From a virus: a stretch of 64,000 nt of DNA. Position 1 is the stretch's first letter; the number at the start of each line of letters is the position of its first letter. Where the stretch lies: IMG/VR virus record IMGVR_UViG_3300028394_000053, positions 31,863 to 95,862 of that record, one strand, 5' to 3'. The translations under genes and the position numbers were made by a program. This document shows positions 1 through 64,000 of the stretch, piece by piece. The notes beneath the pieces were generated by a model. The model saw nothing but the letters and a program-made list of their open reading frames with translations, was not told the origin of the DNA and ran no database searches.

Positions 1-942
1 TCCTGTTGCCTGACCAGTTTTTTGGGTAGTGGTTGGCATGGCAGTGTAACTGTACTGGTCTCGATAGTCTGTGGTCAGCCGTGTTCTGGCTGCTACAGGT
101 CCATTACCACCGAGTATCAGAGTATACAAGGTATTAAAGGCCTGTTCAAAATTTAAAATCTGTGTGTTTTGTCCTGTAAACCAATAGTAATAGCTTTTGT
201 GACTGCCGCGATATCTACTTTTAGGAAAAAATGGTGTTTCCAAGTTGCTGACAGCATATGGAGTTATTAGATATGTCATACGATAAGCATAGTCTCGGCG
301 TGCAACATCGTAACCAAGGCTTGTGGCCTGTACACTTACCTTGTACCATACTGTGGTTCCTCCTCCAGCCTTGGGGTTGGGCAAAACTTCTTGAGTGAGA
401 GGATCGACTTGTTGCAAGGCCTGATCCGATGCAAAACTGCTACTGCGCAAAATTTGATCAATTGCCTGTACTACCTGAGTGCCTTGAGATATAGGCCAAT
501 TTTGACTGTTGTTGTCTACTCTATCAGTTTTGGGGTCTAATGTTTCTTTGGCAGTATCGCTATTCTTGTTGGCAGTCTTTGATCGGTCAGTACTGCCAGG
601 TTTTTTAATGGTGGATTCTTCCAAAGCCACTGGTTCAAATATAATTTCGTAAACATCGGCTATGTCGTATTTGTTTTGTTTGGCCAAATCATTTTGATAG
701 GTATTCAAGGCCTCTACCAATCCAGTAAAAATATAATTTTGATTACCGGTGGGTGCTGCCGGAGCCTTTGCTGGAGCTGTAGTAGTGGTCTGTGTTGGTT
801 GCGCTACTTGTCTTACTCCGGCTCCTGTTCCAAGAACTGTTTGTTGATTATTTGCTCCAAACCTACGCGGACCTGCTCCAAAGCCCGAACCAAACTTTCC
901 GTCGTCGACTAAATTTTGTTGTTTGTTTGTTAGATCAGCCAT
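1..942 (-). CDS. baseplate hub-like protein, second part (runs off the window edge; not in the ORF track)
   Basis: Manual translation from ATG at 942-940 (MADLTNKQQNLVDDGKFG...) stays open through the part read, including GYDVARRDYAYRMTYLITPY and KSYYYWFTGQNTQILNFEQAFN. Lies in the baseplate cluster; hub identity is inferred. Confidence 0.6.
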   Translation of the reverse strand, partial: MADLTNKQQNLVDDGKFGSGFGAGPRRFGANNQQTVLGTGAGVRQVAQPTQTTTTAPAKAPAAPTGNQNYIFTGLVEALNTYQNDLAKQNKYDIADVYEIIFEPVALEESTIKKPGSTDRSKTANKNSDTAKETLDPKTDRVDNNSQNWPISQGTQVVQAIDQILRSSSFASDQALQQVDPLTQEVLPNPKAGGGTTVWYKVSVQATSLGYDVARRDYAYRMTYLITPYAVSNLETPFFPKSRYRGSHKSYYYWFTGQNTQILNFEQAFNTLYTLILGGNGPVAARTRLTTDYRDQYSYTAMPTTTQKTGQATG

Positions 943-944
943 GC

Positions 945-2570
945 TTATGCTCCTACCTGGGTTGGTGAGTCACTTTCACCGGTAAAGTTGCCCAACGCAT
1001 CTACACCGGCACTGGTTGATCGTGGATTAGGAGGACCGGGCGGAATGTTAGAACTTGACGGTGTTGCCTGTGGTGTTCTCTCGCCTGCCAGTGGCGGTAG
1101 TTGTGATAAAGGTGCATTTCCTCTTAGCAGATCTTTCACAGTGGTTCCTGACAGCTGGAAAGGAAAAGGTATAGTTCCTCTATTTTGACCTATGGCAACG
1201 TTTTGTGCCACCGGCTTGGCTTCAATGTTGTATTCAACTTGTGCTTTAGCTACACGAAAAGTAAGTTTAGTCAGAGTAAATGGATATATTTTTTCTACTA
1301 TGGCCCTAGGGTCAGTGGTAGTGATCTGGCCTGTGCCCCGTCTGTTGTATCTACCTATTATGGGTGCTGACAAATTGCCTTGGCTGTCATATCCGTAAAA
1401 ACGAACAACCAGGCAATACTGAGCTTTTATGTAGTTTGGAGTAAGATTGCTACCAGATGCATTGGCCCGGCGGTCTTGAGAGGCGTAGTCAGGAACAGTT
1501 GGATCAATAAATGTGCCGCCCGGAGTGTTTATTTCTCTAACTGCTCGATAGAGATTTTGTATCAAGGTTATTCCGTTGGGTTCAGTTACTTTAAATTTGA
1601 TATCAGTGGCACAGTGGGCCATCTGGGTTCCTCCTCCGGGCGCGCTGGATGTTATTTCTAAATCATCTATATAGTAATCAACAGGAAACATTGCACTACG
1701 TCCGCCCGGACTTGATGCGCCGGTAGAATTATTGCTTGTTGTTGTTGGAGCTCCGCCGCTTTGCATCAACAGTGTCCAGCCAGCTACACTGCGTTGGGGA
1801 GAATTTATTAATTGGTTAAACTGAACGTCGGTCATTAGATACCAACTGATCTGGTATGTATAGCTGGCATATTCATCAAGTATGTTGGGTTGAGTGATGA
1901 TACGACTATTTGTGGCTGTTCCAAATGTGGATTTGATTATGTCTTTGGTTGAGTTACCAGTGATTACAGGACTGTCGGCTCTGCCGTCACCAACACCAGG
2001 TTGTGTGGCTGAGCTGGCTGTGCCCCCGGCAGCAACGTCCAGGGCTTCTTGTGGGCTGAGTCCACCTTCGACCAGGGCTGCAACATTTATTCTTCCAGTG
2101 TTTATGTTAGGAGCAGGAGTAGCTTGGCTTATTGATAACTTGATTGGATCTGGATCCAGGCCCTCGTCAACCACAATCGGTTCTTCTACAGAACCCAAGG
2201 GCTCAGTAACTAGACTGGTTGGGTTTTGTGCTGTTGCCCCGTCTGTCCTGGCTGTCTGATTGTTGGCCGCTACTGCTCCTGAGCTGACCGGACCACCATC
2301 TAGTGGTGGCGGGGTTGCCGCTTCAATCGCTTGTCTTGCCTGTTGATCTAGTGCTGGTATTGCAAGCTGTAAGTCTTTATATATAGCGGCAGTGTCTGGG
2401 TCACCGGCGTCTTGTATGAATTGGGTGAATCGGTTGAATGCTTCCATGGTCGAAGCAGACCTGAACAATTCACGACCGTTTGGCTGGGTAATGGTATAAA
2501 AAATTGTACCGTCATTGAAAGGATTAAGTGAAATGGTGTAGCCATCAATCACCCGTTTAATCTCAGCCAT
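945..2570 (-). CDS. baseplate hub/tail-associated protein (gp27-like N-terminal part) with low-complexity N-terminus
   Basis: 541-aa ORF with NILDEYASYTYQISWY, YYIDDLEI, IKFKVTEPNGITLIQNL and YCLVVRFYGYD segments; directly downstream of the gp53-like gene. Confidence 0.5.
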   Translation of the reverse strand: MAEIKRVIDGYTISLNPFNDGTIFYTITQPNGRELFRSASTMEAFNRFTQFIQDAGDPDTAAIYKDLQLAIPALDQQARQAIEAATPPPLDGGPVSSGAVAANNQTARTDGATAQNPTSLVTEPLGSVEEPIVVDEGLDPDPIKLSISQATPAPNINTGRINVAALVEGGLSPQEALDVAAGGTASSATQPGVGDGRADSPVITGNSTKDIIKSTFGTATNSRIITQPNILDEYASYTYQISWYLMTDVQFNQLINSPQRSVAGWTLLMQSGGAPTTTSNNSTGASSPGGRSAMFPVDYYIDDLEITSSAPGGGTQMAHCATDIKFKVTEPNGITLIQNLYRAVREINTPGGTFIDPTVPDYASQDRRANASGSNLTPNYIKAQYCLVVRFYGYDSQGNLSAPIIGRYNRRGTGQITTTDPRAIVEKIYPFTLTKLTFRVAKAQVEYNIEAKPVAQNVAIGQNRGTIPFPFQLSGTTVKDLLRGNAPLSQLPPLAGERTPQATPSSSNIPPGPPNPRSTSAGVDALGNFTGESDSPTQVGA

Positions 2571-2571
2571 G

Positions 2572-2871
2572 TTAGAATCCCAACACTGTTTGCAAGGTAG
2601 CTATCCTGGGCAGAAATATTTCAACGCCCACAGCAAAATCCAAAGGCGGCTTGGTCAAGGTGTTGGGGTTGCGTTGATAAAACACCCACCACAATCCTGG
2701 ATTGCTGTATAGATCATAGGCCAACAAATCAGGTCTGTACTGATAGGTTAGATTGATAGCAAATGACAAGTCGTCCGGTAATAAGGGAATAGGCCGATTG
2801 GTCATGGTATCCAAAAAGAACTGGCTGTAGCCGGTTGTATAATAAGCACTAGTACTATCGTATGCAGCCAT
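2572..2871 (-). CDS. gp53: baseplate wedge protein, gp53/LysM-like
   Basis: YQYRPDLLAYDLYSNPGLWWVF matches the RPD-x-(L/I)A-x2-(L)Y-x4-WW signature of T4-like gp53. Confidence 0.7.
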   Translation of the reverse strand: MAAYDSTSAYYTTGYSQFFLDTMTNRPIPLLPDDLSFAINLTYQYRPDLLAYDLYSNPGLWWVFYQRNPNTLTKPPLDFAVGVEIFLPRIATLQTVLGF

Positions 2872-4892
2872 TACCAGAATCCTCCTTTGAGTTGATTGCC
2901 GTTGGCAAATTGTTGTAAATTAAATACCTGACTTACCTGTTGACGACTTTGTACTGGCAACAAGGTTATGACTATGTCTATCTTGGTTGGCACATAGGTT
3001 GGATTTTCAGTGTTTGGGTTACTGGGCGTTGGCCTTGTCGCTTTGGCACCTTTGGGGAGAGATTTTCCAAACGAGTCTATTGCAGTGGCCAATCGCCTAA
3101 CCGAGCTCAATGAGTTATTGGTAGTTTGAACTTGTTTGTTGCGCAATTGATTTTGATTCAGTTGCAAATTGTTACTGCTGCCGGCACGGATATAATCCAC
3201 ATCAGCTGGCAGATTGTAGTTGAAACTTGTGACCAATACTGGGTGCTTATTAAATTGATAATCTCCAAACCCGGTTAAAAAACACATAGGAGGAGGTGAT
3301 CCTAAATTCTGGCTTTGTCCGTAAAACATTTTAGTCACTGATCTAAAGAAATGTATCACGGCCAAGAGATAATTGGCCTCTTCGGTATCCTGTGCCGTAA
3401 ACGCAGCTGTTATAGTGACGTTGTCGGTGTAGCTGTTTTGGTAAAAATATCCGCGATAGTTGCTGTGGGTAAGATCGGTGGGATTGTAGTTGGCCTTGTA
3501 ATTGGTAGAAATTTGTGGCGTATATGGAAATATAACTCCGTTGCTGGACTTGAGCGGGTTGAGTATGAAAGCATTTTCAGCATTGTATAGATAATCACTG
3601 TTGTCTGCTAGACTCAGGCGCAATCGCCAGTCAGTGTTGTTTAGGGTTCGTTGTTGAGTTAGTATAGTCTGTTGTTTTTTTACATTGGCTGCACCAGCTG
3701 CTACGGCCCTGGATTGATCACTGCTGGCCTGCGTGGCTGGCTCCACAAAATCGTAGCCTACAAATACTGGATTGTTGTCTTCATCTAGAGTAAATCCCGG
3801 ATTGAGATTGCCGTCTTCGTCGTAGGCCTGTCGTTCACGATAAGGATTGGGGGCTGTCAAGGATTCTGCTAGAGTGCCAGTGACATCCAGTTCCTGGGAT
3901 GCATACAGTGCCAGCGGATCTTCTACGTCGGTTGGACCAGACAATTGATTGGGCACTTCTTCGGCATCTGGATTGGGTATCTCAACCCCGGTGTCAATCT
4001 GTGATTGTTCGTATGCAAACAAACTGGCTTCGTCGCGATCTAGTCCGGATGCTACTGTGACTCCAGTTTGAGTTTCTACCACATCAAAACTGCCGTTGTT
4101 GTTTGGTACTACAGAATAGTCGCCGGGCACAGTGATTGTGCGGGCAAGAGGTTCTGGTGATGCATTTTCTTGGGCAAACGGATCGTCAATTGCAAGAGCC
4201 TGAACACTGGCCAGTGCTGTTTCTGGATCAAGCCCGGCCTCAATCTGGGCTGCTACACTTATTTTATTAGACGATACCACATTGAATCTATCGAGATTTG
4301 GCGGTTGTTGTGAAGGAGTCACCGTGGTTATTCGCCCAGCGTCCTGTGCCAGGGTCGCTTCTATTTTTAAATTTTCTTTTGCGGCCTGTACCTGCGTCTC
4401 AGCCAGCTCGGCTTGCTCACGTAAAAGATTCACTGATTGTTGTGCCCGGTCGTATGCTTCTGTGTCGGGTTTCAGTTTGTCAAGTTGAATTTGAGCTTCA
4501 GTTAATTTTACTATGGCGTTTTGTTCTGCTGCTTGCGCCCGAGCACTAAGTTGTTGTGCCGTGGTAAGTTGACTGTTTTCAGTAGAGCTCAATAAAGCAG
4601 TTTGCGGTGTTTGTCCAGCTTCGACTAGAGCTGCAACATTTGTTGGAGGATTAGCAGGTTGTGGGCCAGCGGGGTTGTTGGTCGGAGTTGGCGGAACATT
4701 GTAGTTGGGCTGTGAATTAATTGCGGCCTGGGTTGCTTTGATTTCAGCAGGGTTGCTGATTTCGTTGCCCAATGCATCATAGTATTGTGTTGTGCCATCA
4801 GGGGCCACATTCATCCGGGGCTTGCCATCGGGTCCATAGGTGACCGTGTTTCCATTGGTAGTAGTAACTGTCTGTCCTGTTAAATCAGCCAT
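2871..4892 (-). CDS. baseplate tail-tube cap/initiator-like protein (gp48-like) with long N-terminal extension
   Basis: C-terminal tube-like domain (GVIFPYTPQI, LTHSNY, FTAQ, FFRSVTKMFYG, GSPPP, VTSFNYNLPADVDYI); about 420 aa of low-complexity N-terminus. Confidence 0.55.
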   Translation of the reverse strand: MADLTGQTVTTTNGNTVTYGPDGKPRMNVAPDGTTQYYDALGNEISNPAEIKATQAAINSQPNYNVPPTPTNNPAGPQPANPPTNVAALVEAGQTPQTALLSSTENSQLTTAQQLSARAQAAEQNAIVKLTEAQIQLDKLKPDTEAYDRAQQSVNLLREQAELAETQVQAAKENLKIEATLAQDAGRITTVTPSQQPPNLDRFNVVSSNKISVAAQIEAGLDPETALASVQALAIDDPFAQENASPEPLARTITVPGDYSVVPNNNGSFDVVETQTGVTVASGLDRDEASLFAYEQSQIDTGVEIPNPDAEEVPNQLSGPTDVEDPLALYASQELDVTGTLAESLTAPNPYRERQAYDEDGNLNPGFTLDEDNNPVFVGYDFVEPATQASSDQSRAVAAGAANVKKQQTILTQQRTLNNTDWRLRLSLADNSDYLYNAENAFILNPLKSSNGVIFPYTPQISTNYKANYNPTDLTHSNYRGYFYQNSYTDNVTITAAFTAQDTEEANYLLAVIHFFRSVTKMFYGQSQNLGSPPPMCFLTGFGDYQFNKHPVLVTSFNYNLPADVDYIRAGSSNNLQLNQNQLRNKQVQTTNNSLSSVRRLATAIDSFGKSLPKGAKATRPTPSNPNTENPTYVPTKIDIVITLLPVQSRQQVSQVFNLQQFANGNQLKGGFW

Positions 4893-4910
4893 AATATTTT
4901 TCCTATACGA

Positions 4911-4918
4911 TATTTATC
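4911..4918 (-). promoter_or_regulatory. late (gp55-type) promoter GATAAATA for the baseplate operon
   Basis: Resembles the T4 late consensus TATAAATA; 18 nt upstream of the ATG at 4892, with an AGGA SD between. Confidence 0.65.
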
Positions 4919-4952
4919 GCAAAAATAAACCACCTATATAATGATATAGAGG

Positions 4953-4980
4953 TTGACAAATGCCAAAAGTGTTGTAAAAT
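4953..4980 (+). promoter_or_regulatory. sigma70-type promoter for gp55
   Basis: TTGACA (4953-4958), 16 nt spacer, TAAAAT (4975-4980); AAGGAG SD precedes the GTG at 5006. Confidence 0.65.
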
Positions 4981-5005
4981 AAATACACATCAAGGAGATT
5001 CACTA

Positions 5006-5905
5006 GTGGCCACAACCATACCAAAAACCCCAGCAAAAGTCAACTATCTCAACAACAGAGATATCTTGAAAGAAATACATCTAAGTAAAAACAGCTATTG
5101 CGCCTATCGTGATCCGGTTCTGGATCATCAGTATGACATTATCCTGCCCACTGTGTTAAAAATAAATCAACGCACAGTGGCCGAAGCCAGACGCAACAGG
5201 GCTGACCGTGTCAAGCGAGAAACTGGGCAAGTGGTGGACCCTGTACGGATACCTAATACAGATCTAGTGTTCCGCATCACTTGTTGGGAACACATACCCA
5301 TGGCACCCAAAAAGATACCTAAAAGTGCTACCAAAAAGAAAAAGATCGACGAGATATTTGAGCTGGAGCTCGAACCCGAAGATCCGTTAGCTGAACTGAT
5401 CGAAGAACCTATACTAAGTCCAGTTCATGTGAGATTGAACTTTCCTCCGTTTTATCACTACCGATTGGACGATAACAAAGAACCGTTCTTGGTGGGCAAG
5501 AGCCACTGGAAGGGCGATCTAGAATACGGTGAGTTCAGCAAGGATCATGGTAAAATGACTCGTAAGCTGGCTACCATGTTCATGAAGCTGTGCGAACGCT
5601 ATGCCACACGAAGCAACTGGAGAGGATACACCTACAATGAAGAAATGCGGGGACAAGCCCTACTACAGCTTAGCCAAATTGGCCTGCAGTTTGACGAATC
5701 AAAATCGCAGAACCCTTTTGCATATTATACTGCCGCTATCACCAATAGCTTTACTAGGATCTTGAATCTGGAAAAGAAAAATCAAAACATACGTGATGAC
5801 ATACTAGAAATGAACGGGCTCAATCCTAGCTGGACTAGACAAAATGCTGGACGACGTAACCCAGATCATGTTGCCGGAGAGGTCGTAATATCCAACGAGG
5901 AGTAG
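5006..5905 (+). CDS. gp55: late-transcription sigma factor
   Basis: VNYLNN at the N-terminus; NWRGYTYNEEM and QFDESKSQNPFAYYT...F.RILNLEKK match gp55; lies upstream of gp47/gp46 as in T4. Confidence 0.85.
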   Translation: MATTIPKTPAKVNYLNNRDILKEIHLSKNSYCAYRDPVLDHQYDIILPTVLKINQRTVAEARRNRADRVKRETGQVVDPVRIPNTDLVFRITCWEHIPMAPKKIPKSATKKKKIDEIFELELEPEDPLAELIEEPILSPVHVRLNFPPFYHYRLDDNKEPFLVGKSHWKGDLEYGEFSKDHGKMTRKLATMFMKLCERYATRSNWRGYTYNEEMRGQALLQLSQIGLQFDESKSQNPFAYYTAAITNSFTRILNLEKKNQNIRDDILEMNGLNPSWTRQNAGRRNPDHVAGEVVISNEE

Positions 5906-5917
5906 TATACTAGCTAG

Positions 5918-6934
5918 ATGACAAATCTATTTCGTAAAGCAGCTATCTGTACTGACATACATTGGGGACTAAAAAGCAACAGCCTGGTCCACAATAGAGA
6001 TTGTGAAGCATTTGTTGATTGGTTTATTGCCACTGCCAAAGCGCAAGGTTGCGAAACCGGTATGTTCCTGGGCGATTGGCACAATCATCGTGCATCAATC
6101 AACCTGCAGACCTTGCAGTTTAGCCTGCAGGCCCTGGAAAAACTATCAGCGGCCTTTGATCAGTTTTATTTTATTCCGGGCAATCACGATCTATACTATC
6201 GCGACAAGCGAGACATACACGGAGCCGAGTGGGCCAAACACTTGCCCAACATAGTCATTGTGAACGACTGGTTTCAAAAGGACGATGTCATTATTGCTCC
6301 TTGGCTGGTTGGTGATGATCACAAACGCATACCCAAGATGACGGCCAAGTACATGTTTGGACATTTTGAATTACCACATTTTAAAATGAATGCCATGGTA
6401 GAAATGCCCGACCACGGCGAGATCCGTGTGGATGCGTTTGGTGGAATCGAAAGTGTGTACTCTGGACACTTCCACTTGAGACAAAGCAAGCGAAACGTGA
6501 ACTATATTGGCAACTGTTTTCCACACAACTTTGCTGATGCCGGCGACAGCAATCGTGGCATGATGGTCAAAGAGTGGGGACAGGCCGATCAGTATTTTAG
6601 CTGGCCAGGTCAACCCTTGTATCGTGTCTTGAAATTGAGCCGGGTGATCGACAGTGCCTCTGAACTATTAGCAGCCAATATGCATGTGCGTGTAGAGTTA
6701 GACATTGACATCAGCTACGAAGAAGCCAATTTTATCAAGGACACATTTGTAAAGGATTACAATCTAAGAGAGATGGCCTTGATACCGGTCAAGAGCACAG
6801 CGGTAGATGCCGACATGGCACCCGGTGAAATCAAGTTTGAAAGCGTGGATCAGATTGTCACAGATCAGCTGACCAATATTGAAAGCGAATTCTACGATCC
6901 AAAATTACTGTTAAAAATATATCAGAATTTATAA
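5918..6934 (+). CDS. gp47: recombination endonuclease subunit (Mre11/SbcD-like)
   Basis: Metallophosphoesterase motifs TDIHWG, LGDW, GNHD, GHFE, SGHFH. Confidence 0.92.
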   Translation: MTNLFRKAAICTDIHWGLKSNSLVHNRDCEAFVDWFIATAKAQGCETGMFLGDWHNHRASINLQTLQFSLQALEKLSAAFDQFYFIPGNHDLYYRDKRDIHGAEWAKHLPNIVIVNDWFQKDDVIIAPWLVGDDHKRIPKMTAKYMFGHFELPHFKMNAMVEMPDHGEIRVDAFGGIESVYSGHFHLRQSKRNVNYIGNCFPHNFADAGDSNRGMMVKEWGQADQYFSWPGQPLYRVLKLSRVIDSASELLAANMHVRVELDIDISYEEANFIKDTFVKDYNLREMALIPVKSTAVDADMAPGEIKFESVDQIVTDQLTNIESEFYDPKLLLKIYQNL

Positions 6935-6938
6935 ATCA

Positions 6939-8234
6939 ATGCCCGCAAAATATCCTATTTTTCCTATACAAACAGATACTGCCTGTTTATTAAAATGGTC
7001 CTGGAGTACTATATATTTTAACAGTGGTTCTACAGCATCCTGTCATAGAACAAAAAAATTTGCAATTGATCCTGATAATTTTGATCAATTTCATAATTTG
7101 CCAGATAAGGTTGCTGCAAGAACTGTTATGTTGAACGGACAGTGGCCAGCCGACGGTTGTCAATATTGCCAGAGTGTTGAAGAATCTGGTGGGTATAGCG
7201 ATCGGCAGTTTAACTTGTACCAACAAGAAAATGTAAAGTTGGTGCCACCCGAACTGCTTACAAATTCAAAAGAAACTTCAATTACCCCAACTATTGTCGA
7301 GGTATATTTTAAAAATACCTGTAACATGGCCTGTGTGTACTGCGGACCTCATCACAGTAGCTTGTGGGAGGAAGAAAATAGAAAATTTGACGAATCTTTT
7401 GGCAACGACGCCACAGAATATAGTGTTCGTTTATCGCAATTTAATTCAAATTACGATCGTATGGTCAACGATTTTTGGAATTATCTTTCAACCGATAATC
7501 GTTACCAGGTGATTCAACGCTATCATATACTAGGAGGAGAGCCGTTTTTACTTAAAGAACTAGACGATAGTATTGACTTTTGGAACACACACGGAAATCC
7601 AGATTTAACATTTAGTATTATATCTAATCTCAATATTCCGCATGAACGATTTAAAAAATATATACATCAATTTGAAAGATTGGTGTTAAGAAATAAAATA
7701 TGGCAATTACAACTAACTGCTAGTTTAGATTGTTGGGGACCCGAACAAGAATATGTGCGGTATGGACTAAATCTTGAAACATGGTTACAAAATTTTGAAT
7801 ACTGTATTGATCGGCCATGGATATCTTTAAGTATTAACAGTGCAATATCTGCGCTGACGATTAAGGGCCTGCCAACTTTATTAGAAAAAATCAATCATTG
7901 GAATACTCAACAAACAAAGGTTGCAGGTCGGTGGCAATCAGAACCAATTATTCATAGTTTTAATACATCTGGGCAACAGGATAATCCGTACATATTTGGA
8001 TCTGGAGTATTTGACAACGATTTTGAAAAAATATTACAGCTAATGCCAAAAAATAATTCTATTCAACAAGGACGGTTTCTTGCCATGGAAGGAATTGCCA
8101 ATAAACAAAAGAATTCTATTAGAGATAATATCTATATTGAAAATTTAAAAACTTATCTTGACCAGTTGGATGTAAGAAGAAAAACCAACTGGCGAACTCA
8201 ATTTGGTTGGCTAGACCAGGACTTTAGTGTATAA
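6939..8234 (+). CDS. radical SAM protein with N-terminal Twitch/SPASM-like Cys cluster
   Basis: CxxxCxxC (TCNMACVYC), GGEP motif, ASLDCWG...YVRYG; N-terminal ACLLKW...SCHR...GCQYC. Confidence 0.85.
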   Translation: MPAKYPIFPIQTDTACLLKWSWSTIYFNSGSTASCHRTKKFAIDPDNFDQFHNLPDKVAARTVMLNGQWPADGCQYCQSVEESGGYSDRQFNLYQQENVKLVPPELLTNSKETSITPTIVEVYFKNTCNMACVYCGPHHSSLWEEENRKFDESFGNDATEYSVRLSQFNSNYDRMVNDFWNYLSTDNRYQVIQRYHILGGEPFLLKELDDSIDFWNTHGNPDLTFSIISNLNIPHERFKKYIHQFERLVLRNKIWQLQLTASLDCWGPEQEYVRYGLNLETWLQNFEYCIDRPWISLSINSAISALTIKGLPTLLEKINHWNTQQTKVAGRWQSEPIIHSFNTSGQQDNPYIFGSGVFDNDFEKILQLMPKNNSIQQGRFLAMEGIANKQKNSIRDNIYIENLKTYLDQLDVRRKTNWRTQFGWLDQDFSV

Positions 8235-8243
8235 TAAAAAATA

Positions 8244-10007
8244 ATGATACAAATAAAAAATCTCACAGTACGAAACTTCATGAGCGTGGGTGCTGCCACA
8301 CAAGGCATTGACTTTGATCGACGCGACTTGACCCTGGTGCTGGGTGAAAACCTAGACCTTGGTGGCGACGGATCTAGAAATGGTACAGGCAAGACCACGA
8401 TCATCAATGCTCTTAGCTACAGCCTATACGGACAAGCACTCAGCAACATAAGAAAAGACAATCTAGTAAACAAGACCAATGGCAAGAACATGCTGGTCAG
8501 TTTGGATTTTGTTGTGGGTTCGCAACAGTACAGGATCGAACGTGGTCGTAAACCCAATGTGTTGCGATTCTTTGTGAACAACCAAGAACAGGCCGCCACA
8601 GACAATGCGCAAGGTGATAGTAGAGAAACACAGGAAGCCATAGAACAGACCTTGGGCCTTAGTCACGACATGTTCAAGCATATCTTGGCATTAAATACCT
8701 ACACTGAACCGTTCTTGAGTTTAAAGGCCAATGATCAAAGAACCATCATCGAACAGCTACTAGGCATCACCATGCTGAGTGAACGTGCGGATAGGATCAA
8801 GGAACTGAACCGACAGACCAAAGACGCAATCACACAAGAAGAATTCCGTATCCGTGCTGTGCAGGATGCCAACGGGCGCATCGAAGAACAGATCACGGCC
8901 TTGAAGCGTAGACAGACCTTATGGACGACCAAACATGCAGAAGATATACAGGAACTTGAGAAGGCCCTTGCGGCGTTACAAGAAATTGACATTGACTCCG
9001 AGATCGCGGCCCACAAGGAACACAAGACGTGGGACCAAAAACGCAAGGACATCAATGAACTGGCTGGCCAGATTAGCCGAACAAAACTTGACATTGGTCG
9101 CGAAGAGAAGTCGATTTCCAAACTATCCAAAGAAATCCAAACGCTTGAAAACCATGAATGTCACACGTGCGGACAGGCCTTCCACGACACTAAGCACCAA
9201 CAAGTTTTGGCGGCAAAGCAGACGGATCTGGATTCAGCAAGAGCGGCGTGCCAAGAATATACACAGCTCTTATCAGAACTTGAGACTGCCCACACCTCCC
9301 TGGGCGTGTTAGGTAAACCACCCCGGATGTTCTACGATCATGAAGAGGATGCTATCAAACATCGTAGCACACTCAGCAATTTGCAACAACAGATAGACAG
9401 CAAGCGAGTTGAAGCTGATCCGTATTCAGAACAGATTGAAGAAATGGCCGCACAGGCCTTACAGACTGTGACCTACGACGCCTTAAATGATCTTACTCGA
9501 CTACAAGAACATCAAGACTTCTTGCTCAAGCTACTGACCAGCAAGGACAGTTTTATCCGTAAGAAGATCATTGAACAGAATCTTGGCTATCTCAATGCCA
9601 GACTCACCTACTACCTGGACCGTATTGGCCTGCCACATACAGTGGTGTTCCAGAATGATCTCACTGTTTCAATCGAAGAGCTGGGTCGTGAGCTGGACTT
9701 TGACAATCTCAGCCGAGGTGAGCGCAACAGATTGATACTCAGCATGAGCTGGGCCTTCCGTGATGTGTTTGAAAGTCTATATCAACCGATCAATGTGTTG
9801 TTCATTGATGAAATGATTGATAGTGGTCTGGATACACAAGGTGTGGAAAGCAGCCTGGCCTTGCTCAAGCAGATGAGTCGCGAGCGCCACAAGAGTATCT
9901 GGCTCGTGAGTCACAGAGATGAGCTGGCTGGACGTGTGGAGAATATCCTGCGTGTGGTAAAAGAAAAAGGCTACACTAGCTACAGCACGGATGTAGATAT
10001 TGCATGA
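8244..10007 (+). CDS. gp46: recombination ATPase subunit (Rad50/SbcC-like)
   Basis: Walker A NGTGKTT, Zn-hook CHTC, signature LSRGE, Walker B LFIDE, SH loop. Confidence 0.93.
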   Translation: MIQIKNLTVRNFMSVGAATQGIDFDRRDLTLVLGENLDLGGDGSRNGTGKTTIINALSYSLYGQALSNIRKDNLVNKTNGKNMLVSLDFVVGSQQYRIERGRKPNVLRFFVNNQEQAATDNAQGDSRETQEAIEQTLGLSHDMFKHILALNTYTEPFLSLKANDQRTIIEQLLGITMLSERADRIKELNRQTKDAITQEEFRIRAVQDANGRIEEQITALKRRQTLWTTKHAEDIQELEKALAALQEIDIDSEIAAHKEHKTWDQKRKDINELAGQISRTKLDIGREEKSISKLSKEIQTLENHECHTCGQAFHDTKHQQVLAAKQTDLDSARAACQEYTQLLSELETAHTSLGVLGKPPRMFYDHEEDAIKHRSTLSNLQQQIDSKRVEADPYSEQIEEMAAQALQTVTYDALNDLTRLQEHQDFLLKLLTSKDSFIRKKIIEQNLGYLNARLTYYLDRIGLPHTVVFQNDLTVSIEELGRELDFDNLSRGERNRLILSMSWAFRDVFESLYQPINVLFIDEMIDSGLDTQGVESSLALLKQMSRERHKSIWLVSHRDELAGRVENILRVVKEKGYTSYSTDVDIA

Positions 10008-10474
10008 TTACTTGGGTAAGACATCTTCCAGTTGTGCCGTGCAAGAGCCTATGGCGACTACAGAATCCGGGCACTCTTCCACATCAGGAGTTAATTACAA
10101 ATTTCTGCAGAGAAAATTCAATCCAAGATTGTTTTATCACTTCTGTAGTTCCTGACAGCACTCACGACGTGATTTCTTTAATAATTAACCATCTTGAGTT
10201 TGTTTCAATACAACATATAGATTGGATGCTAGAACAGTGTTTGCCCAAAGCAAGAAAATTTTTACACCTTGCTATAAATAAATTTTTAGTATACACCGAA
10301 TACAATCAAGAATTATATGTTGATCAACCCGATTTAGATTTAAAATTAATCCAGCATTGGTCTGCTCACATTAATCGGGCTCCGTCAATTCAACAATATC
10401 AAAGCGATGACTGTGGCATGTCTGGAAATTTTATATATCCAGTTACTCAAGTAATTTGGCCAATCAATGACTAA
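10004..10474 (+). CDS. hypothetical protein (AT-rich island)
   Basis: 156-aa ORF with ATGA overlap on the gp46 stop. Confidence 0.6.
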   Translation: MITWVRHLPVVPCKSLWRLQNPGTLPHQELITNFCRENSIQDCFITSVVPDSTHDVISLIINHLEFVSIQHIDWMLEQCLPKARKFLHLAINKFLVYTEYNQELYVDQPDLDLKLIQHWSAHINRAPSIQQYQSDDCGMSGNFIYPVTQVIWPIND

Positions 10475-10973
10475 AGCACAAGTACGAATATTGAAATCTC
10501 ATTATGGGCCAAGATGGCATCTATATAGGTACAATTCTAAGAACAACAACAAAAAATTACTTCTAGAAGAAAAATTTATAATAAACAATACATTGCCAGG
10601 ACCTGTGTTCGCTCATAAATGTCTAGGAGAAATTTATCAAGGCATACTAGACGTACATACCCAGTATTATGCACCAGTGCCCACAGTATTATTAATCAAT
10701 AATGTTGAATTCAAATATAAAACCATTGATGAGTTGATAACAATGATTGCAGATTATAAAAAATATCTTGTGCCCAATGGAAGAATAATAGTAACTTTTA
10801 GTCTTTCGTGTATAAAATACGATAGACTTAATATATCTGTGGATTCATTATGTGATTGGGCAATCAATTTGTTTAAAAAACAACAACTTGCTTGCCATAA
10901 ACATTACGTTAATATTAAAAATTCCACTCATGGAATAGGACAGATATTTTTAAGTTTGGATTATCATGTCTGA
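10467..10973 (+). CDS. hypothetical protein, possibly a degenerate methyltransferase-fold
   Basis: 168-aa ORF; KKYLVPNGRIIVTF resembles the L(K)PGG post-motif of class I methyltransferases (weak). Confidence 0.5.
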   Translation: MTKAQVRILKSHYGPRWHLYRYNSKNNNKKLLLEEKFIINNTLPGPVFAHKCLGEIYQGILDVHTQYYAPVPTVLLINNVEFKYKTIDELITMIADYKKYLVPNGRIIVTFSLSCIKYDRLNISVDSLCDWAINLFKKQQLACHKHYVNIKNSTHGIGQIFLSLDYHV

Positions 10974-11829
10974 TCTATATTGTATGTTTTGGATTCCAGG
11001 GAGTTGCGGCGATATTATTCAACAACTACTAGGAAAATCTGGTCAATTTGAAAATCAATACGATGGTGCAATTTTAGATACTGGTCGGGCATTGCAGAGC
11101 GTTGATCCACGATTAAAGAACTTATTTCCAAGCAATATTGTTACGTGGACCCCAAAGAATACTAACAGATGGTATGGCAGAACATGGAACGACTCTGACA
11201 TATTAAAATTAAAAGAGTTAGCAGCAGAAAGTAGTCAATCGTGGATTATCGGTACGCACAGACTTGATCAATTGTTTTTTTTAAAAAAATCCTTAGATAT
11301 AGTGTCTATTGGCATTACATATGATCTAGAATTATACCCAGCTGTGATTAAAAACTGGTGCAGAAAATCAGCTGTTGGATGTACTGTAACTCAGGAAATA
11401 TATAAAAATTCTAAAATAGCACAAAAATTTCAAGAAAAGAACTTGTTTGGAGAATTTATGCTTAAAGAAATTCTCAATCATATTACTGATAGACCAAAAA
11501 AAATTGACAATAATTTTGACATTAATATTTCATTAGGAGATATCTATAATAGAAATTTATCATCTATAGATAGGTGGGTTACAGACGCTGGACTAGATAT
11601 GTTTGACCGATGGTTATTGCTTCAAGATCCGCTGTATAGATTTAAGTATACCAATCATCAATCCTACATAGATATACTTGGCTACAACACACATGCAACA
11701 ACTGTACTAGATGCCCCTATCAAACTGTCGACATTAGACCAAATTTTGATATCTCATTATTGCAAGGATGCCCCGTCTACCATAAACACAAACATAGATT
11801 TTGTAAATTTTTTAAATGGCCAAGGATGA
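10966..11829 (+). CDS. hypothetical protein (AT-rich island)
   Basis: 287-aa ORF coupled to the previous gene; N-terminal FWIPGSCGD could be a P-loop/sulfotransferase-like start (weak). Confidence 0.55.
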   Translation: MSDLYCMFWIPGSCGDIIQQLLGKSGQFENQYDGAILDTGRALQSVDPRLKNLFPSNIVTWTPKNTNRWYGRTWNDSDILKLKELAAESSQSWIIGTHRLDQLFFLKKSLDIVSIGITYDLELYPAVIKNWCRKSAVGCTVTQEIYKNSKIAQKFQEKNLFGEFMLKEILNHITDRPKKIDNNFDINISLGDIYNRNLSSIDRWVTDAGLDMFDRWLLLQDPLYRFKYTNHQSYIDILGYNTHATTVLDAPIKLSTLDQILISHYCKDAPSTINTNIDFVNFLNGQG

Positions 11830-11845
11830 TGATAACTACTAGTCC

Positions 11846-12274
11846 ATGGTATGGCTTTACGAAAACAAAACAATCGAACAACTGCCCGAAGACTGTGTGG
11901 GGTTTGTATACCTGATCACAAACAACACCACCGGTAGGAAGTATATCGGTAAGAAACTAGCAAAATTTAGTAAGACAACGTACAGAGTAGTGAAATTAAA
12001 AAACGGCAACAAAAAACGTAAAAAAATCAGAAGCAAAATAGAATCAGACTGGCAGCTATACTATGGAAGCAACACCGAACTCAACCAAGACATTGAACGC
12101 TTAGGCGCAGACAACTTCACAAGAGAAATATTATTTTATTGCAACTCAAAAGCCGCTTGCAGTTATATCGAAGCTAGGGAACAATTTAATCATAGAGTAC
12201 TAGAGTCAGATGACTACTACAATGGACAGATAGTGTGTCGCATTCACGGTAGTCATATAAAAAACAAAATTTAA
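11846..12274 (+). CDS. GIY-YIG family nuclease (free-standing, single domain)
   Basis: GFVYLITNNTTGRKYIGKK, YYGS, FTREIL, conserved E (YIEAREQ) and YYN; long Lys/Arg-rich insert. Confidence 0.85.
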   Translation: MVWLYENKTIEQLPEDCVGFVYLITNNTTGRKYIGKKLAKFSKTTYRVVKLKNGNKKRKKIRSKIESDWQLYYGSNTELNQDIERLGADNFTREILFYCNSKAACSYIEAREQFNHRVLESDDYYNGQIVCRIHGSHIKNKI

Positions 12275-12293
12275 ACTAGACAGGCAACAAAAC

Positions 12294-12656
12294 TGACTGT
12301 GTTTGATCGAGGTAGCTCGATCCCCGTTGAGGGCTGGTGCAATACCCAGCTCAGATAGAATGGACTCAGGTTCACTCGGGTGTCAAAGGCAAATGCTAAC
12401 TTAAGGCAACAAATGGTTTGGGCTCCGTTGAAAAAGATACGACCCATGCTCGTAGGACTTGGATTTATTCTCGGGTCACTAGGGTTCCGTTGATATGTGA
12501 AGCGTGAGTAGGGGGTACCGGTCAACCGCCTCCGTGTGGAAACACAATCTTGCAAGAATAAATGACAGCTACACTCAGATAATGTACCAGTCATGTTCAC
12601 CGTTCATACGGTGAATTGTGACCGCGTGATCTAGATAATGCACTTAAAAACAGTCA
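12294..12656 (+). ncRNA. candidate large structured ncRNA downstream of the GIY-YIG gene
   Basis: Terminal helix TGACTGT 12294-12300 / ACAGTCA 12650-12656; long-range helix ATTTATTCT 12463-12471 / AGAATAAAT 12555-12563; hairpins 12305-12322, 12333-12350, 12511-12533, 12535-12546 (GAAA loop), 12590-12622; G-U pairs and the GNRA loop favour the + strand. Confidence 0.7.
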
Positions 12657-12666
12657 ATTAAAAAAA

Positions 12667-12709
12667 TGTTTCTGAGCTTTAGCGAAAGAAACAGATCTCT
12701 AAGAGATCT
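12667..12709. terminator. tandem hairpins at a convergent transcription junction
   Basis: TGTTTCT...AGAAACA (12667-12693) followed by AGATCTC-TAA-GAGATCT (12693-12709); an A-run upstream would serve as a U-tract on the - strand. Confidence 0.5.
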
Positions 12710-13044
12710 TACAAGTTGGTATCGGGCCAGTCGCGAAACAAGGCGTGCTGGATGTCTCCAGCAACAAACTGATTGAAGCTTTTGTGCTTGACTTCAAGAT
12801 CGCCTTCCAGTGGAGCCACACGTTTAAACGCACGATCCATTTGACCCATGTCTGTGAACTCCATGATAATCATCCATTCCGGCATATCTGCTATAGACCT
12901 AAACCCCATTTTACATCTAGTGATTCTGTACGTCTCCATCTTGCCTTCGGCAATCAAATGATCAAAGAAACTTTTCATTCCGTTTACCCAGTCTAGATCT
13001 GAAATGTCACCTTCTTTGTTTGCCCAAATTGTATATAAATCCAT
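12709..13044 (-). CDS. DUF6614-like dimeric alpha/beta-barrel protein
   Basis: MDLYTIW...YRITRCKMG...MEFTDMGQMDRAF...HALFRDWPD pattern recalled from DUF6614. Confidence 0.55.
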   Translation of the reverse strand: MDLYTIWANKEGDISDLDWVNGMKSFFDHLIAEGKMETYRITRCKMGFRSIADMPEWMIIMEFTDMGQMDRAFKRVAPLEGDLEVKHKSFNQFVAGDIQHALFRDWPDTNL

Positions 13045-13046
13045 AG

Positions 13047-13481
13047 TTACTCCATTGGTCCCAGTAGTTCAAAGCCGTCAAAGCCTTGTTTGTACAGGTG
13101 TGCTTGATCTAGATAGAGATAATGAAATCCTCGTTCTCGATAGATAGCACATTCTGTTTTTAAACTTTCTATGCCCAGTCGGGTCTTGGGATTGTGATAG
13201 GTCCAAGCAAACTGCGCACACAAAGCATTGTGGCTGTCGTAGCGTTTGATCATGCTCCACGCTACCAGCCGTCCTTGATCGCGATAACCGATAAGGTCAG
13301 TATCCGGATCAAGATACTGACTATCAAAAATTGGAATTACACTGCCAAAATGTTTGTAGATACAGTAGGTCCTGTAGATGTCGTTGAGAACGGCTATGTC
13401 GGGATCGGTGATATAGTACCAATCTACTGTGGGCGTGTAATGGGTTTTTTCCAAATTGATTCTGGCATGTTGATAAGTCAT
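13047..13481 (-). CDS. GNAT-fold protein resembling the C-terminal domain of aminoacyl-tRNA-protein transferases (ATE/Bpt)
   Basis: GRLVAWS, LGIESLKTEC, GFHYLYL and YKQGFDGFELL parallel the ATE_C pattern SLG...YLYLGY...YK..F.P.E.L. Confidence 0.5.
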   Translation of the reverse strand: MTYQHARINLEKTHYTPTVDWYYITDPDIAVLNDIYRTYCIYKHFGSVIPIFDSQYLDPDTDLIGYRDQGRLVAWSMIKRYDSHNALCAQFAWTYHNPKTRLGIESLKTECAIYRERGFHYLYLDQAHLYKQGFDGFELLGPME

Positions 13482-13981
13482 GGTCTGGGATCTTTTCTGT
13501 GTTGGAATAATTCTTTCAGGTATGCGTCTGGCCAGGTATTGTAAAATCCTTTGCGACCCATGGCGGCGGCCTTTTGATCTAGGTCCGGCAACGACTGTAC
13601 TAGAACTAGAGCATAAGTGCCTTGATTCATGACAACTCCGTTTACTGTTTCTGGCAAAGCAGGATGATCCAACAAGGCTATTAGATTGTAAGGAACCATG
13701 TAATGACGATTGGCCAAGTCAACTGCCTGCACAAACTTTTCAGGATCCACCGTGTTGGCATTGTACACATACACAAGCACTTGCCACGGATCAATACCTT
13801 GCCAACTAAGTGGAGCCAAGTCCCAATAGGCATCTTGCCCCAGTCTGACCTCGTAGGCATTGTCCAGTCTAGCACGTCTAGCATATGGGCACGGACTCCA
13901 GCCACCTAGGGCAGGATTTGGAACTTCTAAAAATTCTTCGATCCAGCAATTGATATCCGTTTTGACTTGTTCTATATCCAT
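13478..13981 (-). CDS. DUF1415-like protein
   Basis: W-I-E-E-F...PCPYARRA resembles the DUF1415 W...V...LCPFA motif. Confidence 0.45.
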   Translation of the reverse strand: MDIEQVKTDINCWIEEFLEVPNPALGGWSPCPYARRARLDNAYEVRLGQDAYWDLAPLSWQGIDPWQVLVYVYNANTVDPEKFVQAVDLANRHYMVPYNLIALLDHPALPETVNGVVMNQGTYALVLVQSLPDLDQKAAAMGRKGFYNTWPDAYLKELFQHRKDPRP

Positions 13982-13982
13982 G

Positions 13983-14213
13983 TTAAAAAAACGGGAGGCC
14001 CGACTTCTTGGTTGTTTCTAAATTTTCTTTGATAAGACCGTTTATTAACTTGCGTTCACCTACACTGAGTTGTAGCGCATGGTCGTAACTGATACCACCG
14101 CGCATGTACCAACTCATCCGCAACGCCTCTTGTCTAATTTCATTACACTCATGATCCATTTGGTCAACAATTTTGTTGATTTGTTCAGAGTCAGAAATTA
14201 GGAGGCGGGATCG
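13983..14213 (-). CDS. gp51-like baseplate/tail assembly chaperone C-terminal segment (likely reached by -1 frameshift; alternative ATG at 14159)
   Basis: RMSWYMRGGISYDHALQLSVGERKLI resembles gp51/tail-chaperone short proteins; overlaps the end of the gp26-like ORF in the -1 frame. Confidence 0.6.
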   Translation of the reverse strand, partial: RSRLLISDSEQINKIVDQMDHECNEIRQEALRMSWYMRGGISYDHALQLSVGERKLINGLIKENLETTKKSGLPFF

Positions 14214-15037
14214 AAAAAACTGGACATGTCTAAGGTTATTTGCTGTTCGTATTCGTGGGCACATTCATCACACGCTATATGTAACGGTTTCATTTCAGCT
14301 ATATTTTTTAATTCAATAATGTAGTCTCTTACCTGATTGAACAGGTTACGATCACAGTTGTTCAGCATTTCTTCAATGAATTCTGGCTCACTTACCATGG
14401 CAGTTGGAGTCCGTACCATGGCAACACTTTGGGCCAAGGCTTTTATAGTGATCTCGGTAATTTTTTTCAATGACGCCCCTAGTGCTGACATTTTATCTGC
14501 TTCTACCATTTCGGTATTTGGTAACAGTTGTAAAAGTTTTTGATTTTCGTATTGTAATTGGCTATTATTAGTCAGTTGCTGATAGTTCATTGGACGAAAG
14601 AAAATCTCCATATCTCCAGACTTGATACTTTTTGTATAATCCGGAGCCTTTAATCCATCCATGACTAACCGCAGATCGATTGCACGATCACTTTCGGCTT
14701 GGCATTTTGGACACTGTGTTACAAATTCCATTTCATGTCCGTAGCTGGCAATTCGTATGGCCACCAACACAGTATCCATATCCAGTGCTGGCATTTGCCA
14801 TGCATCTTTGATGTTTGGCACACAGCTTTGTATCACATTTATAGTGGCCTGCCCGTTGAACATGGCATCTGGAGTACGATAGGTAATTTCGTCAATGGCA
14901 GTCATTGGATACACAGGATAATCGCCTGTGGGTGTGGGAATCAGCGCACCAGTGGGATAAAATTGTCCATTGCTGGGCAACTTGATGTAAATTGCTGGCT
15001 GTCTAAAATATTGTCGGAGCGGGTTGTTTGGGTTCAT
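14198..15037 (-). CDS. gp26: baseplate hub assembly chaperone, gp26-like
   Basis: IKLPSNG, PMTAIDEI, DTVLVAIRIASYG, CPKC and CDEC Zn motifs, C-terminal SSFF. Confidence 0.75.
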   Translation of the reverse strand: MNPNNPLRQYFRQPAIYIKLPSNGQFYPTGALIPTPTGDYPVYPMTAIDEITYRTPDAMFNGQATINVIQSCVPNIKDAWQMPALDMDTVLVAIRIASYGHEMEFVTQCPKCQAESDRAIDLRLVMDGLKAPDYTKSIKSGDMEIFFRPMNYQQLTNNSQLQYENQKLLQLLPNTEMVEADKMSALGASLKKITEITIKALAQSVAMVRTPTAMVSEPEFIEEMLNNCDRNLFNQVRDYIIELKNIAEMKPLHIACDECAHEYEQQITLDMSSFFDPAS

Positions 15038-15047
15038 TTTTTTCCTC

Positions 15048-15063
15048 GGTAAATATAGTTATG
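15048..15063. promoter_or_regulatory. adjacent face-to-face late promoters (GGTAAATA on +, CATAACTA on -)
   Basis: GGTAAATA 15048-15055 precedes ATG 15061; the reverse complement of 15056-15063 is CATAACTA, which precedes a GAGG SD and ATG 15037. Confidence 0.55.
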
Positions 15064-18000
15064 GCCGATCAACTGAACCCCGAAGAATTTCAACGAGCAT
15101 CGAACGACATATTACGAAATATGCAGGATGGTCTTCCTATACGAAAAGAAGAGCTGGAACAACTTAAAAAACACGCCGAAACCAATCAAAAAATAAATGC
15201 CCAGCTGGGGCAGACCACCCAGAATCTAAAAGCATTCGGTCAATCGGCCCTGGACGGCAAGCTAGGGGTCACACAGTTTAATCAAGGAATTGACGCAGGG
15301 GTAGCGGGATTTTCTGCGTTATCAACTGCTCTAGGAACATTAAAATTATTTGCAGGGCCACTTGGCATAGCACTGAAAGTGCTTACTTTTGGTGTTGGGC
15401 TAACTGCCAAGGCCTTTAAAACGGTCAACGAACAGAGTGAGGCACTGTTCAAAACTTATCAAGATCTAAGCAAAACTGGACAAGCTGCCGCGGGTGGCAT
15501 GACCGAAGTTTTCAACAACATGCAGAAGTTTGGTTATGGTATAAAAGAACTAGATCAAATGACTGCTCTGCTCAAGGAAAATAGTGTGGCACTTGCGGCC
15601 TTTGGTGGCACCGCAGCCACTGGATCCAAGGCATTCGCTGATGCAGCCGGACAAATACAACGCAGTGACATAGGCAAGACCTTACAGATGATGGGTAAAA
15701 CTCCCGATGAGATCAATAAAGGAATAGCAGGCTTTATCAAACAACAGCAACTAGCCGGGGTATCATCTGCAACTATACAAAAAGATTTAGCACAACGCAG
15801 TGCCGAATATGTTAAACAATTAGATTTAATGAGCAAGCTCACAGGAGAAAGTAACGAAGCACTGCAAGCAAACAGAGAATCCGCGTTAGCTGAAAGTGCG
15901 TTTAACCAAACTATCTACGAATTACAGAAAAAAGGTGATACGGCATCTTTAGAAAGAGCTGCTGAGTTACAAAAAGCATCTGACTTGCTGGCAAAAACAC
16001 CTGCACTACAAAAAGAATTTTGGCAAGGTGTTGGCGGCGATATTAGTGCAATGGGCAAATCACTAATGATATCCGCGGATGCTGTACTATACACTCAAGA
16101 CGCAAATTTTAAAGCCGCTACATTTGTAGACAAGTTTGCAAAAGGCGCAGATTCTGCACGTGAAAGTTTAGGCTCACTATACAAATATAACTCACTTGAT
16201 AACGTTCTTGGTAGTGCCAAAGAATTAAGTATTGTTCAATCTCGTTACGCAACAACCACAGCACAAAATCAAGAAGACATGGCCAAGGCCCAGCAAGAGG
16301 CTCAGAAGACAGGGCTAGATCCTAACACTAAAGCCATGGTAAATGCTCGTATAGAGCAGATGAACACACGAGATGCTTTGCAAAGCCTGGTACAAAAAGG
16401 TGTAGAGCCGGCTACAGGTGCACTGGAAGGATTTAGTAAATTCCTTAACAAGATATCGGGAGTAGTGCCCGGTACAAATACTAAAGAGACAGACAACAAG
16501 ATTGGTGGTGGTGGTGACAAGAAAGCTCCGCCATCAGCTCCAGCAGGCGGTGCAGCCCCATCCAGCGGCGGTGCAGCTATAGTTAGTCCAGGAAAATCAG
16601 TTCAAATTGGTGATGAAGTCCGGACCGGTGGAGACCCTAACTGGCGCAACAATAATCCTGGAAATATACGCTACACACAGTTTGCAGTATCAATGGGAGC
16701 CATTGGGGAGAATGGAGGATTCGCAGTATTCCCTTCAGAAGCCATGGGTCGTACTGCACAAGACGCTCTGCTCAAAGGCGAAGCCTATGCCAAATTATCT
16801 GCAGCAGATGCCATTAGAAAATGGGCACCCAAAAACGAAAATGATTCAGAAAATTACATTAAAACTGTAGCCAAATTGGCAGATGTGAGCATGGACAAGA
16901 AGTACGTGGACATGTCCAAAGCAGAACAAGAACGATTCCTCGATGCCATGAAAAAAATGGAAGGCAGCAAGGTCGGCACAGTGACTAAGGCAGCAGGATC
17001 AGTTGCCACTACAGCCGCTGCACCCGTGGAAAAGAAAGAAACCAAGGCCCTAGTAGGGACCGGACCAGCACGAGAAGAATCCCCAAAGAAAACCACAGTG
17101 TCGGGCAATATGTCCATGGGCAAACCCAGCGGGCCCATTGAATATAACGGTCAAACAGTAAAACCTGAAGATGCTGGCTATGCCGAAGCAAGCAACGCAT
17201 TGGTTGCCTCTACGAAAAAATTTGATGAAGCCAAACAACGGTCTCGAGAAGCAAGAACCAATATGGCAGGATCTCGGGGCATTGGGGCCGCTCCTAAGTC
17301 ATCACCGCCACCGGCGCAAACATCATCTGCCCCTGCACAAACAACATCCGCACCAGCACAAACAACATCCACAAATGATCTATCTGGTGCCAAGCCAGAC
17401 TTATCAGCAAAACTAGGACCAAATGAACAAGGTGTTAAACCCGCAGTTTTGGCAAAAAAACAAAGTTTAGAAGCATCGTTGGGCAAAAAACTGGTTGTTA
17501 CCAGCGGATTTAGACCAGGCGCAAAAAATCACGGTAGCGGCGATGCCATTGATCTTGGGTTCAACGCTAATAGCTTTACAGAAGATGAAAAAAATAAAAT
17601 ATTGAAATCTGCTATCGACTTGGGCTTTACCGGAATAGGAGCCGAGTATAATGCGCCGGGCGGCCCGCACATACACCTAGATACTTCACACCCGTCGTTG
17701 GTTGGCTGGGGAAGCGATTATACTGCAGCCAGTTTAGAAAAGGATTCTCCATATGCAGCATCACTGATTAAGGCCAAACAACAAGGTGTGCCATTGCCGG
17801 CAAGTCCATCTGTGGCATCTGTTGCAAGGCCATTGCCGGACAAGATATCTGCAGAATACGGATTCAATGGCATGCTATCTGGACCAACCAGCGGATACAA
17901 ACCTGATATAACCATGCACGGCACAGAGAATTTAAAAATAACACCAACTGGTCCAGGAAAACTTGATGTGTTTGACGGACCCGATGCTGGTGCGCTGATG

Positions 18001-18159
18001 TCCAAACAACTGGATAAAATGGATCAACTGGTACAGGCATTTAACAATACCAGCACACAAGACATGATGATCATGCAGTTGACCAAGCTGGATGAACTGG
18101 TGCGAGTCATGCAAAATCAAGTTAATGTCAGCACAAAGATATTGCAACAGAGCAGATAA
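15061..18159 (+). CDS. tape-measure-like protein with lysozyme-like and peptidase M15-like domains
   Basis: Ala/Gln-rich helical N-half; RNNNPGNIR...GFAVFPS lysozyme-like motif; VTSGFR...H...AIDL...GIG...HIHLD M15 motif; true start MADQLN at 15061. Confidence 0.7.
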   Translation: MADQLNPEEFQRASNDILRNMQDGLPIRKEELEQLKKHAETNQKINAQLGQTTQNLKAFGQSALDGKLGVTQFNQGIDAGVAGFSALSTALGTLKLFAGPLGIALKVLTFGVGLTAKAFKTVNEQSEALFKTYQDLSKTGQAAAGGMTEVFNNMQKFGYGIKELDQMTALLKENSVALAAFGGTAATGSKAFADAAGQIQRSDIGKTLQMMGKTPDEINKGIAGFIKQQQLAGVSSATIQKDLAQRSAEYVKQLDLMSKLTGESNEALQANRESALAESAFNQTIYELQKKGDTASLERAAELQKASDLLAKTPALQKEFWQGVGGDISAMGKSLMISADAVLYTQDANFKAATFVDKFAKGADSARESLGSLYKYNSLDNVLGSAKELSIVQSRYATTTAQNQEDMAKAQQEAQKTGLDPNTKAMVNARIEQMNTRDALQSLVQKGVEPATGALEGFSKFLNKISGVVPGTNTKETDNKIGGGGDKKAPPSAPAGGAAPSSGGAAIVSPGKSVQIGDEVRTGGDPNWRNNNPGNIRYTQFAVSMGAIGENGGFAVFPSEAMGRTAQDALLKGEAYAKLSAADAIRKWAPKNENDSENYIKTVAKLADVSMDKKYVDMSKAEQERFLDAMKKMEGSKVGTVTKAAGSVATTAAAPVEKKETKALVGTGPAREESPKKTTVSGNMSMGKPSGPIEYNGQTVKPEDAGYAEASNALVASTKKFDEAKQRSREARTNMAGSRGIGAAPKSSPPPAQTSSAPAQTTSAPAQTTSTNDLSGAKPDLSAKLGPNEQGVKPAVLAKKQSLEASLGKKLVVTSGFRPGAKNHGSGDAIDLGFNANSFTEDEKNKILKSAIDLGFTGIGAEYNAPGGPHIHLDTSHPSLVGWGSDYTAASLEKDSPYAASLIKAKQQGVPLPASPSVASVARPLPDKISAEYGFNGMLSGPTSGYKPDITMHGTENLKITPTGPGKLDVFDGPDAGALMSKQLDKMDQLVQAFNNTSTQDMMIMQLTKLDELVRVMQNQVNVSTKILQQSR

Positions 18160-18177
18160 CGCCATAAATACTAGACT

Positions 18178-20016
18178 ATGGCAGAAAACACTAACGGCGG
18201 TCAGGGGCGTGGATGGAAGAAGTATTTTAGAGTTGCCAACACTGGCGGCCAACTAAGCCCAATTTCAGGCTCCAATCAATTTGGACTTCCCGGCTACGGC
18301 AAACAACAAGGTGCGGATTATAGCAATCCCGGTACTGGCAACGACTTTGCCTATCGTAATTACGCAAGTAGATTGCCTGAGGTTTATTCTGGTCACCCCA
18401 ATCGTGTAGAACGTTACAACCAGTATGAAAACATGGACTGCGATTCAGAAGTAAATGCTTGTTTAGATATCATAGCTGAATTCAGCACACAAGCCAACGA
18501 CGACAACAAAACTCCGTTTGACATAAACTTTACTGACAAGCCAACTGATCACGAAGTTGAAATTATTAAAAAACAACTACAGCAGTGGACCAAACTAAAC
18601 AAATTTGATCAGCGCATGTTCAAGCTATTCCGTAATGTGATCAAGTACGGAGATCAAGTGTTTGTGCGTGACCCAGAAACATTTGAAATGTACTGGGTAG
18701 ACATGGTCAAGGTATCTAGAGTTATTGTAAACGAAAGCGAAGGCAAGCGACCCGAGCAGTATATCATACGTGATATCAATCCCAACTTTCAAAACATGAG
18801 CATAGCTCAAAAAACCACAAACGATTACTATGCAACCAGGGCCACTGGCAGTATTGGACAGAACAATTATACCGCACCCGGTGGTGGTGGCGGGGGTGGT
18901 GCAGGAGCTGGCGGTGCTGGTGGCAGTCGTTTCCAACAGGCCATGAACGAAACTTGCTTGGACAGTCGCCACGTGGTACACCTTAGTCTAAACGAAGGCC
19001 TGGATTTCTATTGGCCATTTGGGCAAAGCATCCTGGAAAACATATTCAAGGTCTACAAACAAAAAGAACTGCTGGAAGATGCTGTGTTGATCTATCGGGT
19101 AAGTCGTGCCCCGGAACGCAGAGTTTTCAAGATCGATGTGGGCAACATGCCCAGTCACTTGGCCATGCAGTTTGTAGAACGGGTCAAAAACGAAATGCAT
19201 CAGCGCCGTATTCCCACAAATACAGGTGGTGGCGCCAACATGATGGATGCGTCATACAATCCACTCAGCATCAATGAAGATTACTTTTTTCCAGTAACCG
19301 CAGATGGTCGCGGCAGTGAAGTTACTACCCTGCCGGGCGGAACAAGTCTGGGCGAAATTGACGATTTAAAATACTTCAATAACAAAATGGCACGCGGCCT
19401 ACGTGTGCCAAGTAGCTATTTGCCTACCGGTCCAGACGATTCAGATCGTGCATTTACTGACGGCAAAGTGGGCACAGCACTAATACAAGAATATCGTTTT
19501 AACCAGTATTGCAAGCGTTTACAAAACTTGATCATGCAGAAGCTGGATGACGAATTCAAGATGTTCCTGCACTGGAGAGGGTTCAACATTGACTCGGGCC
19601 TGTTCAACATCACCTTCTGTGAGCCACAAAACTTTGCTACCTATCGCCAGGCCGAAATGGACAACAGTCGTATCAGCTCGTTTACACAGCTGGAACAGTT
19701 GCCTTACATGAGCAAGCGATTCATGATGAAACGTTTCTTGGGACTATCTGAAGAAGAAATCATGGAAAACGAAGTGTCCTGGAGAGAAGAACGCGAAGAG
19801 CCCGAAGTTGAAACCACACAAGGTCAAGACCTGCGCAGTATTGGCATTACTCCTGCGGGCATGGATAGTGATATCACAACCGGTGAAGATTTGGCTGGTG
19901 CAGAAATCATGCCCGATTCAGGACAACCCGGTGCCACACCCGGTGTAGCCGGACAATCTCCCGGCACTGGCGCACCAGCACCCGGTGGGGCCGCTGGCGG
20001 AGTGCCTGCGTTATAA
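18178..20016 (+). CDS. gp20: portal protein
   Basis: LLEDAVLIYRVSRAPERRVFKIDVGNMP, EDYFFP...GRGSEVTTLPGG, LRVPSSYL. Confidence 0.97.
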   Translation: MAENTNGGQGRGWKKYFRVANTGGQLSPISGSNQFGLPGYGKQQGADYSNPGTGNDFAYRNYASRLPEVYSGHPNRVERYNQYENMDCDSEVNACLDIIAEFSTQANDDNKTPFDINFTDKPTDHEVEIIKKQLQQWTKLNKFDQRMFKLFRNVIKYGDQVFVRDPETFEMYWVDMVKVSRVIVNESEGKRPEQYIIRDINPNFQNMSIAQKTTNDYYATRATGSIGQNNYTAPGGGGGGGAGAGGAGGSRFQQAMNETCLDSRHVVHLSLNEGLDFYWPFGQSILENIFKVYKQKELLEDAVLIYRVSRAPERRVFKIDVGNMPSHLAMQFVERVKNEMHQRRIPTNTGGGANMMDASYNPLSINEDYFFPVTADGRGSEVTTLPGGTSLGEIDDLKYFNNKMARGLRVPSSYLPTGPDDSDRAFTDGKVGTALIQEYRFNQYCKRLQNLIMQKLDDEFKMFLHWRGFNIDSGLFNITFCEPQNFATYRQAEMDNSRISSFTQLEQLPYMSKRFMMKRFLGLSEEEIMENEVSWREEREEPEVETTQGQDLRSIGITPAGMDSDITTGEDLAGAEIMPDSGQPGATPGVAGQSPGTGAPAPGGAAGGVPAL

Positions 20017-20023
20017 ATACAAG

Positions 20024-20245
20024 ATGAACCTTAACGAAATATACGACCGTGCCGAAGTTGGCTACCAAGATCTTGGCCAGGACAACAGCCAACCTACCCT
20101 GGGCGATCTGCGCAAGACTCGCCTGACCTTGCGCCAGTTAAACAAACTACGCCAGATGAATGATGTTAGAAGTTTTGAGTACAAAGAAAAACTCAAGCTG
20201 GTCAAGCAACAATATGCACCTGCCCCGGCCGCGCCTGCACTGTAA
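20024..20245 (+). CDS. small head-associated protein (possible prohead core)
   Basis: MNLNEIYD...RKTRLTLRQLNKLR; lies between portal and core genes; TATAAATA directly upstream. Confidence 0.6.
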   Translation: MNLNEIYDRAEVGYQDLGQDNSQPTLGDLRKTRLTLRQLNKLRQMNDVRSFEYKEKLKLVKQQYAPAPAAPAL

Positions 20246-20352
20246 CACTACAGTCACAATTCCTTTCAAAAACTACCAGTTTTACACCTCAAAAGTACCA
20301 ATATTACCGATCTCATGTAAGTAATATACGAGCCATTACTTAAGGAGAAATT

Positions 20353-21267
20353 ATGACATCGAAATTTGAACAGTTGATCGAATATGTGATCAATGATGAA
20401 GAGGCGAAAGCCAAAGAACTTTTCCACGATATCGTGGTTGAAAAGTCACGTGAAATCTACGAGAACCTCATGAACGAAGAAGAGGACGAAGAATTAGACG
20501 AAGAGTCACATGATGAAAAAGCAGATGATCGTGCTGAACGTGATGCTAAAAAAGTCAAAAAAGATTTAGAATACGATTACAAACACGGTCGTAAAGTAAA
20601 AGAAGGCATGGATTCTATTGGTGGCGATGCCAGCGATGACTTGATTGACGACGTTGAGTCTGAAGAACAAGGCATGCAAGAAGAGGAAGAATCTGATGCA
20701 GAATTTGACGACGAAGCCGAAGAAGATGGCGAAGATTTAACACACGACATGGAATATGACCATGACAAAGCAGGCGAAGGCGACATCGAAGATAGAGTTA
20801 TTGACTTGGAAGACAAGTTAGACGAACTAATGGCTGAATTTGAAGCTATCATGGGCGGCGAAGAAGACGGCATCGAAAGCGATTTAGATGGCGAAATGGG
20901 CGACGAATTAGCCGGTGATGCTCTAGCACAAGACGACACCGTGGCGTTTGATGACGACGAAGCAATGATGGAAGCTGTTACTTTGGACAAAGTAGCTGTT
21001 CCAAAAATGGGCGACGACGGCGCTAACACCAAAAGTGTAGTTCCTGCCAACTCAGGCGCTAAAGGCATGCAAGGTGCTCCGGTTCGAATGACTGGTGACA
21101 CTGCTCAAGGCCGTTCAGCTCCATCAACAAAAGATTTGCCACAAGCCGGTACATTTAAAAATGTTCCAGGTAAAGGCACAGCCAATGCCAAGCAATCCGC
21201 GGCTCCAAAGCCAACGACAGCACAAGCAGGTGGCACAAACACTAGAACTCCTTTTCCAAAAGGATAA
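20353..21267 (+). CDS. highly acidic prohead core protein
   Basis: Glu/Asp-rich 304 aa, strong TAAGGAG SD, at the T4 gp67/68 position before the protease. Confidence 0.6.
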   Translation: MTSKFEQLIEYVINDEEAKAKELFHDIVVEKSREIYENLMNEEEDEELDEESHDEKADDRAERDAKKVKKDLEYDYKHGRKVKEGMDSIGGDASDDLIDDVESEEQGMQEEEESDAEFDDEAEEDGEDLTHDMEYDHDKAGEGDIEDRVIDLEDKLDELMAEFEAIMGGEEDGIESDLDGEMGDELAGDALAQDDTVAFDDDEAMMEAVTLDKVAVPKMGDDGANTKSVVPANSGAKGMQGAPVRMTGDTAQGRSAPSTKDLPQAGTFKNVPGKGTANAKQSAAPKPTTAQAGGTNTRTPFPKG

Positions 21268-21276
21268 TAGCAAGAT

Positions 21277-21927
21277 ATGGCTCGATATCTAAAAGAACAC
21301 CTCAGCTTCAACCAGGCCAACATTGAATTGTTGACGGAAGAAGCTGCGGACGGTTCCGGTGGCAAAACTTTGAAACTCAAAGGCATTTGCATCGAAGGCG
21401 GCGTAAGAAACGCCAACGAGCGTGTGTATCCTGTTAGTGAAATAGCCAACGCAGTAAAAACCATCAACGAACAGATTGTATCTGGCCACAGTGTCTTAGG
21501 CGAAGTTGATCATCCAGATGATTTGAAAATCAACCTGGATCGAGTCAGTCACATGATTGAAAAAATGTGGATGGAAGGCCCTTGCGGTTATGGCACATTA
21601 AAAGTATTACCTACGCCAATGGGAGAACTGGTTAAGACCATGTTGACCAACGGTGTAAAACTAGGTGTTAGCAGTCGTGGATCAGGAAATGTCAACGACT
21701 CCAACGGACATGTCAGTGACTTTGAAATCGTCACTGTGGATGTGGTTGCCCAACCCAGCGCACCAAATGCGTATCCCACAGCAATCTACGAAGGCCTGCT
21801 CAACATGCGTGGCGGACATAGAATTCTGGAGATGGCAAAAGAAGCCGGGTCGGACAACAAGGTACAGAGATATTTGAAGAAGGAAGTAATGCGCCTGATC
21901 CGAGATCTCAAAATAGAGGGGAAATAA
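21277..21927 (+). CDS. gp21: prohead protease
   Basis: RNANERVYP, LGEVDHP, RVSH, LGVSSRGSG, VDVVAQPSAPNAY. Confidence 0.96.
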   Translation: MARYLKEHLSFNQANIELLTEEAADGSGGKTLKLKGICIEGGVRNANERVYPVSEIANAVKTINEQIVSGHSVLGEVDHPDDLKINLDRVSHMIEKMWMEGPCGYGTLKVLPTPMGELVKTMLTNGVKLGVSSRGSGNVNDSNGHVSDFEIVTVDVVAQPSAPNAYPTAIYEGLLNMRGGHRILEMAKEAGSDNKVQRYLKKEVMRLIRDLKIEGK

Positions 21928-21931
21928 CGCT

Positions 21932-23017
21932 ATGTTAGATAGTTTAAAACCGTTACTAGATAGCGACTTGATCAACGAGGAAACTCGTAGTGAGATCACT
22001 GAAGCTTGGGAAGCCAAGCTAAATGAAGCTCGTGAACAAGTTCGTGCAGAACTCCGCGAAGAGTTTGCACAACGCTATGAACATGACAAGACAGTAATGG
22101 TGGAAGCCCTAGATCGTATGGTAACAGAAGGTCTTGCAGTAGAACTCGAGCAGGTACGTGCTGAAAAGCAATCACTTGCAGAAGATCGTGTCAGGTTCCA
22201 AGCCAAAATGAAAGAAAGTTCCACCAAGTTTAACGACTTTATGGTAACCAAATTGGCTGAAGAAATCGGCGAACTGCGTAAAGATCGCAAGATGCACACA
22301 GAAGGTGTTTCTAAATTAGAATCCTTTGTAGTACATGCACTTGCACGTGAGATTCGTGAATTTGCACAAGACAAACAAGATGTTGTTGAAACTAAAGTTC
22401 GTCTAGTGCGTGAAGCTCGCAAACAGTTGGAAACACTCAAGGCACGTTTCGTAACAGAATCTGCCAAGAAAATGTCCAACGCTGTTGGCCGTCATCTCAA
22501 GGCTGAACTTGGTCAGTTGCAGGAAGACATCAAAGTTGCTCGCGAGAACAATTTTGGTCGTAGAATCTTTGAAGCATACGCAGCAGAATTTGGTGCTACT
22601 CACTTAAATGAGAAAGCAGAAGTTCGTAAATTGCACGACGTTATTGCCAGAAGAGAACAGCAACTAGGCGAAGCCATCAAACTCGGTGCTAAAGCAAAAA
22701 CTTTAGTTGAGAGTAAAGAACGCGAAATACGCATAATCCGCGAATCCAATCAGCGTGAAAGCGCCATGGAAGAATTGCTTGCTCCTTTAAACCAGGAAAA
22801 GGCAGCTGTAATGCGTAATTTGTTGGAAAGTGTACAGACAGCTAGACTGTCCGGTGCTTTCGAAAAGTATCTACCAGCTGTGTTGGCAGACCGATCTGTA
22901 AAAGCTTCTAAAGTGATTACCGAAAACGTTTCCGTTGCAACTGGCGATAAATCTGCCCGTGTCCAGGAAGAAGATCGCAGTAATGTGATTGACCTCAAGC
23001 GTCTGGCAGGGCTGTAA
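21932..23017 (+). CDS. gp22: prohead core scaffold protein
   Basis: Coiled-coil Glu-rich protein between protease and capsid genes; GRRIFEAY motif. Confidence 0.8.
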   Translation: MLDSLKPLLDSDLINEETRSEITEAWEAKLNEAREQVRAELREEFAQRYEHDKTVMVEALDRMVTEGLAVELEQVRAEKQSLAEDRVRFQAKMKESSTKFNDFMVTKLAEEIGELRKDRKMHTEGVSKLESFVVHALAREIREFAQDKQDVVETKVRLVREARKQLETLKARFVTESAKKMSNAVGRHLKAELGQLQEDIKVARENNFGRRIFEAYAAEFGATHLNEKAEVRKLHDVIARREQQLGEAIKLGAKAKTLVESKEREIRIIRESNQRESAMEELLAPLNQEKAAVMRNLLESVQTARLSGAFEKYLPAVLADRSVKASKVITENVSVATGDKSARVQEEDRSNVIDLKRLAGL

Positions 23018-23044
23018 AATCAGATAGAAAAAAAGGAGACTTAA

Positions 23045-24241
23045 ATGTCACAAGAATTATTAGAAAGTCGTTGGGATGAGACTAAAGATGCGTTGCTAGA
23101 AGGCTTAAACGGCTCAAAGCGCAATTCGATGGCAGTAATCCTTGAAAATACCAAGAAGTACTTGCGTGAAAATGCATCTTCTGGTTCTACTGCTAGTGGT
23201 AACATCGCTACATTAAACAGAGTGATTCTACCAGTTATCAGACGTGTTATGCCAACTGTTATCGCTAACGAGTTGGTTGGTGTTCAGCCAATGACAGGTC
23301 CAGTAGGTCAAATCCACACCTTGCGTGTAAGATACGCAAACAGCTTGACTGACAACAGCCAAGCAGCAACTAGTGTAACAGCCGGCCAAGAAGCATTGAG
23401 CCCGTTCACTATTGCAACTGCATACTCCACAGTTCCGGCTGGTACTAATACTGCAAGTGGTTACACTGGCAATAACACAGCTACCATGGAAGGTACTGGC
23501 GGTAAGCAGATCTCTGTACAGATCTTGAAACAGGCTGTTGAAGCCAAGACTCGTAAGTTACAAGCACGTTGGACTTTTGAATCTGCACAAGACGCACAAG
23601 CCATGCATGGTATTGACGTTGAAGCAGAAATCATGGCTGCTCTTGCACAAGAGATCACAGCTGAGATTGATCAAGAGATTCTCTTGAGCTTGTCAACATT
23701 GGCTGCAACTGAGTACACATACAACCAAGCTACTGTAAGTGGTACTGCTACATTCGTTGGTGACGAGCACGCTGCTTTGGCTGTTCTTATCAATCGTGTT
23801 GCAAACTTGATCGCTCAGCGTACACGTCGTGGCGCTGGTAACTGGGCTGTTGTATCTCCAGCAAGTTTAACTGTACTACAAAGTGCAACAACTAGTGCGT
23901 TTGCTAGAACCACAGAAGGTACTTTTGAAGCTCCTACAAACACCAAGTTTGTTGGTACTTTAAACGGTGCTATGCGTGTGTTTGTAAACAGCTATGCTCA
24001 AGACACAGCAAGTGTATTGGTCGGTTACAAAGGCACTTCAGAAGCTGATGCTGCTGCGTTCTACTGCCCATACATTCCGTTAATGAGTAGTGGCGTTGTT
24101 CTAGATCCGTCAACCTTCGAACCAGTCGTGTCATTTATGACACGTTATGGCTTCGTCGAGCTCACCAATACTGCAAGTTCCTTCGGTAACGCAGCAGATT
24201 ATGTTGGGGAGATAGCCGTCCAAAACTTATCATTCTCCTAA
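23045..24241 (+). CDS. gp23: major capsid protein
   Basis: GVQPMTGPVG, VEAKTRKLQARWTFESAQD, EITAEIDQEI, FYCPYIPL, FMTRYG. Confidence 0.97.
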   Translation: MSQELLESRWDETKDALLEGLNGSKRNSMAVILENTKKYLRENASSGSTASGNIATLNRVILPVIRRVMPTVIANELVGVQPMTGPVGQIHTLRVRYANSLTDNSQAATSVTAGQEALSPFTIATAYSTVPAGTNTASGYTGNNTATMEGTGGKQISVQILKQAVEAKTRKLQARWTFESAQDAQAMHGIDVEAEIMAALAQEITAEIDQEILLSLSTLAATEYTYNQATVSGTATFVGDEHAALAVLINRVANLIAQRTRRGAGNWAVVSPASLTVLQSATTSAFARTTEGTFEAPTNTKFVGTLNGAMRVFVNSYAQDTASVLVGYKGTSEADAAAFYCPYIPLMSSGVVLDPSTFEPVVSFMTRYGFVELTNTASSFGNAADYVGEIAVQNLSFS

Positions 24242-24279
24242 TCAGAGATTGTTTGTTTATTTCTCAGGGATGGGAAGAC

Positions 24280-24304
24280 AAAAACCACCGCAAGGTGGTT
24301 TTTT
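24280..24304 (+). terminator. rho-independent terminator after gp23 (possibly bidirectional)
   Basis: AAAAACCACC-GCAA-GGTGGTTTTT followed by more T. Confidence 0.9.
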
Positions 24305-24339
24305 GTTGGCTACAATAATCCTGGCTAATAAGTATGTAG

Positions 24340-25404
24340 ATGTTGTTTTACTATAGCGATTTTAATTCTCTCTGCGCCCGAGACACTGACAGATCTTATC
24401 TTGAACAATTTTTTGATCAACGCTGTTTAATTATAACTGACAGCAATCTCAATTGGGTTGATCTGGATCAGGTCCGTGCTATTGTACACAAACAGGGTAT
24501 ACAACTCATCCTTGTAGACCTGACCCACAATCCTTACCCAGACGCAGATCCCGACCGTAGGCCCACACCTCGTTCAATACAACAACAGTATTCCACTATT
24601 GCCACCACTCAAGTGCTTACGTCGGACTACCGGTATTATTACGATCCAGATCCTGACTTTGTGTTTTTTCCATTGTTTCTATGGTTGTTCAGCACACGTC
24701 AGCCTGTGTGGTATGCCCGAGCCACTTACGACGCTGGCCTTGAAAAATCTAGAAGTATCATGTGCCTAAACAGCACACAATCCTGGCACAGGATCTATCT
24801 GTTTGGCCAGTTGGTTGAATGTCCCGGTTTTGATCAAATTGACTACAGTTTTGTATTTCCTTTAGGAGATGTGCTAGAACGACTACCAATTCCTGAGTAC
24901 ATGACCGCAACAGAACTAGATCACATACGTCTTTACCAAGATCGCCTGCCCATCAGATTAAAAAATGATGGGGTTGCACAAAAAAACGATGTGGGAGTAG
25001 GGCACCCTGTTTATAATCAGTGTGCCATTAATATTGTTACAGAAACCAGCATAACCGAAGGAGTTATTGTATCAGAAAAAACATGCAAACCATTTATGGC
25101 CTATCAGATACCCGTTATTGTTGGGCCCATTGGCGGCTCACAATTTCTTGAGGACATTGGGCTTGACATGTTTGCAGACTACATACCGTGGACAACATGG
25201 GATTCGGTAGCGGATCATAAACTCCGGATCAGACAGATAGTAGAGTTTGTAGACGGACTATTAGCCAACCCAGATGCTATATTAACAACCCATCAAGGAT
25301 TCCGGGATCGATTGATAAAGAACAAACTGTACTTTCACAGTACAGAATTTCAAGATCTGTTATTACACCAGATCAGGAAGCAAAAACTTTCGAACCCTAG
25401 GTAA
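24340..25404 (+). CDS. glycosyltransferase-like protein (GT10/exostosin-like C-terminus)
   Basis: INIVTET...VSEKTCKP...PVIVG...L..IG.DMF..Y...WD pattern resembles the GT10-type SEK motif. Confidence 0.5.
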   Translation: MLFYYSDFNSLCARDTDRSYLEQFFDQRCLIITDSNLNWVDLDQVRAIVHKQGIQLILVDLTHNPYPDADPDRRPTPRSIQQQYSTIATTQVLTSDYRYYYDPDPDFVFFPLFLWLFSTRQPVWYARATYDAGLEKSRSIMCLNSTQSWHRIYLFGQLVECPGFDQIDYSFVFPLGDVLERLPIPEYMTATELDHIRLYQDRLPIRLKNDGVAQKNDVGVGHPVYNQCAINIVTETSITEGVIVSEKTCKPFMAYQIPVIVGPIGGSQFLEDIGLDMFADYIPWTTWDSVADHKLRIRQIVEFVDGLLANPDAILTTHQGFRDRLIKNKLYFHSTEFQDLLLHQIRKQKLSNPR

Positions 25405-26256
25405 CTCAAACAACATCTTGGGTAGTTGATTGTGTGGGAAAGGTTTCAACACTGAATCTGGTTGCCAAGTTAAACTGGCACCCGCTTCAAATCTAAGTCC
25501 TTGCTGGGCATGTGCCTGATGTCCCTTGTTTGGCGCATGAGCGAACGATTGACTTTTTATCTTGACTAACGCATCTCCGCCCATCCAGCTAAAATGCCAA
25601 CCAAAATCGTCAAATATTACCCCATTCAGGGTGGGTGTAACCGGTGGCACCGGAAGATGATAACTGCATCTGACGCGATGTGGTGTAGTCTGTTTCATTA
25701 CAGAGTTACTGCAAATGCTCATGGCAGTGCGCCAAGTAAACGGCCAACCGGCCAGTCCATACGGACGTAAATCAGCACGCCCATACAGATTGATCAAGGG
25801 CAACTTTACAATATTATTGGGATTGTTACGGGCCACATTTAAAGCAAATCCTATATGCTCAGGATTGATGATCTCGTCACAGTCGCTCATCAAGATCCAG
25901 GCAGTGTCATCAATTTGATCTAGTATCTGCATGATTGCATTGCGCTGTATTCTTTCACGGGCCACGGCCATTATGCTGGCAACATCGCCTCTATCATCCG
26001 GATACATGGCTGTAAGATCCTGCTGTTGTAACGGCAGATCTATATCTTCAGCATAGTGTAATTCCAGCACAGTGATACGATCTGCTGGAAGACCCAGCTC
26101 AGCAATCAATTGTTTTACCTGGAACTGTCTTGGCAAGCCACTGAAAGTTCTATCAGCTTCGGCTATCACAAAATGATCCACATGATCTCGTAGTAGATTG
26201 ATCCTTAGCTCTAGTAGCTCGCGCTCGTTGAAGTAAGGAAAATAATCAATCAGCAT
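25363..26256 (-). CDS. glycosyltransferase family 17 (GnT-III-like)
   Basis: IDYFPYFNE.ELLELR, VDHFVIAEA..TFSG, QRN, SDCDEI, GWHFSWMG; start at 26256 via TAATG overlap. Confidence 0.8.
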   Translation of the reverse strand: MLIDYFPYFNERELLELRINLLRDHVDHFVIAEADRTFSGLPRQFQVKQLIAELGLPADRITVLELHYAEDIDLPLQQQDLTAMYPDDRGDVASIMAVARERIQRNAIMQILDQIDDTAWILMSDCDEIINPEHIGFALNVARNNPNNIVKLPLINLYGRADLRPYGLAGWPFTWRTAMSICSNSVMKQTTPHRVRCSYHLPVPPVTPTLNGVIFDDFGWHFSWMGGDALVKIKSQSFAHAPNKGHQAHAQQGLRFEAGASLTWQPDSVLKPFPHNQLPKMLFELPRVRKFLLPDLV

Positions 26257-27404
26257 TAGACCTTGAACCAAGTGAGATATTGATGTACCTTGTCTGTTAC
26301 ACTTGCCCAGTCAGCCATTTTAGGCTGCCGGAACAAACGAGCTGTGCTGTACCATGGGCTTGAATCACGGTTCAACAGCCAGCGCCAATCCAGTGCAAAC
26401 CAACTGAGCATGACCCAGGTTGGACGACCCAGCGCACCCGATAGATGTGCTATGGCTGTGTCAACACTTAGCACCACATCACAGTGATGTATCAAGGCAG
26501 CACTGTCAGCAAAGCTCTGTATGCTTCCTGGATAACAGGCCACTCCAGATGCTACCAGTGCGGCATTTTCTTCATCAGTGCAATCGACTTGTAGATTGAT
26601 CCATTCATAGGTGGGATTGCGCTGTATCAGGCGTAGCATTTCGGCAAACGGCATACCTTTGTGTCGGTTGATCCAGGTGTCTCTACGACCCGACCAGCAA
26701 AAGCCCACACGCAATCTGCGCTTTAGGCCTAGTTTTTCTTGCCATGCTCGTGCCTTCTCAGCATTGGGGGCTAGATAATACTGTACATGGCCAAGATTTT
26801 CTAGAGTATTTCCAATCACTCCAGGAATACTCATGATTGGAATCCAGTAATCAAATCCTGTTGGGGTTTCCTCGTAAGGTATCAATTTTGTTATGCTGTT
26901 GCTATTTTGGAATAACGGAATAAGGCTGGCATTTACATGTACCCAGACCTGTGCTCCACGCTGGGCTAGATCGCCCACAAAGCGTATAAATTGTAAGTTG
27001 TCACCGTGTCCTTGTTCGCCTACTACCAGGACGACTTTGTCTTTGATATCTTGACCAGTCCACCTGGGTTGTTCATACTTGGGCAACAGGCCGTTTAGGT
27101 GCTCGTACTGCCAGCGCCATTCGTATTGCGGCCATCCGTTTTTGTAGTCACCCATGAGCAACCAGGCCACGGCCAAATTGAATTTGGCAGTGATATTACC
27201 AGGATCCAGTTGTATGGCTCGCTGTAAAAAAGCGATGGCACCTTCGGGTTCAGCGCATTCTCTAAGCACATTGCCGTAGTTGTTGAAACCAGCGGCGCAG
27301 TTCCTGTCCAGGGCGATAGCCTGTACATAACAGGCCAGTGCAGCCTCAGGATTGTTTTGTTCTCTGTGAGTGTTGCCTTGGGCAATTAGATCGTTGGTAT
27401 TCAT
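26256..27404 (-). CDS. TPR-repeat glycosyltransferase (GT9-like)
   Basis: N-terminal TPRs (NNYGNVL, FNLA), EQGHGDNLQFIRF, VDTAIAHLSGALGRPTW, DWRW, SPWY; true start MNTNDL at 27404. Confidence 0.85.
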   Translation of the reverse strand: MNTNDLIAQGNTHREQNNPEAALACYVQAIALDRNCAAGFNNYGNVLRECAEPEGAIAFLQRAIQLDPGNITAKFNLAVAWLLMGDYKNGWPQYEWRWQYEHLNGLLPKYEQPRWTGQDIKDKVVLVVGEQGHGDNLQFIRFVGDLAQRGAQVWVHVNASLIPLFQNSNSITKLIPYEETPTGFDYWIPIMSIPGVIGNTLENLGHVQYYLAPNAEKARAWQEKLGLKRRLRVGFCWSGRRDTWINRHKGMPFAEMLRLIQRNPTYEWINLQVDCTDEENAALVASGVACYPGSIQSFADSAALIHHCDVVLSVDTAIAHLSGALGRPTWVMLSWFALDWRWLLNRDSSPWYSTARLFRQPKMADWASVTDKVHQYLTWFKV

Positions 27405-27460
27405 GGCAATATTTAATCTGGGCACTGGTCCGGCAAAATATTTCTTCACCATAAATACTT

Positions 27461-27529
27461 GTTCAACGCAATCAGGCGTTTTATGCTGAACGGGCAACCC
27501 AACAGCGTAGCAGAATAGAACCTGCATTG
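27461..27529 (+). ncRNA. candidate structured cis-regulatory 5' leader
   Basis: Three consecutive hairpins (27465-27480, 27482-27509, 27510-27525) between the late promoter CATAAATA (27450-27457) and the SD TAAGGAG. Confidence 0.5.
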
Positions 27530-27551
27530 GACTTCTTTAAGGAGAAAACAA

Positions 27552-28256
27552 ATGGGCCGTCCTTTAAAAATTAAAAAATCAACCACCATAGACATTGGTT
27601 TCAATGACTTTGGTAACCTAGAAGTGCCTGTGATTCCAACTGGCATGACCACTACAGACTTTATTGGTGTAGTCGGTGGTGCCAACGCCGGTATTGCAAC
27701 AGCTGCCTATCCAGTAGTGGCCTGTGATGCCAACATCAACGGCGTAGGCAACACCGCCGCTTATATCATACGTCAAAAAGGTGCAACCAAATACCTGGTT
27801 GGATCTACAGCCGCTACTACTGCTGCAAATATTGTGGCCGGCAGTAGTTATCGTATTGTCAGTGTAGGAACTACAACATTTACCGCAATTGGTGCACCAG
27901 TTACAGCCACAGTGGGCGATATTTTCACAGCCAATCAAGCTGGTACCGGATCTGGTACTGTAAACCTGGTAGGGCAGTGCTTGTTGGCCAATCAGGCCAA
28001 TGCGGCATTACTGACAGCCAACACCATGAGTATTACTTTCAGCTACGATGGCAATCCAGCCAACGTGACACCGGTAGCAAAATTGGAAAACTTGTATGTG
28101 TGGAATTACAACAGCTCGAACACAGCCAACACACAGTTCAGTTCTACATTCTTTGACACCGGTAATACCACGCCCAAGTCCGGAGCCGAAGTTGAAACAT
28201 TCACCAATGCAACTGGCGATATTGTGCTTGGGTTGATCACAAACTACACATCCTAA
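27552..28256 (+). CDS. virion structural protein (possible head decoration protein)
   Basis: MGRPLKIKK start, YIIRQKGATKYLV, beta-rich Thr/Ala/Asn composition; own late promoter, strong SD and downstream hairpin. Confidence 0.55.
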   Translation: MGRPLKIKKSTTIDIGFNDFGNLEVPVIPTGMTTTDFIGVVGGANAGIATAAYPVVACDANINGVGNTAAYIIRQKGATKYLVGSTAATTAANIVAGSSYRIVSVGTTTFTAIGAPVTATVGDIFTANQAGTGSGTVNLVGQCLLANQANAALLTANTMSITFSYDGNPANVTPVAKLENLYVWNYNSSNTANTQFSSTFFDTGNTTPKSGAEVETFTNATGDIVLGLITNYTS

Positions 28257-28277
28257 TAGTGACATAACTGGCCATAC

Positions 28278-28297
28278 GATCCCGCTACGGCGGGATC
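28278..28297 (+). terminator. stable hairpin (C-UACG-G loop) after the structural gene
   Basis: GATCCCGC-TACG-GCGGGATC; U-tract is weak. Confidence 0.55.
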
Positions 28298-28382
28298 TTG
28301 AGAATTTAGAATCACAAGAAAATAGTAGCAGATAACCCAGATTTGCCAGCGATTGGTAAATACATCATAATAGGAGAATACC

Positions 28383-31300
28383 GTGGCCGTCACAAGAATA
28401 AAAAATAACCAGATCACTGATGCATCAGCTGGCAATACCCAACTAGGTATCAATGCAAATACTAAAGTACAAGATCATAGCGTAACTTCAATCAAGTTAG
28501 CCAACAACATCACTTATGGTTCAGACCTTACCATCACAGGTAACTTGAGTGTGACTGGTACAACCACCGCGGTTGATACCACATATACCAACATCCAAGA
28601 TCCCCTAATCGTATTAGCGGATGGACAAACAGCCAATACTCCTACTGTGGACATTGGCTATATCGGTCTACGTGGAAATGCAGCATCTGGTAATATTGCT
28701 TCGTTCTGGAACGAAGCCAACAGCACATTTACTGTGGCCTACACCAATTCTGGTGTTATGGACAACACTGTCGTTGCTATCAACAGCTATGCAGACTTTA
28801 AGGCCAACAATATCAACACAGTAACCAATGTCAGTGCTGGTGCAAACGTCAATGTTGGCGGCAATGTAAATGTAACCAATAATGTAAGTGCTGGTGGTAA
28901 TATTGTTGCCGTTGTTGACATAACCGGCGGAAATATCTTCACTGCCAACACTGTAAGTGCAGGCGGTAATGTAGAAGGCAATGCTATACTTGCTCGTAAC
29001 AGTGGCAACATCAGCACAGCAGGCAATGTTTATGGTGCTAACGTATTGGCAACTGTAGTAAGTGCTAGTAGTAACGTAACTGGTGGCAATATCAACACAG
29101 GCGGATCTGTCAGTGCTGGTGGCAATGTGTCTGCAATCGCAGTAAGTGCCAGTGGCAATGTAACTGCCAACAATGTAACAGTTGGAAACATTGTAAGTGC
29201 AATTGGTAACATTGTTACCAGCAATTTCTTTGTAGGTGATGGATACTATATCAGCAACATCAACCCAGGTAACATTGGTACTCCGACCAAGATTCAAAAC
29301 GGCGGAACCTATGCCAACGCAACTGCAGCAAACGCCAACCTAACAATCGCTGTTGGGTCAAGCAGTAACCTAGTAGCCACATTCTATGACACTGGTGTCA
29401 ACATCAACGGCAATGTAAGTTCAAGCGGTAATATTATCGCTGTTGCCAATGTAGACGGTGCAAATGTAAATGCCACAACAATTTCTGCTACTGCAAATAT
29501 AACTGGTGGTAACGTCATATTTGGTTCTGGTGATGTAACTGGAACTGGCAACGTATTTGCTGGTAATGTATTTTTTGGCGCCGGTGTTGCAAGCGGAACT
29601 GGTGATGTATTTGGCGGCAATTTCTACGCTGGAACCGATGTAAGTGCCGGCGGCAATGTTGACGCTAACAATGTAAACGTAACAACCAATGTAAGTGTGG
29701 GTGCCAATGTAATTGGTGGCAATGTATTAAGCAACGGTGCGTTATCAGCAACTGGCACTGCCAATGTTGGTAATTTGGTCACCAACGGTTTGATATCAGC
29801 CACAGGCAATGCTCAAATTGGCAATATCTTAACAGGCGGTCAAGTAAGTGCAAGCGGCAACGTAACCGGCAACGTATTGGTTGGTAGCTTTGCCGAAGTA
29901 ACAAACACAGCCAATGTTGGTAATTTGACCACACAAGGCTTTATCAGCGCAACAGGCAATGCTCAAATTGGTAACGTTCTAACTGCCGGTCGAGTAAGTG
30001 CAACTGGCGATGTGTTTGGTAACAATGTATCAGCTGTGGCCAATGTCAACGGTGCAAATGTCAATGCTACAAATGTATACGTTACCAAAGTCAGCGCAAG
30101 CGGCAATGTTATAGCTGGTAATGTGATCAGTAACTTCTTATACAGTGACGGCAGTGCGTTAACAATCAGTGCAGTTGGCACTAATAGCGGTATCAGCATC
30201 CTAACAAACGGAACTGGTAACATTGGTGTTGGTAGCACATACATCAACAACTTGGCAAATCCAGAACAGCCACAAGATGCGGCAACCAAGCAGTATGTAG
30301 ATGACGTGGCTCAAGGACTCAACATCCATGACAGTACCAGTGCTGCTACCGGCAACACCTTGGCAAATATCACCGGCGGTACTATAACATACTACAACGG
30401 TCCAGCCAATAACGGTGTTGGTGCTACCCTGACCACAACCGGTTCATATACCAACATTGACGGTGTGGCTATTAACGTAGCCAACACACGTATCTTGGTC
30501 AGGGCAGAAGCCAATGCAGTGTTCAACGGTATCTATGTTTATTCCAATGCAACAGCTATTACTCGTGCCGCAGATTACAACCAAGTGCCAGAAGTTGAAG
30601 CTGGTGACTTTGTGTTCAACTTGTACGGTAATGTATATGGCAATACCAGCTGGGTACAAACCAGCAACGTCAGCAACGTGGGACAAGCTGGAAACAACAT
30701 TGTGTTCACACAGTTCTCTGGTCAAGGTACATACATACAAGGTAACGGTATTGCTATCGTTGCTAACGAAATCAGCACCAGAATCAATACTGGCAACCTA
30801 GAGTATGATGGATCTGGTAACCTACAAGTATCAACCAGTGCTCAATTCACTACTCCAGCTCTTGGATCAGCAACTGGTACAACAATCAGCTTGACTGGCA
30901 ACGTAACTGCAAGTGCTGTTGGTGCAACAGAACTCAGTGCAAGTGGCAATGTTTACGGCGGTAATGTAAGTGCAGCAGGCACTATTGTTGCTGTGGCAAA
31001 CATAGCCGGCGGTAACTTGTTGACTGGCAACGCGATCAGTGCAACTGCTACAATCACTGGTGGTAATTTGGTTACAGGTGGATTCCTCAGCGTTGCAGGA
31101 AATGCGTTTGTTGGTAACTTGAGCATAGTCGGTAACGTATTCAGCGATATTAATATGCTGACCAATATCACAACTGGTGGTTATATAACTGCTATTGGTA
31201 ATGTAAGTGGTGGAAACGTAAATGCTGTAGCCAATATATCAGCAACAGGAAATGTAGTTGGCGGCAACATTATATTTGGTTCTGGTGTTGTAAGTGGAAC

Positions 31301-33086
31301 TGGTAATGTCACAGGCGGTAACGTGATATTTGGCTCTGGGGTTGTTAGCGGAACTGGCACAATTAGTGGTGGCAATGTAAATGTAACCACAGACGTTAGC
31401 GCAGGCGGAAATGTACAAGCCAATGCTGTACTAGTCCTTAACAGTGGCGCAATCAGCACAGGTGGTAATGTATCGGGTGCCAATGTATTGGCAACTGTAG
31501 TAAGTGCCAGTGGTAACGTGACGGCTAACAACGTGACAGTTGGAAACATTGTGAGTGCTGGTGGTAACATTGTTACCAGTAGCTTCTTTGTAGGCGATGG
31601 TTACTATATCAGCAACATCAACCCGGGCAACGTGGCCATAACCAAACTGGTCAACGGTGGTAGTTATGCCAATATTACGTCAGCAGATGGCAACTTGGTA
31701 ATTGCAGTTGGCGCAGCCAGCAACGTGACAACCACATTTGCCAATAACTTGTTAGCGGCAAACGGCGTAATCAGTGCCAGTGGCAATATTGTCTCTGGTA
31801 ACTTGACCATAACTCCAACACAAAGTATTGTTGGTGCTATAACAAACGGCAACATCAGCGTACACCCAGATGGAACTGGTGCATTTATTGTTCAAACAGG
31901 TGGCAATACTGCTATGTTGATTCAAAGCGATGTGCCTAATGCAGAATGCTTTGTACAAATCAACACCACTGGTACTGGACTTGGTGCAGTTGGCGGCGGA
32001 TCATACAATGGTAGTTATATACTAGGCAACAGCACTCCTTCGCAGATCAACAATCGGTTGGCTTCTTTTGCTGGTAGAGGATCTGAAAATGGCACAACTC
32101 TTACAGTCAGTCCTAGCGCACAAATTACTCTCGACGCAGCAGCAGATTGGACAACCGGTAGTACACCAACCCACATCAGTTTCTGGACTACAAATACTGG
32201 ATCTAATGTTTATGGTGAAAGTGTAAGAATTCAAGGCACTGGAAATGTAGTACTTTATTCAGGTAGCTTGAACGCAGCCAACGGTAATGTTAATAGTGCT
32301 AATTTATATGTAAGTTCTAACGCAAGTATAACTGGTAATGTTAGTGCTGGTAACTTGAGTACAGGTGGTCAGATATACTCTGCGGGTAACGTCACAGTCA
32401 ACACATTCTTCTACGTTGATCCTGTAGACAGTACTGTGTTGATTGCTAGTAACTCAATCGTAGCATGTTCTGTATTGACCATGAATGCTACTACCAGCTT
32501 TGTAGTACCAACTGGTAACACAGCACAGCGACCATCAAGCACATACACTGGTATGGTTCGTTTCAATACCACTCAAAACAACTTAGAGATCTACGACAAC
32601 AATGCTTGGACCCCAGTTGGTTCCACAGAGTTTACTGTTATCAGCGATCAACAGTTCAATGGTGATGGTGCAACTGTAAACTTCACATTATCAAGCACAC
32701 AAACAACCAACAGTTGTATTGTAAGTATTAACGGTGTGGTACAGATTCCAACACTGGCATACTCTGTGTCAGGAACCAACCCAACTTGTGTACTGACATT
32801 TACTGAAGCTCCAGCAAACGGTGACGTGATTGACGTAAGACAGATCACAACCACTGTAACTGTAAGCCAGATTGACAACGTGAGTGGAAATGCGATTGTT
32901 GCGGCCAGCCCAACTTCATCACAGATCAACATCACTGGTAACTTGGTGACCACTGTTAATAGTGCGGCTCCAACACTGTCAACAAACAGTACCATGAGCT
33001 TCCAGCTGGTAAGTAATACTCAGTTGAATATCTTGGTACGTGGTAGTGACGGTACAACAAGAAGTGTTGCACTAACCCTAAGCTAA
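28383..33086 (+). CDS. large fibre/adhesin-like virion protein
   Basis: 1567 aa of repeated (S/T)A.GN(V/I).GGN units; DAATKQYVD fibre motif; PTGNTAQRP...GMVRFNT...LEIY; C-terminal GDG.T.NFTL...NGVVQ.P domain. Confidence 0.75.
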   Translation: MAVTRIKNNQITDASAGNTQLGINANTKVQDHSVTSIKLANNITYGSDLTITGNLSVTGTTTAVDTTYTNIQDPLIVLADGQTANTPTVDIGYIGLRGNAASGNIASFWNEANSTFTVAYTNSGVMDNTVVAINSYADFKANNINTVTNVSAGANVNVGGNVNVTNNVSAGGNIVAVVDITGGNIFTANTVSAGGNVEGNAILARNSGNISTAGNVYGANVLATVVSASSNVTGGNINTGGSVSAGGNVSAIAVSASGNVTANNVTVGNIVSAIGNIVTSNFFVGDGYYISNINPGNIGTPTKIQNGGTYANATAANANLTIAVGSSSNLVATFYDTGVNINGNVSSSGNIIAVANVDGANVNATTISATANITGGNVIFGSGDVTGTGNVFAGNVFFGAGVASGTGDVFGGNFYAGTDVSAGGNVDANNVNVTTNVSVGANVIGGNVLSNGALSATGTANVGNLVTNGLISATGNAQIGNILTGGQVSASGNVTGNVLVGSFAEVTNTANVGNLTTQGFISATGNAQIGNVLTAGRVSATGDVFGNNVSAVANVNGANVNATNVYVTKVSASGNVIAGNVISNFLYSDGSALTISAVGTNSGISILTNGTGNIGVGSTYINNLANPEQPQDAATKQYVDDVAQGLNIHDSTSAATGNTLANITGGTITYYNGPANNGVGATLTTTGSYTNIDGVAINVANTRILVRAEANAVFNGIYVYSNATAITRAADYNQVPEVEAGDFVFNLYGNVYGNTSWVQTSNVSNVGQAGNNIVFTQFSGQGTYIQGNGIAIVANEISTRINTGNLEYDGSGNLQVSTSAQFTTPALGSATGTTISLTGNVTASAVGATELSASGNVYGGNVSAAGTIVAVANIAGGNLLTGNAISATATITGGNLVTGGFLSVAGNAFVGNLSIVGNVFSDINMLTNITTGGYITAIGNVSGGNVNAVANISATGNVVGGNIIFGSGVVSGTGNVTGGNVIFGSGVVSGTGTISGGNVNVTTDVSAGGNVQANAVLVLNSGAISTGGNVSGANVLATVVSASGNVTANNVTVGNIVSAGGNIVTSSFFVGDGYYISNINPGNVAITKLVNGGSYANITSADGNLVIAVGAASNVTTTFANNLLAANGVISASGNIVSGNLTITPTQSIVGAITNGNISVHPDGTGAFIVQTGGNTAMLIQSDVPNAECFVQINTTGTGLGAVGGGSYNGSYILGNSTPSQINNRLASFAGRGSENGTTLTVSPSAQITLDAAADWTTGSTPTHISFWTTNTGSNVYGESVRIQGTGNVVLYSGSLNAANGNVNSANLYVSSNASITGNVSAGNLSTGGQIYSAGNVTVNTFFYVDPVDSTVLIASNSIVACSVLTMNATTSFVVPTGNTAQRPSSTYTGMVRFNTTQNNLEIYDNNAWTPVGSTEFTVISDQQFNGDGATVNFTLSSTQTTNSCIVSINGVVQIPTLAYSVSGTNPTCVLTFTEAPANGDVIDVRQITTTVTVSQIDNVSGNAIVAASPTSSQINITGNLVTTVNSAAPTLSTNSTMSFQLVSNTQLNILVRGSDGTTRSVALTLS

Positions 33087-33104
33087 TAGCAAACGGGCAC
33101 GAGA

Positions 33105-33136
33105 AAAATAGGACTCCCTGGAGTTCTATTTTTTTG
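33105..33136 (+). terminator. rho-independent terminator
   Basis: AAAAATAGGACTCC-CT-GGAGTTCTATTTTTTT. Confidence 0.75.
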
Positions 33137-33164
33137 GCTAAATATATGACAAGATAGGTAAAAA

Positions 33165-35762
33165 ATGGCTCTAACTAAACCTCGTGCGTATCAAATATAC
33201 GACATAGATTATAAACAGGCAACACGGGCGGTAACTGTTGCGAACGTCTCTTTAACGGGCGGAGCTCCCAACAATGTTGATGGAATAAATCTCAGTGTCA
33301 ACGATCGCGTATTGGTCACAGGCCAAACAACTCAAAGTCAAAATGGTGTTTATGTAGTATCTGTCCTGGGCACTGGCGCAAATGGAACTTGGACTCGTAG
33401 CGGCGACACAGATGTAACTGGGGAACTACTAGCTGGTACCATTATTATGGTTACCGAAGGCGTAATCTACGCCGACACACAGTGGAAACTGATCACTGAC
33501 AATCCAATTGTGATTGGAACAACAGCATTAATATTTACACAGAACTACTATGCCAATGTGCTACATGCCGGCAACAGCAATGTTACAGTGTATAGTAACT
33601 CAGATATAACCATAACTTCGGCTGGTACAGCCAATGTGCTTACCATATCAAATACTGGTATTGCCGTCCTGGGAACTGTCAGTTCTACTGGAAACATTAC
33701 GGCCAACATTGGTAGTTTCTTTATTGGTAACGGAAGTCAATTAACTGGGGTTGTTGCAAGCACCAACGAAATTGTAAACGGAAATTCTAATGTTGCTATC
33801 CCAACAGCCAATGGATCTATACTATTTGCAGTAAATGGCGAAGCAAACACAATGACACTTGACCCGGGATCATTGACCATGTACGGTACGTTTGCAACTC
33901 CAGAGACGATTGCTTCCAATGTCACAGTATCACCAAATGTAAACGCTGTGTTATATGGACCGCTGAATGTTGACGAAGGCGTTGGTATTACCGTGCCTAC
34001 CAGCAGTACTTTGTATATTTACGGATCCAACGGCGATGAAGGTGGTGGTGAATCTGGCGCACAAGGCACAACTGGTACGAACGGAGCGCAAGGCACAACC
34101 GGAACAACAGGTGCTCAAGGCACAACTGGTACAGGCACACAAGGAACTACAGGAGCAGGCGCACAGGGAACTACAGGTGCAGGAACACAAGGCACAACAG
34201 GTGCTCAAGGCACTACAGGTGCTCAAGGAACTACAGGTGCAGGAACACAAGGCACAACAGGTGCTCAAGGAACTAATGGAACTACAGGTGCTCAAGGCAC
34301 AACAGGTGCTCAAGGAACTACAGGTGCTCAAGGAACTACAGGTGCTCAAGGCACTACAGGTGCTCAAGGAACTACAGGTGCTCAAGGCATCACCGGAGCA
34401 CAAGGCACCGTGGGAGCCCAGGGAACTACAGGAGCTCAAGGCGTCCAGGGCACAAGTGGAGCACAGGGCACACAAGGCACTAATGGAGCTCAAGGTACAC
34501 AAGGAGTAATTGGAGCCCAGGGCACAACAGGTGCTCAAGGCACAACCGGATCATTTAGTGGAAACTTGACTGCCAATATTGATGGGCAAGGTTTCAGTAT
34601 CAGTAATGTGGCCGTTGTAAGTGCCACAGCAAACATTACCGGTGGTAACATCATAACTGGTGGCCAGATAAGTGTTACTGGTAATATCATTGTCAGCACC
34701 GCCGGATTTTTTGGCGTAGGCACAGCCACACCTGACTCAGAAATTAATATTTTAGCAAACCCACAAACTGTGAGTTATCCAGTCACTGGCAACAGTACCA
34801 CTACTGGAACAGACCTACACATATCAGGAGCAGATGGAACGCAAACTCGTATCACACAAGATGCATTTGGTACAAGTCAATACGTGGCGTTTACTGGACG
34901 TTCTGCCAGAGGCACTGCAGCCTCGCCAACACAGACCCAGTCTGCAGATACCATTTCTCAGTTTACTGGCCGTGGATTCAGTAGCGGAACTTTACAGTTT
35001 GGAAATATTTCAAGTGGTCGAGTAGACATCACAGCCTCGGGAGCCTTTACAGATACCAGCCGCCCAACCGACGTGCAGATATTTACTACAGCCGTAAATT
35101 CTATAACGCCCACTGCGATAGCCACATTCTCCAGTGCTGCAGGCCTAAGTGTAGCCGGCAACATCACAGGTGGTAATATCCTGGGTGGTGCCAATGTCAA
35201 TGCCACTACACATACAGGTACTACGGCAAGTTTGACTGGTAATGTCACAGGTGGCAATCTTTTAACAGGTGGTGGTATCAGCGCAACTGGCCAAATATCA
35301 GCCACTGGCAACATCACCGGTGGTAATATACTGGGTGGTGCCAATGTCAACGCAACCACACACACAGGTACTACGGCAAGTTTGACTGGCAACATCACAG
35401 GTGGCAACGTCAGCGCAACCGGTAACGTGTTTGATGTGGCTGGCAATGTGCGTACTATTGTGGCTCGAGCCAGTGCCGCTGCCAACTATACCTTGGTGGT
35501 TGGTGATGCTGGCCGACACATAAACTACACTGGTACTACCTCTATTGTTGTTCCAGCTTCAGTTTTTGGTGCAGGCGATTGTATCACTTTGTTCAACAAT
35601 CAGGCTGCTAACATACTGATCAATGGAAGCACAGCTGGCGTCACTTTGAGATTGGCCGGCACTGCTAGTACTGGTAACAGGACTCTGACACAATTTGGTC
35701 TCAGCACAGTTTTGTGTGTGGCTGCAAATACATTTGTTATTTCGGGTGCTGGACTAATCTAA
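33165..35762 (+). CDS. tail fibre protein with collagen-like region
   Basis: DRVLV..QT..SQNGVY...WTRS.D N-terminal fibre motif; (GAQGTT)n region; C-terminal YTLV..DAG...SGAGL domain. Confidence 0.75.
34056..34550 (+). repeat. collagen-like Gly-X-Y repeats (18-nt GGTGCTCAAGGMACWACA units)
   Basis: Tandem GAQGTT units with occasional GAGTQ interruptions. Confidence 0.9.
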
Positions 35763-36442
35763 TGACCATACAAGTAATGGCAGGAACACCTGCATTTCCA
35801 CAAGTGACAGTGATAACCACAGCCGGTGCTGGCAGCGTTACCGCACCTGTTGGAGCGACTAGAGTCACTGTAGAAGCCATTGGCGGTGGCGGCAACGGAT
35901 TTGGAGCCACCGCCAATGCCAACAAAGCTGGTGGCGGAGGTGGTCGTTTTGCTAGAACTATAAATCTTGACGTCACCGGTGGAACCACTATTGTGTATTA
36001 TTCAGTTGGTGCAGCCAGCACTCTGAGTTGGGTCAACGTGGGTACCAATGCAAATCCATCGAGCTCGGCCACCGGATGTCGGGCACAACCCGGATCTGAC
36101 GCTGCTTCGGGAGTGGCAGGCAACGGCACTACAGGCACAATGATTGGAACAACCACTGCTGATGGTGGCAGTGGGGCAGTGGGTAATAACGCCACTTCTC
36201 TGGGTGGCGGCGGTGCTGGTGCAGGAGCCACTATTGCAGGTGCCGGCACAGCAGGGTCAGGGCAAACAGCCGGAACAGATACTACAGGTATGAGCCTCAC
36301 CGCACAACAGATGGGTTCTGGAACAGGCGGCGCATCGCTCACAGCCGGCACAGCACCCGGCGGCGGAGGCGCCAGTAGTGCCACTGCTGGAGTCAACCCT
36401 GCAGGTGCCATTGGACGAGTTCGTATTACTTTTTACGGATAG
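35762..36442 (+). CDS. glycine-rich fibre-associated protein
   Basis: Start MTIQVM via TAATG overlap; V.VEAIGGGG, AGGGGG, PGGGG and G.VRIT motifs of phage glycine-rich domains. Confidence 0.65.
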   Translation: MTIQVMAGTPAFPQVTVITTAGAGSVTAPVGATRVTVEAIGGGGNGFGATANANKAGGGGGRFARTINLDVTGGTTIVYYSVGAASTLSWVNVGTNANPSSSATGCRAQPGSDAASGVAGNGTTGTMIGTTTADGGSGAVGNNATSLGGGGAGAGATIAGAGTAGSGQTAGTDTTGMSLTAQQMGSGTGGASLTAGTAPGGGGASSATAGVNPAGAIGRVRITFYG

Positions 36443-36491
36443 AGACTTTTTAACGTACAGATAAATACAAAGATAAAAAGGATTAGAAAAA

Positions 36492-39400
36492 ATGGCACTT
36501 ACACTTGACGGAACCACGGGAATTAGCGCAACCGGTAATATTTACGGTAATAATATTATTGGTACTCTTATCCAAACCAACGTAGCAACTGCTGGTAATG
36601 TAAGTGCTGGCGGTAACGTTCTTGCTGGAAATGTCAGCGTATCCGGCAATGTAACCGGTGCTTATATTCTAGGTAATGGCGCATTGTTAAGTAGTATTGC
36701 TACAACCAGCATACAAAACGGAACATCAAATGTCGCAATAGCCACATCTGGTGGCAACATTAATGTAGCTGTTGGCGGCACTGCTATTGCGGCCTTTACT
36801 ACAACTGGCTTGATTCCAGCGGCCAATATCACTCAAGATTTAGGTAACACAACCAATCGATGGAGAGACCTATACCTAAATGGCAACACAATCTATCTTG
36901 GCAATGCCACAATCAGTGCCAATGCCACAAGTATTGTGTTGACCAATCCCGACGGTGGTGCCACAGTACTGTCAGGCACCCCTGGTAACAGCGAATTAAC
37001 TGGCGCAACAGTGAGCGTCATTGGCAATGTTACAGGTAACAACATTATTGCGGCCAACACTGTCAGTGCTGTAGGTAACGTTACTGGTGGCAATATCAAC
37101 ACAGGCAACAATGTAAGTGCTGGTGGCAATATTTACGGTGGGAACATAAGTGTAACTGGAAGTCTTGTATTTGCCTCAGTGACTGGCACTACAATCAGTG
37201 CCAGTGGTAACATCACTGGTGGAAATTTGTTAACCGGTGGCCTGATAAGTGTCACAGCCAATGTTACAGCTGGTAACATTATAACAGGCGGACTAGTCAG
37301 TGTTGCTGGCAATGTATTGGCCGGCACAATCAGTGCAAGCGGAAACGTAAATGCAACCAGCGTGAATTTATCTGGACTGGCATCTGTTACTGGGACTGTC
37401 ACTGCTGGAAATTTAATTACTGGTGGAATAGTAACTGCCACTGGTAACATTACATCATTGGGCAACATTGCCGCTGGAAATCTCCGCACAGATGGATCAA
37501 TCACAGCTCAAGGCAACATAATAGGTGGCAATTTATTAACTGGTGGATTGGTCAGTGTTGCTGCAACAGTCACAGGTGGCAATTTGGCCACGGGTGGCAC
37601 AGCATCAGTGGGCGGAAACATAACTGGTGCCAATATTTTAACAGGTGGTCTGATAAGTGCCACAGCCAACATCACAGCTGGCAATTTGGCCACGGGTGGC
37701 ACAGCATCAGTGGGCGGAAACATAACTGGTGCCAATCTTCTTACAGGCAATAATGTAAGTGCTGGTGGCAATATTTACGGTGGTAACATAAGTGTAACCG
37801 GAAGTCTTGTATTTGCGTCAGTAACGGGAACATCAATCAGTGCCAGTGGTAACATCACTGGTGGCAATGTGATATTTGGTGCAGGTGTAGTAAGTGGTAC
37901 AGGTAATGTATTTGCCACTAACCTAACTGGTACCTTACAAACGGCAAGTCAAACAAATATCACAAGCGTGGGCACACTGGGCAGTCTGGCTGTCACTGCA
38001 AATATAACCGGTGGCAATGTGATATTTGGTTCTGGTGTTGTAAGTGGAACTGGCAATGTATTTGCCACTAACCTAACTGGTACTTTACAAACAGCCGCAC
38101 AAACAAATATTACCTCAGTGGGTACACTGGGCAGTTTAGCTGTCACTGCAAACGTAACCGGTGGAAACATATTAACTGGCGGCTTAATAAGTGCCGCTTC
38201 AAACATCACTGGCGGCAATGTGATATTTGGTTCTGGTGTTGTAAGCGGAACTGGTAATGTATTTGCCACTAACCTAACTGGTACTTTACAAACAGCCGCA
38301 CAAACAAATATTACCTCAGTGGGTACACTGGGCAGTTTAGCTGTCACTGCAAACGTAACCGGTGGAAACATATTAACAGGTGGATTAATAAGTGCCGCTT
38401 CAAACATCACTGGCGGCAATGTAAGATTTGGTACTGGTGTTGTGAGTGGTACAGGCAACGTATTTGCCACTAACTTGACTGGTACCTTACAGACAGCAAG
38501 TCAAACTAATATTACCAGTGTAGGCACATTGGGTAGTTTGAGTGTGACAGCCAACGTAACTGCTGGCAATTTGACCACAAACGGCATTGCACGCATTGGT
38601 ACATTTGACATTACCAGTAACAGTATCACATCAAGTAATTATACCATTGTTATTGATCCAAACAGTCCTGGCAGTGTTGATGGCGAAGTTATTATCCAAG
38701 GTAACCTGGTTGTAAATGGTAACGTGACCTATATCAACAGTAACAACATAACCACAAACGACTTAACTATTAACATGGCCAACAATGCAGCCAATGCAAC
38801 TGCGGCCAACGGTGGTGGCATTGGAGTTGGCCCAGCAGGTAGTGAATTCATCAGCTTAACCTATAGCAGTACTGCCAACACCTGGGTGGCCAGCAATGGC
38901 ATGCAGGTACAAGGCATACTGAGTGCAAGCGGTAATATCACAGGCGGTAACATATCAGCAACCGCTCATACAGGAACCACTGTCAGCGTAACTGCAAACG
39001 TAACCGGTGGCAATGTTGTATTTGGCACAGGTGTTGTAAGTGGCACTGGCAATGTATTTGCTACTAACTTGACCGGTACCTTACAGACTGCAAGTCAAAC
39101 AAATATTACCTCAGTGGGCACACTAGGCAGTTTGGCTGTTACAGCAAACATCACTGGTGGCAATGTGTTATTTGGCACAGGGGTTGTAAGCGGTACTGGT
39201 AACATAACTGCCACAAACTTGACTGGTACTTTACAGACTGCAAGTCAAACAAATATTACCTCAGTAGGCACACTGGGCAGTTTAAATGTTACAGCAAACG
39301 TAACAGGTGGCAATGTGTTATTTGGATCTGGGGTTGTAACTGGAACTGGCAACATAATTGGTGGTAACATACGCACAGGTGGCCTGGTCACTGTGACCGG

Positions 39401-40568
39401 TAACGTCATGGCTGGTGGATTCCAATACGCCAACGGCAACCCAGTACAAGGATCGGGCGCACAAGGAACTACAGGCACACAAGGAACTGTTGGTGCACAA
39501 GGCACAACTGGCGCTCAAGGTACCACAGGAACTCAAGGTGCAACCGGTACCCAAGGCACAAACGGCACCCAAGGCACTACCGGAGCACAAGGCACTACCG
39601 GAGCACAAGGCACAGTTGGTAATCAAGGTAACCAAGGTAATCAAGGTACAACAGGTACCCAAGGAACTACTGGTGCTCAGGGAACTGTTGGTAACCAAGG
39701 CAATCAGGGCAATCAGGGCACAACAGGTACCCAAGGAACTACTGGTGCTCAGGGAACTGTTGGTAACCAAGGCAATCAGGGCAATCAGGGCAATCAAGGA
39801 ACAACAGGTACTCAAGGCGCCACGGGTAATCAAGGTAATCAAGGTAATCAAGGCACCACTGGTACACAAGGTAACGCTGGTACAAACGGCAATAATGGTA
39901 ATCAGGGCAATCAAGGTACCGTTGGTACCCAAGGTACTCAAGGTACCGTTGGTAACCAGGGCAATCAAGGAACTACTGGTAATCAAGGTAATCAAGGTAA
40001 TCAAGGACCAACTGGACCAAGTACAGCAATCAATGCCACAGCAGTCACCACTGGCACATTCTATCCTGTGTTTGTTTCTGGTGCTGGAACACAGGCCACT
40101 CCAAGTATACGAACTGCAGCCACAGCGTTCAGCTTCAATGCCGCAACCAATGTGCTTCAGGTTACAGCAACCACAGCACAATACGCCGACTTGGCAGAAT
40201 GTTATGCAGCCGATTTTGAGTATGCTCCTGGAACAGTATTGGTATTTGGCGGCGCAAACGAAGTCACAATCAGTACTACACTGAGTAATCCTGCTGTGGC
40301 TGGCGTGGTCAGTACAGAACCAGCTCACTTGATGAATACGTTTCAATCTGGTAAAAATATAGTGCCAGTTGCGTTGGTTGGTCGTGTGCCGTGTCAAGTC
40401 ACAGGCAATATAGCCAAAGGAGATCGTTTGGTAACTGGTGATATTCCCGGAGTGGCTGTACGATTAGATCCTTCCGTATATCAACCAGGATGCCTGATTG
40501 GTAAAGCCCTACAAGATTATGACAGCGAAACAGTTGGCATTATTGAAGTGGCAGTAGGCCGAGCATAA
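36492..40568 (+). CDS. long fibre protein with internal repeats, collagen region and C-terminal autocleaving-chaperone-like domain
   Basis: DLGNTTNRWRDLY; six 50-aa repeats; (GNQ/GTQ/GAQ)n; ADLAECY...PGTV...GVVSTEPA.LMN...VALVGRVPC...KGD.LV...IGKAL...IEVAVGR. Confidence 0.8.
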   Translation: MALTLDGTTGISATGNIYGNNIIGTLIQTNVATAGNVSAGGNVLAGNVSVSGNVTGAYILGNGALLSSIATTSIQNGTSNVAIATSGGNINVAVGGTAIAAFTTTGLIPAANITQDLGNTTNRWRDLYLNGNTIYLGNATISANATSIVLTNPDGGATVLSGTPGNSELTGATVSVIGNVTGNNIIAANTVSAVGNVTGGNINTGNNVSAGGNIYGGNISVTGSLVFASVTGTTISASGNITGGNLLTGGLISVTANVTAGNIITGGLVSVAGNVLAGTISASGNVNATSVNLSGLASVTGTVTAGNLITGGIVTATGNITSLGNIAAGNLRTDGSITAQGNIIGGNLLTGGLVSVAATVTGGNLATGGTASVGGNITGANILTGGLISATANITAGNLATGGTASVGGNITGANLLTGNNVSAGGNIYGGNISVTGSLVFASVTGTSISASGNITGGNVIFGAGVVSGTGNVFATNLTGTLQTASQTNITSVGTLGSLAVTANITGGNVIFGSGVVSGTGNVFATNLTGTLQTAAQTNITSVGTLGSLAVTANVTGGNILTGGLISAASNITGGNVIFGSGVVSGTGNVFATNLTGTLQTAAQTNITSVGTLGSLAVTANVTGGNILTGGLISAASNITGGNVRFGTGVVSGTGNVFATNLTGTLQTASQTNITSVGTLGSLSVTANVTAGNLTTNGIARIGTFDITSNSITSSNYTIVIDPNSPGSVDGEVIIQGNLVVNGNVTYINSNNITTNDLTINMANNAANATAANGGGIGVGPAGSEFISLTYSSTANTWVASNGMQVQGILSASGNITGGNISATAHTGTTVSVTANVTGGNVVFGTGVVSGTGNVFATNLTGTLQTASQTNITSVGTLGSLAVTANITGGNVLFGTGVVSGTGNITATNLTGTLQTASQTNITSVGTLGSLNVTANVTGGNVLFGSGVVTGTGNIIGGNIRTGGLVTVTGNVMAGGFQYANGNPVQGSGAQGTTGTQGTVGAQGTTGAQGTTGTQGATGTQGTNGTQGTTGAQGTTGAQGTVGNQGNQGNQGTTGTQGTTGAQGTVGNQGNQGNQGTTGTQGTTGAQGTVGNQGNQGNQGNQGTTGTQGATGNQGNQGNQGTTGTQGNAGTNGNNGNQGNQGTVGTQGTQGTVGNQGNQGTTGNQGNQGNQGPTGPSTAINATAVTTGTFYPVFVSGAGTQATPSIRTAATAFSFNAATNVLQVTATTAQYADLAECYAADFEYAPGTVLVFGGANEVTISTTLSNPAVAGVVSTEPAHLMNTFQSGKNIVPVALVGRVPCQVTGNIAKGDRLVTGDIPGVAVRLDPSVYQPGCLIGKALQDYDSETVGIIEVAVGRA
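38013..38420 (+). repeat. near-identical 201-nt tandem duplication within the fibre gene
   Basis: GGCAATGT unit starts recur at 38013, 38214 and 38415. Confidence 0.85.
39456..40020 (+). repeat. collagen-like Gly-X-Y repeats (GAQ/GTT/GNQ)
   Basis: Long uninterrupted G-X-Y run with GGTAATCAA tandem units. Confidence 0.9.
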
Positions 40569-40616
40569 AGAGACAAAAAATTTATACTATCATTTAGCTG
40601 TCATAAATGATAGTAT

Positions 40617-41621
40617 ATGAATCTCTCACAAACAATCAAAAAATCAGGCCTGGTAAAATCTGCTATTGAGCAAGGTGGTAGCATACATCCCTTAATTATT
40701 CCAGCCGAACTCACAAACGGAACTGGGCTGATGAATCCCAGCATTTACGTGGACAATGGTCAGTTGATATGTAATATACGACATGTAAATTATACCTTGT
40801 ATCATTCAGAAAATAAAAAATTTCAACACAGATATGGACCTTTACAGTATCTGCACCCAGAAAACGATCGTAATCTACGCACCTGGAACTTTTATTGTAC
40901 TGTCAATGACGATCTATCCTTGAATCAGATTACCACAATAGACACTTCAAAATTAGACGTAGATCCAATTTGGGAGTTTGTTGGGCTTGAAGATGGTAGA
41001 TTATTCCGTTGGGACAATAAACTATTCCTAAGTGGTGTGCGACGAGACACTACCACAAACGGTCAAGGCCGTATGGAACTCAGTGAACTCAATGTCAAAA
41101 CCAATGCAGTAAGAGAAATCAAACGCACACGGATGCCAGCGCCAGGTGCCAATGCTACCTATTGTGAAAAAAATTGGATGCCTATTATAGATCAGCCCTA
41201 TCACTATGTCAAATGGAGCAATCCCACAGAAGTAGTACGATTCAATCCCGAAGACGGCTCTACAACAACAGTGCATCTTGATCAAAGTAAATTTATATCC
41301 GGACAACCCGATTTCAGAGGCAGTAGCCACGTGATACCATACGGCGATCACTATCTGGCCTTGATACACGAAGTCAATCTGTTCAAGAGTGAGACTGGTG
41401 AAAAAGATGCAACCTATAAACACAGATTTTTAGTTTGGGATCGATCGTGGAACATCGTAAAATTCACAGATGCATTCAGTTTCATGAATGCCGATATTGA
41501 ATTTTGTTGTGGTGCTGCATTTTTCAAAGATGATTTATTATTGAGCTTTGGTTACCAAGATAACTGTGCGTTTATATTGAGAATGCCTAAAACTATGCTA
41601 ACAGAATACCTAGGAGTTTAA
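40617..41621 (+). CDS. five-bladed beta-propeller glycosidase/phosphorylase-like protein (GH43/GH130-like)
   Basis: NPSI, GLEDGRL, EKNWMP, RGSS, IEFCCG and SFGYQD motifs. Confidence 0.65.
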   Translation: MNLSQTIKKSGLVKSAIEQGGSIHPLIIPAELTNGTGLMNPSIYVDNGQLICNIRHVNYTLYHSENKKFQHRYGPLQYLHPENDRNLRTWNFYCTVNDDLSLNQITTIDTSKLDVDPIWEFVGLEDGRLFRWDNKLFLSGVRRDTTTNGQGRMELSELNVKTNAVREIKRTRMPAPGANATYCEKNWMPIIDQPYHYVKWSNPTEVVRFNPEDGSTTTVHLDQSKFISGQPDFRGSSHVIPYGDHYLALIHEVNLFKSETGEKDATYKHRFLVWDRSWNIVKFTDAFSFMNADIEFCCGAAFFKDDLLLSFGYQDNCAFILRMPKTMLTEYLGV

Positions 41622-41622
41622 C

Positions 41623-43497
41623 ATGCTGATCCAACGCCTACACGAATACATACAGAATTATAACTCGGCACAGGCCAATTTTAACCTGGGTCTCGAATAT
41701 GATTCAATTGGCCAAACTGGTGCCGCCATCAGTTTTTATCTACGCACAGCCGAACGATCACAAACCGATCTAGAACAATACGAAGCCTTGCTAAGAATGG
41801 CCTTGTGTTTTGAAAGACAAAAAACTCGAGACGACACAGAAAAAGTCATCCTACAAAAAGCCATCAGTCTCATGCCCAAAAGACCTGAAGCATACTTTTT
41901 ATTGAGTCGCTTGCACGAAGTCAAAAAAGAATGGCATGATTCTTACACCATGGCCAACATTGGTCTAAGTAATTGCGAGTTTGATTTGCCTCCGTTGACC
42001 ACAGATGTACAATATCCTGGATACTATGGACTGTTATTTGAAAAAGGTGTAGCTGCCTGGTGGGTAGGGCAGACCGAACAGTCCAGAGAAATCATGCATG
42101 ATCTAAAGTTCAGTTACCGGATGAGCGAAATGTTTTTAAATTCAGTCAACAGGAATCTTGGCAGCATTGGATGGCCCAATACTACAACACCGTATACAGC
42201 AGATAAACAATTGGACGCCAGGATACAGTTTGCTGGCATTGACGCCATTGAAAAGAATCATGCGCAAAGTTATCAAGACATGTTTGTATTGTCTGCTACT
42301 AACGGTAAACGTAACGGGCGTTACTTAGAAATTGGCAGTGCAGAACCTTTTAAAAACAACAACACGGCCTTGTTGGAAACTGCGTTTGGCTGGACCGGCG
42401 TTAGTATTGACATAAATCAAAAGGTAGTGACAGAATTTATGGAAAAACGTAACAATCTTGTGTTCTGTCTAGATGCCACCAAGGTTGATTATGCAAAATT
42501 CCTACTTACGCTAGGTTTTTCCGGAGATCTGGATTACCTACAAATTGATTGTGATCCGCCCACGTACTCGTTTGAAATACTAAAACGTATTCCATTTGAT
42601 CAATATAGATTTGCCGTGATCACGTTTGAACACGATTACTATGTTGACACTAAAATAAGAGATCAAGCAAGAGAATATTTACTATCAAAAGGTTATGTGT
42701 TAGCGGCTGGCGATATAGCCTACAATCATACACACAGTTACGAAGACTGGTGGATACATCCAGAATTGGTCAGTGCAGACGTACAGGCTCACTTGGTAGA
42801 CAGCACAGACGGATTGAAATTTGCTGGTGATTACATGTTCCCCACAACAGCCAAGCCAGTTAAACCGCCTGTGGTTGAAGTGATCAATCGACACCGGGTT
42901 GGGACTAGATCCACAACCAATATAGTCAATCCTGATTACATGAAAGGGTTCTGGGTAGTGGACAATTTCTATCAAGATCCGGATGCCATACGAGCATTTG
43001 CACTAAAGCAAGAATATGAACCCAGTGGACCTGGCAAGCCCTACATTGGTAGCAGAACCTACAAACAATTTTTATTCCCTGGACTCAAAGAAGAATTTGA
43101 ATATATTATGGGAGAGAAAATCACTGCCTGGGAATCACACGGCATGAATGGTCGATTCCAGTTCAACATCGAAGGTGAACCCTTGGTTTATCATGCGGAC
43201 ACACAAAAATGGGCTGCCATGTTGTATCTCACACCAGGTGCTCCACATGAATCGGGCACCATGACACACGCACTCAAAGGCACAGACATACGGCACCGCA
43301 GTCATCCTGAGTTTGGACGTTGTTTTAGGTCAGGAGCAAGAAATCTTGACAAGACGCCATTTGAAGATGTTGACATCATTGGCAATGTGTACAATCGCCT
43401 GTATATATTCAACGCTGGATACTTACACAGTGCCTGTGCGTACTTTGGATGGACTCCTGAAAATTCTCGCTTGTGGCAGATGTTCTTTTTTGATTAA
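41623..43497 (+). CDS. TPR + FkbM-like methyltransferase + 2OG-Fe(II) oxygenase-like (DUF6445-like) fusion
   Basis: TPR (P.RPEAYF); SYQDMFV...YLEIGS...NNT..LE..GW.G.SID...DYLQIDCD...ITFEHD...EDWW; VVDNFY.DPD.IR...HAD...YNRL..F...HS...R..QMFF. Confidence 0.75.
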   Translation: MLIQRLHEYIQNYNSAQANFNLGLEYDSIGQTGAAISFYLRTAERSQTDLEQYEALLRMALCFERQKTRDDTEKVILQKAISLMPKRPEAYFLLSRLHEVKKEWHDSYTMANIGLSNCEFDLPPLTTDVQYPGYYGLLFEKGVAAWWVGQTEQSREIMHDLKFSYRMSEMFLNSVNRNLGSIGWPNTTTPYTADKQLDARIQFAGIDAIEKNHAQSYQDMFVLSATNGKRNGRYLEIGSAEPFKNNNTALLETAFGWTGVSIDINQKVVTEFMEKRNNLVFCLDATKVDYAKFLLTLGFSGDLDYLQIDCDPPTYSFEILKRIPFDQYRFAVITFEHDYYVDTKIRDQAREYLLSKGYVLAAGDIAYNHTHSYEDWWIHPELVSADVQAHLVDSTDGLKFAGDYMFPTTAKPVKPPVVEVINRHRVGTRSTTNIVNPDYMKGFWVVDNFYQDPDAIRAFALKQEYEPSGPGKPYIGSRTYKQFLFPGLKEEFEYIMGEKITAWESHGMNGRFQFNIEGEPLVYHADTQKWAAMLYLTPGAPHESGTMTHALKGTDIRHRSHPEFGRCFRSGARNLDKTPFEDVDIIGNVYNRLYIFNAGYLHSACAYFGWTPENSRLWQMFFFD

Positions 43498-43516
43498 CTA
43501 ATAGACAGGTAAAATA

Positions 43517-44179
43517 ATGGACGCACGATTTCGCAAAGACTATCCGGGAGAATTTGTAATAACCAATTCACGTTGGGCTGGTGGAAAACGAGAAGAAACA
43601 AGAGAGTGGATCGCTAATCCAATTGAGAATCATCATATCAGTGGACGTGCTGCCTGCCTAGGACACACAGCAGAAAGACAATATTTTGACTACACACGAT
43701 TACAACATCATCGTGGCGGACTATTGGGATCAAAAAAATTACAAACTTATGGTGTAGGAGACGTGGCCTTGGAGATGCGATTGGATTTTGCTGTAGAAAC
43801 ACGTCGTGATAACTTGGCACAATTGGTTGAATCGGGATACGCAAAAGATAATATTGTGTACACTGATGCCAGGAATTGTATCGCCAATCCAGGAGAGTTT
43901 TATCTTATCCCACACAGACCAAAATTTCTTGACTTGGTCATGCTGATGTATCTTGCGGCCTTTGATGGACATCAAGAAATATTCATGCTAGGCTATCATC
44001 GAGATACCGAGGCCGGGCACCCGGGTTGGATTAATCAAGTTTGTGATGTGATGCGGTCATACCCTGGAACACAGTTTACGTTTGCTGGTGTGCCAAGTAA
44101 TGTGCCGGACGTCTGGTTAGACTTGCCTAATGCCAGAGCAATCAACTACCCAGACTTTATAGGCTACTGCGATATTTGA
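43517..44179 (+). CDS. hypothetical protein, possibly Rossmann-like glycosyltransferase-associated
   Basis: 220-aa ORF; LAAFDGHQEIFMLG resembles MptE/Maf-like domains (weak). Confidence 0.5.
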   Translation: MDARFRKDYPGEFVITNSRWAGGKREETREWIANPIENHHISGRAACLGHTAERQYFDYTRLQHHRGGLLGSKKLQTYGVGDVALEMRLDFAVETRRDNLAQLVESGYAKDNIVYTDARNCIANPGEFYLIPHRPKFLDLVMLMYLAAFDGHQEIFMLGYHRDTEAGHPGWINQVCDVMRSYPGTQFTFAGVPSNVPDVWLDLPNARAINYPDFIGYCDI

Positions 44180-44604
44180 ATCTGGGCTTCCATGGTATGG
44201 ATCTTGTCTTGCACTGCATCAAAATTCACAGTTGACCATAAGCCTGGATGCAACGGCTTAGGCCAACTGCCACTGGCAATCCATGCCCAGCCTTGATGTT
44301 CTTCATTTAAGACTGGAACAAATTCTCTATCCACGCTACAAAAAAATGTATGATAAGCAAAGCCTTGATCGGCTGTGGTAAACTTTTCCAATGGAACCAG
44401 TTTCAAATAATCAGGCATTGTGCCTAGTTCTTCGGTACATTCTCTTGTGATGGCCTGCATCAGGGTTTCGCCTGGCTCTACTCTACCACCGGGCAATCCC
44501 CAGGTATCGGGGTGCTTGGTATCATTCCGCATGAGATACAGGTAAGTGTTGGTAGCCACACTGTAAAACCAAATGCCCACGGCATTTACAATACCAGTGT
44601 CCAT
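44164..44604 (-). CDS. NUDIX hydrolase
   Basis: Nudix box GGRVEPGETLMQAITRECTEELG; LNEEH. Confidence 0.9.
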   Translation of the reverse strand: MDTGIVNAVGIWFYSVATNTYLYLMRNDTKHPDTWGLPGGRVEPGETLMQAITRECTEELGTMPDYLKLVPLEKFTTADQGFAYHTFFCSVDREFVPVLNEEHQGWAWIASGSWPKPLHPGLWSTVNFDAVQDKIHTMEAQIQISQ

Positions 44605-46010
44605 AGGCCTCCCTTGTATAGGCCTTGATAACTCTTGACCCAGGCTTCGCCAGTCCAGCGATATTGTAATTCTGTAGTTATGTTTGTGACATACTGATCG
44701 TTTGCAGGACTGCTAGTACTGTCAAACGTCACAATCCAGCGATAACCATCCCATTCTATAATGTCGTTGGCATTGGCAACCATGGGTTGTCCTTGATCCC
44801 CGGTCCAGGATTCAGCAGTTGTGCCATCCCATGAACCTGTTCCTTCGGTTAGGAGATATCGTGTAGGTCCCAGTCGGGTAAGTGTTGATACTAATATTGG
44901 TTCGGGCAGGCCAGCTCCGGGTCCACTGGCCAATGGATTGATTACTGCCTCAACTGGTGACAAGGTGTTGGCTGGAACAGTGTCAATGTTTACGTTCCAC
45001 AATAAAAATCTATCATCGCTTGGATCATAAGTCACAGTTCCAATCACATCTGTGCCATCTGGTTGTTCTAGACTTATGTAACTGATCCCAGGCCGTAATG
45101 TACCATATAAACCAACTACGGAATGCCACATGAGATTGCTGGCCGGACTGTCTGGCGGTGTTAAACTGGCATTAGATTCATCAATTACTTCAGGCTCACG
45201 CAGGACCTGTAGAGTATTGTTGATCAACAGTACCTGATAGTTAAATGGTGTAAACGCTTGTCGTGTGCCAAGCAATAGATCGTTGTCGGTGATAGCTAGG
45301 CTAGCATCACCGTTAGCATCATAGATGCTGGCTACAATACGTTCAACAACACCCAATTTCTTGACCTTGGCTGGACTAGATATCCACATGGGTAATCTAA
45401 AAGTCAGGGTAGCTATGTCAATGGCTGATTCGGTATTGCCTGCCCCAATGCTACGACTTGACCAATTGACGTCTTCTAAGTAAATCGTAGTTAAACTTGT
45501 CCAATCTATGTAGTTGTCAGTACTTTGTAATTCTAAACTGGGATTAAACAATACTAAAATTTGTTCTAGCAACTGCATTTTTTGATTGGTATTACTTGTC
45601 CACATGTCCAACTTTAAGGTCAGTTCAAACGGCACTGGCATTAGACGATCTATACTAAACGCATTGCCTTGAGTAGTTTCGTATGTGTCAGTCATGCTAT
45701 CATATGTTCTTTGCCGTACCGCTATAGTACTGACAAAGTTGGGTTCCTGGATCATGCTACGATTATATTTGAGATCAGTGATGTAAAAAGTCATTAATGG
45801 AGTACTGGGCAATTCGTTGGCACTGTTTTGTTGTATGATAGTTTGTGCTTGTCGACTGCTGTCACCATAACGAACTGGAACACGCACTAGGGTATCGTTT
45901 TTGCCTTCTTCGTTACGACCATACTCGACCTGGAAGTTACTAAAGATCCTGGCGAACTGCAACAAGAAACGACGTATTTGTTCGTCATAAAAAAATTGTG
46001 TAACTGCCAT
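44586..46010 (-). CDS. gp15: tail sheath stabiliser/terminator
   Basis: FFYDEQIRRF, VPVRYG, PVPFELTL.LD.WT, QLLEQIL.LFNP; extended C-terminus. Confidence 0.75.
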   Translation of the reverse strand: MAVTQFFYDEQIRRFLLQFARIFSNFQVEYGRNEEGKNDTLVRVPVRYGDSSRQAQTIIQQNSANELPSTPLMTFYITDLKYNRSMIQEPNFVSTIAVRQRTYDSMTDTYETTQGNAFSIDRLMPVPFELTLKLDMWTSNTNQKMQLLEQILVLFNPSLELQSTDNYIDWTSLTTIYLEDVNWSSRSIGAGNTESAIDIATLTFRLPMWISSPAKVKKLGVVERIVASIYDANGDASLAITDNDLLLGTRQAFTPFNYQVLLINNTLQVLREPEVIDESNASLTPPDSPASNLMWHSVVGLYGTLRPGISYISLEQPDGTDVIGTVTYDPSDDRFLLWNVNIDTVPANTLSPVEAVINPLASGPGAGLPEPILVSTLTRLGPTRYLLTEGTGSWDGTTAESWTGDQGQPMVANANDIIEWDGYRWIVTFDSTSSPANDQYVTNITTELQYRWTGEAWVKSYQGLYKGGLWTLVL

Positions 46011-46012
46011 GG

Positions 46013-47386
46013 TTATCCTGGTGGTCTTGGGTTGGGTGGGGTAATGTTGCCGCCTTGATCACCGTTATCAGCTAGAGGTTTGAGTATCTGGCTGAGACTT
46101 TGACGACTTGGAATATTACCCATGTCTGTGGTGCTCACTGTATATGTATTGTTCACGAAGCTGTTGCGTAAAGTTTCTGCGGCCGGTGCTAGATCAAGAT
46201 CAGTTCTTACTGCGGATTCTATGGCCACCCATCGACTACCATTGTAGCGGAATAGACGATTGGGCGAGTAGTCCAATCTCAACGCATAAGCACCAACTGT
46301 GGGATTAGGTGGAAAGCTCACACCCGGAACAACTGGCAATCCATTTGGTGGCAACAAGTACCCAGTCTCTGGATCGTATCCACCTGAGAGATAGCCCATG
46401 GTATAACCAAAACTGCTAGGACTAGTACCTTCGCCTTCGAGTGTGCTACTAGAAGATACAGATCCATCACTGGCCACAATGCCAACGCTGGCTGGATCAC
46501 CGTAGGGAGTAGTTGGTAATATGTAAAATTTTGTGGTATCGTATCCACTAAACGGAACATCCACCTGTGCCTGTGCCAACAAGGCATCGTTGATCTCCAG
46601 GTCTCGGGGTCTAGTACTCATACGATCGCCCACTGTGGCAGGATCGGTGATGGGAGTCCAGTAGGCAGTATCAGTCACAGGAGTGCCCGGAGGAACATTG
46701 CCCTTGGAAAGATAGTAGCTGTCGCCATCTAGCACAGTGAATCCCGCTGGATAAAAATTTCCTGGATCCCAGATATTGTCCGGCATAAAAGGTTTGTTGA
46801 CAATCTGTTGGAACTCTTGGGCATTGACCATTGGAGTGGCCTTCACACGCCATATGTGCGGCAACCAGGTCTGGCTGAATCCTTCAGTGGCATAAGACCC
46901 ATCCTGTATCACATAGTATTTGGGCAAAGGCAACGGTATGGTTGGATCTAGAGGATAGTAATCTTTAAGGTTGGGCAACTCTAGCACATCACCTGACATT
47001 AATTTACGACCAAACGCATCAATCATGTAGTTGTAATGGAACGTGATAAACAAGGTATCATTGTTCAAGAACAAGCCAAATTGTGTAAGATCAAAATCAA
47101 TATCTTGCTGTTGATAAACACCGCGCATGATATACACATCAGGATCATAGGCTCTATCTCTGTTTTCCAACAACAGCAAATCTTCAATAAACAACGGATT
47201 CACACTGTCGTACACTGGTAGCGTGGCATCGTTGTTTCCAGGATTCTCACTTTCATCCAAGATTGGGCCCAGATATTTGTGGACATAAACATCTACTCCA
47301 CCTACTGTGTACATCTCTTTGATAGTGCGATCAAAGAATTGATAGTCGTTGGTTCGATTGGGGCGATAAAGGCTCAGGCGTGGCAT
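46013..47386 (-). CDS. gp14: neck protein
   Basis: E.Y..GG.DVYVHKY, D..L.QFGL, GDVLELP; adjacent to gp15; true start MPRLSL at 47386. Confidence 0.6.
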   Translation of the reverse strand: MPRLSLYRPNRTNDYQFFDRTIKEMYTVGGVDVYVHKYLGPILDESENPGNNDATLPVYDSVNPLFIEDLLLLENRDRAYDPDVYIMRGVYQQQDIDFDLTQFGLFLNNDTLFITFHYNYMIDAFGRKLMSGDVLELPNLKDYYPLDPTIPLPLPKYYVIQDGSYATEGFSQTWLPHIWRVKATPMVNAQEFQQIVNKPFMPDNIWDPGNFYPAGFTVLDGDSYYLSKGNVPPGTPVTDTAYWTPITDPATVGDRMSTRPRDLEINDALLAQAQVDVPFSGYDTTKFYILPTTPYGDPASVGIVASDGSVSSSSTLEGEGTSPSSFGYTMGYLSGGYDPETGYLLPPNGLPVVPGVSFPPNPTVGAYALRLDYSPNRLFRYNGSRWVAIESAVRTDLDLAPAAETLRNSFVNNTYTVSTTDMGNIPSRQSLSQILKPLADNGDQGGNITPPNPRPPG

Positions 47387-47408
47387 AGTCAAGTATTTAC
47401 CGCAAAGT

Positions 47409-47437
47409 TTGACCAAAAACTCAAAACAGGATAAAAT
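47409..47437 (+). promoter_or_regulatory. sigma70-type promoter (leaderless gene)
   Basis: TTGACC, 17 nt spacer, TAAAAT; ATG 5 nt downstream. Confidence 0.7.
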
Positions 47438-47442
47438 ACTAT

Positions 47443-47697
47443 ATGGAACAGATACAAGAACGTTTGAAACAAGCAGAACGACAGATTGCCGGTGTACGAA
47501 GTCGAGTGGCCAGAAGAGATTTAGTTAAAATGCTCAAACCCATAACCACAGTGCTGAATCGACTGAGCCAGGAGAGTGTAGAATGTCGTAGGCTACATAG
47601 GGCCACTGCCCGCTACCAAACCCTGGAACAAGAAGCCGAAGACTTGGTAAAAAACCTGGAAAAATACTTGGTATTTGCCTGTTTGCTCGGCGGTTGA
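47443..47697 (+). CDS. hypothetical helical protein (early/middle)
   Basis: 84-aa ORF directly after a sigma70-type promoter. Confidence 0.65.
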   Translation: MEQIQERLKQAERQIAGVRSRVARRDLVKMLKPITTVLNRLSQESVECRRLHRATARYQTLEQEAEDLVKNLEKYLVFACLLGG

Positions 47698-47722
47698 CTA
47701 CAAAAGAACCCAGTGTTATAAT
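47694..47722 (+). promoter_or_regulatory. strong sigma70-type promoter
   Basis: TTGACT, 17 nt spacer, TATAAT with extended -10 TGn. Confidence 0.8.
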
Positions 47723-47749
47723 TAACAATCATGATATCAAGGACATCCA

Positions 47750-48901
47750 ATGGTAAAGACTAAAAAACCCACCGCAGAAATCAAACTACTAAATCCCAAA
47801 AGTGCCGATGTAAAATACACCGGCTCAGAACCTGCCTGGAAGTTAGTGTTGACTGACGGAGATAGGACCAGTGCCATGCTCAAGGCTTTCACTTGGTACA
47901 ACTATCACTACGGTAAAAAAGATGCCAAAGACATGATAGCCCATTGGCTTGAACACAACGACAGACCTAAAGACGCTAAACTCATAAGAGGCATTCCTGA
48001 CAGCCAGATCCGTAGTACCACAGCCTGGGTATGTAGAATGAACTTGATTGGCCTAGCACTAAGTGAACATGAACTCAGCGTAATTGACAGCCAGATCAGT
48101 GACATGATGCGTATCAAACAAGAAGTGGTCAAGGTCGTGACCGAAGAAGAAACTACACAAGCCCGATTAACCATACAAGATCATCTGCGTGAACGCATGA
48201 GTGAGTGTGCTGGTGAACTGGAAGGCATGTTTGATGATTTCCTACAGCAAGGCGCAAAGTTGACAGCTGAATTCAAGCCCATGTCACACATCCGTGGTAG
48301 GAATGTGGCACCACAGATGATTGGCACTATCAGTGCCATCTGGAAAGATCGCCTGGCTGAGTTTGAAGAAACTGTGGAAGGACGTGACGCAGATCTAGTA
48401 GAAGCATACAGTCATCTCACCCGGATACAGTTGCGTAATTGCGTAAAATTCTGCGAACTGGTGATCAATGACTGCGCCAGCTATGTACAGATCAAGAAAG
48501 TAGAACGCAAACCGCGTGCCAAGAAAGCCATAAGCCCTGAAAAGTTATCTAGTAAGTTCAAGTATCTCCGAGACTTTGCAGAACTCAAACTGGTATCTGA
48601 AGCACCAGCCAGTTTAGTCAATGCCAGTGAAGCCTGGTTATATGATACCAAAAAACGCAAGTTGATTCATGTGCTAGCTGACGCTCATGTGGGGTCATTT
48701 ACGATTAAAGGAACCAGCATTGTGGCTTTTGATGCTGTCAACAGCTCACAGAAGACTCTACGCAAACCAGCTGAACAGATCAAATCTATCGTGTCAGTTG
48801 GAAAACCCGCGGCACGAAAAGCGTACAAAGATATAAAAAGCACAGAAATCAAGTTTAATGGCCGTGGTAACGAGAACTTGATCATACTCAAGGCCTGGTA
48901 G
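47750..48901 (+). CDS. conserved hypothetical T4-like phage protein
   Basis: 383 aa; basic C-terminal domain WLYDTKKRKL...IKGTSI..FD...S.QKTLRKP. Confidence 0.6.
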   Translation: MVKTKKPTAEIKLLNPKSADVKYTGSEPAWKLVLTDGDRTSAMLKAFTWYNYHYGKKDAKDMIAHWLEHNDRPKDAKLIRGIPDSQIRSTTAWVCRMNLIGLALSEHELSVIDSQISDMMRIKQEVVKVVTEEETTQARLTIQDHLRERMSECAGELEGMFDDFLQQGAKLTAEFKPMSHIRGRNVAPQMIGTISAIWKDRLAEFEETVEGRDADLVEAYSHLTRIQLRNCVKFCELVINDCASYVQIKKVERKPRAKKAISPEKLSSKFKYLRDFAELKLVSEAPASLVNASEAWLYDTKKRKLIHVLADAHVGSFTIKGTSIVAFDAVNSSQKTLRKPAEQIKSIVSVGKPAARKAYKDIKSTEIKFNGRGNENLIILKAW

Positions 48902-48935
48902 CATTCTTGATAAATACTCTTATAGGAGCGATTGT

Positions 48936-49706
48936 ATGGCTATCCAACAAGAATCAAGTCTTGAAACACTAAAACAAAATCTATTCCAGTATGTGCGGTA
49001 TCAACTGGGTGACCAGATCATAGACATTGAGCTGGATGCTGAACACTACGAAGCAGCCTATAGAAACACAGTTGGTACCTATCGCCAGCGAGCACAAAAC
49101 GCCTACGAAGAAAGCTACACATTCATGGAACTAGTAACCAATGTCAACATCTATGAATTGCCACAAGAAGTTTACAGTGTGCGACAGATATTCCGCAGAA
49201 CATTTGGTGACAGCACTGGACCGTTTGCGTCAAACTTTGATCCATTCAGCCAAGCCAGTTTGAATGTATACCTGATGAATTTTAATGTGGCAGGTGGCCT
49301 TGCTACTTTTGACTTTTATAGCCAGTATGTGGAATTGGCCGGACGTATGTTTGGCGCCTACATGAACTACACATTCAATCCTGTGACCAAAAAACTACAG
49401 CTGGTCCGTGATCCTAAAGGTACTGGTGAAGCGGTATTACTTTGGACCTATAACTACAAACCTGAATTCAACATGCTGAGTGATCCGTTAATCAGTCAGT
49501 GGATGCGTAACTACATGACTGGAAACTGCAAACTCATAATTGGTGAAGCAAGAGAAAAGTTTGGAACTATTGCAGGACCACAAGGTGGTGGCACCTTGAA
49601 CGGTACAGCCATGAAGGCTGAAGGTCTGGCCATAATGGAAAAAAGCATCGAAGAACTCAAGAACTACGTTGATGGAAGCCAACCTCTTAGCTGGGTCATA
49701 GGCTAA
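48936..49706 (+). CDS. gp13: neck/head-completion protein
   Basis: LGDQIIDIELD, YTFNPVTKKL, GEAREKF..I.GP.GG.TLNG; late promoter GATAAATA at 48909-48916. Confidence 0.8.
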   Translation: MAIQQESSLETLKQNLFQYVRYQLGDQIIDIELDAEHYEAAYRNTVGTYRQRAQNAYEESYTFMELVTNVNIYELPQEVYSVRQIFRRTFGDSTGPFASNFDPFSQASLNVYLMNFNVAGGLATFDFYSQYVELAGRMFGAYMNYTFNPVTKKLQLVRDPKGTGEAVLLWTYNYKPEFNMLSDPLISQWMRNYMTGNCKLIIGEAREKFGTIAGPQGGGTLNGTAMKAEGLAIMEKSIEELKNYVDGSQPLSWVIG

Positions 49707-49750
49707 CCTTTTTACAACATTGATACCAAAATTTCTGTTATACTAGCAGT

Positions 49751-50275
49751 ATGGCAGATTTAATGATAGACCTAGAAGGATTGGGCACAGGACCGGACAC
49801 TACGATATTGACCATCGCGGCACAGAGTTTTGACCCGTTTGGTTCCGGCTATTGCGAACCAAAATATTATGCCAGGATTAGCCTGGAAAGCCAACCCGAT
49901 CGTAGCATACAACAAAGCACCATAGACTGGTGGGCCACCCAACCAGCCGCGGCCAAGGATGAAGCCTTTGCCGAACAAGATCGCATACCATTGGCTCAAG
50001 CACTAGATGAATTGGGTCGATTGATCTGGCACAGCAAAAGAATCTGGGCACAAGGTCCCACATACGACATGAACATCCTGGAACATGCCTATAAGAGCTA
50101 TGGCAAACCCATACCCTGGCAGTTTTATGCTGTGCGTGACAGCCGTACTGTGTTTAGTTTATGGCCCGGACTGCCTAAACCTGCCACCAGTCACCATGCC
50201 TTAGAAGACTGTCGCAGGCAAATCGCACTATTACAAACAACGTTACAACACTTCAATATAAGGGAAATGGCATGA
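49751..50275 (+). CDS. DEDDh 3'-5' exonuclease (DexA/RNase AS-like)
   Basis: MIDLEGLG, WAQG..YD..IL, RDSRT, HHALEDC. Confidence 0.85.
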   Translation: MADLMIDLEGLGTGPDTTILTIAAQSFDPFGSGYCEPKYYARISLESQPDRSIQQSTIDWWATQPAAAKDEAFAEQDRIPLAQALDELGRLIWHSKRIWAQGPTYDMNILEHAYKSYGKPIPWQFYAVRDSRTVFSLWPGLPKPATSHHALEDCRRQIALLQTTLQHFNIREMA

Positions 50276-50922
50276 TTCTTGGCATCTGTGGCTTGATCGG
50301 CGCTGGCAAAGACACTATAGCAGATTATCTGGTAAACATACACGAATTTAAACGTGAAAGTTTTGCCAACACACTGAAAGATGCTGTGGCTCATGTGTTT
50401 GGCTGGGATCGAGAACTACTCGAAGGTCGTACCAAACAGAGCCGTGCCTGGCGAGAACAAAGAGATGAATGGTGGAGTGACCGTTTAGGCATGGACATAA
50501 CACCTAGATGGGTGCTACAGTTTTGGGGGACTGAAGTTGCCAGACGTAGCTTCCACGATGATATCTGGATTGCCAGCCTAGAAAACAAATTGCGCAAAAT
50601 AACCGATGATGTGGTCATAAGCGACTGTAGATTCCCTAACGAAATCGCCAGTATCAAGTCGGCCGGTGGACGTGTGGTTCGTGTAGTCCGTGGACCTGAT
50701 CCTGAATGGTACCCACTAGCACTGTCTGTAAACGAAGGGCAAAAAAATATCACCTGGAGCCGTAGTCGAATTGCCTTGGAAAAATTCAATATCCATGCCA
50801 GCGAAACTGCCTGGATTGGCACCAAATTTGATGCTGTGATTGAGAACAATTCCAGTCTAGATGCGTTATACCAACAGATCACAGGTCTGGTTCAAGATCT
50901 CCCTGGCGCCAAGGCAGAGTAG
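50272..50922 (+). CDS. gp1: deoxynucleoside monophosphate kinase
   Basis: GLIGAGKDT, FANTLKD, TPRWVLQ.WGTE, ISDCRFPNE, HASE. Confidence 0.9.
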   Translation: MILGICGLIGAGKDTIADYLVNIHEFKRESFANTLKDAVAHVFGWDRELLEGRTKQSRAWREQRDEWWSDRLGMDITPRWVLQFWGTEVARRSFHDDIWIASLENKLRKITDDVVISDCRFPNEIASIKSAGGRVVRVVRGPDPEWYPLALSVNEGQKNITWSRSRIALEKFNIHASETAWIGTKFDAVIENNSSLDALYQQITGLVQDLPGAKAE

Positions 50923-51226
50923 ATTTGGCAACTTCAATAACGCAATTCTGACACACAGTTTTTAAGTTACGAACAGCAACATTGTTCATGTCGCCATCCA
51001 CATGATACACCAATAACTGTGCGGCATATTTAGACTTGAACCCACATCTATCACACATGGGTTTTTTCTTGTAGCCTGCAGTTTGCCATCGAGCTATTGG
51101 CGGTTTAATCCGTTGATTTTTCTTGATACAGTGTTCGCACCTACTGCGATAGTGCGCCTGTTCATCACGATAGTAATTTATAGCACAAAATCTCTGTTTA
51201 CACACCAAACATAACGGTCTTTTCAT
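50879..51226 (-). CDS. small Zn-finger HNH-like endonuclease
   Basis: CLVC, CEHC, CDRC, HVDGD.NN...NL..VCQNC. Confidence 0.7.
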   Translation of the reverse strand: MKRPLCLVCKQRFCAINYYRDEQAHYRSRCEHCIKKNQRIKPPIARWQTAGYKKKPMCDRCGFKSKYAAQLLVYHVDGDMNNVAVRNLKTVCQNCVIEVAKSTLPWRQGDLEPDL

Positions 51227-51320
51227 GTTGTATTTACATCAAACCTTTCCAAAGGGCAGGCAACAGACGTTCTTTTTGACATTGGCCATAAATATCTATA
51301 CTAGAAAAAAGGATTTTGAT

Positions 51321-54300
51321 ATGGCTCTAATATCCCCCGGTGTACAAGTTACTATAATTGATCAAAGCAATTATATCCCAGGCGCTACCAATTCGGTACC
51401 GTTTATTTTGTTGGCAACAGCTCAGAACAAAGTTTCTGGCGCTGGAGTTGGTGTAGCTTCGGGCACACTGGCTGTTAATGCAAACAAAACTTATTTAATG
51501 ACAAGTCAAAGAGACTTGCTCAACACCTTTGGTGTTCCGTTCTTTTACAATACCACAGCTGGTACTCCGATCAACGGATACGAGCTGAATGAATATGGTT
51601 TATTGGCCGCTTATAGCGCATTGGGTATTACCAACCAATGTTATATACAGCGTGTTGATATTGACCTGGCTGCTCTTACTGCTAGTTTAACTAGACCGTT
51701 GGGTGCTCCAAACAACAACACATACTGGTTAGATTCAGTTAATAGTTCATGGGGAATTTTTGAGTGGAATTTGACCACTGGTGCATTCAGCAACAAAATT
51801 CCTAGTGTTATTACTAGCACAGCTAATTTGGTAACTGGCGAATCAATACCGCTACAAAGTTATGGCAGTATTGGTGACTACACAGTGGTCGGTGGTGGAG
51901 TTCAAAGTGCTGATGTTGCAGGCGCACTACAAAATCCTGAATACTACAAGCGTGGTGGTCCAACCACTACACAAACTAGCTCAACCACATTAGGTGAGTT
52001 ATATAACACTTGGGTAGCAGTTGGTAGTGATGATTGGAAAACAGCATGGCCTACAGTTAGTGGCACACTAGCACCCGCATCATTGGTTGCCAACAACACA
52101 ATCTTTATTAATAATACTAGCACAGTTACAGTTCCAGTATCAACTAATAATACTCCAGCTGGTTTATCCGCAGCAATCAACACAGCCAACATAGCCGGTG
52201 TTTATTCTGCTGCAATTGGTGGTGCATTGTTTATCTATGCTGATAGCCTATCAACTGGCTACGCAGGTAATATTACAGGTAGTACTGCAAATGTATCAAC
52301 AGGTATTGCCACTTTAACATTTACCAATGCAGGAAACACTGTACCTAATCCTTATCCTGTTGGTAGTACCATTACCATTGCTGGTACCACTAGTGGTACA
52401 TACGATGGTACATTTGATGTAGTTGCCGCAAGCAACACCACAGTCAGTTTTGTATCTGCATCTACAGTACCAACAAGTGTTGGTAACATTAAATGGTTTG
52501 GCAGTGTCAGCGTTAAAAACGGCACCGGTACTCCATTGGCTACTCTAGGTATCACAGCAGGTGCGTATGCAACTCCAGAATATCAAGCAAGTCCAAGCTA
52601 TCAAAATCCACGCTGGAACAGTTCAAGTACAATTCCATACCCAACTGGTTCTGTATGGCAAAAAACAAACAATGTAAACTTAGGTACCAATTTGGTAGTC
52701 AAGAAATACAATTCAACTCTGGGTACATTTATACAACAAAATTGTCCAGTATACGCCACAGATGCTGCAGCTTTATATGCACTAGATCCAGCTGGTGGTG
52801 GCGCTACTATTCCTGTTGGCGCAACCTATGCTCAAGTTGACCCATACGGCGACGGCACTGGCGCATTCATGATCTGGGAACGCTATATTTTAGGTGCCAC
52901 TAACGTGACTTCTTATATTACTTCTGCTAGTACAGTGTTTAGCAGTGGTGATACTTTTACAATCAGTGCTACCGAAGCTGGTAGTGCCACACTTAATACA
53001 GCCACAGCAGAGTTAACTGGTACTACTGTATCAGACTTTATTGCCGCAGTTAGTGCTGCAGATATTCCTTATGTGAGTGCCACAGTTGACAGTAGTGGTT
53101 ATATTGTGTTTACACACAGTCAAGGCGGTGACATCCAACTTACTGATTTAACAGGTACTGCTGTAGCTACTGCTGGTTTTACTACTGGTCAAAATATCCG
53201 AGGCTTGACTGCATTGAATGTAACTGACACTGACACATTAGTTCTCAGTAACTGGGTAAGTTACCCAACATTTAGCTATACAACCAGCTCAACCGCTCCA
53301 GATCAAAATCCTGATACTGGTACTTACTGGTACTACAGCGACCCGACACAAGTGGATATCATGATCCAGGATGGTGGCAGATGGCAAGGTTATCAAAATG
53401 TGGACAACGATATCCGTGGTTACAACCTTACTGACACCAATGCCAGTGGTCCAATCATTGCCGCTAGTGCACCAACTACACAGAACAACACAGCACTAAG
53501 TCCTTTGGTCTACGGTGATTTGTGGATTGACACAAGCAATCTTGAATTATATCCGGTAATTAATCGTTGGGAAAATGTTGATGGAACTGATCAATGGGTA
53601 CAGATTGACAACAGCAATCAAACCACACAAAGTGGTGTATTGTTTGCTGATGCCAGATGGGCACCAAACGGAACTACAGATCCTGTAAGTGATCCGTTGC
53701 CAACTATCACTAGCCTGTTAGTCAGTGACTACTTGGATCCAGACGCACCGAGTCCAAGCCTATATCCAGAAGGTATTTTGTTATGGAACACTCGTCGTAG
53801 CGGATTCAATGTCAAGACATTCCAAAGCAACTATTTCAACACTACCGACTATCCAGCGTACCAATGGTTAAGCAGCACTGCCTACAGCGTTGGTGCTTTA
53901 GTGACTAATAGCAGTATAGAGTACATCTGTTTGACAGCTAATACAAATCAAACTCCTGGAACCAATGCATATTGGACACCAATCACTGTTACCAACACCT
54001 GGTTAACTGCCAGTGGTAACAGAGCTGACGGTAGCCCATTTATGGGTCGTCAAGCACAGAGAGCCATTATTAATCAGGCATTACGAAGCGGTATTGATAG
54101 CAACACCACAATCAGAGAAGAACAGAATCAGTTTAATTTGATTGCCTGCCCACAGTATCCTGAGTTGGCACCTAACTTGGCTTTACTCAATGCTGATCGT
54201 GGAGAAACTGCTTTTGTAGTAGTTGATACTCCGCTACGATTGACACCAGAAGAAATTGTAACTTGGGCAACCAACAACAACGGTCTAGGTGTAATCACAG

Positions 54301-54986
54301 CTGACGGTAATTTAAATGCTGGTGATGCTTATGCGGCTGCATTCTATCCAAGCTGTACTACTAACGACCTTAGTGGTAACCTGGTAGTAACAGCACCAAG
54401 CCACATGATGTTGCGTACAATTATACGCAGTGACGAAGTGGCGTATCCATGGTTGGCACCGGCCGGCACACGCCGCGGTGTAATTGACAACGCCACACAG
54501 ATTGGTTATCTAAATGCACAGACTGGTGAATTTGTTCCGTTAGGGGTAAATCAAGGCCTACGTGATGTATTGTATCAGAACGATGTCAATCCAATTACCT
54601 TTATTCCAGGTGTTGGTATTACTAACTTTGGTAACCATACCTTACAAGGTACAACTACTGCACTTGATCGTATCAACGTAGCTCGCTTAGTAGCGTTCTT
54701 ACGTGCTAGATTGGCTGCAATTGGTAAAACATATTTGTTTGAACCAAACGATACAATCACACGCAATCAGATTACCAACAGTATCACTAACTTGATGATT
54801 GACTTAGTGGCTAAACGTGGTATCTATGATTACTTGGTTGTATGTGATCTTTCAAATAACACACCGGCTAGAATCGACGCTAACGAATTATGGGTTGACA
54901 TTGCAATTGAGCCAGTTAAAGCTGTTGAGTTTATATACATACCAGTACGTATTCAAAACACAGGAACCATTGGCGCAACAGTATAA
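51321..54986 (+). CDS. gp18: tail sheath protein (enlarged)
   Basis: MALISPGVQVTIID, W.APAG.RRG, LY...VNPI, ALDRINVARL, LFEPND, VVCD.SNNT..ID.NEL; start at 51321 after CATAAATA and AAGGA. Confidence 0.95.
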   Translation: MALISPGVQVTIIDQSNYIPGATNSVPFILLATAQNKVSGAGVGVASGTLAVNANKTYLMTSQRDLLNTFGVPFFYNTTAGTPINGYELNEYGLLAAYSALGITNQCYIQRVDIDLAALTASLTRPLGAPNNNTYWLDSVNSSWGIFEWNLTTGAFSNKIPSVITSTANLVTGESIPLQSYGSIGDYTVVGGGVQSADVAGALQNPEYYKRGGPTTTQTSSTTLGELYNTWVAVGSDDWKTAWPTVSGTLAPASLVANNTIFINNTSTVTVPVSTNNTPAGLSAAINTANIAGVYSAAIGGALFIYADSLSTGYAGNITGSTANVSTGIATLTFTNAGNTVPNPYPVGSTITIAGTTSGTYDGTFDVVAASNTTVSFVSASTVPTSVGNIKWFGSVSVKNGTGTPLATLGITAGAYATPEYQASPSYQNPRWNSSSTIPYPTGSVWQKTNNVNLGTNLVVKKYNSTLGTFIQQNCPVYATDAAALYALDPAGGGATIPVGATYAQVDPYGDGTGAFMIWERYILGATNVTSYITSASTVFSSGDTFTISATEAGSATLNTATAELTGTTVSDFIAAVSAADIPYVSATVDSSGYIVFTHSQGGDIQLTDLTGTAVATAGFTTGQNIRGLTALNVTDTDTLVLSNWVSYPTFSYTTSSTAPDQNPDTGTYWYYSDPTQVDIMIQDGGRWQGYQNVDNDIRGYNLTDTNASGPIIAASAPTTQNNTALSPLVYGDLWIDTSNLELYPVINRWENVDGTDQWVQIDNSNQTTQSGVLFADARWAPNGTTDPVSDPLPTITSLLVSDYLDPDAPSPSLYPEGILLWNTRRSGFNVKTFQSNYFNTTDYPAYQWLSSTAYSVGALVTNSSIEYICLTANTNQTPGTNAYWTPITVTNTWLTASGNRADGSPFMGRQAQRAIINQALRSGIDSNTTIREEQNQFNLIACPQYPELAPNLALLNADRGETAFVVVDTPLRLTPEEIVTWATNNNGLGVITADGNLNAGDAYAAAFYPSCTTNDLSGNLVVTAPSHMMLRTIIRSDEVAYPWLAPAGTRRGVIDNATQIGYLNAQTGEFVPLGVNQGLRDVLYQNDVNPITFIPGVGITNFGNHTLQGTTTALDRINVARLVAFLRARLAAIGKTYLFEPNDTITRNQITNSITNLMIDLVAKRGIYDYLVVCDLSNNTPARIDANELWVDIAIEPVKAVEFIYIPVRIQNTGTIGATV

Positions 54987-54992
54987 TGAACA

Positions 54993-55019
54993 GGGGCAAA
55001 ATGACTAAAATTTTGTCCC
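54993..55019 (+). other. intergenic hairpin between sheath and tube genes
   Basis: GGGGCAAAAT-N7-ATTTTGTCCC, followed by late promoter CATAAATA at about 55030. Confidence 0.45.
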
Positions 55020-55063
55020 GGCTCATTGCCATAAATAAAAGTACAATAGGAGATTAAACGAAA

Positions 55064-55705
55064 ATGGCTACATCATCGCTAACAAAAATGACCGTGCCGC
55101 TGGCAAGCGATCAGAGTAACAGCAATCAAGGCTTGTTAATGCCCAAACTGAAGTATCGCTTTAGAGTGAGCTTTCAGAATTTTGGAGTATCAAGTCCAGT
55201 AACTGAATTAACCAAACAGGTTGTGGATTTTGCTCGGCCAAATGTGACCTTTGATAACATTGATCTTCCTATCTACAACAGCATGATCAAACTGGCTGGA
55301 AAATATACCTGGGCTGATGTCACATGTAATCTACGTGATGATGCTGCTGGCAATGTAAGCAAGTTGGTTGGTGAGCAATTACAGAAACAATTGGACTTTG
55401 CTGAAATGAGTTCAGCAAGTGCTGGTATTGATTACAAGTTTACTACTGTATTTGAAGTACTTGATGGTGGCAACGGTGCTAATACTCCAGTTGCACTTGA
55501 AACTTGGGAAATTTATGGTTGCTACCTACAAGGTGTCAACTATGGTGATGCTAACTATGGTGAAAATGCAGCTATGCAAATTGCGTTGACCATTAGATTT
55601 GATAATGCCCTACAAAACCCAGCCGGTGGTGGCGGTGGTGGTGTTGGTATTGCAGTTGGTAGAAGCCTTGGTGATGTAGCTACTGGTGTTGGTATAGCAC
55701 AATAA
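55064..55705 (+). CDS. gp19: tail tube protein
   Basis: PKLKYRFRV, RP.V.F, AGK.TW, W..YGC, LTIRFDNA; directly after the sheath gene. Confidence 0.85.
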   Translation: MATSSLTKMTVPLASDQSNSNQGLLMPKLKYRFRVSFQNFGVSSPVTELTKQVVDFARPNVTFDNIDLPIYNSMIKLAGKYTWADVTCNLRDDAAGNVSKLVGEQLQKQLDFAEMSSASAGIDYKFTTVFEVLDGGNGANTPVALETWEIYGCYLQGVNYGDANYGENAAMQIALTIRFDNALQNPAGGGGGGVGIAVGRSLGDVATGVGIAQ

Positions 55706-55717
55706 TACTGGAACAGT

Positions 55718-56920
55718 ATGACTAACTTAGCCTCGTTTGGCGAGAATATACTTCAGGGTTTTTTTGGAGTCAACGGGCTACGAGATTATACCCACGCTAG
55801 TAAGACCTTCAGAAGCAACAACTACGAACTTACTCCTAGAACCAAGTTCTTATTCCATTGTTTTTTCAATGTGAACATAGGACAGATTCCAGCACTGGCC
55901 GGAGCATTCCAAAATAACGATCTTGCCAGCATAGGGCTCATGGTCAAGACTACAGACCTGCCCAGCTATCAGATTACCCACGACACACTTAATCAATACA
56001 ATCGTAAAAGAATCGTCCAGACCAAGATCAATTATCAACCAGTCACTATCACTTTGCACGATGATCAAAGTGATCTTATACGAAATCTCTGGTACAACTA
56101 CTATACCTATTATTACAAAGACAGTAGTTACGGTTATAACAATGTGCCAGCTCAAGCAGGAACATCTGGTAAAAATGCTGTCATGCAAAACGGGTTTGGA
56201 TACAACACCTCCGATACCTATAGTGGTAGACAAAACACCGACTGGGGATACATTGGCGAAGGCTACGCAGATAGTAGCCCAGGAACAGCCACAGGAGACA
56301 ACAAGGGTAAACCTAGATTCTTCAATGACATAACCATTTACGGTCTAGCACAAAAACGCTATGCCAGCTACACCTTGATCAACCCAATCATTACTGATTG
56401 GAAAAGTGATCAGTACGATTACAGCCAAGGTAACGGAACCATGAGTCATACCCTGACCGTGGTTTATGAAACTGTCAAATATATGAGTGGTGCAATTGGT
56501 GGGGCTCAATCCAGTACCAGTGTACCAGGATTTGCTGATCCAGCTCATTACGATACAACCAAGAGTGGGTTGTCAAGGCCAGGCGGAACCAACTCGGTTT
56601 TTGGCCAAGGTGGACTCATTGATGCAGTTGCAGGTGGTGTGGAAGATTTACAAGCATTGGCAAGTGGTCGTGGTGGTTTACAAAATGTGTTAGGTGCGGT
56701 ACAAACAGCTGGCACAGCCTATAACACATTTAAAAATTCAAATCTTGGACAGATTGCAAAAGCCGAAGTTCAAGCCGGCGCCAAGAGCGTACTACAACAA
56801 GGATTGCCGGGTAGTGTGAGACAGGCAATAAACTCTGGCAATTCACAGTTTTTTCCAAATGCACCAAAAGTTTCTACTGTTGGTATACCAACCATTAGAA
56901 CTCAGCTAGGACTTAGATAG
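55718..56920 (+). CDS. tube-like baseplate/tube initiator protein (gp19/gp54 family)
   Basis: VK..DLPSY, NQYNRKR, Y.PV.IT.HDD, L.NP.IT, YE. Confidence 0.6.
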   Translation: MTNLASFGENILQGFFGVNGLRDYTHASKTFRSNNYELTPRTKFLFHCFFNVNIGQIPALAGAFQNNDLASIGLMVKTTDLPSYQITHDTLNQYNRKRIVQTKINYQPVTITLHDDQSDLIRNLWYNYYTYYYKDSSYGYNNVPAQAGTSGKNAVMQNGFGYNTSDTYSGRQNTDWGYIGEGYADSSPGTATGDNKGKPRFFNDITIYGLAQKRYASYTLINPIITDWKSDQYDYSQGNGTMSHTLTVVYETVKYMSGAIGGAQSSTSVPGFADPAHYDTTKSGLSRPGGTNSVFGQGGLIDAVAGGVEDLQALASGRGGLQNVLGAVQTAGTAYNTFKNSNLGQIAKAEVQAGAKSVLQQGLPGSVRQAINSGNSQFFPNAPKVSTVGIPTIRTQLGLR

Positions 56921-56928
56921 GATAATCC

Positions 56929-57288
56929 GTGGGCACCGTAAATTACTCTGATCCCAAAACTGATCTTTCAGTAAAAATATTTGATAGATTCTATGGCTAC
57001 GAAGTTAATGTGCCAGTAGATGCCTATGATGCGGTTCTCAGCTATTTTCAAAGTGTGTTTGGCACAGGCGAAGCAGCCGGCAATTTTGCTGTTACCTTGT
57101 TTAGAGTAGCTGAACTTAGTGGTACTCCAGTTCTAACATTATTACAACAGATACAAGGACAGACAGGTCCAGATTTAACAGCATCTTTGTCCTACTACAT
57201 CAACGCTACTAGAAGCAACAGTACCTTGCTGGGAATAAATGTTGCCACACAGCCAAACTTTTACGTGGCACACAACATTCGTATCTAG
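56929..57288 (+). CDS. hypothetical virion-module protein
   Basis: 119-aa ORF with AGGA SD and GTG start. Confidence 0.6.
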   Translation: MGTVNYSDPKTDLSVKIFDRFYGYEVNVPVDAYDAVLSYFQSVFGTGEAAGNFAVTLFRVAELSGTPVLTLLQQIQGQTGPDLTASLSYYINATRSNSTLLGINVATQPNFYVAHNIRI

Positions 57289-57296
57289 GGTCTGCT

Positions 57297-57740
57297 ATGG
57301 CTAACTTTAGACAAGGTATATACATTCCACAAAATCCACAGAAGTATGTGGGCAACGGTAATATAAAATATAGATCTGGGTGGGAAATGACTTTCATGAT
57401 GTTCCTGGACAGCAACACCAATGTGCTACAGTGGGCTAGCGAAAGCATCAGGATTCCTTATAAACATCCCTTAACTGGCAAGATGACCAACTATGTGCCA
57501 GACTTCCTGGTCACTTACCGCGGTCCAAACAATACTACCGTTGCTGAACTGATAGAAATCAAGCCCAAGAAACAAAGCCTAATTGAAAGCAAAATGAACG
57601 ACCGTGATCGGGCTATCGTAGCTGTGAACTACTGCAAATGGGATGCCGCAACCAAGTGGGCCAAGGCACAAGGCCTGCGTTTTAGAGTCATAACCGAAGA
57701 CGATATATTTCATCAAGGTGGCAAAAAACGCGGTAAATAG
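57297..57740 (+). CDS. gp4: head completion nuclease (TnsA-like)
   Basis: NPQKYVG, YRSGWE, WASE.I.IPY, Y.PDF, IEIKP.KQ, KW.AA, F.VITE. Confidence 0.9.
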   Translation: MANFRQGIYIPQNPQKYVGNGNIKYRSGWEMTFMMFLDSNTNVLQWASESIRIPYKHPLTGKMTNYVPDFLVTYRGPNNTTVAELIEIKPKKQSLIESKMNDRDRAIVAVNYCKWDAATKWAKAQGLRFRVITEDDIFHQGGKKRGK

Positions 57741-57743
57741 GGT

Positions 57744-58235
57744 ATGACAAAAAAATTAGAGGAGCTGTTTGAGTTTGACAAACTTGAACAAGACGAAGAA
57801 TCCGAAGCTCCAGTTCTCACCGTAGAACAAACACGTGCTGCTATCGTAGCTATTGACACCAACATAGACAAGATTGACCTGGCCTTACCGGCTGTGCGTG
57901 ACCTTGACACCAGCGATCGTGAGCTGGATGAACTGGCCGATCTTGCCAAACAAAGCTATCAAGATCTAAGTGATCTTGGCATGAATGTGGATTCACGTTT
58001 TGCCGCTGAACTGTTTGCAGTAGCTGGCACCATGTTAGGACATGCACTTACAGCCAAGACTACCAAGCTGAACAAAAAACTAAAAATGATTGATCTACAG
58101 TTGAAAAAAGCTCGACTGGATCAACAGGCACCAGACACCGAACTGTTGCCCACAGCTGAAGGACAGATCTTGAGTCGCAATGATTTGCTGGAACGTCTAA
58201 TAGGCTCTAGAGATCAAAAAAGCAAAAGTTCATAA
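57744..58235 (+). CDS. probable terminase small subunit
   Basis: Helical 163-aa protein (ELA..SY..L..LG...R..ELF.VA..ML) with late promoter; similarity to gp16 inferred. Confidence 0.45.
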   Translation: MTKKLEELFEFDKLEQDEESEAPVLTVEQTRAAIVAIDTNIDKIDLALPAVRDLDTSDRELDELADLAKQSYQDLSDLGMNVDSRFAAELFAVAGTMLGHALTAKTTKLNKKLKMIDLQLKKARLDQQAPDTELLPTAEGQILSRNDLLERLIGSRDQKSKSS

Positions 58236-58256
58236 ATATCATATAGGGAAAAAAGC

Positions 58257-58865
58257 ATGAAAAAATTTCAAGAATACCTCGCTGAATCAGAAAGAACCTA
58301 CAATTATCGTATCAAGATTGTGGGTGACACTCCTTCAAATTTCTTAAAAGATTTGGAAGAGAAACTTAAACAGTTCGATATCGTCAAGATCTCGGCACCC
58401 AAGACCACACCGGTACAGGCAAATCCAGCAGACTTTCCTGCCTTTGCCAATGATCGTGTGACACATGTGGATGTTGAATTCCGTTATCCAGCTATTGAGC
58501 CACAGATTAAACAACTGGCCCAGTTGTTGATGTTTGATCCCAACCGAATCAGAATGCTTACTACCCCTTATGAAGACAGCATGGATCAAGAGCGTAGCGA
58601 AGTAGAAGCTCAAAACAAAAATCTCCTAACTGATACAGATTTTCCTGCACCAAACAAGGAACAAAAAGCCTTGTACAAAGACTACAGTGCTGAATACAAC
58701 AATCATGCTGTGCTCAAAAATGCTTACCGCAGTGACTTTACTGTGGCTGGTGGCAAGACACCACCTGCAAAAACCACAAACGATTTGCCAATGGGAGACA
58801 AAAGTCCAATGAGCAAGATCAAGTTGCCACCTAAGCCAGCAACTGGCAACAAACCAAGAGGATAA
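58257..58865 (+). CDS. putative internal head protein
   Basis: N-terminus MKKFQEYLAE resembles the T4 internal-protein capsid-targeting sequence. Confidence 0.55.
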   Translation: MKKFQEYLAESERTYNYRIKIVGDTPSNFLKDLEEKLKQFDIVKISAPKTTPVQANPADFPAFANDRVTHVDVEFRYPAIEPQIKQLAQLLMFDPNRIRMLTTPYEDSMDQERSEVEAQNKNLLTDTDFPAPNKEQKALYKDYSAEYNNHAVLKNAYRSDFTVAGGKTPPAKTTNDLPMGDKSPMSKIKLPPKPATGNKPRG

Positions 58866-58868
58866 ACC

Positions 58869-61049
58869 ATGGATAATTTTTTCTACAACCTAAACAAAAA
58901 GATGTCGGATCTGGCACAACGCCAAGATCTAGCTGAGAGTGCTGTGACTGAGCGCGACATGGGCAAACACAACAATGCCACAACTGGATTCAAGGCCTTG
59001 GTCAAAAAAGCCGGCGGCGGTGAAAAAGGCAATCGTATTGCTGGCGCACAATTTCAAAAGATGAAAAAGGCTGGACAACTAGAAGAAGGACATTGTTCTG
59101 CTTGTGATTGCTCACCATGTGAGTGTGACAGCATGGAAGAAAGTGCTTTTCAAGCTGCAATCGGCAAAAAGAAATATGGCGATGCTGGCATGAAAGCCTT
59201 GCAGAAAGCTGGACGGGACAATGCTAGTGACACAACCATGAACAACATCCGTAACAGATATGACAAGTATGATGAAAGCATGATGGAAGGATCGTGTCCC
59301 AAGTGTGACTGTGCTCCGTGCCAGTGCAACGAAGGTAATGCATTCAGTGGAGCAGTGGCAAAGGCCAAAGCCGACGGTGTACAACCTGGTGAAAAAATCA
59401 AAGTTGGTGGCAAACAGTATCCAGTTCGCGAAGCTGGCAAGCCAATGACACCCAAACAAAAATCATTTGCCAAACTGGCACCTCCCGCAGATAAGATCAC
59501 TTTTGCCGACAAGATTGCTGGCGCCAAAAAAGAAGTTGATGAAATGTTGGGCGATGTAGCAGCCACAGCAATGAAAAACGCAGTGGCTCCAAGAAGAAAT
59601 CAAGATGCAATGGCTGGTAAGCAAGAGCTAAAACGACCTGGCAAAGAGCATCCATTAAAGAATGTTGCCAAAGGACTAAAAGCATTTGTGCAAGGCAAAG
59701 AAGAACCCATGGATGAAGAAAAGACCAAAGATCCACGTAGTAAAGGTACAGCATTTGATCCTGACTATCAAGCTCAGGCAAAGAAAGAAAAAGAAGGTAC
59801 TGGTAATTTTGACAAGAAAAAAATCAGCACTGGTACAGTATACACTCGTAAACACAAAGATGATGAAGAAGATGAAGTCAAATCTGATCAACCAAAAGTC
59901 AAAGGTCGTCCAAAAGGTCCTGCAAAAGGCCCTGAGCGTGTGACCGGCAAGGCATGGAAACACAAAGGTGGTCGTGCTGTCAAAGAAAATGATATTGCTA
60001 TAACCGACCGTGGTGAGTATGATGATGAAGCTGGTATGGCCAAAGATCAATTACACACTATCGTTCGTCATGCTCGAGAACTTGAACGTGCGCTTGGTGC
60101 AGGTGACAACTTGCCAGAGTGGGTACAAGAAAAAATGGGCCAGATCAAAGGCATGATGACCAGTGTAACTGATTATATGCTAAGCCAAAAAGAACGTCAT
60201 GGTGAAGAAAGCAGTGGTATTCAACCAGTAGCTGAAAAATCAAAAAGTCAGTCACAGGCCCGCATGATGGCCGGCGCCGCACACAATCCCAAGTTTGCTA
60301 AAAAAGTTGGTGTAGCTCCAAAAGTGGCCAAAGAGTTTAACAAGGCAGATACGGGCAAAGACATCAGCAAACTTCCTAACAAAGTTAAAAAAACTGATGA
60401 AGCTTCCAAGCCAGACTTTTTAGACATGGACAAAAAAGAGCCAATGAAAAAAGCCGTTGCTGACAAGAAAGAGAAAAAAGTTGCCGAAACAACCACAAGT
60501 GGTAGTGTAGCAACAGCAACAGATACTAAAAAGTCATCGGGTGGCATGCAGTTTGGTAAAGGTGTTTACGAAGGTGCTATTAGTGAAAGCTATGATAAGA
60601 AATTATCAAGTGTGCTGAACGAAGGCATGAATGTCACAGTGACCATGAACAATCGTCCAGACGGTGGTCCTAATAAAACTATCAATGTCAGTGCTGATGG
60701 AGATGATGCTGAGAAATTGGCAGAGATCCTGAAGTTAGCCGGTTTAGGCAGTCAGTCCAGTGGCTGTAGCTCATGTGGTCAATCACCCTGTGGTTGCGAC
60801 ACTGTTGACGAAGCCTACGGTGATACCACAGCTACCAAGAACAGTCCAGACTGGCCAACCGATAAAGAAACTACAGATTCAAATGATCCGTACTTGAGAA
60901 GATTTAGTGGCGGACTAAATGGTCCTAAGTCAACTGGTCAAACAACTATTCCGGTATTGGCCAGTCAAGTGAAGCGCCAGGACAGCATGGAAGAGTCAGT
61001 TGCACTTGAGCGCAGTTTGTTTAAAACTTGGAAAAATTACAAAGGCTAA
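58869..61049 (+). CDS. large modular Lys/Glu-rich putative internal head protein
   Basis: 726 aa; many hydrophobic-x-E sites, three Cys-rich motifs, LPEWVQ.K module. Confidence 0.55.
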   Translation: MDNFFYNLNKKMSDLAQRQDLAESAVTERDMGKHNNATTGFKALVKKAGGGEKGNRIAGAQFQKMKKAGQLEEGHCSACDCSPCECDSMEESAFQAAIGKKKYGDAGMKALQKAGRDNASDTTMNNIRNRYDKYDESMMEGSCPKCDCAPCQCNEGNAFSGAVAKAKADGVQPGEKIKVGGKQYPVREAGKPMTPKQKSFAKLAPPADKITFADKIAGAKKEVDEMLGDVAATAMKNAVAPRRNQDAMAGKQELKRPGKEHPLKNVAKGLKAFVQGKEEPMDEEKTKDPRSKGTAFDPDYQAQAKKEKEGTGNFDKKKISTGTVYTRKHKDDEEDEVKSDQPKVKGRPKGPAKGPERVTGKAWKHKGGRAVKENDIAITDRGEYDDEAGMAKDQLHTIVRHARELERALGAGDNLPEWVQEKMGQIKGMMTSVTDYMLSQKERHGEESSGIQPVAEKSKSQSQARMMAGAAHNPKFAKKVGVAPKVAKEFNKADTGKDISKLPNKVKKTDEASKPDFLDMDKKEPMKKAVADKKEKKVAETTTSGSVATATDTKKSSGGMQFGKGVYEGAISESYDKKLSSVLNEGMNVTVTMNNRPDGGPNKTINVSADGDDAEKLAEILKLAGLGSQSSGCSSCGQSPCGCDTVDEAYGDTTATKNSPDWPTDKETTDSNDPYLRRFSGGLNGPKSTGQTTIPVLASQVKRQDSMEESVALERSLFKTWKNYKG

Positions 61050-61072
61050 TGAAAGATTAAAAAGGACACAGT

Positions 61073-61366
61073 ATGGCACAAGCAAACGTAGTCAGTTCAG
61101 CAGGTAACATCACATGGTACACAGACAAGGCCGAAATAGCCGCTCTTAGCACTGGGGTAACCTATCAGGTCTATGCCACAGCATTGGGTAATGCTGCCGC
61201 AGTTGGCAACATCTACAGTGCCGCTGTGGCCATACCAAACGGCGACATACAACAAATTTATGTGGGTGCCGGTAACAAACTTACCGTAACAGGCACATTC
61301 ACCGCCAAGGAACTTGGCACACAAAGTTCAGCACAGTACAGCGTATTCAACTCATCTGGAGTTTGA
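61073..61366 (+). CDS. small hypothetical virion protein
   Basis: 97-aa ORF, AAGGA SD, beta-rich composition. Confidence 0.6.
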   Translation: MAQANVVSSAGNITWYTDKAEIAALSTGVTYQVYATALGNAAAVGNIYSAAVAIPNGDIQQIYVGAGNKLTVTGTFTAKELGTQSSAQYSVFNSSGV

Positions 61367-61370
61367 TCCA

Positions 61371-61742
61371 GTGCGAGCCCAAGAGTTTCTTTTTGAAAAA
61401 AACCTAGGTAAAATAGGCAATCGCAAACAATCAGCCACTCGTGGACTACACAAGTTTCGCGACCGTGGCGGGTACGATCGTACCTATGAACTGAATCGTA
61501 TCATGATGTTGACTGCTTGTAGCGACGGAGTGACTCCGTTAGATGTAGATACTGAAAGCTGGGCCGGCAGATACAATACAGCTCATCCCTACACTGACAT
61601 TGAACAAAAAATGTTAAATCAGGCCTTGAAGGCCGCTGGCAGTGAGCATATGGATTTGAACGACGGTAACATGGACAGTGAAGAACTTGATTCAACTAAC
61701 ACAGTGAGTCCTGTGACAGGATTCAAAGGCTATCCTAGATGA
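61371..61742 (+). CDS. putative head protein, paralogue 1
   Basis: GTG start (M)RAQEFLFE; ends SPVTGFKGYPR. Confidence 0.6.
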   Translation: MRAQEFLFEKNLGKIGNRKQSATRGLHKFRDRGGYDRTYELNRIMMLTACSDGVTPLDVDTESWAGRYNTAHPYTDIEQKMLNQALKAAGSEHMDLNDGNMDSEELDSTNTVSPVTGFKGYPR

Positions 61743-62125
61743 GAGCTCATGAATTCTTAACTGAAGAACAACAGTTACCGCCCGAGCAAGCTGACCCACT
61801 GCGCCAAACTTTTATACTTCCTGGCCTGAGTTCTGATCAGCCATATGAAATTTATAGATTTGGCATGGCCCTGGCCCGTGCCAGGAGCGATTCAGTCAAG
61901 GATGATTTAAATCCTTATATATTGCCTTGGAACAAAGAAGAAGTGTTTGGAAATCATGCCTTGGTAGCTGGGATAAACAAGACCGTAGATCCCATCATAG
62001 ATCAAGCATTACAAATGACCCGGACTCCGGGTGGAAAAAAATTAATTGGCACAGCCCAAAGCCAGGAACCTGCCGGCATTGATACCCAAAGTCCGGTTAA
62101 AGCCTTCAAAGGTTATCCAAGATAG
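61739..62125 (+). CDS. putative head protein, paralogue 2
   Basis: Starts MRAHEFLTE; ends SPVKAFKGYPR. Confidence 0.65.
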   Translation: MRAHEFLTEEQQLPPEQADPLRQTFILPGLSSDQPYEIYRFGMALARARSDSVKDDLNPYILPWNKEEVFGNHALVAGINKTVDPIIDQALQMTRTPGGKKLIGTAQSQEPAGIDTQSPVKAFKGYPR

Positions 62126-62156
62126 ACTAAATACAAAACGAAATAGAGAGATCATT

Positions 62157-62594
62157 ATGAAAATAGCCGACATACTAAGAAGCATTGCTGACAATCTCCA
62201 TAATATGGAGAACAACATCGACACCGACAACACCGGTGCCGAACAAGGCATGGTAGCAACGCCGGTCTTGATAAATCGTGGCTTGTCATTTGACAACACT
62301 GATCAAGACAGTTCAGGTAAAACACCATCTGGCAACGCCAAGCCTCCAGAAGACTTATTCTTACCACCACTACAGCAAAAACAAGAACTGCTGAAAAAAG
62401 CCGTAGGTGTAGAAAACGTCTATGACGATGGCAATCCAGTAGAACAAGAACAAGATGACAGCATGGATGACAGCGATGATGAAGCTGAAACAAACGAACC
62501 AAAGCAAGATGAATTAAGTCGTATCAAACAACTAGCAGGGGTGCCAGTCGCAGCAGTTCAAGAACTCAGCGATGACGAAGTATTCGACGGATAA
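62157..62594 (+). CDS. acidic hypothetical head-associated protein
   Basis: Start MKIADILR after a TAAATA promoter; PPLQQKQELLKK; ELSRIKQLAGV. Confidence 0.6.
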   Translation: MKIADILRSIADNLHNMENNIDTDNTGAEQGMVATPVLINRGLSFDNTDQDSSGKTPSGNAKPPEDLFLPPLQQKQELLKKAVGVENVYDDGNPVEQEQDDSMDDSDDEAETNEPKQDELSRIKQLAGVPVAAVQELSDDEVFDG

Positions 62595-62605
62595 TAAAAA
62601 CTATA

Positions 62606-64000
62606 ATGAGCGCAAATATTCCAAATGATCCTAATGCGATACAAAAGTTTTTTACCAGCCGCGATAACAATGCAAACTCAGCTACTTACGTTGGCCAGGA
62701 ACAAAGACTTTGGTATGATCCAGTAACCAATGCCATCTATGTAAGTGATGGCAGCACCGTTGGCGGCGTCATGGTATCTGGTGGCGGCGGTGGTACAGCC
62801 AATATCGCTGTATACGAACAAGGTAACTTACTAACACTAAATGTTGACAGTTTTGATTTTGTTGGCAATGGTGTTGTTACCACAACTGTGGGCAATAGTG
62901 TAACTGTTACTGTAACTAGTAGTGGAGCACAAGGAACTACTGGAACACAAGGTCTTGATGGCACTCAAGGTGTAGACGGAACACAGGGAGCAACAGGCTC
63001 AGGTGCTCAAGGCACTACAGGAACACAAGGTCTTGATGGAACACAAGGCGTAGACGGAACACAAGGCGCAACTGGCGCCGGCGCACAAGGAACAACTGGC
63101 ACAGATGGCGCACAAGGCACAACAGGAACAACCGGTGCTCAAGGTACCGACGGACTACAAGGTGTTCAAGGCACTGAAGGAGCTCAAGGCACTCAGGGTG
63201 TATTTGGCGGTCAAGGCACAACCGGTACTCAAGGAACAGATGGTGCTCAAGGCACAACAGGCAATGACGGTGCTCAAGGAGTGCAAGGCGTAGATGGCGC
63301 ACAAGGCACTACAGGCGCTCAAGGAACTACAGGTGCTCAAGGCACAACCGGTAATGACGGCGCACAAGGCGTCCAAGGCGTAGATGGCACACAAGGCACT
63401 ACAGGCGCTCAAGGCACAACCGGTGCTCAAGGTACCACAGGAGCACAAGGCATCCAGGGTGTTGACGGAGCTCAAGGAACAACTGGTGTTGACGGAGCAC
63501 AAGGTACTACAGGTGCCGATGGTACCTCTGTAAATATCATTGGATCGGTACCCACAGTAGGAGCAAATCCACAAGTTACACTAGATACAGCGTTTCCAGG
63601 AGCAGTCACTGGCGATGGTGTAATTGATCAAGACACTGGCAATCTCTGGGTATACACTGGAGCAACTTGGACTGATGTAGGACAAATAAGAGGACCACAA
63701 GGCACCTCTGGACCACAAGGCACCACAGGAGCACAGGGCACACAAGGTGTTATTGGCGGTCAAGGTATCGTGGGCACAGATGGCGTTCAGGGTACCACAG
63801 GCACGGACGGTGCTCAAGGCGTTCAGGGTGTAGAAGGTGCTCAAGGCACTACAGGTGCTCAAGGAACAGATGGCGCTCAAGGCACAACCGGTAATGACGG
63901 CGCACAAGGCATTCAAGGCGTAGATGGCACACAAGGAACAACAGGTGCTCAAGGAACTACAGGTGCCCAGGGAGTACAAGGAACAATAGGATCGTTTGAT
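62606..64000 (+). CDS. collagen-like fibre protein (partial; not in the ORF track)
   Basis: ATG 62606 MSANIPNDPNAIQKFFTSRD...RLWYDP.TN.IYVSDG.T.GG, then (GAQ/GTT/GVD/GTD)n to the window end, interrupted once by GDGVIDQDTGNLWVYTGATWTDVGQIRGPQG. Confidence 0.85.
   Translation, partial: MSANIPNDPNAIQKFFTSRDNNANSATYVGQEQRLWYDPVTNAIYVSDGSTVGGVMVSGGGGGTANIAVYEQGNLLTLNVDSFDFVGNGVVTTTVGNSVTVTVTSSGAQGTTGTQGLDGTQGVDGTQGATGSGAQGTTGTQGLDGTQGVDGTQGATGAGAQGTTGTDGAQGTTGTTGAQGTDGLQGVQGTEGAQGTQGVFGGQGTTGTQGTDGAQGTTGNDGAQGVQGVDGAQGTTGAQGTTGAQGTTGNDGAQGVQGVDGTQGTTGAQGTTGAQGTTGAQGIQGVDGAQGTTGVDGAQGTTGADGTSVNIIGSVPTVGANPQVTLDTAFPGAVTGDGVIDQDTGNLWVYTGATWTDVGQIRGPQGTSGPQGTTGAQGTQGVIGGQGIVGTDGVQGTTGTDGAQGVQGVEGAQGTTGAQGTDGAQGTTGNDGAQGIQGVDGTQGTTGAQGTTGAQGVQGTIGSFD

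What the first reader, a model, noticed from the sequence alone, without database searches (positions are those of the whole stretch)
11831..12709. Free-standing GIY-YIG nuclease followed by a ~360-nt highly structured non-coding element: candidate nuclease-ncRNA system
Seen: in a tightly packed genome, a 434-nt gap follows the GIY-YIG stop. It can fold into a closed multi-domain structure. A terminal helix (TGACTGT 12294-12300 with ACAGTCA 12650-12656, extendable by TTT/AAA) encloses a perfect 9-bp long-range helix (12463-12471 / 12555-12563) and hairpins GATCGAG-GTAG-CTCGATC, GCTGG...CCAGC, GGGGGT...GCCTCC, TGTG-GAAA-CACA and GTCATG-TTCACCGT-TCAT-ACGGTGAA-TTGTGAC. Further hairpins follow at the convergent junction. 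The gene is preceded by a late-type promoter GATAACTA (11831-11838) and no terminator separates it from the element. The protein is a bare catalytic domain with an extremely basic insert (KKLAKFSKTTYRVVKLKNGNKKRKKIRSK) and none of the C-terminal DNA-binding modules typical of homing GIY-YIG enzymes such as I-TevI. Established: HEARO/OMEGA RNAs are structured RNAs partnered with compact nucleases. Inference: this could be an undescribed GIY-YIG ribonucleoprotein with an RNA scaffold or guide. Alternatives are a stand-alone large phage ncRNA or an R-loop origin element. I did not recognise tmRNA, RNase P or group I/II intron cores.
Basis: partly seen in the sequence, partly recalled or inferred. 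Interest (0 to 1): 0.9.

Follow-up and report, generated by a model that had tools for sequence, protein, structure and literature searches.

The report
Twin-box phage RNA behind nuclease gene
The 434-base gene-free gap after a small nuclease gene of this uncultured T4-like lake phage encodes a real, pseudoknotted non-coding RNA shared by well over a hundred related phages; it shows one short sequence twice, always changed in step, its job is unknown, and nothing shows that it guides the nuclease.

Summary
The gap at 12275-12708 holds a genuine structured RNA on the + strand. In 98 distinct copies, 90% of cells in my 109-pair model form pairs, against about 40% when partners are slid. Sixty-nine pairs keep pairing after changes on both sides (0 of 500 shuffles reach this).

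The "terminal closing helix" is not conserved: TGAC pairs with GTCA at 12382-12385.

Two hairpin loops carry the same 7-nt word (12577-12583 and 12633-12639). It has 12 variants, and both copies change together. No complementary partner was found.

No Rfam family matches this copy. Sister copies carry Polynucleobacter-1 (RF01718) as their 5' third and share the 3' 230 nt with this RNA.

The RNA always follows a nuclease gene. Usually that is the GIY-YIG gene, sometimes with 0.8-2 kb inserted, and in four contigs an unrelated PD-(D/E)XK nuclease. The GIY-YIG family occurs widely without the RNA, so an obligate GIY-YIG ribonucleoprotein is unlikely.

My best guess is weakly held: a late, co-transcribed stable RNA that acts through its twin loops on another nucleic acid.

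This scan has found the same family on other genomes before.

The parts
11832..11838 (+). ATAACTA box, a late-promoter-like motif 8 nt before the GIY-YIG start codon
   Evidence: A similar ATAA(C/A)TA box lies 7-14 nt before the start codon in most of the 15 relatives inspected. The related ATAAATA box occurs 14 times in the 96-kb record, 8 of them within 24 nt of an ORF start. Promoter function is inferred by analogy with T4-type late promoters and is not shown.
11846..12274 (+). 142-aa GIY-YIG nuclease gene (SegE-type catalytic domain only)
   Evidence: Pfam PF19835 matches at 9.4e-34 across the whole profile. PHROG 447 matches at 2.5e-38. The AlphaFold model has pLDDT 81.6, and its best PDB fold match is the I-TevI catalytic domain 1LN0 (prob 0.95, E 0.3). 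The residues of the GIY...YIG motifs, an Arg, Glu residues and an Asn are invariant in 24 homologues.
12277..12709 (+). Twin-box structured non-coding RNA (about 430 nt; true ends not mapped)
   Evidence: It is conserved at 75-91% nucleotide identity in more than 120 viral contigs. It is non-coding and + stranded: no 3-periodicity, indels mostly not multiples of three, and 1162 G-U cells against 277 A-C cells. Rfam gives no hit even at E<=10.
12294..12385 (+). 5' domain: helix P0 (12294-97/12382-85) encloses hairpin P1 (12305-22), helix P2 (12323-26/12377-80), hairpin P2a (12331-52) and a lineage-specific tetraloop hairpin
   Evidence: All 4 pairs of P0 and all 4 of P2 show changes on both sides. 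The inserted hairpin carries UUCG or GCAA loops in relatives. This domain is replaced by Polynucleobacter-1 (RF01718) in sister RNAs.
12393..12481 (+). Hairpins P3 (12393-12409), P4 (12415-12450) and P5 (12453-12481)
   Evidence: 94-98% of cells are paired, with compensatory changes in 3, 6 and 6 pairs respectively.
12463..12563 (+). Pseudoknot: the P5 loop 12463-12471 pairs with 12555-12563
   Evidence: Mutual information picked out 12465/12561, 12469/12557 and 12470/12556. The two helix segments are 96.8% and 87.6% paired, and 7 of 9 pairs show changes on both sides.
12482..12552 (+). Near-invariant core: P6 (12482-12504) and the three-way junction P7/P7a/P7b (12505-12552), including GGGGGUACCGGUCAACCGCCUCC
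   Evidence: Sequence is almost invariant in 98 copies. P7's closing pair switches A-U/U-A (52/43). P7a's closing pair switches G-C/A-U (74/24). This core is shared with sister type B RNAs.
12577..12583 (+). Twin box 1 (AGATAAT), in the 11-nt loop of hairpin P8
   Evidence: It is identical to box 2 in 93 of 94 type-A copies. An exact twin pair occurs in 155 of 180 GIY-linked loci, with 12 haplotypes.
12595..12616 (+). Hairpin P9 between the two boxes
   Evidence: 96% of cells are paired and 4 pairs are compensatory. In type B the stem is fully exchanged to UUUGCCC/GGGCAAA.
12633..12639 (+). Twin box 2 (AGATAAT), in the second loop
   Evidence: Mutual information between box columns 12577/12633 and 12581/12637 is 1.04-1.07 bits, with identity rather than complementarity. 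The 5' flanks stay different: CUC before box 1 and UCU before box 2.
12668..12692 (+). Hairpin P10 with the conserved GAGC...GCGAA internal motif
   Evidence: All 6 outer pairs and both inner pairs show changes on both sides.
12693..12709 (+). Hairpin P11, a terminator-like stem at the convergent junction that abuts the DUF6614 stop codon
   Evidence: 6 of 7 pairs are compensatory. It scores as an intrinsic terminator on the - strand. In many relatives it is followed by a T run on the + strand.

Best explanation
The gap encodes a stable, intricately folded non-coding RNA of about 430 nt. It belongs to a family I call 'twin-box' RNA, a sister form of the RNAs whose 5' third is catalogued as Polynucleobacter-1.

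It is probably transcribed late in infection by read-through from the small nuclease gene upstream, and it ends at the hairpin shared with the convergent gene.

Its folded body includes a pseudoknot and a near-invariant three-way junction. This body holds out two hairpin loops that carry the same 7-nt word.

My best guess at the mechanism is that these two loops act as equivalent single-stranded 'seeds'. Each would base-pair with the same kind of nucleic-acid partner in trans, either phage or host RNA or DNA. That would explain why both copies must change together.

What is shown and what is inferred:
- Shown: the RNA, its fold, its strand, its distribution and the concerted twin boxes.
- Inferred: late co-transcription.
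- Conjecture: trans pairing.

On this reading the neighbouring nuclease is not a specific protein partner.
For: The RNA is real:
- 98 distinct copies give 90.2% paired cells, against 81.5% when shuffled and 38-44% when slid.
- 69 of 109 pairs have changes on both sides, and the covariation score is 0.258 against 0.111 (0 of 500 shuffles reach it).
- RNAalifold independently found 20 compensatory pairs in 26 sequences.
- G-U cells outnumber A-C cells 1162 to 277, and there is no coding signal.

Distribution:
- More than 120 viral contigs were found from an RNA-core pattern alone.
- 63 of 74 GIY-YIG loci with enough flank have it.

Twin boxes:
- The two boxes are identical in 93 of 94 type-A copies, and there are 12 haplotypes in 155 loci.
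- Their different 5' flanks persist, which argues against simple gene conversion.
- Both sit in 10-11-nt loops closed by short stems.

Co-transcription:
- There is no terminator-like or sigma-70-like site between the gene and the RNA.
- A conserved ATAACTA box lies before the gene.
- Contigs from four metatranscriptome libraries bridge the GIY-YIG stop codon into the RNA.
Against: - No partner complementary to the boxes was found in the RNA, in 5-10 kb of flanks of 94 loci, or in the 96-kb record.
- Most box changes are A/G transitions. A partner carrying U would tolerate these without any need for concerted change.
- The metatranscriptome contigs are shallow (depth 2-6), and DNA carry-over is not excluded. 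No RNA ends are known.
- A nuclease gene lies upstream, on the same strand, in all 106 RNA-first loci that could be scored. This could still mean a functional tie to the nuclease.
Confidence: 0.4

Rival explanations
1. Nuclease-RNA system. The RNA would scaffold, guide or inhibit the nuclease encoded upstream (GIY-YIG, or PD-(D/E)XK where that replaces it). The twin boxes would then be a short programmable specificity element, for example for the two strands of an inverted-repeat DNA site.
For: - All 106 RNA-first loci that could be scored have a nuclease gene upstream on the same strand. When the GIY-YIG gene is missing, another nuclease takes its place.
- Gene and RNA appear to be co-transcribed.
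- The GIY-YIG protein has no DNA-binding module, and it has a strongly basic beta-hairpin at residues 40-66.
- The boxes are the one fast-changing, exposed segment.
Against: - Two unrelated nuclease folds precede essentially the same RNA.
- 22 loci have 0.8-2 kb of other genes between gene and RNA.
- The GIY-YIG family is found in about 500 phage records. Five cultured phages have it with no room for the RNA, or with no match to it.
- GIY-YIG proteins that are 97-98.6% identical go with different boxes.
- 7 nt is very short for a guide, and no target was found.
- All carriers are one syntenic phage lineage, so the linkage may simply be inherited gene order.
Confidence: 0.08
2. Cis-acting 3' end element. 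The structure would protect the late nuclease transcript from 3' exonucleases. Together with P10 and P11 it would also terminate and insulate the two convergent transcription units.
For: - The RNA sits at the 3' end of a + strand unit, facing a - strand unit. P11 scores as a terminator and abuts the convergent stop codon.
- It travels with whatever gene ends the unit, whether GIY-YIG, PD-(D/E)XK or an inserted gene.
Against: - 430 nt with a pseudoknot, a near-invariant 70-nt core and concerted twin loops is far more than termination or stabilisation needs.
- Other convergent junctions in T4-like phages manage with a single hairpin; this rests on general knowledge and was not tested here.
Confidence: 0.2
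3. Protein sponge or scaffold. The twin boxes would be two binding sites for a dimeric RNA-binding protein of the phage or host, and the RNA would titrate or assemble that protein.
For: - Two equivalent exposed loops sit 56 nt apart on a rigid fold.
- A further short word, AGGCAA, is repeated three times in the 5' half.
Against: - Twelve box haplotypes among close relatives would require the protein's specificity to change as often.
- No candidate protein is linked to the RNA.
Confidence: 0.15
4. Replication primer or R-loop origin RNA, on the logic of ColE1 RNA II.
For: - It is a structured transcript next to recombination and replication genes; a gp46-like gene lies at 8244-10007.
Against: - Nothing specific supports it. 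No A+T-rich unwinding element or origin signature was identified.
- The G-U-rich covariation shows selection on RNA folding, not on a DNA hybrid.
Confidence: 0.04

Closest known systems
Polynucleobacter-1 RNA motif (Rfam RF01718; Weinberg et al. 2010, PMC2864571)
   Same: - Sister 'type B/C' RNAs sit at the same position after the same GIY-YIG gene and carry RF01718 as their first 140 nt (13 of 13 loci, 71-119 bits).
- Those RNAs share the 3' 230 nt with this window's RNA: core, twin boxes, P9, P10 and P11 (nhmmer E of 0.0003 to 1e-13).
- The habitat is the same, fresh water.
   Different: - The window's RNA does not match RF01718 even at E<=10. None of the 5 type-A loci tested does either. 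Its 5' 200 nt fold differently.
- The catalogued motif covers only about a third of the full RNA and lacks the twin boxes and the pseudoknot described here.
- The paper only lists the motif, as a candidate cis-regulatory RNA of Burkholderiales and fresh water, with no function.
OMEGA / HEARO RNAs with IscB or TnpB nucleases
   Same: A compact nuclease gene lies next to a large structured RNA.
   Different: - There is no Rfam HEARO hit.
- The nuclease is GIY-YIG or PD-(D/E)XK, not RuvC/HNH.
- No terminal guide of 16-20 nt and no transposon ends were found, and two unrelated nucleases precede the same RNA.
Free-standing GIY-YIG homing endonucleases of T4 (Seg proteins, I-TevI)
   Same: The catalytic domain family is the same (PF19835), and the best fold match is I-TevI 1LN0.
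   Different: - There is no C-terminal DNA-binding region. The protein is 142 aa, and the matching PHROG profile is 148 positions long.
- It is conserved at one position in 180 related loci and in about 500 phage records, rather than being sporadic.
- It is replaceable by a nuclease annotated as RusA-like Holliday-junction resolvase. This suggests, by inference only, a housekeeping DNA-structure nuclease.
Large ornate bacterial and phage RNAs (GOLLD, ROOL, OLE)
   Same: It is a large, highly structured, phage-borne RNA of unknown function from lake metagenomes.
   Different: There is no Rfam match. It is smaller, at about 430 nt. Oligomerisation was not tested.

Membership tests
Polynucleobacter-1 RNA (RF01718) | Covariance-model score at or above the gathering cut-off of 37 bits | tested here: not met
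   There is no hit in window 12150-12800 even at E<=10, and none in 5 type-A loci. 13 type-B/C sister loci score 71-119 bits.
Polynucleobacter-1 RNA (RF01718) | Homology to RNAs that contain the motif | tested here: met
   A profile of the window's RNA type matches the 3' half of the RF01718-bearing RNAs at the same distance behind the GIY-YIG gene (E of 0.0003 to 1e-13). The architecture and twin boxes are the same.
Structured non-coding RNA (generic) | Base pairs maintained by compensatory change beyond controls, with no coding signal | tested here: met
GIY-YIG nuclease superfamily (PF19835 SegE_GIY-YIG) | Profile score above the curated cut-off, and the GIY-YIG fold | tested here: met
   116.7 bits against a cut-off of 25, covering the whole profile. 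The model's best PDB match is I-TevI 1LN0, with prob 0.95 but a weak E of 0.3.
GIY-YIG nuclease superfamily | Catalytic Tyr, Tyr, Arg, Glu and Asn residues present | tested here: inconclusive
   Y22, Y33-I34-G35, R93, E109, E112 and N126 are invariant in 24 homologues. Their equivalence to I-TevI Y6, Y17, R27, E75 and N90 rests on my reading, not on a structural superposition.
Homing GIY-YIG endonuclease (I-TevI / Seg type) | C-terminal DNA-binding region and sporadic, mobile distribution | tested here: not met
   The protein is 142 aa with a catalytic domain only, and the PHROG 447 profile is 148 positions long. It sits at a fixed position in 180 loci.
OMEGA / HEARO guide RNA system | Rfam HEARO match, an IscB or TnpB partner, and a guide segment with matching targets | tested here: not met
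   There is no Rfam hit. The neighbours are GIY-YIG and DUF6614. No complement to the variable boxes was found.
tmRNA / tRNA-like RNA | ARAGORN or Rfam detection | tested here: not met
Intrinsic terminator (P11) | G+C-containing stem followed by a T run | tested here: met
   It is scored on the - strand at 12709-12693. On the + strand a T run follows in many relatives but not in this window.

The most novel reading that the evidence does not exclude
The twin-box RNA would be a programmable specificity module for whichever small nuclease is encoded upstream. Its two identical loops would pair with the two strands of an inverted-repeat DNA (or RNA) site, directing or restraining cleavage. That would be an RNA-guided system built on GIY-YIG or PD-(D/E)XK nucleases and unrelated to CRISPR or OMEGA.
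Probability: 0.05. Interest if true: 0.9.

Novelty: new variant of a known kind. Interest (0 to 1): 0.6.

Why it matters
Large, conserved, pseudoknotted RNAs of unknown function are rare, and past examples have led to new biochemistry. This one is abundant in freshwater T4-like phages. Only a third of a sister form is catalogued.

It also has a feature I know of in no described RNA class: two loops that carry the same short word and change in step. That gives a sharp, testable handle. Finding what reads the word would probably reveal a new phage regulatory or targeting mechanism.

The work also reinterprets the neighbouring 'homing endonuclease' (annotated 'NAD synthetase' in many records). 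It looks like a conserved, late-expressed housekeeping nuclease that can be swapped for a resolvase-like PD-(D/E)XK enzyme.

Tried and rejected
- **Rfam.** I searched at gathering thresholds on the whole window and at E<=10 on 12150-12800. The only result was a chance mir-2804 row and an unrelated freshwater-2 hit elsewhere.
- **tRNA and tmRNA.** None in the window or in the 96-kb record.
- **Protein-coding reading.** The 109-aa - strand ORF (12271-12600) and the short + strand ORFs are not conserved. There is no 3-periodicity, and indels are mostly not multiples of three.
Not conserved.
- **Cis partner for the boxes.** Mutual information against all columns, exact-complement searches in 94 loci, and RNAduplex over the 96-kb record gave nothing above chance. 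One recurring ATCATCC site in the DUF6614 gene is a conserved codon string that does not covary.
- **blastn against 50,697 cultured phages.** No match for the 11700-12900 region.
- **Genome-contig scan with a 17-nt core pattern.** Almost all hits were chance matches in G+C-rich genomes. One hit, L303, lies inside a transporter gene.
- **Metatranscriptome contigs.** No contig of the four RNA libraries covered 12548-12900. That is no evidence of absence.
- **PDB sequence search with the GIY-YIG protein.** Only a marginal, uninformative hit.
- **Presence or absence of the alternative nuclease.** The records are fragments, so the negatives say little.
- **T-box and codon-like readings.** A T-box-like resemblance of the GGGGGUACCGG segment, and a codon-like reading of the boxes, were considered. 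Both were dropped for lack of any test in their favour.

Full report
**What is at the locus**

The window is part of a 95.9-kb uncultured virus record. Its genes are T4-like, for example a gp46-like ORF at 8244-10007. DNA runs that hold the stretch are freshwater and lake metagenomes.

- ORF 11846-12274 (+) encodes a 142-aa protein. It matches Pfam SegE_GIY-YIG over the whole profile (9.4e-34) and PHROG 447.
- The next gene is DUF6614 at 12709-13044 on the - strand, so it converges on the GIY-YIG gene.
- The 434 nt between them contain no conserved ORF.

**Is the structure real?**

- The single sequence folds only modestly better than shuffles (z = -2.58 on +, -1.54 on -).
- The comparative evidence is decisive. 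Relatives of the GIY-YIG protein brought in 80 viral contigs. About 30 of them matched the gap at 75-91% nucleotide identity.
- A pattern taken from the invariant RNA core alone then found more than 120 contigs.
- RNAalifold on 26 copies found 20 pairs with compensatory changes.
- I built a model of 16 helices plus a pseudoknot from mutual information and inspection. I counted it on 98 distinct copies:

| Measure | Observed | Shuffled control | Partners slid |
|---|---|---|---|
| Cells that form pairs | 90.2% | 81.5% | 38-44% |
| Pairs changed on both sides (of 109) | 69 | 47.9 | 19-36 |
| Covariation score | 0.258 | 0.111 | 0.04-0.06 |

  No shuffle out of 500 reached the observed values.
- G-U cells outnumber A-C cells 1162 to 277, which fixes the + strand.
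- Variability shows no three-base period, and indels are mostly not multiples of three, so the region is not coding.

**Anatomy (window coordinates)**

- **5' domain.** P0 (12294-97/12382-85) encloses P1, P2 and P2a.
- **Middle.** Hairpins P3, P4 and P5 follow. The P5 loop (12463-71) pairs with 12555-63 to form a pseudoknot.
- **Core.** A near-invariant core runs from P6 through the P7/P7a/P7b junction (12482-12552).
- **Twin boxes.** Hairpin P8 carries box 1 in its loop (12577-83). P9 follows. A short stem then presents box 2 (12633-39).
- **3' end.** An A-rich linker leads to P10, which has a conserved GAGC...GCGAA motif. P11 (12693-12709) touches the convergent stop codon and scores as a terminator.
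- The P8 stem (67% paired) and the R2 stem (45% paired) are the weakest parts of the model. P1 scores low only because its length varies and it aligns badly.

- Supported: the hairpins and the 9-bp long-range helix.
- Not supported: the 'terminal helix' TGACTGT/ACAGTCA. It is absent from relatives, and TGAC pairs with GTCA at 12382-85 instead.
- Plausible: the 'late-type promoter'. ATAACTA at 11832-38 recurs before the gene in relatives. The one-base variant ATAAATA lies within 24 nt of an ORF start in 8 of its 14 occurrences in this record.
- Not an insert: the 'basic insert' is part of the family profile and models as a beta-hairpin.

**The twin boxes**

- The 7-nt word in the two loops is identical in 93 of 94 type-A copies.
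- It is exactly duplicated in 155 of 180 GIY-linked loci, with 12 different words: AGATAAT, GGATAAT, AGATGAT, AGATGAA, ACATGAA, AGATCAA, AGACGAA, GCATAAT and others.
- The 5' flanks stay different, CUC before box 1 and UCU before box 2. Plain gene conversion is therefore an unlikely cause.
- The relation between the boxes is identity, not complementarity (mutual information about 1 bit).
- I found no complementary partner in the RNA, in the flanks, or in the 96-kb record.
- This feature remains unexplained. It is the most interesting feature of the RNA.

**Relation to known families**

- No Rfam family matches this copy.
The model hits the first 140 nt of 13 of 13 more distant 'type B/C' RNAs, which sit at the same place behind the same gene. 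It hits none of 5 type-A loci and not the window.
- Types A and B share the 3' 230 nt, from P6 through the twin boxes to P11.
- The catalogued motif is therefore the front third of a longer RNA. This window carries a sister form with a different front domain.
- The original paper only lists the motif, without a function.

**Link to the nuclease**

Starting from the RNA, 106 loci had at least 700 nt upstream. All 106 have a nuclease gene upstream on the same strand:

| Upstream nuclease | Loci |
|---|---|
| GIY-YIG, adjacent | 80 |
| GIY-YIG, with 0.8-2 kb of other genes inserted | 22 |
| PD-(D/E)XK, adjacent | 3 |
| PD-(D/E)XK, with an insert | 1 |

- The PD-(D/E)XK nuclease is unrelated to GIY-YIG. 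It matches PF24608 and PHROG 244, which is annotated as a RusA-like resolvase.
- Starting from the gene, some close relatives and five cultured phages have the GIY-YIG gene without the RNA: Melnitz, C48C1, V45v66, ACP17 and S-SRM01.
- Nearly identical GIY-YIG proteins go with different boxes.
- All carriers are one syntenic lineage, so the linkage may be inherited gene order.
- Together this argues against a dedicated GIY-YIG ribonucleoprotein. It does not exclude a looser nuclease-RNA module.
- The swap with a resolvase-like enzyme, the fixed position and the late-type box suggest, by inference, that the GIY-YIG protein is a housekeeping DNA-structure nuclease and not a homing enzyme.

**Expression**

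- There is no promoter-like or terminator-like site between the gene and the RNA.
- Short contigs from four lake metatranscriptome libraries bridge the stop codon into the RNA. This fits co-transcription.
- Depth is low and DNA carry-over is not excluded. The ends of the RNA are unknown.

**Verdict**

- The object is a real, widespread, only partly catalogued phage RNA with an unexplained concerted duplication.
- I put about 0.9 on 'genuine functional RNA'.
- For mechanism I put:
  - about 0.4 on trans pairing through the twin loops;
  - about 0.2 on a purely cis 3'-end role;
  - 0.15 on a protein sponge or scaffold;
  - under 0.1 on a nuclease partner;
  - 0.04 on a replication-primer or R-loop origin RNA.
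- This scan has reported the same family on other genomes, and my independent tests agree with those reports.

Noticed in passing
L115:5046-5549 (-), L143:2296-2805 (-), L108:9425-9925 (-), L168: In four related contigs the GIY-YIG gene before the RNA is replaced by a PD-(D/E)XK nuclease of about 168 aa (PF24608; PHROG 244 'RusA-like Holliday junction resolvase'). This looks like a non-homologous swap in the same slot.
   Followed up: partly
window 18164, 20013, 36461, 48910, 58232 (+); 4917 (-); further sites upstream of the window: ATAAATA boxes sit within 24 nt of ORF starts in 8 of their 14 occurrences in the 96-kb record. These are likely T4-type late promoters with very short leaders. 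The ATAACTA variant precedes the GIY-YIG gene (11832) and the - strand ORF that starts at 15037.
   Followed up: partly
L019:3429-4415, L009:1512-2501, L045:3428-4252, L028:3431-4261, L015:3401-5221: Two recurrent gene families, about 329 aa and about 275 aa, are inserted between the GIY-YIG gene and the RNA in 22 contigs. Neither has a Pfam match. The junction is a hot spot for gene insertion on both sides of the RNA.
   Followed up: partly
window 27464-27554 (+): Rfam freshwater-2 RNA (RF02980, 63.7 bits) is the only catalogued RNA in the window.
   Followed up: no
window 12668-12692: Hairpin P10 keeps an internal GAGC...GCGAA motif while its stem is fully exchanged among relatives. It may be a tandem G-A or kink-like protein- or RNA-docking site.
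   Followed up: no
window 12281-12288, 12387-12393, 12404-12410: The word AGGCAA(C) occurs three times in the 5' half of the RNA. The first copy lies just upstream of helix P0 and travels with the RNA even when other genes are inserted before it. It may offer an alternative pairing with UUGC of P3.
   Followed up: no
window 11963-12043 (residues 40-66 of the GIY-YIG protein): The very basic segment models as a long two-stranded beta-hairpin arm. It is conserved in 24 homologues and is a plausible nucleic-acid-binding arm.
   Followed up: partly
L170 and L112 (alignment A3, columns 297-377): Two copies carry an extension of about 50 nt in hairpin P7b. The window's lineage has an extra tetraloop hairpin at 12361-12373. 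These are tolerated expansion points of the fold.
   Followed up: no
L065:1872-2500: One GIY-YIG locus has a small ORF followed by a different non-coding stretch with AGGCAA repeats. It matches neither type A nor RF01718 and may be another variant.
   Followed up: no
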